Source of the DNA: Dimorphilus gyrociliatus
Taxonomy: Eukaryota > Animalia > Annelida
Reading direction: 5' to 3'
Length of the DNA: 64,000 bases
Assembly: GCA_904063045.1 (NCBI GenBank)
Contig: CAJFCJ010000006.1
Span: 5,224,408-5,288,407 of the forward strand
Shown here piece after piece: positions 1 to 64,000 of the stretch. The notes beneath the pieces are model-generated. The model was not told the origin of the DNA. It saw only the letters and a program-made list of their open reading frames with translations, and did not search any database. Made by a program: the position numbers and the translations under genes. How positions within the stretch are numbered: position 1 is the stretch's first letter; each line of letters opens with the position of its first letter.

Positions 1-2083
1 ATATTCATTCACCAATTCCGAGTAGTTATTAAATTGATCAATTTTCATAAGTAAAAATATTAACGTTATTAACACCCCTATTGTGAAAAGATAAGCATGC
101 GTATTTTAGTTCTAATATTTAAATTATTATTGTTAATACTATACATTTATTATCTTCTTCCATATCGTGTAGTTGTTGAATATTTTCAAGTTGACTTTTT
201 AAGATATCAACACTTAATTCAATTCTTTTAAAATGTAGAATAAATAGGTTAGTTAGTATATATATATTATAAACTCTTTAAATGTTATCAATTATACCTT
301 CCCGTTGTAAACTCGCTAAAGATAAAGCCATCGTTTCTTGTTTTTTCAACATCAATTGTAGAAAATTGTAATTGATCATCAACGTATAGCGATAAATTCC
401 CCATACAAATATCATTTACTTGGCATTTCTATATATATTTAATAAATAAGAATAGGTTTAGTATTTGTTTAAATAACGATGGAAAAATTTGGATATATTC
501 TTTTTAATATAATATGTAAAAGTATTACATGAATAATGAAAATGTCATCTTGACTAATATTTATCCAGTTCGTATTGATTAGTTCGTCATTATTTTTAAG
601 TGATAATTTATTTTTCTGTTATAGAAAGAAAATAATTCATTAATAATTAGAATATTATTGAATAATGAAGTTTATTAACACCTACATTAACTGGTTTCGA
701 AAATATAACAATTATTACTAGATTATCGCCTTGTTTGTATGATTGAAGAAAATTCAATTTTAAAGTTGGTGAATCTATAATTAATTATGAAAAAAAATAA
801 TAACATAGTCGATATATATATGAGCATCAGTTTTAATTAGAAATACAACATACCTGGTGTTAACAGCCAACGATAATAAAACCATGCACTTTGGTCGTTT
901 GGATCAGTAAAAAAAGCATTTTGAACTAAATCTAATTCTATAATGTATAGACTATGGTTGAAATCTTAAAGAATTTCTATTTAAGGCATATATATTACCT
1001 GACATTAGGATATCAGATTGAATTCCTCTACTTTGACTGGGATCAGGATATTTTTCAGGCAGTAAACGACTTCGGTACTGCCATGATGAATAATTTGAAA
1101 AATTCGATGCAATTTTGTTACTGGTAAATTCTATTTCGTCATCAGCAGATACGCAACCATTTTTTACAACAAACCTTCTATAATCCCAACAATGAACTAG
1201 TAACGAAATAAAAGAATTATTCTATTCTCGATTGAAAGTATCACTATATTTACAATTTCTTTCATCATATTCTAAGTATAGACTACAAAGATCAAGCTCC
1301 TTTTTCCAATCTGGATTAGGCATATATTTCATAACAAAGCATAAATGATGCCATGAACCATACGATTTTGGATTGACTTGAAGGCAACTTTTAGCAAAAC
1401 GCAGCTCATTTTCGCATAGCTTTTGTAATTCGATCTTATCCCTTGATTTATAGAAAAAGGAATCATTATTAAGGTTGAAAAGGGTGATATTTAAATAAGA
1501 ATTGAAATATCTTACTCGATTTTTTCAATAGCTTTCCTTCTATAGTTCCATAGAGTTAGAAAATCAGGAATAGAAGATAATATACCACCGGTTAATTCCA
1601 GAATTTCTTCATCAAATTCGTTGTTTTTTTTCTAATTAAATTAATTAATTAATTCTTACATATTAAGGAATATTATAATAATATTGCTTAAAAATTACTT
1701 GCAGTATGTAGTACTTTTATTGATAATAATTGGATGCTGATAAATTTTAATCATTATATTTATTTAACACTCACTTTCTCAAAGATTTTCGCTTTAATAG
1801 AGTCTAATTTCTTCAGCTTCTTTTCTCTTTCTATTCTTTTAGCTTCTTGTTGTTCAGCAGTTGTGCGAACTTTTAGAACACCATGCTGTTTTAAGAAAAT
1901 TCATCATTTTATTTTTGTTTAATATTGAGCGAAGATTGGTGAAGTATATAAAGTCAATGTAAAGTTCCGAAATACATTAAAAACATGTATTATCAAATAT
2001 CTAATAAGATGGTAGTATCACTTAGTTACGCGATAGGGATAATGTTTTAATTGTAGACACTATAACAAAAGAAAATATACCAT
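1..2083 (-). CDS. RABGGTA: Rab geranylgeranyltransferase alpha subunit (spliced; 3' end beyond the left edge)
   Basis: Minus-strand exons read M|[26 protein letters not shown], then [35 protein letters not shown], matching the RABGGTA N-terminus (MHGRLKVKT.../LWNCRRE). The ATG (2083-2081) is followed directly by a GT donor, intron 2080-1886. Coding sequence ([13 protein letters not shown]) is still open at position 1. Confidence 0.93.
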
Positions 2084-2528
2084 TTTGCTGTAGGTAATCT
2101 TTGTGTAAAAAAAGAACTTCAGATGTCGCTTTTACCGTTTAAACAGATGAATGTTTTACTTAATAACTTTTTCCAGCCGAGCGCGGATTAATCTATTTAA
2201 AAGCAAATAAATTGAACAGCTTTCATTTTCTAAACACATAAACTAATTTGTTAAACTTTCGTAATTTCGTATTCTTTCTGTGTTAATTTAATTATGACTA
2301 TTTTTGGAAATTACTCGATGGAGTTTTCAAGATAGAACGAATTCCCTAACTTTTCTCAATATGAGTAATTAAATAAAACTATAGTATCATTATCATTTAA
2401 ACTATCCTAGCAATCTTCGATGTTTCAGTAAAACAGACTTCCGTTTTTAAACTATTATAAAATAACTATATTTATTATTTACCGACTGAGCGATATTATA
2501 ATAATTACAAACGCGTTATACTGAAGCC

Positions 2529-4655
2529 ATGCGACCTCAGAAAGGGCTAATGAGTTTTACTATAATATATAGGAGATATCACTTTCTCCGAGCTTCAAAA
2601 ATGTTTCCAATTCTTGGTAGAGAAGGTCCAGATGTTGAAAAAACAATGTCAAATAGCGCAAAAGTTTGTATTAATACAGAATTATCGTTCAAAACATTAT
2701 TAGAAGTATATCAATTTTTTTAATAAGTTGCTAGTAAAACTGAATTGGGTCAAAGCTGGTGCAACTGGAACATTTACGCTTATGCCACCATTGCAAAGAT
2801 CTGTTGATAAACTTTGCAGAATAATAGAAAATGAAATGAATGCTGTAGGAGGTTTGAAAGTTACTATGCCATCTTTAGCTACCGCAGGCATATGGAAGAA
2901 ATCTGGTATAATAATTATAATTCTTACGATAAGATATCTTTAGTAAAATTATTATTCACTAATAAATTAGGTAGATATAATGATATGGGCAGTGAATTAT
3001 TGAAGCTAAAAGATCGCAATGAAGCTAATCTCTGTCTCTCTCCCGTATGTTAGTAATTTCTCATGATTTTTCATATTAAATAACTTCTGTTCATAATAGA
3101 CTCATGAAGAAACAGTCACATCATTAGTTCAATCATTATCACCAATATCTTACAAAAATTTACCAATTAAACTTTATCAAGTAAGTATTGTGACATAGAT
3201 AATAAACAATAACAATATATATTATTATAATTTAATAAATTAAATAGATTGGTCCAAAATTTCGGGATGAAATGAGACCGAAAAATGCTTTATTAAGATG
3301 TAGAGAATTTCTAATGAAAGGTGAGTGAATCTTTAATAATAATTCTATTAATTAATTGTTATAATGATATTCTCATCTTCAACTAGATTTATACTCATTT
3401 GATGATAATTTGGAAAATTCTTTAAAAACCTACAAAGATCTAAATAAAGCATATGAAAATATATTCAATAGGCTTAATTTAGACTTTTTTAAAGGTAACA
3501 TTTAATTTACTAAATTATTAAAATACTATACTATAGTAAGTAATAATAAATATTCTGTAAATAATGCTATAGTTCAAGCTGATACTGGTACAATGGGTGG
3601 ATCGAGCTCTCACGAATATCATATTGAATCACCGATTGGTGAAGATACGCTAATTCTTTGTAAAAAGTAAAAATTATTAATATAAAATATTGTTAAGAAA
3701 TTCTCTTAATCAATTAATTTTTATTCCATATTTAAAAGTTGTGGAGAAGCGTTTAACAAGGAATTAACTGTCGATGATGAATATATAAAGAATTGTAGAA
3801 AATGCGGTGAAAATGTTAAAATAATAAAAAGTATAGAGGTAAGAGAAAAGAGAAAAAGAAAGTAGAATATACTTGTATTTAGAATATTTGTATACTATTT
3901 CATTTCAATCTATCTTCAATAAGAGAGGTTTTAAAAATCTTTTTCATTTAGATCGGCCATACTTTCCTTCTAGGAACAAAATATTCAGAAACTTTCAAAG
4001 CTAATCTTATAACTAAGGAATCTAAAAAAAGGTACTATCAGCAATAATGCTACCGTTTTAATAATTCATTTGCGTTTCCAATAGTTTAATTGTAATGGGT
4101 TGCTATGGTATTGGGGTAACTCGTTTAGTATCGGCTTGTATTGAAGTTTTATCAAGTAAAAATCAACTACGATTACCAGAATTGATTACTCCTCATCAAA
4201 TATGTATTATTCCCCAAAGAGTTTGTCAAATTCTTTATTTTTATCATCTTGCTCACTATACGTTTATTTTTACTATTATTTAGGAAGGTTATAAGTCTGA
4301 TATTACTTTGAAACAATCTGAAGATATTGCAATTAACCTTAGCCAATTAGATAATCTCAAAGATTATGAGGTTGTGCTGGACGATAGGCTGTCATTATCA
4401 ATTGGACAACGAATAAAAGAAGCATCAAATTTCGGCTATACATTTGGAATTGTTGTTGGAAAAAGTGTAAGTTAATCATTCTACAGTCAAATTAATAGTA
4501 ATTAATTAATCACGATGATACATTGTTGCTATTTTCATTATAAGGCTTTAGAAGAGAATCCAAAATACGAAGTTATTGATTTTAAAAATAATGAAAAGAA
4601 ATTAATGATAAATGAGGAAATAACAAATTTGGCTAAACATATTAAAACTGTATAA
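2529..4655 (+). CDS. PARS2: Mitochondrial prolyl-tRNA synthetase (multi-exon)
   Basis: Exons encode GTFTLMPPLQRSVDKLCRIIENEMNAVGG, LSPTHEETVT, KFRDEMRPKNALLRCREFLMKD (class II motif 2), QADTGTMGGSSSHEY, EIGHTFLLGTKYS, MGCYGIGVTRL (motif 3) and an anticodon-binding domain (VLDDR...IVVGK). The start codon is uncertain; the basic N-terminus fits a transit peptide. Confidence 0.92.
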
Positions 4656-4917
4656 AAAAAGCAAAAAGATGAAACAACAAAGTATAATTAATTGGAAAAA
4701 TACGCTTCCACGTATCAATATACAACGATTTGTATGGAACATTTTTGATTTATGAAATGTCCAATTTTCTTAATTTGACATTATTTAATAAAGCATTTTT
4801 TTAAAAAAAAAAATAGATACGCATTCAAGTAACATAGAATAAAAAACGGAATAGTAAAAACGAATGATATACTGTATAAATACATATAAATGACATAAAA
4901 AAAAGAAATTGAGCAAA

Positions 4918-7175
4918 TTAATATGCATCCTTTCTCATCCGTTGTCTTAGTGTAATGCACATTCCTGCTATTACTATTAGAATTATAATAGCTACAGCAG
5001 ATAGGCCAAATGTTGCAGCCCTGTATTCGACTAGAGCTCTTAAAGTTGGTTGAGGAGTTGTTGTAACTATAATAAATAATAGTTGTATATATTATAAAAT
5101 GTATATATTAGTATTAATAAGATGAAATATTCGGAAAATGCGCTTTAAAAACATACTTGGATATCTAGCTTGCAGCGTTGGAAAATAATCTCGCCAGAAG
5201 GAATAGTGCTTCTGCCTGAAGTTTATTCCCATCCATGAATGTTCCTCGATCATTAGATATGATAAATTATTAGCAGCGAATGGATACCATGTTGTATTTC
5301 TTGAAATATGGACGATAGGTTGAGAATAAATCGAAAAATTTGCCCACATTTCTATCATAAAATTAGATATATTTTTATCCAACCAGGTCCAGTCAGTTTG
5401 TTCGGTAAAAATATTAGTTAAATTGCCCAGACTTTCATTAAGATATGGATATCCCATCAGATACTCAACGTCTCTACCAACTGGTACTCCCATCCATTCG
5501 GGTTTTGAATCAAATTCAGTCTTGTATTTGAATATATACATATAAACTGGAATATTAGGATATCTTTTAGCATGATCTTTTAGTACTGTATCCATACAGT
5601 AGCCGTTGGTAAAATCCGACCACATGTCAATCAAATTTTGACGAACAGCAGTTACATTATTGGGATTCGGCCAATATGTATATTCGAATTCAAGTGCTCT
5701 TACAAGTTCTTCAAGATTTCTAGTATTCCTCCGCCTACCAAAATCGTAGAGGATATCGCGAAATGAAAACATATCCAAGCCTTGTCTTATATCAACTTTT
5801 GGAAAATTTTTCAATATATTCTCGACATGAAAGGCTCCCTCGTCAAAGTTCATGCCCATTATTATTGGTATTTCTAAAACTTTCCCCTCTTCTCTTAATT
5901 TTTCGGGAAAATCCGGTAAAATTCCATCAGGTCCATCAACAGTAGGTCCAAATGGTCCCCACAATCTACCGTATTTTTTTCCAATGTAAGATGTTGCATT
6001 TACAATTTCGTCGTAATGTTTATTACGAAGACACTCGACTAAACGATGAATGGGAAGCGAAAAATCAGGATCGCAACCTACTAATTTACCAAGCTCTCTC
6101 GTATATTCCCTAGGAGAATTCATCCAATATCGCCTATGCATGCAAAAGACAAGACTTTTATTAGCTTAAAAGAAATTATCATAGTGGAATATACCTCATA
6201 ACACTCCATTCACAAGCGTCACTTCCAGACATCATAATGGCTTTATGAAATTTTGGTGTTTTGTCTCGTAAGAGAGAATGAGGAGAGAGCATCAAAAGTG
6301 AGACAATAGCAGCACCAGAACCAGAACCAACAAGGTTAATATTGCTTTCATCACCGTTAAAGTGCTTAATATGTTTCCTGACAAATTCGATCAACTTAAG
6401 AACATCCCACATGCCATAATTTCCTTCAGAATTCTCATCGTCAGTTGTCAGGAAACCTAGAGCACCTAGCCGGTAATTAAACGTTACAACTAAGACTCCT
6501 TTCTTTGCCAACATGTGCGCAGGATGTTGCATAGAATCGCCTCTAATAAAGTCCTCTCCATGAACAAATATTAATATTGGGAATTTTTGTTTTCTGCTAA
6601 TAGAGGTCCAATCGCTAAACTAATTATAGCATATAATTATTAATTATTAACTATTGTATATTTACACTTACATTTGGTTGGAATATATTCATATACAGAC
6701 AATCTTCAGATGTATTCCTTGGGAGATAATATTTTACATCAAGTTCTGGTATTGGTTGAGGACAAGCTGGACGGTAGAATGAAGCATCCCAATCGCCATC
6801 TATTCCCCATTGGAAGAGAACATCTTCCGGCTTCCTAAATCTTAAATTTTCATTCTCTTTTACCGGTGGTCTTGCATAGGGTACACCCAAAAAGAGATTT
6901 ACGTATCTGCTAACCCACCACCGATCCCTTTCGTGCACCCACATGGACCTGCCAACAACTGCTCCAACGTTTTCTATTCTTACTCTGATTGGATCGTAAG
7001 GAAGCCAGGGCCGCCATGGACAACTCGGGTCATCGCATCTTTCAGGTAAAAGTTCCCAGTGCGCGGTCATACCTTTTTTTAAAATTCTTTTGTCATCCCA
7101 ATCGGGATACCATTGGGGATCGGCTTGCGATTGAACCATAGGAGTAATAATAGCAATGACCAAAAGCCATAGCAT
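4918..7175 (-). CDS. Neuroligin-like non-catalytic cholinesterase-fold type I membrane protein (4 exons)
   Basis: Signal peptide MLWLLVIAIITPMVQS; carboxylesterase motifs FLGVPYARPP, SEDCLYMNIF, VTFNYRLGALGFL and GNYGMWD. The nucleophile elbow reads GSGSG (Ser absent) and the His site reads MGVPVG. The last exon (about 5068-4918) encodes a TM helix (AATFGLSAVAIIILIVIAGMCITL) and a short tail RQRMRKDAY*. Confidence 0.88.
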
Positions 7176-7437
7176 GGTTATATATGCTATACAAATTTAC
7201 CTGAAAACTTTGTTATCGTCTACCTGCGATTTGACGGACTGACTAAATACCGGTAAGAGTTGAATTGTAAAAGAGCTTGTATTCAATGGCAATATTTATA
7301 TACATTTTAAAGAAAGATAAAGAGTATTTTTGCTTTGAAATCCAAATAAAAAAATTAACAATTTATAAAATCTTACATATTTTATATAATAGATTACAAA
7401 GAACTGTACATTTGAAGATTTCCTTTTGTTGCAGTCG

Positions 7438-9067
7438 TCATATTTTAGCATCTTTTCTTTTATTCGACTAATAATAGATCGTGAGAAAAAAAAGAGATAA
7501 ACAGAATAATGAATAGCATTCATTATATGTATTAATAATAAAATAATCCTTTTACCTTGTGTATCGACGGTAAAGGATCTGTAAAAGTTATATCATCATC
7601 CGCAACATCAGTCAGATCGCCTTTAAGTTTGTCTCTGAACAATTTCAATGCCTTGTAATATGGCAGCTGAAAAATAAAACAGTTTTTATTATAAGCAGTT
7701 GTCATTAGGGAAACTGGAAAAGGAGATACGTGTTTAAGTAAAATGATATTTTCATTACTTTGTCAATAGCTCTCGGTAATTGAGCAAAACGTGCGCTTGA
7801 AGATGGCATGACAAAAATATCCTGTTTAAGTATTCATTAAACTATATTAACTCAAATATACGACTATTTATAGTGAAGAAGGATAAATCTTCTTACAGTT
7901 TCTGGACAGTCTGGAAAGTGTTTTGGTTGTTTGCCTAAGTGAATTTTCTTATTTCCGCTAAAAATTTCGTAAATTCCTGTTTCAACATTCATATTAGTAG
8001 ACGAATATGGTTGTTTGTAATATACCTTTTCCGTTAAATACTGCAATTTTAGGCTTATATTTCAAGACCTTTTCCTTTAATTTTTTCGCCCCTTCTTGAA
8101 CTTCACTCCTAAAATAAAATAAAACGATAAAGCCGATATATTTTCTCCTAAATGTTTAGCAACCAATTAGGATATTTCACATACTTTTTTAAATCGGCAA
8201 AACTTTTTGTTGTTCTATCAACAATATTTGTAAAACCTATCCCAAAATCAATGAGTTTAAAGTCATCATAGGCTGTCATTTGAGTGGGAGTCAAACCGGA
8301 AAGGAACAAACACTTCCCTAATAAACATGGTATATTAGAGGAATATTGTTAACATTATAAAAAAAAGTGGGTTATAAATACAGAAGTGATTTCCAGGCCC
8401 TGCGTAATGATGTCCAACATGAGCAGCTTTGAGACCAGGATTTATTCCAATCTACGAAACAGCAAAGGCGCGTTAAACATTTATACTATTTATTGTATTG
8501 ATCAATTCTTACGATTAATATGTCTAAGCCATAAGCCAAATGATCGGGTAATAACTTTCTCATTATCTCTTCCTCGGATATACCATCAAATCTTCCGGTT
8601 TTCTTTTGTCCACTCTTTCTCATTTTAGATGACTTTTTCGCAATAGGATGACAATCTTCAATTACTGCTAATGGTTTCTTAGACTCTTTCTTTTCTTGTT
8701 CTTCCAGCCAATTAGTAAACTTCTTCTTCCTAGTTACGTATCTTGTTTGATCTTTTAATTTATCTGTTTGTAACTCATTATTGATATTGTCTTTCTCATT
8801 ATTGATCATAGAGTATGTGGAGAGTTTCTTTTTTTGCTTTCTTTCGTAGGCTACCTGAAGGTTTCTTTGTAAAAGTTCATTAAAATTTTTAGAGGATATG
8901 GATGTGCTCATAGGCTTAACTGTGTCTATAAAATACCTAGACTTGTCTAAATCTGAATCAACAGTTTTATTAGTTGTTTTTTCGTTTGAACAGCTACTAT
9001 ATACATTTTTACTGTCAGCTATATTGGGAAATTCATGTTTTATTGTTTCAGTCTTTAAATGATCCAT
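7438..9067 (-). CDS. TDG: G/T mismatch-specific thymine DNA glycosylase (multi-exon)
   Basis: [15 protein letters not shown]|[23 protein letters not shown] (catalytic Asn motif intact), [29 protein letters not shown] and FVMPSSSAR. The last small exon (SNKRKDAKI*) is less certain. Confidence 0.93.
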
Positions 9068-9553
9068 AGGAGAGTTTGGTCCTTTTTTTTATAATAGTTA
9101 TTTTTGTGGAGAGCAGTACACCAGAGAATCTTTCTGTTGATGAAAATATCAAATTATAATGTTATTAAAACAAAATGAGCTAAAAGAAATGTTTATTACT
9201 CTTTTTTTTTATTCTCTGTATAAACTCAATTATTTAAATTTCAAATGTAACGTAAATTTTACAATTATATAGTAGTATTTTTTTACATAATTCATATTTA
9301 TATGCAAATATAGATTTATAGTATGTTTACAAAATTTTCAACGTAAATAAATAAACAAGTCATATTATCGCTCAATAATATTGGGCTTTTTAATAGCTTT
9401 AACAATAATTTTTCACAATTACGCCGAATAATTTCATAATTTTATAAATAATAATGTAGAAATTGCATAGAATAAGCAATTTAAGCAATACAAACTTTGG
9501 TAAATGCGAAATTAAACTTTACTCATACAGATGGTATCAAAGAAAGAAGTGGA

Positions 9554-9577
9554 GGGGGGAGCTGTGGGGAGGGAGGG
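9554..9577 (+). other. G-quadruplex-forming motif (C-rich tract on the minus strand)
   Basis: GGGGGG-AGCTGT-GGGG-A-GGG-A-GGG fits the canonical G3+N1-7 x4 pattern in otherwise very AT-rich non-coding DNA between TDG and FAM20B. Confidence 0.55.
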
Positions 9578-10447
9578 ACCGCGTAAAGTGTGGACGAAAG
9601 ATGTATAAAAGAATAGTGGCTGAGGAAAAAGAGATCCTTAAGCGCGTAATTAATTAACTTTTTAAGCTGTACGGATAATGTTTTATTTCTGATATCATTG
9701 ATAAAAACTATTGAAACCTGTTAACAAGTATATATCTATATTTATAACTTGCAACTACGTCAATTAACGATTATATTACTTTTTATGCCCTCTTTCATGG
9801 TTTTTATCCATTAAAATCAAAACTCGATTGCACTTATATTCTGTAAAACGTGCACACATACATACTGCAAATGTACTGTACACTACTATATAAGCATACA
9901 GTTGTCATACATACTTAGTTCATTATGCTGTATAAAGCATCATTTTTGCTTTATTACAAAGAGTAGGCCTCTTTTCTCAAAAAAGGTATAAATATATATA
10001 CATATACACAGTTGTACTAGACATAAAAATGTTCCGGTGCTTGCACTATAATTGTATGAGCTAATAATATAACTTTCCATGATAACAAGAAAGCACTTCA
10101 CAATTCAAATCATTTCTTTTTCATATTGCGCTTTTGAGCTCTTTGTCTTAAACAATAATGCTTGCTGTAGAAAAGTATTATATATCTTTGGTGAAATTGA
10201 CTTATTTTTGTGTCTAAAATATGAAAAGAAATAATTTACAGTATTCTCTCTTTCTGCTAAAGCACTTTTCATATACAAATTATAAAAGAGACATAGGAAC
10301 AATAGTAGTTTTATATTTCAAACAGAAATTTTGGTTTATAAAACGTAGAAGTTAATGATTTAATATTTAAAATTTGTCCTAATAAATTGAACAATTTTAG
10401 ATTGGAAGAATGTTAAGATGAACATTTTTTCTTGTTTATTAATTACA

Positions 10448-11937
10448 TTATTCATCGACTAGAATATTCATTTCTCCGTATTGCTTCATGCACCAATGGG
10501 CTTTATCCATAACGACTTTTAGACGGCGATCTAAGGCTAAAAGATGAGGCTGTGTTAAAACTGGAGCCAAAGGCTCTAATTCCATTACGGTTTTTAAAAC
10601 TTCGCTTAAAACACCATCCGTCAACATCTGCAATCGCTCATATGTAGATCTCCTTAGAAGGCAGCATTGAGTAAACGGTGCTAAAATTGACAATTCATCT
10701 TCAAAAGGATTTCCGAAGCTCTTGCCATTGTCTAGTATAATGAGCATACTGTTGTTAATATTCTTAAAAGTTTCGTATCTGTTTCATAGCATAACGATAG
10801 AAAAAAGAGGAAATGACTGATTTCATTGAAAATTACTATACCTATGCCTATCAGCATTGCCGACGAGAAAATCTAAAATGCACGTATCCATTATATCTAA
10901 CAGTCGAGGTGGCTTGTCATAAGGAGATGTGTTTTTGACAAATGTTCTACAATAGGAATCATCAGTTTCCCATCTCATTCGTCTTCCTTCTTTATAAGAT
11001 CGTCTCCATGGATGTTTCCATTTTTCCAATGTAAGCTTTTTAGGTAGCCATAATATGACAACTCCTTCTAATTTATCTCCCTGGGCACAGACTCCGTCAT
11101 CTGGTCCTTTGCAGTAAAGGCATTTACCATAGAAGCATAAATTGCCTGTTGATAAGATACATGTACGTTAGAAATGATATAAATTAGATTATTGATTTTT
11201 TAAAAATGCATTTACACAGCACTTTCAAAAGGCTATTTATTCAACAGTAAACTTATTTACTTACCTTCTCTAGTAAAAAATGTGTTTATTAATCTAGGAG
11301 TAGCGACGCTTTTAATTTCATTTCTTAAGTCTATTGTTCTACCAACTACAATTGGCACCCTGGAAAAATTTAAAAGCCTGTTGAGATGAAATGCGGCTAC
11401 TTCTGCATTATGCCTGTCTCTGCCAGCATAAGGCTCTCCAGTTACCAGAAAGTCTCTTGGATACCACCTTGGCTTAAAAACGGCAAGTTGACCTCCTTCT
11501 AGAAGAAGGGTTATTTTCAATTGCGTTCCGCCGTAGCCAAAATCAGCTTTAACAATTGGAGCACTACTCAGATATCTCAGAACGCTAGATATTAACGGAG
11601 AACTTTCTGGGTATAACTTTCTAGCAGACACCCATTTCTCAGCTACATGCCAAATATTTTCTTGTATAGGCGAACGCCAGTCAATACTGTATTTTTCTAG
11701 TAATGAAGAGATTCTCTTCTGTCTGTCATTACCCGGCGTCTCAAAACGTGGTCTGTGCTCTTTAATAAAATTCACATCTTCATAATATTCAGATGCTTCT
11801 GTAATTTTCTTTGGAGAGTTTTCTACTTCATCAGTCCATTCAGTTTGATCATTACCAGAGAGTATTCTAAATGAAATATATCCAATTGAAAACAATGTAC
11901 ATATTACAAAAATTAAATGTTTATGACGCCGTCTCAT
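10448..11937 (-). CDS. FAM20B: FAM20B-type Golgi glycosaminoglycan xylosylkinase (4 exons)
   Basis: N-terminal type II membrane anchor; GGTQLKITLLLEGGQLAVFKP, GEPYAGRDRHNAEVAAFHL, GNLCFYGKCLYCKGPDDGVCAQG, LLDIMDTCILDFLVGNADRHRYE and ILDNGKSFGNP. Confidence 0.92.
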
Positions 11938-12379
11938 GGCGCGAAAATAAAGTATCCGTTAAAATAGTATTTGCGTAAGAGCCAACTCTGATGGAACAGA
12001 TGATGATATGAAAAGTTTCATTGATTAATATTTAACAAAGCACTTTTAGCGATATTTATCTCTCTGATTGAGCGCCTGCCGTACAGAAATGTACATTTAA
12101 GCTATTCAGGAAAATGTTAATACAACACTCTTAACACCATCTAGTGTGCTTAAACTTTATTTGGTCTCCTCCTACAGTAATTATTACATAATGTATCTCT
12201 AAAGTAAATGTTATTGTCTAATTAAACAATCATGATAGAGAATCTTATGAAGCTTTTGTAAAAGAAATCTTTACAAATTATCCTAAAAGAAAAAGCTTGG
12301 AAGAGTTGTATTTGACTCTTGAGAATGTTGGAAAAAACAGCCAATAGAAAAGGAACATTTTCTATTTCAAATAAACAAT

Positions 12380-12847
12380 TTAATTAAAATGTCCTCCTTT
12401 CTTTTCTTTAGCTTCGGTATAACTTTTTTCCCAGTTTAAACCGTCAAAATGAACAATATTCTCCTTCTTAATAGTTCCTGAATCTATACAATGAGGCATA
12501 ATTGCAACACTTGTTTGATGAGAACGAGAATAATAGAATGAATGAATTCCACATTCCTTGCAAAAAAGATGACTGGCAGTACCAGTGTTGAATTTATAAG
12601 TTGAGAGCTTATCTTCACCGCTCAATATTTGGAAATTTTCTTTCGGAACCATAAAATGCCATCCTTGTTTCTTGACACAAATCGTACAACTAGTAAATAA
12701 CAATCAAATTCAATAAATCTATCTTTTCACTTATAGACTGGATTTTTACTTGCAATGGAAAACGTCTACAATTTCCGGAGCTAAAACTTCGAAAGTAACG
12801 GCTTTACAGTGGCAACTACCACGATGTTTTACGATTTCTTTATCCAT
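12380..12847 (-). CDS. CENPV: CENP-V / GFA-family zinc-binding protein (2 exons)
   Basis: Exon 1 MDKEIVKHRGSCHCKAVTFEV...VFHC, exon 2 CTICVKK...HLFCKECGIHSFY: the GFA Cys pattern CxC / CxCxxC / FCxxCG. Confidence 0.88.
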
Positions 12848-13721
12848 TTCCCCGCGTAAGAACTGTTTAAATATATATCTTTAGCGTTGTAATAAATATT
12901 AATGCATTAATATTTAATAGCTTTGATCAAACTTAGTTTCTACAAATAATCCCACTTGGAACATCAATCCAATTCAGTTTGGTGCCGAGAGATATCTTTT
13001 TCATAAAACAATACTAAATTATTCAAATCTTATATTTATATCTTTTATTGCAATCTATTTCTGTTTTCCTCTCTAGAACTTAGGCTTTTTTAAGACAGAT
13101 TGTCCCAAAACGTATGAATTGAGCAGACGAAATATTCGCCATCTTTAAAAAAATTGAAATTTAATGACTCACATCCAAGAAACTGCATTCACTTCAAATG
13201 GTAAATTTAAAGCGAAAAGCATAAATATATAATCTGCAGGATTAACAACTATAAAGTAACAACACATTTATCTACTTTGGATATAAGGTATCTCAAGAAC
13301 AATTTAATGAGTATCTTAATTATTTACTAAACTTTTAAGGAGATACTACTATACTCTCATCAACTTAATACTGCTTTTAGGAAAAGTATAGATTTGCTCA
13401 AATATAAATGGATAAAGAAAAGAGATTAAAGAGAGCAGAATAATTAATTTTCAACTAAATTTCAAGCAAAAATGCTTCCATTATTTAAAACTAAAAGAAA
13501 ATAAAATACACATATATAACATTTAAAGACAGCTGTTTTATTTACATAATTTTCCTAAGAACACTGATTTATTGTTTCGAAAATTCCTTGTTCTTTTGTT
13601 TGTCTTCTTTAACTAATAAAACAAAAAATCTCTTTCTATGAAATTAATATAATGGAGCACAAAATATTTTTTCTTCTAATATTCTCAATGAATAAATCAG
13701 TAACAGAAAATATCATTTTCC

Positions 13722-15580
13722 TTAATTATCATTTTTATTTCTGACTTCTGCCAATTCGTCATCATCCAATATTTCATAACCATTATCTGTTGTTTCTACT
13801 TGTTGTTCATCTTCTTCACTCTCATCTTGTTTATCATCTTCATTATCTTTTTTTGTTTCTTCGGCAGTTGTTTGCTCGTCTGATTTTTCAGTTTTTTTAT
13901 TTTCTTCATCTTTCGACTTCTTATTTTTACTGTCTTCCAGTTTTTTCTTACTTGATTCAGCCAGACTATGCGAATAAAACGGTTTAAAAGATTCAAAGAA
14001 ACCACAATCCTCAGTCAGATTAGGCAGTATCCACAGATGATGTTCTCCCATCGTAGTAAGCCATACGAGAGCAAATATTATTGTACGTACTGTAAAAAAT
14101 TAAATCTCAATTATGCAAAATATATCGAAATAATTAACAAATATCTAAAAGAATACTTACAAATACATAAAACTATAAAGATGCCTATGCACACAGCAGC
14201 TGCCAACGATAAATAGTATACACCCTGTCTAACTGTTAGTGGCCAAAGTGGGTAAAGGCATACACCTATTGCCCCTAAAACCATCAATGTACCAATGACA
14301 TAAGCTTTTAGAGGTACAGGATCATATGTCCAGGCATAATACTAAAAATTAATACAATATACAATTTAATTAATATTCTTCAAACAAGAAATAACTAATT
14401 GTAATAGCATAAAGTCCATATTGTGACCTTATGGATATTGCGACTGACATAAACAAGTAAATTTATTTACATGATAATATTTTGACAGAAGGCTACGAGC
14501 TATAATACAAAGGTGAGTTTAATAAAAAAAAACCTACATTTTCTCCATCTTTAAATTCTTGAATTTCATCCAAAGCAAAGTGTATCATTTTCTTTTTCTT
14601 TTTCTTTCCGTCTTTTTTACTTTTTGAATCCTTTTTTTCTTTTTCAGTTTCGCTTTCCTCTTTGTCTTTTTTTTTACTTTTTTTTTTTGCTATTTTATTG
14701 TCCAATTCATCTTCTTTCTTCTTTGAGCGTTTCTTTTTTTCTAAACGCTGGAAAGTTTCCTTTATTAGCAACCTGAGATAGAAAAAATAAATTTTATAAT
14801 CAAGGGCTCTTCTGAAAATATGTCTTACATTATGAAGAAAATCAATAACATATTAAATAAATATGTGTCTAACATTAAATCAACTTTTTGAACTAACTTA
14901 AGTTTTGAACTCTTCAAAGAAGAGAAATAAAGAATAGTACAGAACTTCTGTTGTTTACTTTAGCAAGTGGCCTTGTTTTTTTATATCTTAAACAAAATTG
15001 TAATACTAACGTTTGACAATAATTCACGCACGACGCCCTATCAGTAAATAATATTGGTTTCTTTGACGCCCATTTTGAATCCATTAGATAGTCAACCGCA
15101 TCTTTAGCTAAAATTAAACAAAAATATTATATATATATATATATGTATATACTAATATATATATATATTCTCCGTGTGGTCAGTAATAATAAACAACCAA
15201 CCAGTAAAATAGGTAACCACCATGCCAGGAACATCGGCTATCTTTCCTTCTTTGACGGGGACATTGAATCGAAGGAACTTGGCCACTTCGGTCTCTTGCT
15301 TCGTCCGTTTGTGTTCATCCTTTAGGTGAATTGATTAGATCATGTAAAGGAGAATTAGCTATAGTCCTATATATTCGTAATTCACCATATGTGACGTGTA
15401 TTAATAATATTTTAAATTTTGGGAAAAATCCCGGATATTAAAGATACTAATTAACAGAATATCAATACTAAGACTGACTCAATCATAAGAGATAGTCGAA
15501 ATGCGTGTGTGATAATAATTAATAAATTAAATAATAGAAAAAACCTCAGATCCTTTCTTTTGTCGCTTTCTCTCCGCCAT
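13722..15580 (-). CDS. SEC62: Translocation protein SEC62 (multi-exon)
   Basis: MAERKRQKKGSE|DEHKRTKQETEVAKFLRFNVP, YFTG/KDAVDYLMDSKW, a Lys-rich loop, TM1 with the CLYPLWP motif, TM2, then LWILPNLTEDCGFFESFKPFYS and an acidic tail. Confidence 0.95.
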
Positions 15581-15804
15581 TTTTGAAAACTGGTCTCATT
15601 CTAGCTAATGCAGACGAAATAAATAGTGGGATAGTTACAGTCTAACATTTGATTTTCCTTTTCTATAGCTTTTAAGCACTAGATTGATAAATAATTGTGG
15701 AATATTAAGCGCAAAGAGCCGGTCTTCGAGATTCGGGAGACTGGCTGATGTCTGATTCTTTCCCGTATTATTAAATTTGTATCTGAGAGAGCGATAATAG
15801 AGGA

Positions 15805-18800
15805 ATGCGGATTATCAAACCCGGTTGGGTTCATCACAACAATGAACCGATTTTCTCAATCGATATTCATCCTGATGGAAGTAGATTTGCTACCTCGGGT
15901 TCAAGTAGTGGATTTGGAAGTGGTAAAATATGCGTTTGGAATATGGAACCTATTAGGAGTGAAAATGTTGAGAAGAAAGACAATGTCTCTAAGCTATTGT
16001 GTTGTATGGAACAACATTTGGGATGCGTAAATTGTGTTCGATGGTCAAATGACGGCGTCTATCTTGCCTCAGGAGCCGATGATAAAGTAATTCGATGATA
16101 ATTTTGTTTATATTTCAAATGATCTATAATTAGTATGTAGTTGTAGAATATTAGAACTAACTAGAATTATTCCATTTTGGAATATCCTTTGATTAGAAAT
16201 TATACATGTTGGCCTTATCTAATTGTTGGGAAAAAATGATTGTAGAGTACTCAAAGTAACAACTTTCTAAAACTTTTATAACAGTTTATCATAATATGGA
16301 AATTACAAGATCAAACAACTAATTATGTTGAGAATTGGCGTTGTATATCAACTCTCAGAGGACACGACGGCGATGTTCTACATGTTGCTTGGTCACCAAA
16401 AGACAAATATTTGGCATCAAGCAGTGTGGATAATGCTGTAATTGTTTGGAACGCCAATAAATTCCCGGAAAAAGTGGCAACATTAAAAAAACATAAAGGT
16501 TTAGTAAAAGGTGTTTGTTGGGATCCTCAAGGAAAGTAAGTAATATGATTCAATTTAAGAAACAATTAAAGCCTCATTTAAATAACGTTTGTGCTAATTC
16601 AATTTTCATAAACCAGCTATATTGCATCTCAATCCGACGATAAAACATTAAGAATTTTTTCTGTGGCAAACTGGACTGAAGTATTTACTCTAAAAAAACC
16701 TTTTGATGAAACTTCGCCAACAACGCATGTTCTTCGTTTGGATTGGTCACCTGACGGAGCTTATGTAGTGTCTGCACATTCAATGAATAATGGCGGGCCA
16801 ACAGCTCAGATTATTGATCGAAACGGATGGACAACCAACTTAGATTTCGTTGGCCATAGAAAAGCTGTTACGGCTGTACGGTTCAAAAGGTTTTTATTGT
16901 TTCATTTCTTTATTTTAATATTCCAAAAGATTCTATTCCATTTTCTATTTAAAAAAAGCTTAACTTTTAACAAATATTTCTTAATAAATACAGGGATAAA
17001 TTTAAAGGAGACCATTGCGTTCTAGCTTTAGCTTCAAGAGACCGAAGCGTTTCAGTTTGGAGAACAGATTACACGAGGCCAGTATGCGTTATGCATGACT
17101 TGTTCAATGCCAGTGTTCTAGATGTCTCATGGGGATATGGTAATAACAAGGAGTTAGCTTGTTGCTCTTCAGATGGGAGCGTCGCTTTCTTTACATTTAC
17201 AACTGATGAAATTGGAAAACCAATTGTAAAGAAAATCTTGAGCGTCGAAAAACCAATAAAGAAAATTGAACCAGAAAAAATAGAAAAAGTCAGAGCATTA
17301 TCTACTTCGTCTCAGAGTTGTTCACCAAAAAAACAAATTGAAAGGCATACGGCTGAAGGTCGGCGACGTATAACTCCAGTATTACTAGGACGCCCAGGAG
17401 ATACTCTTACTTATGATAAACCTATGTTTTCGTCAACAACGGAATCTTCTCAAATTATCGTTGAGAGAAGGAATTCTGAAGGTCCTAGAGGACAATCATC
17501 TAAACGTCGGTGCTCTTGTGGGGACGATGAACATTTAAGGAAGAGGCCAAGATTAGATTCTGAAGTTACTCACAAAGTCGTCGTATGTTCTGACAAGTCA
17601 AGCTTTTTGCAACCAGCGTCATTAGAAAAGTTTGATTTTGGTGATTGGAAAATAATAGAAAGTTCCGTTAGCATAGATGGATTATTCTTTTTAACGAAAT
17701 TTAGGAGCGAAGTTAAAGGATTAGATTCGTTACTTACTTCCGCATCAAAGCTCATCTCACTTAAACAGATAAGAGATAACATTGTTTGTTGCTTCTTTTT
17801 GAGTGGCCAATGTTGCATATGGGATTTATTAGAAGAAAGTAACATTGGACTTGCCTATTCATTCAGTCTGCCTGTACATGCTGTTGAATTTTATGAAAAG
17901 AAGCAAACTCTAGCTGTAATTGATATTGGTGGAAATCTCTATTTGATGAGCGTAGAAAGTTAGTATTCTCTTTTCTTACTTGGATTTTCTAATAATTAAG
18001 TTGTACTTTTCAAAAATTTTAGATCGGGGAAATGAAATAGATTTACATTTCAATAGAAAGATTGAATCTGCTCATATATTTGTTGAAAAGAAGAAACGAT
18101 GTCAGAATATTGAATTATTAGACGAAGGTTCTATCAGATTAACGTTCAGTGATCGTTCGATATATATCCACGATTCAATTTCGAATCTATGGCGTCCTGA
18201 GGTTGAAAATGACATTTTATCAGTTAGCAATAAATACTCAACGTTCTACGATGGACGACCTTCTCATATGGCTGCTGTCTCCGATTTGAGAAGGAAGTTA
18301 CAATATTGCTTATACAAAAAGGAATCTGAATCATATATATTTTATTTCAATTGTCTCATTACCGAGCTGGTTGTAGAAAAGAAGGAAAGTGTTTTAAAAC
18401 AGTATGTTAATAAGAATTTGATGCCTTTCGCTTACGCCAACTATCCGAAAGAATTAAGAATGGTAGAGAACTTGAATGTCGATAAAAGAATGTTACTGCA
18501 ATGTGTCTTGAGAATTTTAGAAGAATTCGGTACAATGAGAGATTTATATGAATATATAAAAAGAATCTATGATGGAATGAATTACGACATAGATATGGAA
18601 GAGGATGTTAGTGAGGTGGAAAAGAATGTTAAGAAAGTAATTCAATTCTTAAAAAATGGTAACACCAGCATTGAAGAACTTCGAGCTCAAATGGTTGGCA
18701 AAATTCAAGAAGCATCTATGGAAACTGAGGAAAGCTGTGATGTGTTTGAAAGTTACACAAGTCAACCTGCCGATAAAGCTGAGAAAACAAGCGGTGAGAT

Positions 18801-19425
18801 GAGCGTTAGTGATATGGAAACTAGCTTAGATAAACAAACCGAAACTGTTTCGAAGAATGAGACTAATTTAGTTAAAGAAACAGATAAATCTGCCGAACAG
18901 GAAAAGACTGTCATTGAAAAGAGCATCGATATTGAGAAAATGGGAGAGGACTCAAGTTCAGAGGAAGCAAAGACATCGCACACTACTAATACCAATACTA
19001 CCACTACTACTACTACCACTGCTAGTACTGACGAAGAAGATCAAACTGTTCAAGTTGTTCTTGATGAGCTCATTAAGAATATTGAAGAGAGAAAAACTGG
19101 AGATGATCACACATATCATAAATCTGCTTTAGAAAATCCTATCGTAGAACAAATTATATTGGATGACGAATCCGAGTCAAAAAGTGACTCTTCTCAAGAT
19201 ATTTTAAAGAAGATTATAGTTACAGTTGAAGAGGAAGATGAAACTTCACCAAGAATCGAAGACGACATTGTATGCGATGAAGAAATGGGCGAAATTATTC
19301 AAACTGAAGAAGTTGAAAATACAAAAGAGATGTCAGTTTTATGCCCAGAAATTGAAAGCGAATCGTTAGACATGAATGATAAAGATACAGTAAATGAACC
19401 GTCGATATCTGTGATAAAAAATTAG
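15805..19425 (+). CDS. HIRA: Histone H3.3 chaperone HIRA (multi-exon) with an extended acidic C-terminal tail
   Basis: MRIIKPGWVHHNNEPIFSIDIHPDGSRFAT; WD40 repeats (HLGCVNCVRWS, LRGHDGDVLHVAWSP, HVLRLDWSPDG, DFVGHRKAVTAV); B-domain KQIERHTAEGRRRITP. ORF 17980-19425 joins by a short intron (about 17961-18021) and carries the HIRA-like C-terminal helices. Confidence 0.9.
18983..19029 (+). repeat. Imperfect (ACT/ACC)n trinucleotide repeat encoding a Thr-rich tract in the HIRA tail
   Basis: actactaataccaatactaccactactactactaccactgctagtact encodes TTNTNTTTTTTTTAST. Confidence 0.75.
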
Positions 19426-19813
19426 TATAGACTACAGCAGCTCTTTTATCTTTTTTTTTTATTATATCAATAAGTTTCATAAGGAGACCATTTTTCCACG
19501 TTTTCTTTTTTTCGATTAATTTATTATATTACCTATATGATTTTTTTTCTAATTTATACAATACATAGTTTTACTGTTAGCATACAAATCATAACGTGAT
19601 GTTAGAGAGTATCAATGTTGTCAAGAATATTACGTGTCTTACATTATTACTAAACATTTCTACATAAACCATTTATTACATAACTAATATGATGATTTAA
19701 TATATTCATTAATATTTTTAAAATTCAGTATATTCTGTATATATTTAAAAAAAAATAACAAAAGAAATAATAAAACCTTTTAAGGAATTGTTTAACTTCT
19801 ATTCAATGAACAT

Positions 19814-20814
19814 ATGGGAATTTATTCCGATAATAAGGGGAAGAGTGATAAGAAACAACGTAAAAAGTATGAAATATTAAAGGAATACGGTATTGCCTTA
19901 AAGAAAACAATAGGAAAAGGAAGTTACGCAATAGTTAAATTAGCCTTTTCCAGTGAATTAAATTTCGATGTTGCAGTTCGAATAGTATCACTTGAGAGAG
20001 CTGGTCGTAAAGTACGCGAGAAGTTCTTACCAAGAGAATTAGACATAGTTAAAATTCTGAATCATCCCAATATCGTATTCTATTATCAAATAATCAAAAC
20101 CAATTTGAATGTTTATGTAATCATGGAATACGCTGGTGATATAAATTTACGAGATGAATTGGAAAAACATAAATTCTTTGAAGAATGGAAAGCGGGAGAC
20201 TTTTTTATTCAAATTACAGGTTTTTTCTTTTATCTGCATCGTTTTCATTCTTAGCATGCTTTATAAAACAGATATAATTCCATATTGCAGATGGAGTTTT
20301 CTATCTCCATGAATTGGGTGTAGCACATCGCGATTTAAAAACAGAAAATATCCTATTGGATGAAAGAGGGAGGATAAAAATAACTGACTTTGGATTTTCC
20401 AGGTTTAGCGAAAGGTTACTCGACGGTACATACGAATTAAGTAAAACTTTCTGCGGTAGCTATTCTTTTGCTGCTTATGAAATTCTTTGCGGTACACCCT
20501 ACTTTCCACTACCAGCTGATATTTGGAGTTTAGGTGTTATTTTGTATAATATGGTCGAAGGTCATTTACCATTCGAAGAGACAAATTTACATCATTTAAT
20601 TAAAGCAATTGAAAAAAAAGGCGCAGTCTTTGCTGTTGATAAAGGCTCTAAAGACTATATTAGCGTAGTTAAAGGTATGTTAGCTATCAAATATGAAAAT
20701 AGGTACACAATAGAAGAAGTTTTGCAATCAAATTTTATTAAAAAACACAAACAAAGAATTGCTATTGAAAGTACAGATACGCAAAATGTTGATGAGCAAT
20801 CTTATATATCTTAA
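19814..20814 (+). CDS. Testis-specific serine/threonine kinase family protein (2 exons; beta-3 Lys replaced by Arg)
   Basis: IGKGSYAIVKLA, the TSSK signature KFLPRELDIVKILNHPNI, HRDLKTENILL, DFGFSR, LSKTFCGS and DIWSLGVILYNMV. Intron 20221-20290 (phase 1). Confidence 0.85.
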
Positions 20815-21040
20815 TAGTCTGAAGAACTTTTATTACAGCTGGTGTCTAAGGATAATTAACTAATTATTACTCTTACTGTCTATTTTTCTTACTTAATAAA
20901 TTCATTGAATAAACAATATAGAGTAATTTCTCTGAGATTGTCTCGTTTTCGTTAGCCAATCAACATTGAAATAAATATTTTAAAGGCCTACGTTCTTAGT
21001 TGTACAACATTCGATTAGTTTTTTTTTTTGTAGAGATATA

Positions 21041-21715
21041 ATGTCATTGGTCAATAGAATGAGAAATATTGTCTTGATTGGAGACTCCCTTACCCAACAA
21101 GCCTGGAACGAGAACGCTGGTGGAGGCTGGGGAGCAAAGATAGCTGATTATTGTCTAAGGAATTTTGATGTTTTAAATAGGGGACTAAGTGGATATAATA
21201 CAAGGTGGGTGGAGACCGCCATTTTAGAAGAAAAAGATTCATTTATTACGAAATCTATGCTGAACAATGCAGTCTTGGTGACATTGTTTTTCGGAGCAAA
21301 TGACGCAAGTACGGAGGTACAGCATGTACCACTAGAAGAATTTAAAGAGAATTTAGTCAAGTATGGAGAGTATATAAAGAATCATGCACCGTCAGCAACT
21401 CTTGTTCTCCTGACTCCTCCTCCAGTCATAACCAAACTTTGGCCCAATAGAAATAATGAAAATGCATTAAAATATTCAAAAGCAGTTATAGAGGCATCTA
21501 ATGTCCTAGAATGTCCTTGCCTGGATGTTTACTCAAGCATGATAAAATTGGACAACTGGCAAGAATGCTTATATGATGGTATTCATTTAGCGCCAAAAGG
21601 TGGCGATATCATATTTAACTTAATTAAACCAATCCTAAAAGAGTTGTTGAAAAAATATCCAAACAAGATTCTCCCAGATTGGAAAGATTTTGCCAATTTA
21701 CCACTAACAGAGTAG
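21041..21715 (+). CDS. IAH1: SGNH/GDSL hydrolase, isoamyl acetate-hydrolysing esterase 1-like (intronless)
   Basis: Block I IGDSLTQ, block II NRGLSGYNTRW, block III FFGANDA and block V DGIHL are all intact. Confidence 0.9.
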   Translation: MSLVNRMRNIVLIGDSLTQQAWNENAGGGWGAKIADYCLRNFDVLNRGLSGYNTRWVETAILEEKDSFITKSMLNNAVLVTLFFGANDASTEVQHVPLEEFKENLVKYGEYIKNHAPSATLVLLTPPPVITKLWPNRNNENALKYSKAVIEASNVLECPCLDVYSSMIKLDNWQECLYDGIHLAPKGGDIIFNLIKPILKELLKKYPNKILPDWKDFANLPLTE

Positions 21716-22119
21716 AGTTATCTGTTCGTTTATTGAACAATATGAATCAATAAACATAATTAGGTGAATCGATATTAGCAGGAAAGAGAAGTGAAAAATA
21801 AAGGGTAAAAAAAACTGGAATACAACTGCAATACATTAGTTTTTTTACTCCGTTTATTTAATACAAAGGTTTATTCTGTATTGAATTATTAATTTTTCTT
21901 TTGTATTAATTGTTGACATTTGTATATAGAAAATGTATAAATCTTAACTATAGATTGGAGCTACTAACGTTTCTTTTCTTCTTGTGCGTACAAAACAGGC
22001 ACAGAGAAAATTACAGATACTAATAACGTTAAATAACAAAATAAAGATAAATATAATAGTGAAGGCTTCATCCATTGACAAGAGTCATTACCTCACTTCC
22101 ATTGACTTTATTTTAAATT

Positions 22120-23959
22120 TCATTCCAAATCTGATCTAGGATTAAGTTTTACGTAGAGTCCATTCATTGCTTTACTTACAATTGAGAATTTATACACTGA
22201 CGGCTTTTCCGGATCAGTTTCTAATCTGAACCTGAAAAGTTAAGAGATAGTGGATGATTAAGAGAAAATATATTAATTATTATATTTACTTTCTTAAAAC
22301 TTTCGATATTACTATTTTCAATTCATTCATTGCGAAATTCTGACCTATACAGTTTCTTGGTCCAGCGGAGAAAGCAACAAAGCTGAATGGATCTTTTTTC
22401 TTGGTATTTTCTAGTAAAAACCTATCAGGATCAAATTCTAAAGGATTTTCCCAAACTGTAGTATTATTGTGTATTTCATAGATATGTATAGACACAGGAG
22501 AATTGTGAGGGACTTCCACCCCAGTTATATCTAAAGAGCCATCGATACGCCGTTGTATGACAGGTACTGGAGGTACCCTACGCAAAGATTCCTTAATGCA
22601 CCTTGTAAGATATTCCATTTTAGTTAGGTCTGACCAAACAATATCATCGTCGTCTTTGTCGGTAAATATCTTATCAATCTCTGCTCTGCATTTTTCTTGA
22701 ATTTCCGGATACTGAGCCAATTGATATAGAGTCCACGATAAAGCGCTGGATGTTGTATCATGACCCGCGAATAAAAATGTATCAACTTCAGCTCTAATTT
22801 CCTTATCGGTTAGGCCAGTGCCACTGTCATCTCTAGCCAACAGGAGAATGTCCAATAAGTCTTTATATTTTCTCGTTGATGGAGTATTAGTTTTCAAAGC
22901 TTGTCTTCTTACTCTTACAATATCGTCAGTGATACCATGAACATAATTGCATAATGAGCGAAATTTAAACCCAGATGGTGATAGGTTAAATATAAAATCA
23001 CTATAAAGAAACGGATTGCTGAAAATAAAAACCACTAGATATTTTTGTCTGATAATTGAAATGAAAGGAAACTTTAATATATACAGTGCTCTATTCATCC
23101 ATAGATCTTGTAATTTAATGACAGCTTCTAAATAGGGATGTTTCTCGCTACATGGAAAACATAATCAATTTAAATTACTAATTTGCCTTTATCACAAACC
23201 CGAGCTCTTGTACAGGTGTTTCGTATGACATAGTAGTTCTTAGCATAATATCTAAGCTTAACATGCTTAGGGCTGAAAATATTTCAAAGCTCTCATGCGA
23301 ATTTTTTGACATTTTGCTCTGGTTTAATAAAAACACAGAATGAATCATTTAATAGGTAATTTTTACCGTATGGCTTACTAATAGTTTATCGACAGCCTCA
23401 TTTTTAACTTTAAGATAGCTCTTTAATATATCATAATGAAATGCTGGAGTGAGCAATTTTCTATTTCTCTTCCAAATATCACCTCCTGAATTTAATAGAC
23501 CATTACCCAACCAGGGTTCGCCCATTCGATAAACTCCATTGCAAAGCATAGATTTAGGATTAGCCGTATTAAATAAAACCTTTGCCGTTTCGGGATGGGA
23601 TAAAATTAATTCTGGACAAAATACTGACATCCACTCTTGTCTCCATTTCGGGTATTTGTGTACTTTTTCCCTATACCTTTTCAATACTCTCTCGTCTAGC
23701 TCATCAGGCCACTTTGAATAGAGAGAGAAATGAAAATTTAAAATTATAGAACGTTCTCAAATATGGTAATATTCTTTTATACCTCTCGTAATTGTCCAAA
23801 AAGCCAATGACCTCTATTTCCAGGTATTTGTTTAAGCGTTTTTCTTAGGCGTTTGGTGTAACAGTAAATTTCGAAAAAGTCATACATCACGATGACAAAC
23901 GGTGAAGCAGCGCAGGCAAAAGCCGCTAATATTGAGTAATGAATTAAAGATAGTTTCAT
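22120..23959 (-). CDS. Cytochrome P450, CYP4 clan (4 exons)
   Basis: N-terminal membrane anchor; WKRNRKLLTPAFH, DLLDILL, I-helix EVDTFLFAGHDTT, K-helix KESLR, FDPDRF and the heme motif FSAGPRNCIG. Confidence 0.93.
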
Positions 23960-24228
23960 CGTAACTTGTCAGCTAGTCATAGCATTTCAGGACTTAATAT
24001 AACAGTCCTCTAGCAGACATGTTTATATTGCATAAAAGAGGTCACCACCGTCATTTTTACTCATTGATAAGAATTTATAACGTATTATATAGTTAATATA
24101 TAACGATTTCGTCGTAGCAAATGTATTTCGAAAAGTACTAATTCATAAATAAGTAATTAGGAATATAAATGATAAAAAAAAATGACTTTATAGTTTTTAA
24201 AAGTACATTCAATAAATCCATTAATTTT

Positions 24229-26190
24229 TTATTTGGTTCTTGTTAGTTTACAAAAGTATACGGGGCCGAAATTAGCAGACGGATAAGGTAATACTAATTG
24301 TCCGTATTTACAAGTTTTATGAAACCAGAAATACTTTCCAAATTTAGTGACTAATCGACTTAAATCATGAATCATGAACTCCAGGTCAGTTTCAAGAAAT
24401 TGTTGTAAAGTGGCTTGAATAACGCCATCATTTTGAGCTTGAGATAATGTGGTAGTAGTGTATACTAATGATCCGCCAACTTTTAGCATCTTTAGGGAAA
24501 GACTGAAAAGAAAATGAATAGAAAAATAAAATAGTCTAATTGGTTAATTAATTAATTAATTAATTAAAACAATATTATACAGTAGTGTTTCAAAAATGTT
24601 GTTGAATTATTCATACGATATAGCTATTTGTACAAACAATAAAGATTCGAATTTCGAGTACATTTGTAAAATTTCAAGTTAAGTTCAGTAAACTGTCAGA
24701 ACTAAAGACTAGGAAAAGATACCACCTGTCTATTTAATGTGTAATAATTAAAATGGTAAAGATAGATATAGGCAGATAGATTGATAGATATAGACAGCTA
24801 AAAACCAAAAAAAAGCATATATATGTTGAAACTTACCATAGCATTTCGGATTGTATTTCAGTTAACTCCAGTCTTTCGGACTGCTTTACGCCCGTAAACA
24901 TATTCATATTAGGACTTGTTACAGAAAGTCTATCACTATTACAAGGTACGTCAAGAAGTATCTGTTTTTATAGAAATCACAAGTTCTTTTTCTCAATAAT
25001 CGTCTTATATGATTAAAAGTTTGTACATACTTTATCAAAGTGTATATTATTTCGATATCTATCATAAAATCTGAATAAATCTACATGATGAGTTGAAATT
25101 TTATCTTTATAATTTGATAAAAAGAATTGAAACGATGAACGCAAATTTCTCATGTTTAAGTACGATCTATCAACACTATGTATCTGCTCTATAGTCAATA
25201 GAAAATATAATTATCTAATTAATATATATTAATTAAAATAAACCTGGCATTAGTGATTGTAACATAATCATTGATTTACCACCGCTACCGCAACAGAAAT
25301 CTCCAACAACTTCTTCGGGCTGTAGGTCCAATGCGAATACTGGTAATAAGGCTCCACCATCGATTAAAATATAATCTAAAAGTATTTTAGATATTTAATA
25401 ATTATGTTTTCATTTATTAGTAAAATTGTTTTATACCTAAATATCCGTTAGAGCTCTTTGTCGGTGGTTCGAACATTGTTGGTACTCCTTTTTCGAATGA
25501 AAATGCGTTAATAAACTTTGGCAGTTCTTCATTTGAAAAGATTATTTGAACTTCTGACTGATCTCCTTGAAATGTATTCTTTGCCATTTCTTCTTCTTCT
25601 AGAGATTCTCTTTCGGATAATACTCTTGTTGTTGGCATAAATTGTTGTAGATTAAGAGAATCATCCTGACCAAATCTTTTTACTTCATCCTCTTCGGCTA
25701 TTGGCTCAAATGTATCTTGAACTTGTTTGTCTTCATTTAAACTCAATGTAGGGCTACCAATTTTTCCGTAATAACTGTTTTTCTCTTCTCTTGCAAGTTG
25801 CGTAAAGTCGACTGACCCTAATTCCCATAATTTGTCTATAGTTGCTGACGGGTTACCAAAATTATTAACGAGAGCACACTGCTTTGGTTGAGACAATAGC
25901 CCAACTCTTAATGTTGGCCACAATTCATTAAAGTCTTTTGAATAGTATACATCAAAGTGTCTTAAAGCTTTTTCAATTACAGTTTGCTGAGGATTCGTCC
26001 TGGCCTATAAAGAAATTCCTATTTTATCACTCAGAGATTTTACAATTTATGCCACTCACGTAATTTGTTTTAAATCTATAACGTTTAAAGAAGAGAGATA
26101 TTTTTTTAGTTGACTGTCTAGTTTGATTATAAAATAAAGATGTATTCATATTAACAAATGATCAAAGGCACGTGTTTGATAACGCAACAT
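24229..26190 (-). CDS. NSUN4: NSUN4-type mitochondrial rRNA m5C methyltransferase homologue (motif VI Cys absent)
   Basis: KALRHFDVYYSKDFNELWPTLRVGLLSQPKQCALVNNF, YYILIDGGALLPVFALDLQP, motif IV ILLDVPCNSDR, GGSLVYTTTTLSQAQNDGV and the C-terminal NFGPVYFCKL. Proposed start MLRYQTRAF (26190), with a 16-nt exon at 26075-26060. Confidence 0.9.
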
Positions 26191-26935
26191 TCGACGAAAA
26201 ACTGGTAAACTTTTCGCGCGCTTTCAAAATAAAAGAAACATTTGTGTTTTATTATCAAATATATATAAAGTAATAGTCTGTAAATTCAAAATCTAATTTA
26301 CCTGTATAAATTGACCAAAGAAATACAGAGTTTTGTTGATAGTAAGAGTGTTTGCTCTAAAACTAAAATAATCAATAATGTGTGCAAGCCAACGCTTTTT
26401 TCCTTGACCTTGATATTACTTGACTCACGTGGGTTTATGCGTTGATATCCTCTTTTCTTCAATTTCTCATATCAGAGAAGGAGACACTAGGAATTTCTTA
26501 AGGATTTCAATCAAGTATTACCCCAAGGTAAGTTTATTGTTAATAGAGTAGGCTTTTATTTTCGCTTAATTGAGTAAATTAAGTAAAAATTATTATTAGC
26601 CAGCAGTGTTCAGCCAAACCTGCATCATTGCAGTGTATCTACTGTAATGTAAATCGTAGGAGACTAAAAATAGATCTTTAGGTCTATATTGCCAGCAACA
26701 GTATATAACGTTTTGGCAATTATCTGTCGTTCAGACGGAAACAGACAGGAGATCAGGTAATTCCGAAAAATGAACATTTTTTAAAAAGATATTTAGTGAT
26801 TAGGTGGTTAAAAAACGTGTTTTTAAATGAATTCTTATTTGATATTAGAGTTTTTTTTATACACCTTAAATTTGATTTTAAATCACAATTTTTATCAAAT
26901 TAAATGATAATTTCTACAGATAACAAGAAGTAAAA

Positions 26936-29143
26936 ATGATAAAGAAAGTATTAAGTGTTCTTTGGGGAGCCATCGAAGTTTTTGTCTACGGTGGTATAAC
27001 TTTCGGATGGGCCTCATTGGTTTTTGTATTAAAGAAGGAAGGATTCTACGCAAATGTCTGCGACAGTTACAATTCAACAAATGTAAATTCAACAGTAGTA
27101 GAATGTGCAGAACAAAATTCAAAAATGATTTTAATAATGACTATATTTTTGGCGGTTGGTGGAATAAGTACATTCTTTACAGGTTACTTTTACGATAAGT
27201 TTGGTCTAGCATATTCAAGATTATTAGGAGGAGCTCTTTACGTAACTTCCTTACTTTGCTTGGCTTTAATTACTGCAAAACAACAATGGATGCTATTTCC
27301 AGCAACAATTTTATTGAATAGCGCTGGTTTTTTGACATTAACAACAAACATGCCTTTAAGTAACCTAATACCAAGGGCGAGATCAACTATAATCACCTTA
27401 TATAACGGTTTCTTCGCAGGAGCCATTATGATTTTCGAATTAGTTAAAATGGCATACGAGGTATATAGTTTCTTACATAGAATAATCTCTAATACTTTCT
27501 ATCTATCTAATATATTTAAATGTAGAAAAAAAACTACTATTCCTGATCATTTAGATTTTCTACTTAATGTCTTTTTAGTTTAGAGAACAAATGAATTATT
27601 TATAGAGAATATCTCATAACAAATTATTTGATTATATATTAATGTCGTACTTCGATTACAAACCATTAATCATAGTAAAATAGCACATATGGCTAGATAG
27701 TAGATATATACCTTTTTGTTAGTTTTTCGTCTTTAATCTAAAAGAGGAGTAGATAGAGAATAAAAAAGAGACAATATACAATATTATACTAATTTAAAAA
27801 TATCAATTGATCTAGAATCTTTTCTGGTTTTTAAGTTACATAAAAAAAACACTACACTTAATTTGAAGAGTCTATTAAACATTGGAATACGAAATAAAGG
27901 TACAAAGGATGAAAAAACTTGTATAAAAAAGAAATTTTATATAAATTCTAATAGAGAGATATTTTTTCTATAAAAGAAACTATATTTAGGGTGGAATAAG
28001 TCTTCAAATTTCTCTATCTATTTTGGCACTCGGTCAATTAATATGTCTTGGATTTACTATATTCATTCTTCCGAGAAAAAATGTACCGTGGCCGTTACCT
28101 AAAAATTATGAAATTGCAACGCTTTTAAATAAATTCTGTAGAAAGGAAAAGTATGTTGTTAAAGAAGAGAAAGAAGAAAAAACATTTATTGATGATGAAC
28201 AAAATAAAATTGAAACAGTTAATAACCCACCAAAAATGACCTTCGTTCAGTGCCTTTTGACACCTCAATTTCTATTACATCTTGCGTTCATGTGCGTTAT
28301 ACAATTACGTTTGAGTTTTTACTTGGCAACGTTAAATCCATGGTTGTCGGAATTGACAGGAAATGATCCAAAGTTGATCAGCTTGTATACTAATATATTC
28401 TCCTATATACAATTAGCTAGTATTGCCTATTCACCATTTGGAGGATTGATAGTTGACAAATTTAAAGCTGATTTAAGAGTTTTGGGAATCTTATTACTGG
28501 TGGCAAATATTTTTGGATTAATAATAGCAATACCAGGAATGGTACGGTCTCTTCCTCTTCAAATTTTAGGATTTATATGCTTAATGGGATTTAGAGGATG
28601 GGCATACGCTTTCAATCCTACAGTTGTTGCTCTAATGTAAGTACCTCTATACAAAATTAGTTGTACCTTTATATACGCTAAACCTTTTATGTTATATTTA
28701 GATATCCAGGCGAACATTTTGGAAAATTATTTGGAGTTATTTTAATGGTTATATCTGTGTTTGGATTAATGCAATTTCCTTTGTTTAAACTGCTTCATGG
28801 ACCATTTAATGGAAATATGCAATATGTAATAAAACATGTTTCTAAAGATATATTTTTACCCTTATTATCATTCTAAAAATGGATTTATTTCTAATATAAT
28901 TAATATATTCCCATGCAGGTTCAGTTAATATTCATAGGACTTCATTTATTGACGATGGCTTCACCAATTTATATGATTGTCAAAGAGCATATAAAGAGAA
29001 GTAAATAATCTTTATTATCAAATATTTCTAATATTTTCATTTATACATTTATGTTTATCTAAATAGAAAACGAAACCAACAAACCAGTAACATTAAATTT
29101 ACAAGAAAATGGAGATAATGAAAAACAAACCCCTCCTCTATAG
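26936..29143 (+). CDS. SLC43-family MFS transporter (SLC43A3-like; 5 coding exons)
   Basis: IEVFVYGGITFGWASLVFVLKKEGFY, G.FYDKFGLAYSRLLG, SNLIPRARSTIITLYNGFFAG, RLSFYLATLNPWL, YSPFGGLIVD and YPGEHFGKLFG; about 12 hydrophobic segments. Confidence 0.88.
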
Positions 29144-29779
29144 ATAAATAGAGAAACGTAATATACTGTATTTAATATACAAGTATAAATAGTAATAGTA
29201 GTTATTTTATGAATATCATTATTTTAACTCTGCCATAAATTTTTCTATTTTGTGCTTGTTTGTATTTTTTATAATTGGATTGATTAGTTTTATTGTTACT
29301 ATGTGGAAAATGGTTGCTTTTTTAAGCGTAAAGAACTGAGTTCAATTGTATAGTTACTAACTTTAACACATACTAATATATATATATATATACTGTATAT
29401 TGTAAATTAGTTTTCTTTCTATTTCCTTGTGATGCGTTAATATTTATCATGAATTTATTCAATCAACTTTTTTAGTTTGTACATTATCTTCTCCATCTTA
29501 TTAGTTTATTCTATTGCTTTTGCGATTTAACAATTTCAAATAACTTTTAAACTTTTTATTTTGATTTGTTTTTCCTATAAAAGAAATCAATACAATGTAA
29601 ACAAAATTGTCTGTCTTTCTTTTCCTTTGGATAATCTATTTACACGCTTTTCTCTTTAATTCTTATACAAAAAATTCATTAGGGACTTAGCTTCAATTTA
29701 AATAGTTCACTCTCTTTTTTTCAAGTTATATGTATTTCTTTATGACGTTGCGTCTTACGATTAATATATTGTTTTGTCA

Positions 29780-32700
29780 ATGGGATATGTGTTAATAATG
29801 ATATCTTGGTTATATTTTATCACCTTATTTGATTCTTATCAGACTTATACTAATATTTTAAAGATTAAGAGCTGGGATGATGTGATAACAAAGTACTGGA
29901 GGGAAAACAGATATGATAAAACTACATATACAATAAATAATACTGTAAGGATAGCTAAAGATGCTCCATCAGCCCCAATTTTAAATGAGGAATTAAAAGA
30001 TGCCATTTACAAAGATAAGACTCTATATACAAGTTCGGAAGACGAATATTTAAGTAAACGAGGTTACTCTTGCGCATCATCCCTAATGTCAATTGCAAAT
30101 ACATCAAAATCATTTCTCAAACATTCGAGTATAGCTCATATTGCTATAACAGGTAGAGAGGTTAGTTTAATATTAATACTTATAATTTTTATTACCATTT
30201 GAAAGTTTAATGATTATATTCGTTTCGTTATGTCGTTGGCTATGAAAATAATCTAAAAGCATCAATCAATTGAATTACCTTGTCATTGGTGTACGTCAGA
30301 TGAATATATCGAATCAAAGAATACTTTACCAAGACAAGGAAAAGGAATGAATTGGTATAGAGCAAAAAGGAATAAAGCTAGAGATGATAAGCATAAATTC
30401 TATTATAAAATTGAAAAATTACAATTATCCATGAATAAATACGAACAATTGGCTGATAGAAATTTAGTTATACGTCAACTAAATAGAGAAGGTGACGCTG
30501 ACACTGGCGTCTATTTTTGTGAAAAAAGTCATATTTTTGATCAGATGAAAAAAATTAATAGAGAAAGTTCTTTAAAAGCGATAAAAGATCAAATTTGACA
30601 AAATGAATATATAAAACAAATAAATGAATTTGTCTATTAATTTTGCATGAATTCTAGAAAAAAGATAATATTAATTATATTGAAATAGACGCTCCACGTG
30701 GGTCTGAGAGTATTTTTTACTTATTGGAGTACTTAAACAACAAACTATACAATATAACAAGCTCTAGAAATACTTCACATATTTATAAGCCACCGACATT
30801 TGATGAATTTAATAAACCTATAGAAGATCCAATGAAACAACGTAAAGATATTCAAATATCGAATAAATTAATACTTATTTATCTTGATATTGAATACAAT
30901 GTCTATCAATTGCCTCCCAACGAAGATCAAAGATATTTTATGGAGAGAGTTTGCTTAGCAAATGATAAACAATGCTTATGGAAATACAAACTTAAACCAT
31001 CAATCTCTCTATTTGACGTAGGCTTGGGTAAAAATCTAAATGTTTTATTATATAATAGTTAAATACAAATTGAATTTCTTACTGATAAAATGACAGATAA
31101 TATACAAATACAAGCTAATAATGAATTTCCATTAAGTAATAGAATAGAACTATGTGAACCGTGCGATCAGAAGGATGCTTTTGAAACGTATTTGAGTTTT
31201 TGTTGGCTTAGATTTGTAAATAGAAATGGAGATTTTATCGAAGAATTAAGTATTGATATGATACAACAAATATATGATAGAGTAGAAAAATGGAAACCTA
31301 CAGATATTCTTGATAAAAGGAAACATTATCTTTTAAAAGTTTTAGCATTCTTTCCACAAGGAATTTCTTGTTATAATACAATTTTTGAGGGATACGAATG
31401 GTATCTTTTACCGAGAACTGAGGATTCCGATAACACTCATTTCGATGTTAAAATGGCAATAAAAGAATTTTCTAAAAAGCATGGAACAAATGTAAAATTA
31501 GCCCAATCAGATTTATTACCTCAATTCGAATTACTAAGAAAATCTTGCTACGTTAATTGTTCTATTGAAGAAAGAAAACGACTAAAAATATTAGAAGGAT
31601 CAACAGAGTTATTTTTTACATTTATAGATACATCTGAACTCTTTGTACCGACAAGATCTATTGTTCAAGTGAAAAGAATAACATATACAGCAACAGAGGA
31701 CGAAATGTTTAAAATGTTTTGTCCAAATCCCTCAAATTACGGTACAGTTAAATGGAAGAAAGGTTCAGAATATATAAGCAAGGAAAATCTAGAAAAACAT
31801 ATGAAAATATCATATAGCTATGCTTTACTCTTTAGTCGTCTAAAGCCGTCCGATGACGGTTTATACTTTTGTGAAAATTGCGATAGGAATTATAAAAATT
31901 GTATCTTAGCAGGATCATTACGTCTTAAAGTATGTTCTTTCTTTGAAATATTTGAATTATACCTAATTTTTCAATTACTAAATTATATTGTAGATTCATA
32001 AAAAACCGCCTACAATATTTAGTATTCGTTTTTATAGAAGTGCTTTATTAATTTCCTACATAATAGATGTAACTATTTTATGCGGGGGTTGTCTAATTAT
32101 ATGGTTTAGGCATAAACGTCAGAACATCAGTAGAAATAGATATAAAAATTTATTGGAGAAAAGTCTACCTAGACAGATAAAAAAAGTGATTAAAAAACAA
32201 GCTATGGATACCTTAGGTACAAAATTTAGGAAATCATTAAAAACTGAAAGAAGACAGAAAAGGGAAGAAGAACTTTATTCTTTGCACGAGAATACGAATG
32301 CTTCTAATTTTAATAGTAATAACGTTATAATAAACAAAGATAGTATTATCTTTAATCGTAATTCATGTGTTAATCCTGATGATTTCTTAAGATCTCCTTG
32401 CAGTATTGACGGTTATATTTAAAACTTAAAGCAATTTCTCTTTCCCTTTTTTTAATTATTTAATTGCAGGAAAAAGTTACAAAAGTTTACAATGCAGAGA
32501 ATTACAAGTGATGATAGCCACAGAAGATGTTATTCTTATTGATGTTAGGACAAAAATAGAAGTTACAAGAACAGGATTAATTCCTAAAGCTTTTATTTTA
32601 CCTGGTAGGATATTTTTTAATTGAATATTTCACATATTTCATTACGTTCTATATGACTAAAATATAGATAATGAAATTCTTCAAGCAATGTTATTGGATA

Positions 32701-33122
32701 AACAAACATTCTCTGATATTTATCAAGTGAAGAAACCGTATTTATATCAAAAAATTGTAGTCTATGGAAAGATTAATGATTCAAGAGCATTTAACTCATA
32801 TAAGAATCTAGAATATTTAGGATTTGAGTAAATTGCGTCCCGAACCATTTTCTTAAATTATTAATTATTTCTTAATCTATTCTTTAGCACTTTTCTGTAT
32901 CCTGGAGGTTGGGAAGAATGGAAATTACTTGTTGGAAAACAAGCGGCAAAGAAATTGACATATCTTAATTTATACGCCTTACAAAATAGAGAATCAGTTA
33001 TTCTTCACATAGATAACAATAGAAAAAACTTTGAAAACTCATCTGATAGCTCTGCTGATGAGGAAATTGAAGAGGAAATCAATCAATTTTCAGAAAGTGA
33101 AAACTTATTAAAGTTTAATTAG
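29780..33122 (+). CDS. FAM187-like two-Ig-domain type I membrane protein with a C-terminal rhodanese-like domain (8-exon model, 935 aa)
   Basis: Exons 29780-30160, 30260-30566, 30689-31027, 31097-31929, 31994-32411, 32470-32604, 32668-32827 and 32888-33122 join in frame through GT-AG introns. Features: signal peptide; Ig1 (IELPCHWC...MNWY...LVIR...DTGVYFC); Cys-rich linker (CEPCD...FCW, KSCYVNCS); Ig2 (MFCP...VKWKK...DDGLYFC); TM; rhodanese fold (LIDVR...GLIPKAFILP...IVVYG...YPGGWEEW). Confidence 0.7.
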
Positions 33123-33404
33123 AATTTTTGAAATTTTCAAAACTTTATATTTTTATATATAAATTCTCAGATAATTTGATATTTTTGTTGACTATTCTTA
33201 AATATTATTCTGATTTCTTTTTTAGCACTTTGATATTCATTCAAGTGATATTTATACGAAAATATACTCTATTAAAATTTATCAAAATACTCATTTATCG
33301 CTATTATCGCCCACCCATGTGTTAGATCGAATTGACTTTATTCATATTCTTCTCAAATTTACGGTGTTCTTCTCATTTAAGCAAGCAAATTAAAGTTTAT
33401 AATA

Positions 33405-34943
33405 ATGAGTGATAAGATGGATATTAATGTAATACCGGATAAAAAGCTCACAACTAAGTATGTGTCATCTTTGAGCAAAATCTATTGGAAGGATGAAGAA
33501 AGTTTCAAAAAAACTATCGCTGCTCTGAATTCTTATGGTGTCTGTCCTCGTTGTTGTCTTAGGTTTTTGGCTATAGACAATCAATCAATCTATAGGTCGA
33601 GTTTTCAGTGGATGGCTGATTTTTTAAAGGAAAGAGAAGAAACAATGTGTTCCAATATATGTTGTGCTTGTTTAGGCGTTCTACAAGAGAAATATTGCAG
33701 AGAAGAGTTTCGCAAAGAAATCATTAAAACACTTATGGAGGCTAAGTATGAATATGATTCATTTTTTGTTGCTATAACTCTTCCTGTATCGACGATGATG
33801 CGAGAGCATTCAATCTGGTTGAAATTAGCAGAACAAGATAAAACTGCCTTTAATGATTATAGACGAAGAGATTTAGCTTCTCTAAAAGATTGCTGGAAAT
33901 GGGTAAATGGTGACGATCTCGGAGAATCTCTGGGAAGGAAGAGTGAATACTCAACAGAATCAGCCTGTTTTGAAATATCATTGAATTTTTCACATAAAAC
34001 TCAATTCAGAGAATGTTATCCCCTGGATGATTACTTTGAAGAATTTCGTAAAAGAAAGAGTGATGACATAGTTTACACTAGGAGTTCAGTACAAAGAGCT
34101 TTAGTAAAATTGTCAGACGACAGATTTCGAAAACTCTACTCGTCTCCTCCAACGATTCCTAAAGATGAATGTACAGTAGAAATTCAATTTAAGCAAGATT
34201 CTATTTTTGTAGCAGGAAGATACAACAAATACAGCAGAAAACTATCGCAAACTCCTTGGGTGCTAGATTCGGGCGAACGCCGGACTAACAGCTCTGTTCA
34301 AGAAATGCTTTGCGATTCTATTAAATCTCACTTTAAGGCAGATAGTTTTGTGTTTACCTCCTCTGGAAGAGAAGATGTAGATGTTAAAATGTTAGGCGAA
34401 GGTAGACCTTTCATCGTGGAACTTATAAATCCACATGTAACCACCATCTCAAAAAGTGAGCTTAAAGATATTACCAAGAAAATTAACACTCAAAAAGATA
34501 TTGGTGTAAGAGACTTACAACTTGCTCTAAGAAGTGACACTATGAAGTTAAAAGAGGGTGAAGAACAGAAGAAGAAATCTTATTCAGCATTTTGCTGGAG
34601 CAAAGAACCTATTACGCAAGAAGAATTGGATAGCAAGTTAAGTAACATTAAAGATCTCAAAGTCAATCAAAGGACACCTATCCGAGTTTTACATAGGAGA
34701 ACTAACTCTTACAGAACTAAGATGATTTATAGTCTAGAAGCCAAGTCAATTAACGAGAAGCATTTTATCCTATATTTGACGACGCAAGCAGGAACATATA
34801 TTAAAGAATTTGTTCATTCCGATTTTGGTAGAACAACACCTAGTCTAGGAAGTATTTTAGGTGTAGAATGCGATATTCTTGAACTAAATGTAACTGCAGT
34901 AGATTTGGATTGGCCAGAGCGCCTGGGAGATGAAGAAAAGTGA
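33405..34943 (+). CDS. PUS10: tRNA pseudouridine synthase Pus10 (intronless)
   Basis: CPRCCLRFL, VAGRYNKYSRKLSQTPW, catalytic SSGREDVDVKMLG, QRTPIRVLHRR and TQAGTYIKEFVHSDFGRT. Confidence 0.96.
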   Translation: MSDKMDINVIPDKKLTTKYVSSLSKIYWKDEESFKKTIAALNSYGVCPRCCLRFLAIDNQSIYRSSFQWMADFLKEREETMCSNICCACLGVLQEKYCREEFRKEIIKTLMEAKYEYDSFFVAITLPVSTMMREHSIWLKLAEQDKTAFNDYRRRDLASLKDCWKWVNGDDLGESLGRKSEYSTESACFEISLNFSHKTQFRECYPLDDYFEEFRKRKSDDIVYTRSSVQRALVKLSDDRFRKLYSSPPTIPKDECTVEIQFKQDSIFVAGRYNKYSRKLSQTPWVLDSGERRTNSSVQEMLCDSIKSHFKADSFVFTSSGREDVDVKMLGEGRPFIVELINPHVTTISKSELKDITKKINTQKDIGVRDLQLALRSDTMKLKEGEEQKKKSYSAFCWSKEPITQEELDSKLSNIKDLKVNQRTPIRVLHRRTNSYRTKMIYSLEAKSINEKHFILYLTTQAGTYIKEFVHSDFGRTTPSLGSILGVECDILELNVTAVDLDWPERLGDEEK

Positions 34944-35263
34944 ACTCTTTTAAATAATTTCTTTACTGTTTATTGTTATCAAGATGTAAATTTTTTTCAC
35001 CAATAATAAATAAATGTTTGTTAATTTTTCAATACAGATTAATAAATAACAAAAAAACTTGATTAAATCAATTTAAGTGTGAAATTAATACAATTTTAAA
35101 ATAGAAAATACTACTTTGGAAACGTTCCTTATATGAATTTTTTCTATCCAATAAGCTCTCGAGTTTCACAAATCCTTTTGCCATACTGGGTCTAGTGATA
35201 ACCTGGGAATGTTATAAAATTAGCATATTATCGGTCATTTAAATTTCTGTTTAGAATAGAAAT

Positions 35264-36464
35264 ATGCAGTCAATTGGGCAAAAGTCGATTAAACCGTTTA
35301 GTAATGATTACAAGCTGAAAGTTGGAGAAGTATATAACTTTAAGTAATTGATGTATTATTGGAGATTTATTATGGTTTAAAATTTTTTTTAGCCGTTCAT
35401 CGTCAGGTCAATACGAGAATTAAACCAGCAGATCGTGTGTTCTTTATGTGCCGGATACTTTATAGATGCAACAACAATAACAGAATGTCTGCATACCTGT
35501 ATGTAGAAATAATATTGAATGTTTTTACTAATGATTAATGTTCTACAACTTATATTTCAAACAGTTTGCAAAAGTTGTATTGTGAAGTATCTTCAAACAA
35601 TGAAAGCATGTCCTGTATGTTATACAAAAATTCACGAAACAAACCCACTACTCAACCTCAAAAAAGATCAAGTAATGCAAGATATTGTTTATAAATTGAT
35701 TGATGGATTATATGAACGTAAGAATGTTCAAATGTTCTTTTCTATGTTAATAATGACTAACTTTTGCGCTGACTGTAGGTGAACAAGATAGAGTTGCTAA
35801 GTTTTTTGCATCCCGTGGTATGACGCAAGGAGATGAGCAAGGTAGAAATTTATTTATATATAATATATATATCTTTAAGCAAAAGCGCTTTTTGCACTAA
35901 CACATTCCTGTATTTTCTCTAGAGAGGCAACGAAGTCACGCAATTGCTGCTGCATATGAAAATCCAAATGCTCATGCATTCGAAAACGGAACTGTTATTT
36001 GTTTCACGTTAGAATGTGTAACGTGCGTATTTCTTTTTTATTAATACCTAACTAAGCGTTACTTAAATAATCGGTTTAAACAAATGCAGACAAGAATCTA
36101 TTCAGGGATATCAACCAAGAGACTTAGAGAAAAAATATGGAAGAGTTTCTGCCCGAGCTACAATGATGAATTTCCAATCAATGATTAGAAAAAAATTAGA
36201 TGTCCCTGAAACTTTAAAGGTAAAGGCTTTAGAGTCAAAAAAAGATTTATAGTCATACTCAGTATTGTTGAACAGATCGATTTATATTGTGACGGCCATT
36301 TACTAAGCGACTCAATGACTTTAAGGAAGGCAACACTCATATATTGGCATCCTAAAGTAAATATAAATTAGAGTATCACTGTCTAATGAAATTTACAATA
36401 TTTATAACATTTTCAGCCGTCTCCAGTGGCTATGCAGTTCTCAGTGTCGCCAAAGTCCAGTTAG
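35264..36464 (+). CDS. PCGF1: Polycomb group RING finger protein, PCGF1-like (multi-exon)
   Basis: RING domain [30 protein letters not shown]...[26 protein letters not shown], plus a C-terminal RAWUL-like region ending [10 protein letters not shown]. Confidence 0.88.
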
Positions 36465-36720
36465 CTAAGAAGATTTGAAGGAAATTCATAAAGTTATTTG
36501 TTTTTCTACACATTTTGTAAATTTACTGTATACAGTATCGCTAAATTTATAACATGGTTCTTCTACATATATATATATATATATATTATATGTATATTTA
36601 AGTATGTTGCATTTAATATCTGATGAATCAGTAAAGTGTAAAAAGATGTTTTTAACGACTGAAATGTTTGAAAAAATTAATTACTGTGTTGTATATAAAG
36701 TAAACATAATTTCTAATAAA

Positions 36721-37041
36721 TTAAGAGCACTTCCATAATACAATAGCAACGTTCCCGCCAAAAAACATGTAAAGTATGTTCTTAACTTCGTGCGTTACTT
36801 CGTATCCAAAGCCTTCACCAACAACAACGTGCCAAGAAGGTCCGAATTTTTTGTCCATGGTATCTTTAATCATCTTCGCCGCTGTTTCGTTATTACTTGA
36901 GAACTTTTCGCAGGCTGTTACACACAGTTCCATGGCCTCTACACGTATTTCCTCTGGCATATCTGAATGCCTAATTAAGGGGTAGGTATGAACAATCTTC
37001 TTTCCTTCATCCTTTTTTTGGTCACCCTCGGTCTCAGCCAT
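36721..37041 (-). CDS. DNAL4: Axonemal dynein light chain 4 (intronless)
   Basis: YPLIRHSDMPEEIRVEAMELCVTACEKF...MDKKFGPSWHVVVGEGFG...YMFFGG...LWKCS. Confidence 0.96.
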   Translation of the reverse strand: MAETEGDQKKDEGKKIVHTYPLIRHSDMPEEIRVEAMELCVTACEKFSSNNETAAKMIKDTMDKKFGPSWHVVVGEGFGYEVTHEVKNILYMFFGGNVAIVLWKCS

Positions 37042-37077
37042 TTCGATAGTGTTTGTATTGTTTATTTTTGACTTGGC

Positions 37078-37297
37078 GTTGCCATGAAAAGTTTATTTCC
37101 GGTCGGACCGCAGAATAATATTTCTTTGTTTGAAAAAAAGTTTTTTTCTGGCTGTGTAAAAATTAAAAGAACTACTATTTATTAATAAAAAATTATTTTC
37201 CTTAGATCAGATTTTTTACCTGTATTTTATTAAATTAAGTTGAGTCAAAAGAATTGAACTAACCGTCGTTGACAGGATATCGATAGAGACCGGAAAT
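37078..37297. promoter_or_regulatory. Bidirectional DNAL4/POC5 promoter with X-box-like, ETS-like and DRE motifs
   Basis: GTTGCCATGAAAAG (37078-37091, near-consensus RFX X-box), inverted ACCGGAAA sites (37096-37103 and 37289-37296) and TATCGATA (37278-37285), all inside the 352-bp gap between the two ATGs. Confidence 0.5.
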
Positions 37298-37393
37298 GCC
37301 TCTCATTGGCGACTTGTTTTGACTTGCTAATGCCGCTTTATATGTTATTATAGCTCAATCCAACAGATTTTAGCTTTGCTAATTTTACCTGAA

Positions 37394-39357
37394 ATGATGT
37401 CGGGAATTGAAGAAGTAATTCAATTGGTTATTATTCTGAAATGTTAAGGAATAACACTTTTTCAAATTTATTTAGAATGCCGATCCATCTTTGCCGGGAT
37501 ATGCGCGCTCGAACTCCTCCTTGAACAGTAGTGGAATACCACAGTTGCCTCCCGATTCTCCTGGTAGTTCGGTTTCTTCTCGTTTGCAAAACGAATATGA
37601 TCAATTATTGAAACTAGCAACTATATTACCTGAAGAAAAGGAACTTGCTATTGAAGAGGATCTCCGAAGTTTATCAACAATAGAACCCGCAATGTAAATC
37701 ACTATATATTTTATATTCTTAATTGAATATTGCAACCTAAAAATATTAGTACCTGTATATTACTTGCTTACTTAATTAGTTAACTGGAGATTGACACTAT
37801 ATTGTTTCAATTGATTGAACTTATCTAAGTTTCCTTTTTATTTATAGGTATGATCCTGAAGAGGAGCGTAATAATACTCTAACGCCTCGCTCCGATCGAC
37901 AAGAACAAGGAATAAACGTTCAAGTTATTAAGGAAAATGGAAATCACAGTCTCGATGTTCAAGTAGTCCGAGAATTTAATGACGTTGAAAAAGCAGATTC
38001 AATTGCCAATTCTCTGGGATCAGATCCCCTGTTAACAAGAAAATTTTCCCTCCCAGCAGTTGGAGATTCAAAATCTGAATCTGATACATCTTCTATCCGC
38101 AGTGCATTAGCTGCTGCTTCTTATAAACCGTCCATCGATGCTGATATGTCGAGAATAGAAACACTATTGGATTCTTGGTTATACGATGTTAAAAAAAATG
38201 TTCTCGACGAATGTAGCCAATTAAAATTACGAATGCTCGAAAGAGAGAGAGACGAAATATTAAAAGAAAAGAAAAAGTATATATAGAAATCTACTTTACC
38301 TTATAAAACATTCTTTATTCTTTTTCTATAAATTTTTAGAACAACTGAAGAATTATTGGAATATCAAAAACAAATAGATAGCTTAAAAGAAGTCCTTAAC
38401 TCCTATGAACAGACATGCCATAAGAAAGACACAATTATCAATAATCTATCAAAATCTCTTCAAGTAAAGATTCATATATATCAATTTATTATTTATTTAT
38501 CTGTTCAACTTTTTATTTTTAAAGAAATCGAAAGACAAAATGGAAACTTTAAAAACTTTTTGTGAATGGCGACTAAATCACGCAGATTCTGCAAGAGAAA
38601 AGTTTTGTACTAAGATGGCTGCTAAGCAGCATGATATTTCTGTGAAAAAGACTGTTTTCTTTGCTTGGAAAAGTATTGTACAAACTAGTTGGAAAGTTCG
38701 CGCCGAAAAGGCTTGTCAAGCGAAAGCTGAGGAAATATGTAGGAAATTATCCGATGACTATGAAACCAAAATATCTAAGGTTTTTATTGAAAACTACGAA
38801 ATGTGTAGCTTTTTTCTAATTTTTAAATAACTTTGCAGTTAAATGGTGAATTGGAGGATGCTCGAACTGTTATTGCTAAGCTACACGGTGAAAGAGAACG
38901 ATACGAAGATTCCATGAAAAAGGCTTTCATGAGAGGCGTTTCCGCTCTCAATACAGAAGCAATGGCTATATTTAATGGTGACGAAGAAGAAAAGCCCCAA
39001 CGGTCGTTGGATGTAGCGGAAACTGATGAACCAGAAAGAATAAATGTTCCCATACCTACTCATAGCCAAACCGACCCTCTGAAAGCTAGAGCAGCGTTAG
39101 TAGCAAAAAAATCCACAAAACCTCGTTCTTTTGGTCCAAAATCTGAATTAAAGAATGCTTGTGCTCAAGGAGCGGTACATACTCTTCGACCTCCAGTAAG
39201 TTCAATAGTAGTTGAACGCCATCAACCAGTCGTAAAAGAGACGGTTGGACAAGCAACGGCTATGTGTTATCCAGCTAAGAAGACGAATAATATGAAAACA
39301 AATCAAAAGAAGGGTCAATCAACGATTGTCAGGCACGTTCTTCATCAAGCTCATTAA
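37394..39357 (+). CDS. POC5: Centrosomal protein POC5 (multi-exon)
   Basis: PDSPGSSVSSRLQNEYDQLL, coiled coils, FCEWR...VFFAWKSIVQ (Sfi1-like centrin-binding repeats) and YEDSMKKAFMRGVSALNTEAMAIF. Confidence 0.88.
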
Positions 39358-40372
39358 AAGGAAAAGAGTGCCTAAATTCTTCAAAGACTTTGTGATATGT
39401 TATTTTTTTTCCCTCCGCGAAAGATAGTTTTTAACGAAAACTGTTTGATAGTTTTTATTTTATTCTTTAATACACAACTATATTTCTCTTGTAACCTTGA
39501 AATTTGGGACTATTCGATATATTCATATTCTTGTATATATTCCATAAACACTAATAATACAGTACAGGTACCCTATTTTTAGCCACTTGTTTTTTTTTTT
39601 TTCCAAAAATGAATTTTTCTTTTTTTTGGCCTAAACAAGATGTTTTAAAGAGAAGTTAAAATAAGGACAACTCATCTATCTTTAAGTGAGATTTATAAAA
39701 TCTTTGTTTATCACAATAGAAATAAGAAAATTATTGATTTATGCAAACATTGACTAAATTGGTTAATTAAGTAAAAGTAGTAAGTGATAAATATTCAAGA
39801 ATAATTTTCACAAATTATCTAATACTGTTACAAAATGACTTTCATTTTTACCATTCGCAACTTCATTATTCTTATTTTAAAAAATATAGAAAAATCGATT
39901 TTAACACCTCATTGATGAAAAGATATATTTTTCTTATCAAGTTTGTATTAAATACAGCTTTTATAATTCTCAAGTAAGGATAGATAATTTGTCTTCATTT
40001 TAATTTCTGGTAAAAACATCTTGCTTAGGCCAAAGTTGAAAAAAAATTTAATTTTCAAAAAAAAAAATGGTGGCCAAAAATAGGGTATCGGTACTGTATA
40101 TTAGTGTAATACTAAAACAAATAATATATATCTTCCTCATTTAATTTTTTTGAATAACTAATATTGTAAAGCCGTTGTTGATTGGTTACTAATAATTGAT
40201 CAGGCGTGTTTCGTGCTTGGTTGTGGTATATTCTACCCTATTTTCCTCTTGGATTGTATGCCTCATCAGTCAGCCTCTTATTAAGTACTCTTTTTCTTAT
40301 AATCTTAATCTTACTATAAGAAGTTTGTGTTATACTCGACATTTATCTTCTTGGCTAAGTATAACAAACTGA

Positions 40373-43300
40373 ATGGATTACATAAAAACACCTCGTTTAG
40401 CATCTCAAAGCAGGAGGAAACTAATGGAATCTGATGAACTTGCTCAAAACATGTCACACTTGAACAATGGTTTTGAAATGAGAGAATCAGCTTTAGAGCC
40501 AATTCAACACAGATCGAAGAAAAAGAAAAAAAAATCTAAAAAAAGACCGTCTTTCTCGGATACCTATACTATGGACGATGTTTATAATAGGCGTCCATCG
40601 GTTGCCAGTAACGGCGATTCAACAGTGACACCTAGCGACGACGTCTACTCTAAGAATTTAGAAAGAAGCCGTATGGATAAGCAGAGGTTAGAGGAAGAGG
40701 ACGATACATCTAGCAGGAAGGAAGAAGAGAAACATTCACAATTCGAGGTAAGAATCGGTTGCTAAGCGTTGAATAATCTAAAATAAACTATTCGCGAGTT
40801 TATGTTCAGTTGCCTAGTTCAATAAAAGATATTGATTGATGCTTGTCGTCACTTTTCATAGAACTATTCCTTTTTCCGTTTTTAGCCAGTGTCTAATAAC
40901 TCCAGCATAAGAAATTGAAATAAAGCTTTATAATCTTTAATAGTATCAATAAATCGTGAGAAAATGGAAAAAACATGCGAAAAACTACATAAATTAAACA
41001 TGTATTTATATTTATATTAACTGCGTCATATTCATCCAGTCTCTTATTGTTTTCCCTAACTTTAGTCAGTTCGAAAATATAGATTTCTTTAAGGCCTATT
41101 AATAACAGATATAATCTTTATCAACTATTTATATTATAAAGGAGAGAAATTGATAATATATATATATATATATATATATATTTGATGCAGAGAGATGTCT
41201 CAAGATTCGTCCGACAGTATATTAAGCACAAGGAATGTGATGTATATATAAAACATAAAAAATTCGAGTAAGTAGTGTATTTATTGATTTGATACATTAA
41301 TTATAACCTTTTGAAACGTAATTAATAACAGAAATGTTTGTCAATGTAATCGACCAAAAGCTTGGCATGATAAAAAGGGTCTTCGGGAGGAAGAAGCAGG
41401 TGAAAAATGGAATACCGATATTCATAGTAGAGAAATTAAAGCAACTTGCTACGGAACTGTACAATTTAGGGGTTTTGGTCAAGAAGCGACGGCGCCCGCT
41501 CCCTATGTAAGAGTAGCTAATAATTGTGATATGGATATTATGTGGAAACTATTGCATGAACATTGGGGATTAAAAGCTCCAAAATTACTCATTTCTGTTA
41601 CTGGAGGTGCCAAGAGATTTTTTATGAAACCTAGATTAAAAAATAATTTTAAGAGGGGCCTTGTAAATGCTGCTACTTCAACGGGAGCATGGATAATTAC
41701 GGGTGGAACGGGAGCGGGAGTAATGAAGTTTGTTGGTGAAGCTGTTCGAGAATATACTATGTCCTCTGCTAATTTGGAAAATAGTATTGTTGCTTTGGGT
41801 ATTGCCACATGGGGTATTGTCGATAATAAGGAAGCTCTTGAATCTCGGTCTCTTAATAAAGGTGCTGACGATGGATGCTTTCCGGCAGAATATAATATTG
41901 AAGGATTAGATTATGATAAAAAGGGAGTGTCACCAATTGATCATAATCATACACATTTCATTCTTGTTGACGATGGTAAAGTTAAATCATTCGGTGCCGA
42001 GATATCTTTACGTTGTGATCTTGAAAGACACATAAGCTTGAAAATAGAAACTGGAATAGCTAGACAGCAAAGTGTAAATGTACCAGTTGTATTACTTGTT
42101 CTAGAAGGAGGTGTAAATACTTTAGAAACTGCAGCAGTTGCAATCGCCAACAAAACTCCAGTTGTGGTTATTCAGGGTTCAGGACGAGCAGCAGATTTTA
42201 TAGCATATGCCTATCGTATTACTAAAGTCCCAGGTAAGGAAGATGAAAGTAATTTTCCATCAACTTTCAACGAAGAGCTTCGAAAACGAGCAAGCGAAAT
42301 GTTTGATTGGGGAAGGGAAATATGCCAACAAGATATAGATGATAAAATAGAACAATGTATTGTAAATATAAAAGCAATAATTGACCAGAGAACGTTAGTG
42401 ACCGTTTTCCAATTGGACGATGCTGAATCAACCAAAGAAATTGATCAAGCCATACTGTATGCTCTACTGAAGGCTAATAAATCTCATCCCCAATCTCAGT
42501 TAAACTTGGCTCTTGCATGGAATAGATGTGATGTTGCAAGAGCTGAAATTTTCACTATGGAAAATTCTAAGAGATGGCAAAACTTAGGCCTAAATGATGC
42601 AATGTTTACAGCCTTAATGCAAGATAGATCTGATTTTGTTCAACTCTTTCTTGATAATGGTGTAGATTTGAGAAAATTTCTTACTATTTTCCGTCTAAGA
42701 GAGTTATATGATAATATCTTACACAGTAAACCGGGTGCGGCAAGTGCTGATCTTTTAAGAAATCTTTTACAAACAGCTCAACAAAAATGGGGAATTGGAT
42801 GCTGCTCACCAAAAGAGTTACGAGATGATTTACCTGAATTGTTACAACATGTTGGTGAAGTGTTTGCAATTCTTCTTAAAGAGTCTAAAAACCTGTACAA
42901 TACGGATAGATACATTGTTCCTAAAGAAAGCAAGATGAACGCTAGTCAAACTTTTGTGGTTACCGATAAGAGCGGTGTTGTAGAAAACGCTGAAAGAGAA
43001 TTGTTCTTGTGGGCGGTAGCGTTAAATCGGCGCACACTAGCTCTCCTATTTTGGAGAATAGGTAGGGATCATATTGGAGCTGCTTTAACAGCGGCATCTA
43101 TTTTAAAGAGTCTTTCCGAAGAAGCAAATAAAGAAGAGGAATTGGATTTGTCAACTGATCTTATGAACCATGCTGCTGAATGGGAAGCGAGAGCAGTTGG
43201 TACTTTAAACGAATGTTACAATAGAAACAAGCGCTATGCTCATTTAGTACTAGTCAGAGAACTAACGGACTGGGGTAATTCAACGGTCCTTTCTTTGGCT

Positions 43301-45488
43301 GATTCAGCCGAATTAATGGATCTTATGGGTCATTCGTGCTGTCAGACAAAGCTCAATAGAATTTGGAAGGGAAAAATGGCATTATATACTTCCGAATGGA
43401 AAATATGGTTGACCCTTGTTTTTCAATTTCTGATTCCTTTTTTGATTAAATTTACCAACGAAAATTCAACTTCAAACAAAGTATCACCGGAAACGGAAGA
43501 AGACGACGAACAACCGTCGAATAAAAACTTTACTACAAAGTTATATTCAGTTAATTTACTCGGGAGCGGTCACCAAAATATCAGCCTACTCAATGCAATT
43601 AAGTACTTTAATACAGCTCCTGTAACCAAATTTTGGTTCCATACAGTAAATATTAATTAAATAGGTGAAATGTTCTTTTTAACAAACCTTAATCTATTTT
43701 TCAAATAGCTTTCTTATATAATATTTTTGGGATTCTTCTCATTTTTTATACTGACCGACCTTCAACCTTGGACGTCTGCAAAAAGACCAAGTTCATACGA
43801 ATTTCTTATTTGGGGTTGGGCAGCGACATTGTTCTTAGAAGAATTCCGACAAGTGAGTATTATCATAACAAATAGATATTTATTATAAGTAAACTAAAAT
43901 GGTTTTTATTTTTAAAAATCATTTATTTCTACCTTTATTTTATCTTTTCATTTATTTTATCTCTTCGTTAACTAGTCCCAACTAATGAGAGGGGTAAGAT
44001 TATATAATTTTCTTTTGTGCAATCTTTTTTTTCCCATGTTTTAATTGATCAATCCTGTTATTAATATAATCACCAAAAACAAAAAAAAAGAACAAAAAAA
44101 AAGAACATAATTTGCATATTTCGTATTAAAAAAAAAAGACAACATAATTTTCTGATTTAGTTATAAAAATTCTTTTTTTATTATTTGTTTTTTTAAAAAA
44201 AAAGTTGATTTATTTCTCTTTATACTTTATTCACTTGCAAAATTTTATTTCCTAAAATCTTAGATGGGGAACAGAGATGCGTCGTCGGCATTACACAGAC
44301 TTCGATCCTATATCACAAATGTTTGGAATCAATTTGACCAAGTTGCCTATATTTTACTGATAATTTCAGTCATTTTGAGAAGTGCTGTACCGTCCGATAA
44401 ATTTATGTGGGCCAGAATATTCTATTGTTTGACACTGGCAACATTTTTCTTAAGATTTATGCATGTTTTCTTTGTCAACAAAAATATTGGTCCTAAAGTT
44501 ATAATGATCCGAAGAATGCTTACCGATTTATTATTCTTTGTTGCCATATTGATAGTTTTCATATTAGCTTATGGAGTGGCGAGTCACGCCCTCCGCTTTC
44601 CTAATGCACCGGTTAGTTGGCGTCTATTAAAAGACGTTGTCTATCTTCCGTATTGGCAAATGTACGGTGAACTATTTCTCGAAAACGTCGAAGGAAATGT
44701 TGACAATTGTAATTCTACTGCTGGAAGTAGCGATTCTTGTCCCAGGAAATCTTGGCTGGCAATTGTTCTATTCGCTATTTATATGATTATAACCAATGTT
44801 CTCTTGCTAAATCTCCTTATTGCCATGTTCTCGTATACTTTTGAAAAAGTACAAGAAAACTCTGAAAAAGTATGGAGATACTATAGATACAATCTTATTT
44901 ATGAGTACTTTGATAGACCAACCCTTGCACCTCCCTTAATAATTTTATCCCACATTTGGCGTGTGATTAAATATTGTAATCGGAAGGTTAGACAACGGAA
45001 GAAAACCGATCATGATTTCCGGAGAATTTTATCAATTGAAGATAATAATAAAATGTCTGCGTTTGAAAGAGCTTGTATGGAGAATTACTTACTATTGTCA
45101 AATAAACTAAATCGTGAACAAATTCATGCTAAAGTCACAACAGCTGGAGAGAAAATTGAAAAGGTTATTGAAGAACTTGAACAAATTAAAGAGTCTGTTC
45201 AAACGAAAAGTACTTTCGATACTCCTGAAGTTAATATTTCAGAATCAGTTTCGAGAGCACCTGCTCCAAATTCTTTAGAAGTATCTGGATCATCAAGGTA
45301 TCAATATCATCAATATGTACTAATAATTAATCTTAAGACGTTTCTTTCTTACGATTTTCAGATACAATCCGAAAGAAGATATCCGTATTTTAAATAGTAA
45401 AATATCAGATTTAAAACAGAATATGGATGATCAAGAGAAGAAATTTGATAAGATAATGAATATGTTAGGAAAACTTTCACGACAATAG
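40373..45488 (+). CDS. TRPM-family cation channel without a C-terminal enzyme domain (multi-exon)
   Basis: MHR motifs (PKLLISVTGGAK, GAWIITGG, DHNHTHFILVD, LALAWNRCDVA, ELFLWAV), S1-S6, pore PYWQMYGELF, NVLLLNLLIAMFS and TRP box WRYYRY...PPL. After the intron at 45299-45361 the last exon is a short coiled coil ending KLSRQ*. Confidence 0.93.
41156..41181. repeat. (TA)n microsatellite in the first TRPM intron
   Basis: About 13 perfect TA units just upstream of the acceptor. Similar shorter TA runs lie at about 15128-15168, 29376-29392 and 36568-36590. Confidence 0.8.
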
Positions 45489-45666
45489 AAACTATTTAAC
45501 AAAGAATCTATCAGATAACCATAAACTATATTACTTTTATAAGAAAGTAATTAAAGATAACGTACATTTTTACAATAATTAGACATATTTTAGTTGATAC
45601 AATAAAAAAACTGAATGCTTTTAGAAAATATTAAATTTCTTTCTACAATTTCTAATCCTGCAGTTG

Positions 45667-48600
45667 TTATTTAGCGAAAGTGTTCTGTAATTTATCGTGT
45701 TCTGTTAGGTTAAGCTTTCTATTCTCTCGTGTTTTCCTGCTGCAACTATCTTCATATATCTGAAAATGTTCAAGATATGGGCATAACAATTCAACACAGC
45801 CACGAAAGATTAACTCTTGTTTATGTTGCGATTTTAGTTGAGAACATTTTTCCACAAAACTCCTCAGAATATCTTCCTTTTTTTTATTAAAATCGGGGGA
45901 TCTAAAGTCCAAATACTTCAAGTGTGCATACAAATTTTCCAAAGACTTGCAGATAGAGCGAAATCTTTTTGTACTAAAAGAACCCTCTCTTAGACTTAAC
46001 TTTTCAATATCAAATGATGATTTAAACAATATCTTCAAAGAATCAACATTGTCATCATCTAAATTGCAATCTGAAAGATCAATTTCCCTCAAAGCTATTC
46101 CGCTTTCTTTCAAACTTTTTGCAAAAACCTTCATAATTCTGCTCAAGTTGTTATTTCCCTCAAGATTCAGAGACTCCAAATTTGAGATTGTCGAAAAGCG
46201 CTCACATAATGCATTTAGCTTTCCGGTTGAGAGATCACAGAAAGATAAACTGAGTTTTTTGAGGTTATGATTCAATCCAAGTAAAATTTTCTTAAAGCCA
46301 GACGACATATTTTTATTATTACTCAGGTCTAAAACCTCCAAATTCACACACTGCTTTACACAATCAGCCAATTGTATAGCCTGTGTCATTCGTAAGTCAC
46401 ATGATGACAAATCAATGTTGATAACTAATTGAAATGAGATATGCGTATGTAAATTTTCATAGCTCACAGTTGATGTATCTTTATTCCTAATAAAGATAAT
46501 TTCTCGTAGATTTACAAATTTCTTCTTTGAAACATTCTGCATAGAATTTTCAATTTCCAGATATTGTAGAGTTTTATTAGATTCTTTTAGTAGATCTATA
46601 GGACTTTCCAATTCGTTTCCTTTCAATTTTAACGATTCTAAAGTATTACAGTTTGTTAAACTTAGCTGTAAGTGAATTTCTTCAATCTTTTGTATACGGC
46701 AATAAGATAAATTCAAATTTTTTAAAGTTTTGTTGAAAGATTTTATCGATTGTAATATTAAACGTACTGTATCCTTCATTGAAGGATTACCACTAACATC
46801 TAATGATTCCAGGTTTTGGCAGGTATTTAACAGTACCACCAAAGTTGCTATTTGTCCCTCACTTAAACTGCAATTTGATACATTCAGATTTTGTAGTGTT
46901 GAGGAAGATTCTTTTAGGGCATTAAATATATCATTCAATCCATCCAACATATCAGTATTATAGTTGAGCTTTACTGATCTTAAATTGCAACATCTCTTTA
47001 AGCCCTTAGCTAACGATTCGGCTGAACTTTTTGATAAGAAGCAGTTTGACAAGGCCAGATTCTGTAGAGAATTACTAGATAATTCTATCATCTCTTGCCA
47101 ATTTAAGATCTCTTTTGTAGTATATACGCAACAACTGAAGTCTATAGTTGTAAGATTACTACATTTTCCCAATACTGTTTCAAGTGGTTGTTGTTGTTGG
47201 CTTTTTATTGAATTAAGTGAAATATCAATAATCTTTAGAGTTCGAACGATGTAGTCTAATCCTCTGATAAGATAATTTATATTCAAGCTATTCAAGCTGC
47301 CTCTAAGTAAAAGTACTTCAATAGTCGGAGACTGTGAAAGGTAACTCTCAAGGCTTTTAATTTGATTCAAACTTAACTTGCAAAATGAAAGATTTAAATA
47401 CACTAGTGTTTTACTTAATATTAATAGTAGTTCCTCTAATGAGTCTTGCATATTTGGGTTTTCTGTAAGATTAATAGTTTTCAGGTTTGTACATATATCC
47501 AGAAATTCCTTCAGAGATGCAGCCTGATCTCTAGACAAGTTACAGGATGAAAAGTTCAAATGTTCAACACTTTTTCCTGAATTCCTCATGGCCAAAGCGA
47601 TTGATTTAAAACCTTGCTTCATCTTTGTGTTAAGGCTAAGATTTAAAGAGTTAAGGTTTGAACACTTTTTTATACAATTCGCAAGACATTCGGCTTGATC
47701 TTCTCTCAAATTACAAGAAGAAAAGTTTATATCTTTAAGGGTATTACATGACTTTTCAAATGATTTAATAATTTCATTAAGACCAACACCCATTTTGGAG
47801 TTTCCACTAAAATTAACAGATTCAAGACACAAGAATTCTTTCAATTCTCCCGATAACTCTTGAGCTTGCTCTATTGTGAGATTGCAGAACGAGATATTTA
47901 AAAATTTCAATTTACTACTGGAATTTTTCAAACCAAGATTCAGGGGATTGTTCCATATTTTATTGCCTTCTAAAGAAAATGCTTCGAGCGTAAATTTTTC
48001 TAGGTGGACTCCTATATCTTTTAAATTAGCTCTGGTCAAATTACAATATGACAAGTTAATTCTTTTGATATTTAATTGAGAGTTTACTAATATTAAACTC
48101 TTCATTAGCGTAGCTATATTGTTGCCCATATGCGGATTGTCTTTCAAGTTAATGTCTATGAGTTTTGTGGATGAATTTAGCTTTTCCATCTTTTCTTCTG
48201 TTAAGGAACAAGATGAAAAGTTCAAACTTCTGAGGATATTATCTGTTTTCGTAATAGCTAAGAAGAATAAAGCAAATCCTCTATCTATATATTTATTTCC
48301 ACTAAGGTCAATCGAGTCCAATTTCAAAGCATGATTTAGATACTCAGCAATGTGTATAGCTTCATTCACACCCAAGTCACAATAAGATAGATCAATGCTG
48401 CGGATAGATCCTGAAGATTTCTCTCTAGTCTTGTCTATAGCTCCAAATACATCACTACAAAATTTATTGCCTCGTAGTATTAATGTTTCAAGGAATACAG
48501 TTTTTTGCAGAAGTTGTCCCAAAGCACTTGAACTAGTAGGAGTAAAATTACATAATGCAAAGTTAAGATATTTCAATGATTGAGATGAATTCCCCAGAGA

Positions 48601-51600
48601 CAAAATTATCTGATCCACTTCACTGTTCATATTTCTATTATAGCTTAGATCAACCCGTTCCAAGAATTTACAATCTTTAAAGCAAGTTGAAAGAAAACAT
48701 GCTTGATTCTTGCTGAGACAACAAGAAGAAAAATTGACATCCTTTAGAGTTGACTTTAATTTCGCTAGTGAAGTTGTTAACTTTTCAAATGCTTGTCCCA
48801 TGTTTTTATTTTTCTTTAAATTGATAACCTCAAGCCTAGAGCAATTTGCCAAAGCCATCGAAAGTAATTCCGTTTGAGATTCACTGAGACTGCTGTCACA
48901 TAAGTTCAGTATTCTAAGAGAATGTGATAAGTTAAGAAGTGAATGGAGCATAGGATTTTGCTCACTAAACATTAGTTTGTTATCCGATAGGTCTAGAGAT
49001 TCGATTTGATAACATTTCTGTAACCATTTTTCAAACTGCTCGCCACTTTCTCTTAAATTACAATAAGGAAAATGCACGTGTCTTAACCTATATTGTAATT
49101 TGATTAGAGCTTCAACAATGAATCTAAATCCCTTTTGTGTAAAATTGTTCCAGCCTAAATGTATTGACTTTAAATTTTGGCATTCTTCCAATAGAGATGC
49201 AAGTTCTAGTTGCTGATTTATAGATAACTTGCAGCGTGAAAAATCTAGGAATTTTAGTTTCTCTTTTGAAAACTTCAGCGCAACCATTATGTTCTCAAAT
49301 TTAGGATTAGTATTTCCGTCCAGACGTAGGCTCTCAATGTTAGAACATTCTCTTAAAAGTTCGACCAAAAATTCTCCATCTTTTTCATTCATAGCACAGA
49401 AAGATAAATACAGGTGAGATAGAAAATCCGAAGAATTTCTCAGCTTTAAAAATATTCCTTTAAATTTACTTGAAATTCTGACATTATGACTTAAATCGAG
49501 TTTTCTCATGAATGCGCATTTATCTAACAAGTCTTCTAAGTGATATATGTGTTCTGCAGTCAAGCAACAGTTAGACAACCCAATTTCTTTAAGAGTTCCA
49601 GAAGAGTTCTCTAGTCCAGTAAATATATCGAAAAGTCCTTCGCCCAAGTCTCCATTATGACCAATATTTAAAACTTCAATCAGAGGGAATTTTCTCAAAG
49701 ATTTTCCAAGTACACGGGCCTCTTCTTCTGACAGGTTGAAATGGGAAAAATCCAAATGTTTAATATGTTTCGACCAGTCCTGACTACAAGATGAGTAACG
49801 TACTGTATTATTTAAGTACAACAGCTGTTGCATAATATCCTTAGATTTGTTACCTAACATATTAAAACTTAGATTAAGCGATTCCAAATTGCGACAATCG
49901 GATAAAAGTTTAGAAATTTCCCCGTTATGAACATTTGTCAAATTGCAGTGAGATAGATTTAAATGTCTTAAGTTTCTAGCAGATGGTTTCAGAGCTGAGC
50001 TAAACCGGATATAACTTCCAAATAGACAATTGTAACTAAGATTTATGTTTTCTAAATTTTTAAACTTAGACAAACTTGCTATTACACATGGTTCTATTTC
50101 ACAGTGAGAAAGATTTAAATGCTTTATTGAATCGGGATTTAAGTTTTCCAATGCTTTATCTACTATTTTCGGATTTTTTGAGATATTTAAAGACTCTAAG
50201 TAAGTGCATATTTTTAGGGGCCAACTAATCAGCTCCGAGAATTCCTGAAATATTCTGCAGTTAGAGATATCTAAATGCTTAAGAGAACGATAGGAACATT
50301 GCACAAGTTTAGGAAACAGCTCAGAAATCTCAGAATATGATTTTTCTGAAAGATTCAAACATTCTATTCCAGAATTCATATCAGGTTCAATCTGTTTTTG
50401 AAGGTGTAAAATTGAAACAATATTAGAGAGGTGAAAATTCTTAAATCTTAGCTTCTTATCTTCAACAGCATGAATTAAAAGTGAGAGAATTCTACTTTCC
50501 TGAGATGTAATCGTTTGCCAACTTAATGGAAAGTAGTCCATTATACTTATATCATCATCAATAGCATTTAAAAGAAAAAGTTGATGATTACATTGATCTA
50601 TAAATAGATCGATTGAATTGTAGCTTGTACTTTCGTTCTCAAGTTCATTTTGAGGTAAATGAGGCGAGACAAAGGAGCAAACGTTTTTGATGAAATCCTC
50701 GTTTAATTCCTCAATCAATGAATTCCTAATACAGCAAACTTGCAAGTTAAATTGACCACTTTTAATAAAATGGAAAAATGCAATTTCCTGCTCACGTCCA
50801 AATAGTTTGTTTTCCAAAACTAGATATTCTATACTTTTATACTTTTCAATGAATTTGAAAAAAGAATCAAATTTGAAAAATGATCTACACCTATCTCTTA
50901 CACTTTTTATATAACTTGATCCATCGGTTAATTTAATACAGATAATCCGAGGATTTTCTTCTTGGTAGACATGAACTTCCTCAATACATTTCCACCTCTT
51001 TTGAACGGAATGTCTACTGTTGAAGTCTATCTTAAATAATCTATCGGACCACTTGATTGTTTTTAAATTGGTTGAACTTTTTAGTGAGAAAATGGTACTG
51101 AGAAATGAATCACCATCGTAGACACATTGGAGTGGGCATTGAACAGTATAATTTATATTTTCTAATGTCGGACAATTTTCTTTTAATTTATGCAAAAGCG
51201 TCATATCAGTATTCAAGAAATTAACTTTCGTTATTGTATCGCCAATATTCTCAAGTAATATCGAACTAAACATATCATGATCATTTCCAAAACCCTTTGG
51301 GTTCTGAGCTATTGGAAAGGATAATTCCTTAGTTTCACTCATTATTTCATGAATCCTTTCATTGAATTCAAATATGCATTGGAATTTACTTGGTACCTTA
51401 AAGATATCCGTATACATGTGTCTATCATAATCCTTAATCAATTCCAATATATAGTATTTTATCTTTGAGCTAGTAAAATCCCTAAGAAACTTTTCAGCGA
51501 AAGCTTTTTGGTTGCGTGAATTTCTGCAGTTCCTAATATGTCTAATAGCATGCTTGGCAGCGAAAAACGTTTGAAATGATGGATGATGAAATCGAATTAT

Positions 51601-52821
51601 ATATGTTCCATTTGACTGACTAGGAATCATTTCTAATACTTCCTTAAGAAAATCTGCATTATCGTTGATAAACGTATTAAAAGTAACTATCTCCTTATCC
51701 AAGCATTCGAAGCATCTCTCATAAAGTAGACTCAATGCAGAATCTACATCTTCATCACGGGAATTATTATATTTGTATACGTTAGTTATTAAATTATTGT
51801 AAATGAAAAACGAGTTTTTTTCAAAACTCTTTCCATTTTTTTCCCAAATGTGAAACATTAATATGGCTAAAAGAGGAACTTTGCACAAATTCCTTATCTT
51901 CCTTTTCTGCTCACTTAACTGTTTAATGAAAGATGGCGTACAAACTGGAATTCTAAAATATTTACCAATTAATTTTCTTAGTTGTTCGTCGTCAATTCCA
52001 GCCAATTCAAAGACTTCATTAAAAATATTTTTATGTCTTATTTCAACTGCTTTCCATTTGCGCAACCAAACTGCAGTTTGTACTGGACACTCTGAACATT
52101 CAATAATATCTTTAATAGAACTATGAAGCTTACTATACTCGTTGGCTTCGTCAATGAAAAGTAGTAATTCTGGATTCCTATAATTAAATAACTCTATTAA
52201 AAGCTCTTTTGACATGTATGTAATATTTCTAAAGTTTTGATCCAAAATTGCATCATAAATATCATGATTACTTTTAACATCTTTTAAATTAACAGTAACA
52301 ATAAGTCGATTTTCAAAACCATTCAATCTATCATTCATCCATTGATGAACAAGATATTGTTTCTGAATGCTTTTTCCCATTCCTGAGTCTCCTTGAATAA
52401 GTACTCTATTATTATTATTATTAACGAATACTTTGTGAAAATTTGTATAACTTATATCAGTAGATATTAAGTTTTCTCCGGATATGTTACAAGTTTCAAC
52501 CTTATATATCTCAATTGGAATGACAATGTCAGATATATTGCGTTGTGGAATATTTGTATACGAGAGCGGCGAGAAGGATACAGCATCCTTCTTTCTTTCT
52601 TTTTTCGTATCTTCAACTAATTTTCTCCATGAATTTTCTACATAACACCGTTCCACTGATTGGAGATCCGTTTTTTTTAACTGAATGAGAATTTTAAAAA
52701 AAGATTCAAGGTTGCTATTTGATAATTTGTCTTCCAATCTACGAAATATAAGATCAGGTCTGTGTTCCTTATCTATCAGATCATCAAAGTCCGGCACTGA
52801 GAATATTTCATATTGTCTCAT
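45667..52821 (-). CDS. NLR-type protein: death-fold/CARD-like N-terminus, NACHT NTPase and very long RI-type LRR array (single 7.15-kb ORF)
   Basis: Walker A GDSGMGKS (52392-52369), Walker B LLLFIDEANE, LCKVPLLA (GxP-like), winged-helix FHHPSFQTFFAA, then about 1500 aa of alternating 28/29-aa LxxLxLSxN / LxxLNxSxC repeats. Confidence 0.92.
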   Translation of the reverse strand: MRQYEIFSVPDFDDLIDKEHRPDLIFRRLEDKLSNSNLESFFKILIQLKKTDLQSVERCYVENSWRKLVEDTKKERKKDAVSFSPLSYTNIPQRNISDIVIPIEIYKVETCNISGENLISTDISYTNFHKVFVNNNNNRVLIQGDSGMGKSIQKQYLVHQWMNDRLNGFENRLIVTVNLKDVKSNHDIYDAILDQNFRNITYMSKELLIELFNYRNPELLLFIDEANEYSKLHSSIKDIIECSECPVQTAVWLRKWKAVEIRHKNIFNEVFELAGIDDEQLRKLIGKYFRIPVCTPSFIKQLSEQKRKIRNLCKVPLLAILMFHIWEKNGKSFEKNSFFIYNNLITNVYKYNNSRDEDVDSALSLLYERCFECLDKEIVTFNTFINDNADFLKEVLEMIPSQSNGTYIIRFHHPSFQTFFAAKHAIRHIRNCRNSRNQKAFAEKFLRDFTSSKIKYYILELIKDYDRHMYTDIFKVPSKFQCIFEFNERIHEIMSETKELSFPIAQNPKGFGNDHDMFSSILLENIGDTITKVNFLNTDMTLLHKLKENCPTLENINYTVQCPLQCVYDGDSFLSTIFSLKSSTNLKTIKWSDRLFKIDFNSRHSVQKRWKCIEEVHVYQEENPRIICIKLTDGSSYIKSVRDRCRSFFKFDSFFKFIEKYKSIEYLVLENKLFGREQEIAFFHFIKSGQFNLQVCCIRNSLIEELNEDFIKNVCSFVSPHLPQNELENESTSYNSIDLFIDQCNHQLFLLNAIDDDISIMDYFPLSWQTITSQESRILSLLIHAVEDKKLRFKNFHLSNIVSILHLQKQIEPDMNSGIECLNLSEKSYSEISELFPKLVQCSYRSLKHLDISNCRIFQEFSELISWPLKICTYLESLNISKNPKIVDKALENLNPDSIKHLNLSHCEIEPCVIASLSKFKNLENINLSYNCLFGSYIRFSSALKPSARNLRHLNLSHCNLTNVHNGEISKLLSDCRNLESLNLSFNMLGNKSKDIMQQLLYLNNTVRYSSCSQDWSKHIKHLDFSHFNLSEEEARVLGKSLRKFPLIEVLNIGHNGDLGEGLFDIFTGLENSSGTLKEIGLSNCCLTAEHIYHLEDLLDKCAFMRKLDLSHNVRISSKFKGIFLKLRNSSDFLSHLYLSFCAMNEKDGEFLVELLRECSNIESLRLDGNTNPKFENIMVALKFSKEKLKFLDFSRCKLSINQQLELASLLEECQNLKSIHLGWNNFTQKGFRFIVEALIKLQYRLRHVHFPYCNLRESGEQFEKWLQKCYQIESLDLSDNKLMFSEQNPMLHSLLNLSHSLRILNLCDSSLSESQTELLSMALANCSRLEVINLKKNKNMGQAFEKLTTSLAKLKSTLKDVNFSSCCLSKNQACFLSTCFKDCKFLERVDLSYNRNMNSEVDQIILSLGNSSQSLKYLNFALCNFTPTSSSALGQLLQKTVFLETLILRGNKFCSDVFGAIDKTREKSSGSIRSIDLSYCDLGVNEAIHIAEYLNHALKLDSIDLSGNKYIDRGFALFFLAITKTDNILRSLNFSSCSLTEEKMEKLNSSTKLIDINLKDNPHMGNNIATLMKSLILVNSQLNIKRINLSYCNLTRANLKDIGVHLEKFTLEAFSLEGNKIWNNPLNLGLKNSSSKLKFLNISFCNLTIEQAQELSGELKEFLCLESVNFSGNSKMGVGLNEIIKSFEKSCNTLKDINFSSCNLREDQAECLANCIKKCSNLNSLNLSLNTKMKQGFKSIALAMRNSGKSVEHLNFSSCNLSRDQAASLKEFLDICTNLKTINLTENPNMQDSLEELLLILSKTLVYLNLSFCKLSLNQIKSLESYLSQSPTIEVLLLRGSLNSLNINYLIRGLDYIVRTLKIIDISLNSIKSQQQQPLETVLGKCSNLTTIDFSCCVYTTKEILNWQEMIELSSNSLQNLALSNCFLSKSSAESLAKGLKRCCNLRSVKLNYNTDMLDGLNDIFNALKESSSTLQNLNVSNCSLSEGQIATLVVLLNTCQNLESLDVSGNPSMKDTVRLILQSIKSFNKTLKNLNLSYCRIQKIEEIHLQLSLTNCNTLESLKLKGNELESPIDLLKESNKTLQYLEIENSMQNVSKKKFVNLREIIFIRNKDTSTVSYENLHTHISFQLVINIDLSSCDLRMTQAIQLADCVKQCVNLEVLDLSNNKNMSSGFKKILLGLNHNLKKLSLSFCDLSTGKLNALCERFSTISNLESLNLEGNNNLSRIMKVFAKSLKESGIALREIDLSDCNLDDDNVDSLKILFKSSFDIEKLSLREGSFSTKRFRSICKSLENLYAHLKYLDFRSPDFNKKKEDILRSFVEKCSQLKSQHKQELIFRGCVELLCPYLEHFQIYEDSCSRKTRENRKLNLTEHDKLQNTFAK

Positions 52822-53483
52822 ATATACCAGAAAAATATGATGATAACTTCCAATAATACGTGTAATAGAATCTTTATTAACAGTTAAAACGAGTGTTTTC
52901 TTAGGGATCTTTTCTGCATTATAGGCCCGATTTAAATAAGAAAAGCGTACATAAAATATGTTAAGAGTTGACTGCCTTGTCAGTTTACGTAAAGGAATCG
53001 CGCTATATCTTTAGCTTTAGACGAGTGGCGCTATCGTTTTGTTGTAAGCTAATAGCTCAAAAAATATTTATATATAAAGTTTTCCTTTCTAGTATCAATG
53101 TACTTACAACGCACTATTTATGTAAGCCTAGAACCCATATGAAGATTAATATATTTGAAAGCGTCTATCCTTTAAAAAGTTTGCAATAGAGTATTTTATT
53201 CATACAAAAACTTCAATTCTATTTAGAGAGTATCGTTTAAAATTGAAAATTCAGTAAAAGTTTTTCATTCCGAAAAGTCATTTTTATAAATTTCGTCTTG
53301 AAAACGAAAGTTAAAACTTTCTTTAAAATATTTCTTATTGGGGTTGAAACTAAAGATATTTTATTTAAAGCTCAAATTCATAAACGATAGATAGCCTATC
53401 TTAGGATGTGAAAACGCATGTGTATTCAAAAAGAAAGAGTATAAAGAGGCACAAAAATTTATTAGAACGCAACTTGAATCAGT

Positions 53484-54281
53484 ATGAAGTCATACTACAT
53501 CTTATTAATTCTTCTTGGCCTGACGTCAGCTAAACCTACTGCAAGAATAGTTGGAGGTAAAGATGTTGACCGTCCTGGTAAGTATCCGTGGCAGGGTTCT
53601 TTACAGAGTTTCAACAACTATCATATATGTGGAGCTGTGGTTATATCCTCAAAATACGTTCTGAGTTCTGCTCTCTGTACCGTCAATCAAACTCCCGCAA
53701 CTAGAAAAATAATTCTAGGTATGCATGATGAAGATACACGACTCCTTGGAAATCCAACAGATTATCTTATTGAGAAAATAACAAACCATCCAAACTATTC
53801 TCCCGGACCACCTTATTATTGGGGAAATGATATTTCAGTTTTAACAATTCAAGGAATGATAGACTTAAATGATCCATATGTTAAAGCCATTACCATGGCT
53901 GACGAAAACTCTCCTGATTTTACATCTAACGAGAACTGTATTATGACCGGTTGGGGCAGTTTATATGGTTTTGGTCCTTATCCAAACATTCTTCAAGAAG
54001 CAAATTTTCATGTTCTAACTCGAGAGGAGTGCGAAATTTCAAGACCCGGTCAAATTTTCGATAACCACCTTTGCATTGGAAATAAAGCAACTGGCGGAAA
54101 TTCTTTCTGTACAGCAGACAATGGAGGTCCTCTGGCCTGTCCTATTTCGGCCGGCGATTGGATACTTGCTGGAATTGCTTCAATAGCTAATGCAAATTGC
54201 ACCACTCAACAGGCTTCATTGTGTGCTAGAGTGGGAAATCCTGGTATAAGATCATTTATTCGAAATATAACAAGTTTATAA
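53484..54281 (+). CDS. Secreted trypsin/chymotrypsin-fold serine protease homologue, predicted inactive (intronless)
   Basis: Signal peptide, R|IVGG activation site, CGAVVIS, NDISVL (Asp kept). TAAHC appears as SSALC and GDSGGP appears as ADNGGP. Confidence 0.9.
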   Translation: MKSYYILLILLGLTSAKPTARIVGGKDVDRPGKYPWQGSLQSFNNYHICGAVVISSKYVLSSALCTVNQTPATRKIILGMHDEDTRLLGNPTDYLIEKITNHPNYSPGPPYYWGNDISVLTIQGMIDLNDPYVKAITMADENSPDFTSNENCIMTGWGSLYGFGPYPNILQEANFHVLTREECEISRPGQIFDNHLCIGNKATGGNSFCTADNGGPLACPISAGDWILAGIASIANANCTTQQASLCARVGNPGIRSFIRNITSL

Positions 54282-55411
54282 AGTTAAATAGTTTTCGTTA
54301 TTTTATTGAATATGACAGAAAATAAACTTGATCGTAAAAACTTTTTACGCAGTCAAAGTGTTGCATCGGTGTTCAAACAATCTCATTGAACTCTGTACTT
54401 GTCAGCTTTTACACTTTAATGATATGCTAATATATGCTAGTTTCTAACCAATCAGGGCCTATCTATAAGTGACAAAACAATTAAGTTAGGCCAATCATTG
54501 TTGCAAATTGAATTACATTAATTAAGGACAAATATATTGTTTATATATCACAGCAACTCAATATTACGGACTCGAACTGTCTTCCAAAAATGAAGGCAGA
54601 AGACTACATACAGATTCACTCTTAAGGCAGAGCATCTGTCGACACAACCTCTGTAACTAAGCGCACTTTGTGAATAAACAAAATGTTCAATTTTATCTCC
54701 TGACTTTAAAGTAATCTAAACATCTAAAATCTATTTCAACAGACTCTGATTGTTTTGCCAATCAGGCGCAAAATACGTAATAAACTATTCTTAGATTAAA
54801 GGATCATTTTGCCGGATATTGTCCTCAAAATAATAGAATCGCTCTTTTTCAATTGTTTATTATGTAATGTAGAAGTTTTATATACAAAGTGAAAACATTT
54901 TTATTATCTTTGTATTTAAATAACAGAATTATATTAAAAAAAAAACTAAAATATTGGAAAGTTTAATAAGCTCTTTGTTCTAATAATAATCCATTTTTTA
55001 AAGAATTCATTAAACATATATAAAGTATATAAATTTATATATATATATAGTAAAACTATATGAAAATATAAATATCTAAAATCTTTATCAAGTTGTCAGG
55101 ATAATAATAAAGAGAGATAAAGCAAATAAATGTAATAAAAGGAAATGAATGCGAAGTTTATATAAAATATTAAATTATTTTTTAATGTAATTATTACAAA
55201 ATTAATTGAAAAGTGAGTAAATATCTTAAAACGTTGAAGGGGGAAAATAAACAAAGTAAGATAGAGAGAGAAAGGGAGGGAGGGACAAGAGAGAAATAGA
55301 TCTAGGTATCTTTTTTTTATTCGTTTCTTTATGTGAACTAAGAGAATATAATGAATTGGATGAGGGGATTTTAACATGAATAATTAGCAGTTAAAGATTC
55401 AAAGACTTTTT

Positions 55412-58004
<2,593 letters not shown>

Positions 58005-59031
58005 GTTCGGTTGAACTAAATCATGGACAATTTGCACAATAACATTCTAGACATACCCTGGTGAAGTTCGTACAGTTATCTATTAATATGTATGACTACT
58101 TCACCCTACGTAACTCAAACTTGAGTAAAGCAAGGGATATTTAGCTTGTAATCGTATACAAAGCGATTGACAGTTTTGATTAAAGTAAATCGATAAAAAA
58201 ATCATATTTTTAAACGCCCCATTAATAAGTTACTTCAAATAATTTTAATAGACAACGACAATCCCTTAGAAATAGATGCTACTTTAACGGGATTATATAA
58301 TGCTCTTTATAAAAAATAAAACTGTTATCACTATTTGATAAATAGCTTTACTATGCGATATATTGTTTCAAATAATAATTGCCACAGGGAGTGGAAACTG
58401 GTATTAAACGAAGTGTTTTACCAACTCTCAAAAATCAACACTTTAGTGATGCTAAAGTATATCAACTTTAAATTTTCTTATAATCTCTATAGACCAAACA
58501 TTAGTTGTAAGTATTTCTATGTGTAATTGTTTCTAAATAGTATTCTGTCATATTTCTATGTTTGGAAGCATCACATACTTTTGGACAAGTAAAACCTTGA
58601 CCTCCATCGGGTACTCAAAGATTGTTAGGCATATTTATATTTCAAGTATATCATCTTTCAATAAGTATTAAACTATACCATATTTAATTCATATAGAACT
58701 TTCAAATCTTATAAATTTAATAGAGTAAGATGTGATGAACCTATTTTATTTACAGTATGAACAAACGATTGTTTGTTTTCTGATTATAAAAAATTACTTT
58801 AGTTATGAAAATATTTAAAATCAAAGTTTAACTATCCACAGATAGGATATAAATAACTTTTAACATACTTTTTCTTCAGAAAATCTAACGGAATGAAATG
58901 CTGATATGGTCAGAGCCTCGTGTTATCTATAATTTAAATAAATATGCGTTCTAAAGAGCTTTGTTGTGAAAAATTTTTCTAAATAATCCTACAATTAGCT
59001 TGAAATTGGTAATTTAGCTTTTATTTTAAGT

Positions 59032-60905
59032 ATGGCTGATGCACAAAACACAAATTCAGAATTCCACTTTAATTGGATATTTATTAAAAGATTTCTGAAA
59101 ATATTGTACATGATGTTTCCAAGATTTCGAAGTATTCCTACACTTGTATTCTTTAATCTTGTTTTTGTTCTAATTGTGGAACAGTTGCTAATATTTAATG
59201 TTGGCATAATTGCTAGTGGATATTATAAAATTCTAACGGAAAAGGATAAACAAGGCTTTATAATTCATTCTATTAAATCCTTCATTTTGGTTTCTGCTAT
59301 AGCATTTATTAAAAGCATAGACACATATCTATGCTCTTTTCTTTACTCAATATGGAGGAGATTAGTTACTTTGAAATTAACTTCACTTTACTTCCGAAAT
59401 GTTACTTATTACCAGTTGACAATTATGCCTGATTCTCCAGATAATCCTGATCAGAGAATAAGCCAAGATACAGATAAAATGTGTTTGGAATTTTCAAAAA
59501 TTTTTGCTCAAATTATCGTCTGCCCCTTTACAATTGTTTACTATATATGGCAAACATGGAGCCGTACAGGTTATTATGGACCTTTAATCGTCATTGGTTT
59601 ATTTATGCTATCAACGCTGTTGAATAAGTTTCTCATGTCTCCAGTCGTAAATTATGTTTATCAAAATGAGAAATTAGAAGGGCATTATAGATTTTCACTA
59701 ATGCAAACAAGAGTTAGGGCAGAATCAATTGCATTCTACAGATCAGGGCTAAACGAGAGAGATAAAAATAGTAAAAAATTGGAAAACCTTATAGAAGTCC
59801 AAAGGAATCTGTTTTTTAGGAGAATTTTCTTAAATATATCAATCAATGGTTCCGATTATATTGGAAGTATAATATCATATCTGATCTTAGGTGTGCCGAT
59901 ATTTGCCGGATTCTATGATAATACTCCCCAGAGTGACCTTGCAGCACAGATTTCATCATCAAGTTTTGTCATAATGTATCTAATTAATCAATTTACAAAA
60001 TTGATAGACCTAGCAGAAGGCGCTTCTAATGTTGTGGGAACAGCACATCGTGTTGGAGAATTTTATGAATATTTATCGAAAATGGATACGAAACCTAGTC
60101 AAATGAGTACTAATCAACATGAAAATAGCGTAGTCGAGTTTCATGAAGCTACTCTTGCCATTCCCGACTCTAATCGAATTTTAATTAAAGTAATTCTATA
60201 GTTTTTATCTCCTTTTTTACAATTTAACGTGTAATTTATACTTCAACTGTTGATTAATAAACAATCAACAACAATCGTTTCCTAAAACTTAAAGAATTAC
60301 TTTAAAAGAATTTATCAATGAAATTTCCAATTAATTCTAATATTCTAATTACTGGTGACAGTGGTAAGGGTAAGACGTCATTATTAAGATGCGTAGCCGG
60401 ATTATGGAATCTTAGGTACGGTTTTTTAAGATGTAAATATGACTGTGGACACAGAGGAATGCTCTTCCTACCTCAAAAACCTTTCTTTACTGAAGGATCA
60501 TTAAGAGATCAGATTATTTATCCTATTGCTAGGAAATTAAGCCAAATTGACAAAGATATTTTATATTATTTGGAAAAGTTAGATTTAAATAATTTACTGG
60601 AAAAATGTAACGGATTAGATAGTAATATGCAACAAAGCGACTGGTACGACATTCTATCTCCAGGAGAAGGCCAAAGACTGAGCTTTGTTAGGTTGTTTTT
60701 TCATAAACCTCCAATAGCTCTCTTAGACGAAGCTACCTCACAAATCGGGGAAGAAGCTGAACGGGTAATCTATAAACTATGTAGAGAAAAAGAAATAAAT
60801 TTCATCAGCGTAGGACATAGAAAATCATTATACGAATTTCACGATATTAGATTTCACATCGAAAAGAATGGAGAAATTATCAGAAAAGAACTTTTTGATG
60901 TCTAA
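59032..60905 (+). CDS. ABCD4: ABC half-transporter ABCD4 (2 exons)
   Basis: TMD with DNPDQRISQD and the EAA-like RAESIAFY; intron about 60190-60308; NBD with Walker A GDSGKGKTS, LPQKPF, signature LSPGEGQRL, Walker B LLDEATS and SVGHR. Confidence 0.93.
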
Positions 60906-61187
60906 ATGATAAAATCTTTCTAACATATAATCTTGTTGAAGGAAAACTTTATTAAGCTTATTAGCTTTAAGTGATTAACATTGTCTGACTTACAAAGAGA
61001 AAATATAATACACATATTTTTGAATTGCCTTTTTACTAACTTTATCTTGTATTTTATTTATGGTTGTCTTATCTATCTTATCTACAAGTCACATAGCTAT
61101 GAAGGAAAGAGTCGAATGAAAAAAAATTCAAAATTTATTCAAGATTTTACTTTAATACATAAACATATAATAGCATAATAAACGTCT

Positions 61188-63384
61188 TCACACAGTTACA
61201 ATATTCTTCAAAGCTCGATTGATCTAAAATTGAAAATTACAATAAAATTAGTCAGAGAAAAGTTTTGTTATAAATACTATTACCTCGTCAAATTTATGTA
61301 TCTGTCTGATGAAAAAGTTTCCATAACGCCTATCTACTTTAGTATCTGCTATGTGAATCATTCCTTCATGAATATAAAAATCGATCTCGGATGCAGTTTG
61401 AAATTCTCCTTCAAGACTGTTAGTTCCTTTGACCCAAACCAAATTCTTCATTTTGTGCTTAAAGCACATGAGTTGCATTTTCAATTCATGATCTTCAATT
61501 TTCATGAAATTCGCAAGCTTGGACAATGGTAGAGTTGTATATAATTTTAAGTAGCTGCGAATGGTTGGTAACATTTGTTGTTGACGAATTTCATCAATAA
61601 ATACACTTAATTGCTGTTGATAGGGTTCCTTATGATAGTTCAGATTCATGTCCTCATAATTGACAGGAATGACCGGTGACAAGAATTTCGGACACGCAAA
61701 AGCAAAACAGGACTCGTATTCAGATTGATCTCTGTAATGAAAAATCAGAATTATTAAGCTTGCTTTTATGTATTTTTATGACAAAATATTATACCCATTT
61801 TGCATCTTCAACATTTTTTCTCCATACTTTTCTTTTAATTGCGAATGAACACTTTCGTCAATTCTCATAGGATGAAGAGTTAAACAGACAGCGAGTAAAG
61901 TCGACATTTGTTCAGATTGTTTAGTTATCTATAAAATGAAAGGAACAACATTGAAAATATTCTCATAAAATTTTCGAATAAGCTTACATTATCATACAAC
62001 ATTTGCCGATTTTGAAAGATTTGCTTCGTTCTTTGTATGTAAAGCAGAATATTTGATAGAGTCCTAATAGCATCTTGATATCGTCTCATCATCATATATG
62101 CGAAAGCCATATAATAGAAAGTAGTAATTTGACAGGAAGGAACCTTGATAAAAGTTCCTTGTGGTTTGCTATTGAAGTCTATATTTTCCAAAACTTTCAA
62201 AGCTTGGTAATAATCACCTAGCAAAGAGTGCAATCTTAACAATCCAATTAACGAAAAATATCCTAACATCTTGTATAGAGTATGTCTACCAAATTCTCCA
62301 GCGACGACGTCTAAATCAGCACATATCTCTGGTTTAGACATTACTTCCAATTGTTGATTAATATTGGATTTATCAACAAGAGAATGCAATACGTTAAGAA
62401 CACTGTGTACGTTCCAAACTTTTTGATTCTGAAGTAGTTTCTCAGTTTCATCTGCTGTCTTACTCTTGGCTTTACATCTATATTGACTAAAAGATTGAAA
62501 TTGATAAATAAATTCATCAATAATATCCCAAAGCCATTGGTTTGGCAACTCTAATGACACAGGTTCGTCAGCCCCTAACATCAGGTTAAATAAGTCACAG
62601 TAATTGTAGTACGATTCAATTCTCTGTTCAAGAGTAGGTCCAGGCTGCAACAATATGTTTAGAGTTAGTTATGATGTACAATTAGTCTTTAGTTTAATAA
62701 TTAATTAGTTATGTTAAACTTACCGTAACCTTAGCATAAATATGTCTAAAGTATAACTCCTTGTACAAAATGTCAAAGATTTCTGTAATGAATTATTTGT
62801 ATCAATATTAAGTATACAGTTAAAGGTAGGTAAATAAGTACCGTTGTCAACGATATTAGATAAATCTCTGACATCAGGCCAAGGTGTTGATTGGTAAAAA
62901 CGTTCAGTAAATTCACTAAAGCCATCGATGTAAGCTGATTGAATTTTCAAAACATCTTGTTCCTTGATTACTTTTTGGAAATATAACAAGAAGTTCTGAA
63001 CAGGAGCGGGAACAGAATGCACCGGACGATACTCTGGTTCGGGTCGTCCCATTTCATTAACTTCATAGTCAAGATTAGGATAGGTTGGATAAGTGTAGGC
63101 ATCATACTGAAGGAAATAAAAAATATTATTTTTTGTCTATACAAATGGCAGACTGTAAGGAAATAGAATTAATATTAATTCTGGCTCTACTGTTACTATA
63201 TAGAGTATATAGCCAATAACTCTTGTGATATTAAAATCGTACGCTATTATCTTTAATATCGAACTAATTTTAAGCCATATTTTAGTGAAAAAATAATAAG
63301 TTATAATGTCTGATCACGCCGTCCGGTACGTACATGGTGCAAACCACTTTCCACGAATTCTTCTTCTCTCCAACCAGTTGCCAT
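61188..63384 (-). CDS. EIF3L: Eukaryotic translation initiation factor 3 subunit L (multi-exon)
   Basis: [71 protein letters not shown] and [24 protein letters not shown]. First exon 63384-63334 ([10 protein letters not shown]...). Confidence 0.96.
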
Positions 63385-63487
63385 TTTTAATATGGTATCA
63401 GTGATCGAGGCAAGGTTAATAAATCGATTATAATATAGTTTTTATGAAAAATGTGGAGGAAAAACTCCGAAACGTGTTTCACTTAGA

Positions 63488-63500
63488 GGAAGTGACGTCA
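63488..63500 (+). promoter_or_regulatory. Overlapping ETS-CRE motif in the EIF3L/NDUFA6 bidirectional promoter
   Basis: GGAAGTGACGTCA contains the ETS core GGAAGT overlapping a perfect CRE palindrome TGACGTCA, in the 152-bp gap between the two divergent ATGs. Confidence 0.6.
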
Positions 63501-63536
63501 GTGCAAGGCAAAATATTCAGATTTGTTTTTTTCAAA

Positions 63537-63911
63537 ATGGCGTCAAAAATAATAGGTCAAGGTGCTCGTCAAGTAAAACCGATTTTATCATCGGATTTAA
63601 ACGAAGCTCGCCGAAGAGTATTGAACCTGTACAAAGCTTGGCATCGACAAGTACCGGAAATTTTACACAAGTATGATGTTCCTCTAACACAAGAGCAATG
63701 TCGAAGAAAATTACGAGAAAGATTTGAAGAGCAGAAGAACGTTAGGGACATTAGAGTAATCGACATACTAGTTACCAAAGGCCAATTGGAGTTAGTGGAA
63801 ACGGTAAATATGTGGAAAACAAGATCGCATGTTATGAGGTTTTGGAAAGAGACTGAGATTAAAAAGCCTAAGGACTTTCTGTCCAAGTTTTATGTTGGTC
63901 ATACGGAATAA
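63537..63911 (+). CDS. NDUFA6: NADH:ubiquinone oxidoreductase subunit NDUFA6 (LYR family; intronless)
   Basis: [29 protein letters not shown]...[13 protein letters not shown]...HVMRFW...PKDFLSKFY. The true ATG is at 63537 (caaaATGG); the ORF track's upstream extension is not needed. Confidence 0.96.
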
Positions 63912-64000
63912 CAATTGTATTAAAATAAAATGTCATGGTTTAGATAGTTCTAAATCCTTTTCAAGTTTCAAATAATATTCCGAAACTTGATTTAATTGAT

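What the first reader, a model, noticed from the sequence alone, without database searches (positions are those of the whole stretch)
24442..24462. NSUN4 orthologue has lost the catalytic nucleophile cysteine (motif VI)
Seen: VYTTTTLS in place of the conserved VYSTCSLS. The Cys position is ACC (24453-24451), two changes from a Cys codon. Motif IV DVPC and the rest of the gene are intact. Known: in NSUN/RsmB enzymes the motif-VI Cys attacks cytosine C6 and is essential; NSUN4 both methylates 12S rRNA and, with MTERF4, acts as a structural mt-LSU assembly factor. Inference: this lineage kept the assembly role but lost m5C in mitochondrial small-subunit rRNA.
Basis: partly seen in the sequence, partly recalled or inferred. 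Interest (0 to 1): 0.72.

Follow-up and report, generated by a model that had tools for sequence, protein, structure and literature searches.

The report
Naturally dead NSUN4 kept by selection
This small worm genome has one expressed copy of the mitochondrial RNA methyltransferase NSUN4 that lacks the cysteine needed for catalysis yet is still under strong selection, so the protein is probably kept as a ribosome-assembly scaffold rather than as an enzyme.

Summary
A six-exon minus-strand gene (26149..24229, 448 codons) is the only NSUN4 orthologue in this 77.9 Mb genome. Its motif VI reads VYTTTTLS. Thr (ACC, 24453-24451) sits where human NSUN4 has the nucleophile Cys310.

Transcript contigs from two studies reproduce all five introns and every exonic base, so this is neither an assembly error nor RNA editing.

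A second species (81% identical in exon 6, same neighbouring genes) also has Thr there (ACA). Ours versus that species gives dN/dS of about 0.09 with synonymous sites saturated. The loss is therefore old and the gene is still under selection.

Nine of 57 columns that are at least 90% conserved in active NSUN4s deviate, all in the catalytic core. They include motif I (CCGSGGK for CAAPGGK) and the invariant Ser162. The N- and C-terminal conserved residues are all kept, and so is DVPC.

MTERF4 and METTL15 orthologues are present. No second NSUN4 or NSUN3 was found.

NSUN4s without this Cys also occur in spider mites, a false spider mite, a thrips and unnamed eukaryotes. In those, both catalytic cysteines are gone.

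Loss of mitochondrial m5C itself is inferred, not shown. I class this as a new variant of a known kind, of moderate interest.

The parts
26060..26149 (-). Exon 1 (30 codons, ATG at 26149). It is a basic, presequence-like N-terminus. An in-frame TGA lies upstream at 26164-26162.
   Evidence: Sequence. The exon 1-exon 2 junction (laid as 26003|26059, cut +1, i.e. exon 2 starting at 26004 and exon 1 ending at 26060) is seen in transcript contigs of X2, X4 and X5. The relative has a homologous exon, 53% identical.
25437..26004 (-). Exon 2: the NSUN4-specific N-terminal domain plus an acidic, low-conservation insert.
   Evidence: Its only significant PDB matches (E<=1e-10) are NSUN4 chains, E 5e-12; one GH95 chain scores E 0.37. 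All 9 conserved columns of this region are kept. Junctions.
25244..25375 (-). Exon 3: start of the methyltransferase core, carrying motif I.
   Evidence: Matches human NSUN4 residues 155-194, E 7e-7. Pfam PF01189 positions 2-28.
25275..25301 (-). Motif I (SAM loop), DFCCGSGGK, in place of the consensus DxCAAPGGK. The Pro that is 100% conserved in active NSUN4s is Ser here.
   Evidence: The relative reads DFCSGAGGK.
25350..25352 (-). Ala at the position of human Ser162. That Ser is 100% conserved in active NSUN4s and is changed in every Cys-less lineage examined.
25031..25188 (-). Exon 4: the most divergent part of the core, corresponding to the motif II/III region.
   Evidence: No significant PDB match on its own. 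It is placed by collinearity, by the splice junctions and by 65% identity to the relative. Three conserved columns are changed, including a 100% conserved Arg that is Asn here.
24837..24961 (-). Exon 5, carrying motif IV.
   Evidence: Aligns to human NSUN4 residues 252-291. 85% identical to the relative.
24941..24952 (-). Motif IV, DVPC: the release (PC) cysteine is retained.
   Evidence: It is also retained in the relative. It is lost (PS) in all other full-length Cys-less NSUN4s.
24229..24502 (-). Exon 6: motif VI and the NSUN4-specific C-terminus (stop codon at 24231-24229).
   Evidence: Matches human NSUN4 residues 298-382, E 1.4e-14. Representatives search. All C-terminal conserved residues are kept.
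24442..24465 (-). Motif VI, VYTTTTLS, in place of VYSTC[ST]LS.
24451..24453 (-). ACC (Thr) at the position of the nucleophile cysteine (human Cys310).
   Evidence: The relative has ACA (Thr) at the same codon.

Best explanation
This is the single NSUN4 orthologue of a miniature spiralian worm. The assembly statistics fit the annelid Dimorphilus gyrociliatus, but that identification is an inference. The protein has become a pseudo-methyltransferase. The motif-VI cysteine that must attack C6 of the target cytosine is Thr. The SAM loop (motif I) and several other invariant core residues are also changed, so the protein most likely cannot make m5C. The change happened before this species split from a related species, at a distance where synonymous sites are saturated. 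Since then the whole protein has stayed under strong purifying selection, including the NSUN4-specific N- and C-terminal parts and the fold of the dead catalytic domain. The inferred retained function is the catalysis-independent one known from mammals. There, NSUN4 pairs with MTERF4 (an orthologue is present here) and sits on the late mitochondrial large-subunit intermediate, on the P loop/h80-h81, while MTERF4 holds h68-h71, which controls maturation and subunit joining. The inferred consequence is that the decoding-centre m5C of the mitochondrial small-subunit rRNA is absent in this lineage, along with any NSUN4-dependent mt-tRNA m5C. Shown here: gene model, expression, the substitution, its age, single-copy status, purifying selection and presence of MTERF4. 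Inferred: loss of activity, MTERF4 binding, the role in assembly and loss of the modification.
For: Gene and substitution. RNA-level confirmation of all introns with zero mismatches, in two studies. Single copy: exon 6 and exon 2 queries at E<=10 hit only this locus. An NSUN4 profile hits only this locus strongly, plus the NOP2-, NSUN2-, NSUN5- and NSUN6-like loci weakly. PF01189 at E<=10 adds only a GSTCD-like gene. All four paralogues keep YSTC. The Cys column is Cys in 178 of 188 homologues. The annelids Capitella and Owenia keep it. The related species has VYTSTTLS, DFCSGAGGK and DVPC, with the same exon structure and the same flanking P450 and MFS genes. Selection: dN 0.166, dS about 1.8, omega about 0.09. 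Ours deviates at 9 of 57 conserved columns (median for active orthologues is 1), all in exons 3-6. The relative shares all nine. The two species differ at only 3 of the 57 columns, all formerly catalytic. An MTERF4 orthologue is present as an intact 327-aa ORF. Literature: the TC-Cys is the nucleophile, and the subunit-joining role does not need catalysis (PMC6409601). On the mtLSU the NSUN4 active site is more than 15 A from any RNA base (bioRxiv 10.1101/2021.03.17.435767). NSUN4-MTERF4 is still recruited without mitochondrial SAM (PMC12198368). C. elegans carrying a TC-Cys-to-Ala nsun-4 allele is viable (PMC7957426). Independent Cys-less NSUN4s in mites and thrips show that the scaffold can outlive the chemistry.
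Against: No modification data exist for this animal, and the mitochondrial genome is not in the assembly; only a frameshifted COX1 NUMT was found. The target cytosine could therefore not even be inspected. Motif IV DVPC, the GGK of motif I and the motif II Asp are still conserved in both species. That could mean some ligand or RNA binding in the pocket is still used. Binding to MTERF4 was not tested, because the joined protein could not be submitted. The dS estimate is saturated and the genome is AT-rich, so omega is only approximate. NSUN2 or another enzyme could in principle methylate the 12S site.
Confidence: 0.72

Rival explanations
1. The protein is dead as a methyltransferase but is retained for a different or additional non-catalytic job. 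One possibility is binding the small-subunit decoding-centre RNA, or mt-tRNA-Met, as a chaperone or reader that uses the still-conserved motif IV pocket, rather than (or as well as) the MTERF4-dependent large-subunit role.
For: DVPC is kept in both species although synonymous sites are saturated. All other full-length Cys-less NSUN4s have lost that Cys. The whole catalytic domain has omega of about 0.08-0.13. C. elegans NSUN-4 acts on both rRNA and tRNA-Met (PMC7957426).
Against: The only documented catalysis-independent role of NSUN4 is the one on the mtLSU with MTERF4. MTERF4 is retained here. Conservation of the fold is expected for a scaffold that docks on h80/h81.
Confidence: 0.15
2. The enzyme is still an active m5C (or other) methyltransferase and uses another nucleophile, for example the motif IV Cys in the manner of DNMT2.
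For: DVPC, the GGK of motif I and the motif II Asp are retained. DNMT-type enzymes use the motif IV Cys (PMC6409601).
Against: In NSUN enzymes the TC-Cys is required; in yeast Nop2 it is essential for function, and C. elegans was made free of RNA m5C with TC-Cys-to-Ala alleles of nsun-1, -2 and -4 plus an nsun-5 deletion (PMC7957426). Motif VI here has no Glu to play the DNMT role. The invariant Pro of the SAM loop and Ser162 are also lost, and these positions differ between the two sister species, which indicates relaxed constraint. The extra Cys in motif I is not conserved in the relative.
Confidence: 0.07
3. The finding is an artefact or a decaying pseudogene: an assembly or sequencing error at the codon, or a gene on its way out.
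For: None found.
Against: Three RNA-derived contig sets from two studies show identical sequence and correct splicing. The reading frame is intact. The same Thr is present in a second species. Omega is about 0.09.
Confidence: 0.01

Closest known systems
Mammalian NSUN4 (human or mouse; PDB 4fp9, 4fzv, 7o9k)
   Same: It matches collinearly over the NSUN4-specific N-terminus, motif I, motif IV, motif VI and the C-terminus. An MTERF4 partner gene is present. The presumed role on the mtLSU is the same.
   Different: Cys310 is Thr, Ser162 is Ala, and CAAPGGK is CCGSGGK. An Arg in exon 4 that is invariant in the active orthologues sampled here is lost. There is an acidic insert of roughly 70 residues in exon 2. 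It is therefore not expected to make the m5C841/m5C911-equivalent modification.
Engineered catalytically dead nsun-4 (TC-Cys to Ala, allele mj457) of C. elegans (PMC7957426)
   Same: The same residue is removed, and the animal is viable. It is a protostome in which NSUN4 is the only mitochondrial NSUN enzyme.
   Different: Here the change is natural, ancient and fixed in at least two species, and it is accompanied by further active-site decay.
Cys-less NSUN4 orthologues of Panonychus citri (XP_053213904.1), Brevipalpus obovatus (XP_074597754.1) and Frankliniella fusca (KAK3910943.1)
   Same: These are annotated NSUN4 orthologues that lack the motif VI Cys but keep the N- and C-terminal NSUN4 signature residues.
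   Different: They have also lost the motif IV Cys (PS). The thrips protein has lost motif I altogether. The worm lineage keeps DVPC. By taxonomy these are independent events.
Other methyltransferase-fold proteins reported as catalytically inactive or to have catalysis-independent roles: NSUN7 (PMC12804707), NOP2/NSUN1 (PMC9561284), METTL15 (PMC11197891)
   Same: The principle is the same: an RNA methyltransferase whose essential or retained job is structural. I took these from titles and abstracts only.
   Different: These are different proteins and complexes. As far as I saw, none is a natural lineage-specific loss of the nucleophile in an otherwise active orthologue group.

Membership tests
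NSUN4 orthologue group | NSUN4-specific N-terminal segment (human residues ~33-102) and C-terminal segment (~298-382, ending ...NFGPxYFCK) | tested here: met
   For exons 2 and 6 the only significant PDB matches are NSUN4 chains (E 5e-12 and 1.4e-14); other methyltransferase chains appear only at E >= 0.035. All named proteins among the best representatives are annotated NSUN4. All conserved columns in these segments are kept.
NSUN4 orthologue group | RsmB/F-type Rossmann methyltransferase core (Pfam PF01189) | tested here: inconclusive
   Exon by exon only: exon 6 scores E 4.6e-4 (20.4 bits) and exon 3 scores E 0.044, both below the 27-bit whole-protein cut-off. The NSUN4 profile A1 hits four exons at E 2e-35 to 9e-8. 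The joined protein was not scanned.
NSUN4 orthologue group | Single-copy orthologue in conserved gene order, with an MTERF4 partner gene in the genome | tested here: met
   (single locus). (P450 and MFS neighbours shared with the relative). (MTERF4 orthologue, E 1.4e-16 to MTERF4 against 2.5e-4 to MTERF3).
NSUN4 orthologue group | Mitochondrial localisation | not testable with these tools
   Exon 1 is basic and lacks acidic residues, which looks like a presequence by eye. No predictor was available.
Active NSUN/RsmB RNA m5C methyltransferases | Motif VI TC-cysteine (nucleophile at C6) | tested here: not met
   Thr (ACC 24453-24451) aligns with human Cys310. Confirmed in RNA contigs.
Active NSUN/RsmB RNA m5C methyltransferases | Motif IV PC-cysteine and Asp (DxPC) | tested here: met
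   DVPC at 24952-24941.
Active NSUN/RsmB RNA m5C methyltransferases | Motif I SAM loop, DxCAAPGGK | tested here: not met
   The sequence is DFCCGSGGK. Pro is 100% conserved and Ala 90% conserved in 176 active NSUN4s, and both are changed here.
Active NSUN/RsmB RNA m5C methyltransferases | Methyl transfer to RNA | not testable with these tools
   This needs an enzyme assay or RNA bisulfite or mass-spectrometry data.

The most novel reading that the evidence does not exclude
Catalytically dead NSUN4 is a recurrent evolutionary outcome in animals, seen in this worm lineage, tetranychoid mites, thrips and unnamed marine eukaryotes. The scaffold is indispensable while the decoding-centre m5C is expendable. 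In this worm no NSUN3 was detected. If NSUN4 also served mt-tRNA-Met C34, as it does in C. elegans, its mitochondria would lack m5C/f5C34 as well. They would then have to read AUA (Met) by some other means, such as a changed tRNA, a different modification or altered codon use.
Probability: 0.3. Interest if true: 0.75.

Novelty: new variant of a known kind. Interest (0 to 1): 0.56.

Why it matters
In mammals NSUN4 has two jobs that are hard to separate: methylating the 12S decoding centre, and gating large-subunit maturation together with MTERF4. This case, with the parallel cases in mites and thrips, is a natural separation-of-function allele. The chemistry has been gone for a long time, yet the protein, its fold and its partner are kept by selection. 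That argues from evolution that the assembly role is the indispensable one and that the conserved m5C is dispensable in at least some animals. It also offers a tractable small animal for three questions: what the modification is for, what compensates for its loss, and (if NSUN3 is truly absent) how mt-tRNA-Met decodes AUA without f5C. A full-text search for NSUN4 together with "pseudoenzyme" found no paper.

Tried and rejected
1. Assembly error, RNA editing or pseudogene: rejected.

2. Alternative exon or paralogue carrying a canonical motif VI: none found. The searches were exon 6 at E<=10, exon 2 at E<=10, the NSUN4 profile, and PF01189 at E<=10. The only extra PF01189 hit, at C14:1486168, is a GSTCD-like methyltransferase ORF.

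3. Inspecting the 12S target cytosine and the mt-tRNA-Met anticodon: not possible. The only COX1 signal (G000:C26:604073-605291) is a frameshifted NUMT with no tRNA or rRNA nearby. The mitochondrial genome is not in the assembly.

4. Word search with single exons: because of the length filter it found no full-length relatives. It did find fragments from the related species.

5. The 2012 structure papers for SAM and interface contacts (PMC3458362, PMC3496059) are not held. Residue-level statements about SAM contacts therefore rest on family conservation, not on the structures.

6. Rfam scan of the gene region, including the conserved block in intron 5: nothing found. The consensus fold of that block is weak.

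7. All searches were done exon by exon. There is therefore no structure model and no MTERF4-NSUN4 complex prediction.

Full report
**Observation**

On the minus strand, 24465-24442 reads gta tac act act acc aca tta tct, which translates to VYTTTTLS. A phmmer search of the exon-6 peptide (window:24232-24501:-) against PDB sequences gives human NSUN4 as the best match (4fzv, 4fp9, 7o9k; E 1.4e-14). The alignment is ungapped: GGSLVYTTTTLSQAQNDGV against GGHVVYSTCSLSHLQNEYV. ACC at 24453-24451 therefore sits at human Cys310, the motif VI "TC" cysteine.

**Gene model**

Reading the sequence gives six exons on the minus strand:
- exon 1: 26149-26060
- exon 2: 26004-25437
- exon 3: 25375-25244
- exon 4: 25188-25031
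- exon 5: 24961-24837
- exon 6: 24502-24229

All introns are GT..AG, and the model has 448 codons. Exons 2, 3, 5 and 6 match human NSUN4 collinearly, at residues 33-102, 155-194, 252-291 and 298-382. Exon 4 is too divergent to match on its own.

**Verification with reads**

I laid contigs of four public runs on 24150-26250. One genomic run, possibly the source of the assembly, covers the stretch in one piece. Three runs behave like transcriptomes: two from the same study and one from an independent 2017 study under another organism label. In those three, contigs skip exactly the five predicted introns and show no differing letter and no indel anywhere in the exons. The Thr codon is therefore real at the RNA level. 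The gene is expressed and correctly spliced, and there is no editing.

**Copy number and paralogues**

The window lies in a 77.9 Mb, 349-contig genome.
- Exon 6 and exon 2 queries at E<=10 hit only this locus.
- A profile of 17 NSUN4s hits four exons of this locus strongly. It hits only four other loci, and those weakly.
- By their motifs, those four loci are NOP2-, NSUN6-, NSUN5- and NSUN2-like. All four read YSTC[ST] in motif VI.
- PF01189 at E<=10 adds only a GSTCD-like methyltransferase ORF.

There is therefore no second NSUN4 and no detectable NSUN3. The exon-wise search could still miss a very divergent gene.

**How unusual the substitution is**

An exhaustive HMMER search of cluster representatives with exon 6 returned 216 proteins at E<=1e-3. 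The named ones among those I looked up are all annotated NSUN4: molluscs, a nemertean, chelicerates, and the annelids Capitella and Owenia. In an alignment of 188 near-full-length homologues, the motif VI column is Cys in 178, and so is the motif IV column. Capitella and Owenia keep both cysteines.

**A related species shares the loss**

Word searches with exons 6 and 2 found fragments at 80% and 62% identity in Logan assemblies of three runs. Their contigs have 29% GC. They carry all six exons with the same splice positions. They also carry the same neighbours: a P450 gene downstream and an MFS gene upstream. That species reads as follows:
- Motif VI is VYTSTTLS. The Thr codon is ACA, against ACC here.
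- Motif I is DFCSGAGGK.
- Motif IV is DVPC.

Nei-Gojobori counts, taken exon by exon and then summed, give pS 0.68 (dS about 1.8, saturated), dN 0.166 and omega about 0.09. Exons 2-6 each give omega of 0.14 or less; exons 1 and 3 have fully saturated synonymous sites, so only their dN (0.30 and 0.13) is informative. The Cys-to-Thr change therefore predates a deep split, and the gene has been under purifying selection since.

**Pattern of decay**

I took the 57 alignment columns that are at least 90% conserved among 176 orthologues retaining both cysteines.
- The worm protein deviates at nine of them. The median for active orthologues is 1 and the 95th percentile is 7.
- All nine lie in exons 3-6. 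In human numbering they are Ser162 to Ala, Ala183 to Gly, Pro184 to Ser, Ser308 to Thr and Cys310 to Thr, plus an Asn and two Arg in exon 4 and an Arg to Lys in exon 5.
- All conserved columns of the N-terminal domain and of the C-terminal tail are kept.
- The relative shares all nine deviations.
- Across the 57 columns the two species differ at only three. All three are formerly invariant catalytic-core positions: Pro184 (Ser versus Ala), the exon 4 Arg (Asn versus Ser) and Thr309 (Thr versus Ser).

This is the signature of relaxed constraint on the chemistry with maintained constraint on the fold and its surfaces.

**Partner and context**

An intact 327-aa single-exon MTERF4 orthologue is present (G000:C2:3697657-3698346). 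Its E-value is 1.4e-16 to MTERF4 chains against 2.5e-4 to MTERF3. An MTERF3 orthologue and a METTL15 (RsmH-family) gene are also present.

The mitochondrial genome is not in the assembly. The only COX1 signal is a frameshifted NUMT. The 12S target site and tRNA-Met could therefore not be examined.

**Mechanism**

Four points come from the literature:
- In NSUN enzymes the motif VI Cys attacks C6 and the motif IV Cys releases the product. The review reports that the motif VI Cys is essential for function in yeast Nop2. The same review states that the NSUN4-MTERF4 role in subunit joining does not need catalysis (PMC6409601).
- On the human mtLSU intermediate, NSUN4 sits on the P loop/h80-h81 with its active site more than 15 A from any base, while MTERF4 holds h68-h70 (bioRxiv 10.1101/2021.03.17.435767).
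- Recruitment of NSUN4-MTERF4 persists without mitochondrial SAM (PMC12198368).
- C. elegans with TC-Cys-to-Ala nsun-4 is viable, and its NSUN-4 methylates both mt-rRNA and mt-tRNA-Met C34 (PMC7957426).

From this I infer a dead enzyme retained as the MTERF4-partnered large-subunit assembly factor, with loss of the 12S m5C. Retention of DVPC in both species leaves room for residual use of the pocket (rival 1). A DNMT-like use of that Cys as nucleophile is unlikely (rival 2).

**Wider pattern**

Among the representatives, the motif VI Cys is also absent in the following:
- Panonychus citri: YTTNT
- Brevipalpus obovatus: YSTKS
- Frankliniella fusca: YCTET
- an unnamed eukaryote present in Tara Oceans metagenomes: YTTQT
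- several fragments: YSTST, YTTST, YC[VA][QK]T and FCSRT

Every full-length one has also lost the motif IV Cys (PS). The thrips protein has no motif I. All keep the NSUN4 terminal signatures. By taxonomy, with Cys-retaining relatives in each group, these are independent events. In the worm lineage only the nucleophile Cys is gone. That is the harmless order of loss, because a PC-Cys mutant with an intact TC-Cys traps RNA covalently.

**Identity of the organism**

The best matches are spiralian. The figures of 349 contigs and 77.9 Mb fit the published Dimorphilus gyrociliatus assembly (about 350 scaffolds; genome size given as 73.8 Mb; PMC7854359 and its preprint). This is an inference from statistics, not a label.

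**Limits**

- The omega estimate uses a simple counting method on saturated, AT-biased synonymous sites.
- Absence of NSUN3 rests on exon-wise searches.

**Verdict**

The finding is a new, naturally occurring variant of a known protein whose non-catalytic role was already known. It is of moderate interest as a single case, and of more interest as part of a recurrent pattern.

Noticed in passing
window 24624-24730 (inside intron 5 of NSUN4): A block of about 105 nt is roughly 85% identical to the same intron of the related species, although synonymous sites between the two are saturated. It has no Rfam match, only a weak consensus fold, and no coverage in the RNA contigs. It may be a regulatory element or a small RNA.
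   Followed up: partly
window 24612-24644: A 33-nt stretch in intron 5 also matches, with 2 mismatches, a different and more deeply covered contig in every run laid, including the RNA-like ones. This is probably a short shared sequence with another expressed locus.
   Followed up: no
window 26222 to about 26304: The transcript contig of run X4 leaves the genome at 26222 and continues with sequence found near 26304. This implies a 5'UTR intron of about 80 nt and a further upstream non-coding exon. About 766 nt more lie on that contig, towards the head-to-head MFS gene at 26936-27583.
   Followed up: no
P0151 (Panonychus citri), P0097 (Brevipalpus obovatus), P0085 (Frankliniella fusca), P0141/P0152 (Tara Oceans eukaryote, L029/L030), P0090, and fragments P0021, P0034 (L020), P0088, P0095, P0137: Other NSUN4 homologues lack the motif VI cysteine. 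All the full-length ones also lack the motif IV cysteine, and the thrips protein lacks motif I. This looks like recurrent pseudo-enzyme evolution, and a full-text search for NSUN4 together with 'pseudoenzyme' found no paper.
   Followed up: partly
G000:C26:604073-605291 (L015-L017, L021): A nearly full-length COX1 copy with frameshifts lies inside an 866 kb nuclear contig, with no tRNA or rRNA nearby. It is a NUMT. The mitochondrial genome itself seems to be absent from the assembly.
   Followed up: partly
whole genome G000: The NSUN repertoire detected is NOP2-like (C18:~800k), NSUN6-like (C2:~2017k), NSUN5-like (C5:~1626k), NSUN2-like (C11:~351k) and the dead NSUN4. No NSUN3- or NSUN7-like locus was detected.
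   Followed up: partly
window 22286-23959 (minus strand) and 26936-27583 (plus strand); L023, L025: A CYP4-like P450 gene downstream of NSUN4 and an MFS transporter gene upstream of it are in the same order and orientation in the related species. Micro-synteny is thus conserved despite saturated synonymous divergence.
   Followed up: no
window 25438-26004 (exon 2, residues ~75-170): An acidic, poorly conserved insert lies between the NSUN4 N-terminal domain and the methyltransferase core. It is absent from human NSUN4. Inserts at this place occur in many invertebrate orthologues, which are 440-520 aa long.
   Followed up: no

Follow-up and report, generated by a model that had tools for sequence, protein, structure and literature searches.

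Does this locus of the annelid Dimorphilus gyrociliatus encode a single membrane receptor that carries immunoglobulin (Ig)-like domains outside the cell and a rhodanese-like domain inside it? Ig-type single-pass receptors usually signal via kinase, phosphatase, ITIM/ITAM, death or TIR modules. A sequence-only reading of the 64,000-nucleotide stretch analyzed here (the window) had proposed such a protein and described the domain combination as unfamiliar. With a probability of roughly 0.7, we favor one eight-exon gene on the plus strand, with RNA spanning about 29660-33176, whose fully spliced mRNA would encode a type I membrane protein of ~940 residues with the order Ig, Ig, transmembrane (TM) helix and Cys-less rhodanese.

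Eight exons and seven GT..AG introns join into one open frame with matching phases; the codons split at exon joints read N, D, G, D and D, with no stop among them. Using the intron 2 acceptor at 30689, the total frame of 2808 nt and the seven in-phase introns reported in the sequence-only reading were reproduced exactly. We prefer the acceptor at 30665, which yields 2832 nt and 943 residues, because a related species lacks the AG at 30689 in its syntenic locus (L001) but retains the seven codons that precede it (N-x-N-Y-I-E-I). The 5' UTR (29660-29779) is delimited by the first contig of RNA run X1, which spans 29660-30160, with zero depth across 29500-29633. Exon 1 (29780-30160) holds the start codon or codons, a hydrophobic N-terminus and the N-terminal ectodomain region with two N-x-S/T sequons. 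Its second ATG (29798) is the start conserved in the relative. The Kyte-Doolittle maximum of the exon lies at residues 1 to 19 and the N-terminus is a predicted signal peptide. Ig-like domain 1 is found in exon 2 (30260-30566), followed by an ectodomain spacer in exon 3 (30665-31027) that matches no recognized family and carries two sequons. Exon 4 (31097-31929) starts with a Cys-rich spacer (residues 1 to 177) and continues into Ig-like domain 2 (about 31630-31929).

In exon 5 (31994-32411), a predicted membrane helix (32042-32107, 2.33 in a 19-residue Kyte-Doolittle window) is followed by R-H-K-R and a basic, presumably cytoplasmic tail, which closes with the conserved motif S-C-V-N-P-D-D-F-L-x-S-P-C-x-I-D and ends in phase 1. 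The key intron 5 (32412-32469) is 58 nt long, GT..AG bounded, and has a strong pyrimidine tract as well as stops in the read-through frame. Its junction sequence is as given before, GAC G/GTTATA ... TTGCAG/GA AAA, with an in-frame TAA at 32420-32422. Downstream, the first third of the rhodanese-like domain (L-I-D-V-R ... G-L-I-P-K-A) lies in exon 6 (32470-32604), its central strand and active-site loop in exon 7 (32668-32827), and its end (P-G-G-W-E-E-W) in exon 8 (32888-33122) together with an acidic Ser-rich tail and the stop TAG at 33120-33122. An E-x-x-x-L-L motif at 33093-33110 is conserved within this otherwise poorly conserved tail. The 3' UTR (33123-33176) contains TATAAA at 33158 and ends with the RNA contig at 33176. 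No paralogues were detected in the 64-kb window or in L001.

The gene model was evaluated by comparing two species, the window and L001, which share ~70% nucleotide identity and the downstream gene Pus10. Exon lengths are identical in the window and the relative for exons 2 (307/307), 3 (363/363), 4 (833/833), 6 (135/135) and 7 (160/160). Exons 1 (363/366 nt) and 5 (418/421 nt, one 3-nt indel) differ slightly, and exon 8 with its divergent acidic tail differs more (235 vs 229 nt). Splice dinucleotides and phases are kept, while intron lengths differ by non-multiples of three. Nucleotide identity is 0.70-0.79 in exons (0.65 in exon 8) and 0.47-0.59 in introns. Judged by this comparison, the exon model is far beyond chance. 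Purifying selection acts on most exons, including two of the three rhodanese exons: dN/dS is 0.08-0.16 with dS above 1.2 in exons 1, 2, 4, 6 and 7 (0.16 in exon 1, 0.13 in exon 2, 0.13 in exon 6 and 0.08 in exon 7). In case of exons 3, 5 and 8, dS is saturated and yields no computable ratio, and third-codon-position changes predominate in all exons, these three included. A second locus, L002, is identical and colinear to L001 and therefore yields no spliced form.

Intron 5 is of particular importance for the proposed fusion. It is 58 nt long in the window and 62 nt in the relative, with phase-1 donor and acceptor conserved. Conservation ends exactly at the exon 5 donor, and the read-through ends differ (G-Y-I-stop in the window vs G-stop in L001). 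The relative has no ATG in exons 6 and 7 or in the 22 open codons that precede exon 6 in unspliced RNA, so that the rhodanese-like domain could be translated there only via splicing onto exon 5.

RNA evidence consisted of the assembled contigs of one run (X1, RNA-like, tissue unknown) matched against 29500-33500. A 1958-nt contig joins 31096-32603, 32667-32827 and 32888-33176, reaching from exon 4 to ~54 nt past the stop codon and thereby linking exons 4 to 8. Introns 6 and 7 are removed in this contig, introns 4 and 5 are retained, and the contig continues unbroken after 32422. Spliced joints were also present for intron 1 (30160/30260) and intron 3 (31027/31097), in both cases with spliced and unspliced forms at similar depth. 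For introns 2, 4 and 5, no spliced joint was seen among the X1 contigs. Two contigs matched only in part, and their loose ends were not found in the window. Thus, at the 32411/32470 junction emphasized by the sequence-only reading, X1 provides a contig from exon 4 to the 3' end but retains the intron itself. As contigs retain the dominant path only, spliced intron 5 forms may exist, though not as the major form in the X1 sample. Since X1 shows 32412-32469 unspliced, we infer the fused protein from the species comparison, which suggests that intron 5 would be removed in the mature mRNA.

These data could also be read as one transcription unit that usually keeps intron 5. An Ig-Ig-TM protein would then be the main product, and the rhodanese form a minor or stage- or sex-specific isoform controlled by a detained intron. 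This would fit the retention of introns 4 and 5 next to removed introns 6 and 7, the mixed state of introns 1 and 3, and a stop almost directly after the exon 5 donor in both species (three codons past 32411 in the window, one in the relative). However, X1 shows introns 2 and 4 just as unspliced, although no conserved product could be made without their removal. Most X1 RNA from this gene thus seems to be immature and is of little use for judging the mature mRNA. Further, the read-through C-termini are not conserved, whereas purifying selection on the rhodanese exons equals or exceeds that on the ectodomain (dN/dS 0.08-0.13). We therefore regard regular retention of intron 5 as unlikely.

A division of the locus into two genes is highly improbable. 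Here, an Ig-Ig-TM gene would end at the TAA at 32420-32422 and a small rhodanese gene would start in or just before exon 6. The window does offer an in-frame ATG at 32511, part of a GTG-ATG pair, and no spliced contig crosses 32412-32469. A start at 32511 would, however, lose the conserved first 13 codons of exon 6. These lie upstream of the only in-frame ATG of the window and differ between the species at 3/1/6 sites by codon position, a pattern that indicates coding sequence; the relative lacks an equivalent start altogether. The separate start considered in the sequence-only reading, an ATG at 32491, is actually located at 32492 and does not share the frame of the rhodanese exons; its own frame runs for 16 codons in the window and reads ATG-TAA in L001. 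A terminator and a promoter would further need to fit into 58 nt. Polyadenylation after 32422, as envisaged in the same scenario, finds no poly(A) signal within 32412-32469, one being present at 33158, and the long X1 contig runs through the region across a conserved phase-1 donor and acceptor. The single-gene claim is thus borne out by conserved boundaries and phases and by the lack of a start in exons 6 and 7 of the relative, while the key splice itself is absent from X1.

The two Ig-like domains of the favored eight-exon product were assessed by sequence pattern and profile matches. Exon 2 shows the pattern Cys...Trp...D-x-G-x-Y-x-C, scores with Pfam V-set at E 9.6e-4 (19.8 bits, under the cut-off of 26) and is 70% identical at the amino acid level between the species. 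Exon 4 gives weak Pfam matches to Ig_2, Ig_3, V-set and I-set, and its profile matches Ig repeats of large multi-Ig proteins with E values of 4.6e-26 to 1e-10 at positions of about 178-277 only. Based on these patterns and matches, the predicted protein is assigned to the immunoglobulin superfamily. AF2 modeling of exon 4 gave a mean pLDDT of 43, with only the Ig2 beta-sandwich part reaching 60-85, and the model of exon 2 was poor (pLDDT 42).

The rhodanese assignment of the C-terminal domain was assessed by scanning exons one by one. The family is characterized by the motifs I-D-V-R and G-x-I-P-x-A, a hydrophobic strand followed by a loop, and G-G-W-x-x-W. Exon 6 matched Pfam Rhodanese (PF00581) at profile positions 4-36 of 102 in both species, with E 0.02 and 15.6 bits in the window and E 0.013 and 16.4 bits in L001, compared with a gathering cut-off of 22.2 bits. 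Its PDB search gave nothing significant, with the rhodanese-like entry 2hhg at E 0.18, and the profiles of exons 7 and 8 had no Pfam or PDB match at E<=10. Using hhalign against a 118-column profile of E. coli rhodaneses (GlpE/PspE/YgaP/YibN), exon 6 aligned to columns 17-49 (E 7e-5), exon 7 to 53-72 (E 0.05) and exon 8 to 95-106 (E 0.08), with correct order and spacing. In a shuffle test with a four-sequence HMM, exon 6 was significant in both species (p<=0.002), as was exon 7 of L001 (8.2 bits, p<=0.002, HMM positions 37-68). Exon 7 of the window scored nothing and exon 8 of both species did not rise above the shuffles.

That only exon 6 reaches even weak significance in family scans, together with the shuffle results for the window's exon 7 and both exon 8 peptides, would be expected if the domain were another small alpha/beta domain sharing short rhodanese motifs by chance. 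We consider such a coincidence distinctly unlikely, because the best hhalign matches of three separate exons fall in one profile and are colinear, exon 6 matches Pfam Rhodanese in both species, exon 7 of L001 exceeds its shuffles and the motifs are typical of the family. The proposed rhodanese fold is hence backed by weak but colinear exon-by-exon matches, although the exon-wise Pfam scores stay below the cut-off, and we suggest that the C-terminal domain as a whole would adopt this fold.

The sequence-only reading had assigned a docking or redox role to this module. In the hhalign alignment, Q-K-I-V-V-Y of exon 7 is set on T-P-V-M-V-M of GlpE, so that the following residue corresponds to GlpE Cys65. 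This catalytic position is Gly (32766-32768) in both species, within a loop, G-K-I-N-D-S-R, that is invariant between the two. Given this substitution, redox chemistry or sulfur transfer is unlikely, while a role in docking is plausible by analogy. The N-terminal domains of MAP kinase phosphatases (MKPs) and the rhodanese domain of USP8 are catalytically inactive interaction modules. TBC1D23 also uses an inactive rhodanese-type domain as an interaction module (PMC7274447). Like these proteins, the predicted product would embed one rhodanese-type domain that lacks a functional catalytic Cys in a larger protein, where it would bind rather than catalyze. TBC1D23, MKPs and USP8 are, however, soluble or peripheral and carry the domain alongside phosphatase, TBC or protease domains, whereas here it would belong to the cytoplasmic region of a membrane protein of Ig type, with its fold supported exon by exon only. 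Tethering of one rhodanese domain to the membrane by a single or few helices is shared with E. coli YgaP and YibN (L005, L006), where the helix is C-terminal to the domain in YgaP and N-terminal in YibN. Both are bacterial proteins without extracellular Ig domains or a large ectodomain, and YgaP, which has a Cys in its loop, is catalytically active.

For the fully spliced product we propose the following topology and function. A signal peptide would lead into a ~620-residue ectodomain, in which ~300 residues separate the two Ig-like domains and several N-glycosylation sequons occur. A single membrane helix, flanked by basic residues on the cytoplasmic face, and a basic tail of ~100 residues would follow. 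The ~110-residue rhodanese-homology domain, with Gly in place of the catalytic Cys, would come next, and the acidic tail would end in E-x-x-x-L-L. The Ig ectodomain may recognize a ligand or engage a partner, either in cis or on a different cell. Inside the cell, the dead rhodanese domain would serve as a protein-docking or anion-binding module, as in other inactive rhodanese domains, and act neither as sulfurtransferase nor as phosphatase. The acidic di-leucine-like motif may direct adaptor-dependent sorting.

Another question concerns the origin of the ectodomain, for which kinship with FAM187A/B had been suggested. FAM187A/B and C. elegans SPE-40 are sperm fertilization proteins (10.64898/2026.05.13.724128; 10.64898/2026.05.14.723898). 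FAM187 proteins consist of signal peptide, Ig, spacer, Ig and TM; the family, gathered by BLAST at E<0.001, is reported from a wide range of bilaterians and shows strong divergence, with the human query recovering a nematode protein only at E 1.7e-5 (SPARK preprint 10.64898/2026.05.13.724128). If the gene were the FAM187/SPE-40 orthologue of its lineage, it would have gained extra ectodomain segments and the cytoplasmic domain. We judge this unlikely, though deserving of some weight, given the identical order of parts, the reported breadth and divergence of the family (10.64898/2026.05.13.724128), and the shared motifs named in the sequence-only reading. As in FAM187 and SPE-40, a type I single-pass protein with a signal peptide and two spaced Ig-like domains, the second just before the membrane helix, is predicted. 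The dimensions are different, with an ectodomain of ~620 residues compared with ~360 in FAM187A, nearly double, and an Ig1-Ig2 spacer of ~300 compared with ~140 residues in FAM187. FAM187 has a short cytoplasmic region and SPE-40 is almost exclusively extracellular (10.64898/2026.05.13.724128; 10.64898/2026.05.14.723898), whereas the cytoplasmic part here would comprise ~277 residues with a folded domain in the spliced model and ~104 when unspliced.

Searches with exon 4 also speak against this kinship. FAM187 relatives were found neither by word search, nor with a two-species exon 4 profile (E<=10, 2173 candidates of 152-485 residues), nor when 1.84 billion representatives were searched exhaustively with a profile. 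Protein Atlas features gave no usable match for exon 4. Apart from the sister-species orthologue, the searches yielded only generic multi-Ig proteins with matches to Ig2, leaving the suggested FAM187 kinship unsupported. Among the 1.84 billion representatives, no protein other than this orthologue (P0001) shares the ectodomain represented by exon 4, no relatives of its spacer (residues 1 to 177) were found, and only one other species in the collections carries an orthologue. The weaker matches of the exhaustive search (P0003, P0009, P0015, P0017-19) proved to be ordinary multi-Ig proteins, such as one from a fish genome, and were dismissed as FAM187 candidates.

A full-text literature search likewise found no paper in which the three terms of this domain combination occur together. 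The view that this combination is unfamiliar thus holds for both the literature and the exon 4 search, and the locus probably represents a lineage-specific new domain architecture, known from two related species only. If the fused protein is real, the receptor repertoire gains a new cytoplasmic module, and the binding partners of Cys-less rhodanese domains could be approached through a tractable gene. Should the kinship with FAM187 also prove correct, this would be relevant to the recently described sperm fertilization complex. Going further, the product could be a dinophilid FAM187/SPE-40 fertilization receptor with an added Cys-less rhodanese docking domain and sorting motif, the module being gated by regulated removal of the 58-nt detained intron. 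This combined scenario is speculative and quite improbable, but would provide a first example of an Ig protein for gamete recognition that is coupled to an intracellular domain.

Some minor observations were made along the transcript. Exon 4 carries most of the FAM187 motifs cited in the sequence-only reading. Retention of intron 4 was considered as a conserved alternative anchor and rejected: it would give a 21-residue hydrophobic end in the window, and the L001 read-through stops after five codons. The 5' UTR contains a 21-codon upstream open reading frame, which runs from the ATG at 29730 to the TAA at 29795 and overlaps the first start codon.

Eight open segments on the forward strand between 29780 and 33122 (E1, 29780-30160; E2, 30260-30566; E3, 30665-31027; E4, 31097-31929; E5, 31994-32411; E6, 32470-32604; E7, 32668-32827; E8, 32888-33122) can be joined across seven introns, all GT..AG and all in matching phase; the codons split by introns are those for N, D, G, D and D. 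The window is AT-rich (31% G+C), and the introns of 58-99 nt agree with the median of 66 nt reported for Dimorphilus gyrociliatus (PMC7854359). The 2808-nt frame proposed in the sequence-only reading, encoding two Ig-like domains, a transmembrane (TM) helix and a rhodanese domain in one protein, was reproduced exactly with the E3 acceptor at 30689. Using 30665 instead yields 2832 nt. We prefer 30665 as the probable acceptor because the AG at 30687-88 is absent from the corresponding locus of a related species and the seven codons just upstream are conserved.

This second locus was found through a word search with exon 4, which returned one protein (P0001, 72% identity). Its contig (L001, Logan assembly) contains the complete locus and, as in the window, Pus10 comes next; the two loci align end-to-end at ca. 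70% identity. Identity is 0.70-0.79 for exons (E8: 0.65) and 0.47-0.59 for introns. E1 to E7 are equal in length or 3 nt apart; E8, whose acidic tail has diverged, is less similar in length. Intron lengths differ by 4-20 nt, in non-multiples of 3, and every intron retains its GT and AG in both loci once two ambiguous alignments, at introns 2 and 7, are settled by hand. E1, E2, E4, E6 and E7 show dN/dS values of 0.08-0.16 at dS >1.2; dS is saturated in E3, E5 and E8. Together, the exon lengths, splice sites and dN/dS values mark the exon model, rhodanese-like exons included, as a protein-coding structure that is conserved, and not a chance chain of open reading frames.

The key intron is intron 5 (32412-32469), between the TM/tail exon E5 and the first rhodanese-like exon E6. 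Its borders are as originally described (GAC G/GTTATA at 32411/32412 and TTGCAG/GA at 32469/32470), and its removal bypasses the TAA at 32420-22. Conservation extends through a motif common to both species up to the E5 donor and ends there, read-through giving G-Y-I-stop vs G-stop in the two species. The intron has a length of 58 nt here and of 62 nt in L001. E6 begins in phase 1 in either species, and its first 13 codons differ at 3/1/6 sites by codon position, a coding-type pattern. In L001, no ATG is present in E6, E7 or the 22 open codons upstream of E6 in unspliced RNA. The 58 nt of intron 5 hold no poly(A) signal, and a TATAAA lies 18 nt upstream of the observed RNA end. Two starts for a separate rhodanese gene were considered and rejected: the ATG at 32492 suggested earlier is out of frame, and the one in-frame ATG of the window (32511) lacks a counterpart in L001, and starting there would cut the domain short. 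Judged by comparison of the two loci, the answer is yes, the rhodanese part appears fused to the Ig/TM part. We put the probability of a fused Ig-TM-rhodanese protein at roughly 70%. Such a protein is probably a new domain architecture, so far known from two related species.

X1, the single run returned by a run search (type unrecorded), behaves as RNA, since its contigs cover 29660-33176 without flanking intergenic stretches and contain GT..AG joints at introns 1, 3, 6 and 7. One 1958-nt contig spans 31096-32603, 32667-32827 and 32888-33176, placing E4 to E8 on one RNA contig that continues unbroken past 32422, lacks introns 6 and 7 and keeps introns 4 and 5. No X1 contig has a spliced joint for introns 2, 4 or 5; assembler contigs retain the dominant path only. 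Whatever the model, the conserved frame needs introns 2 and 4 removed; since X1 shows no splice there, most of the RNA that it contains from this gene seems to be incompletely processed. A rival arrangement named with the original proposal, in which the Ig gene is polyadenylated after 32422 and the rhodanese part is transcribed separately, agrees with the missing intron 5 splice, but X1 contains neither polyadenylation after 32422 nor a separate rhodanese transcript. The proposed fusion across 32412-32469 is thus backed by L001 but not by a splice in X1 RNA. A sizeable chance remains that splicing of intron 5 is regulated and the intron often retained.

Splicing efficiency in X1 is strikingly uneven within the gene, introns 6 and 7 being fully spliced, introns 2, 4 and 5 apparently unspliced, and introns 1 (30161-30259) and 3 (31028-31096) present in spliced and unspliced forms at similar depth. 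With intron 4 retained, the E4 frame continues for 23 codons across a hydrophobic stretch before a stop (31930-32001), which would yield a form that lacks exon 5. The corresponding read-through of L001 meets a stop after 5 codons, and the hydrophobic extension is therefore not conserved. Two further X1 contigs match 31789-31988 and 30600-30628 / 30927 onward at 95-99% and run ca. 255 letters further into sequence absent from the window. Their source could be a partial, diverged copy at another genomic site, or the contigs could be chimeric.

Domain searches and folds were run exon by exon. The N-terminus is hydrophobic, the ectodomain has five N-x-S/T sequons, and cysteines are mostly confined to E2-E4. 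Ig1 (E2) shows the Cys...Trp...D-x-G-x-Y-x-C pattern with a sub-threshold V-set match (E 1e-3). Ig2 (end of E4) finds matches in the Ig repeats of large Ig proteins (E down to 4.6e-26) and is the sole part with moderate AF2 confidence. No family matched E1, E3 or residues 1-177 of E4. E5 encodes a 22-residue helix directly followed by R-H-K-R, which implies a predicted type I, inside-positive topology, and then a basic tail.

The ectodomain had been likened to FAM187, and E4 does contain most of the motifs cited for this very divergent family. According to two 2026 preprints (10.64898/2026.05.13.724128 and 10.64898/2026.05.14.723898), FAM187A/SPE-40 is a conserved sperm fertilisation factor built of a signal peptide, two Ig-like domains (human aa 48-129 and 273-361), a TM helix and a cytoplasmic region that is short. 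The order of parts is identical in our protein, but its total length is over twofold greater and its cytoplasmic part is long. With exon 4, no FAM187 protein was returned by the word search, by a two-species profile (E<=10, 2173 candidates of the right length range) or by an exhaustive profile search. The proposed kinship therefore finds no support and is unlikely.

The C-terminal domain very probably adopts a rhodanese-type fold, judging from profile matches. E6 matches positions 4-36 of 102 in Pfam Rhodanese, with E 0.02 for the window and 0.013 for L001. Against a profile built from four E. coli rhodaneses (GlpE, PspE, YgaP and YibN), the best hhalign matches of E6 (columns 17-49, E 7e-5), E7 (columns 53-72, E 0.05) and E8 (columns 95-106, E 0.08) fall in the right order with the right spacing. 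A shuffle test gave significance to E6 from either species but to E7 only from L001; PDB searches with E6, E7 and E8 separately gave nothing significant. Both species carry Gly at the position aligned to catalytic Cys65 of GlpE, and the loop G-K-I-N-D-S-R is invariant between them. Lacking this Cys, the domain is predicted to be unable to form a persulfide or thiophosphate intermediate and appears to be a dead rhodanese-like module. Of the docking or redox role suggested initially, docking thus stays plausible and redox does not. The acidic C-terminal tail is poorly conserved save for Q-F-S-E-x-x-x-L-L, which agrees with the adaptor-binding pattern [DE]xxxL[LI]. As such a motif is meaningful only on a membrane-protein tail, we infer a small additional argument for fusion.

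In the 5' UTR, a 21-codon uORF (29730-29795) runs across the first start codon (29780) and terminates three bases short of the conserved second ATG (29798). The upstream neighbour (26936-28640, forward strand), with long hydrophobic open segments, looks like a multi-pass transporter and ends before a zero-depth stretch (29500-29633). Downstream, single-exon Pus10 (tRNA pseudouridine synthase, 33308-34943) starts ca. 130 nt past the RNA end of the Ig gene; from 33308 on it is covered by an RNA contig of ca. 3-4x greater depth. L001 contains Pus10 too, together with a minus-strand dynein light chain gene.
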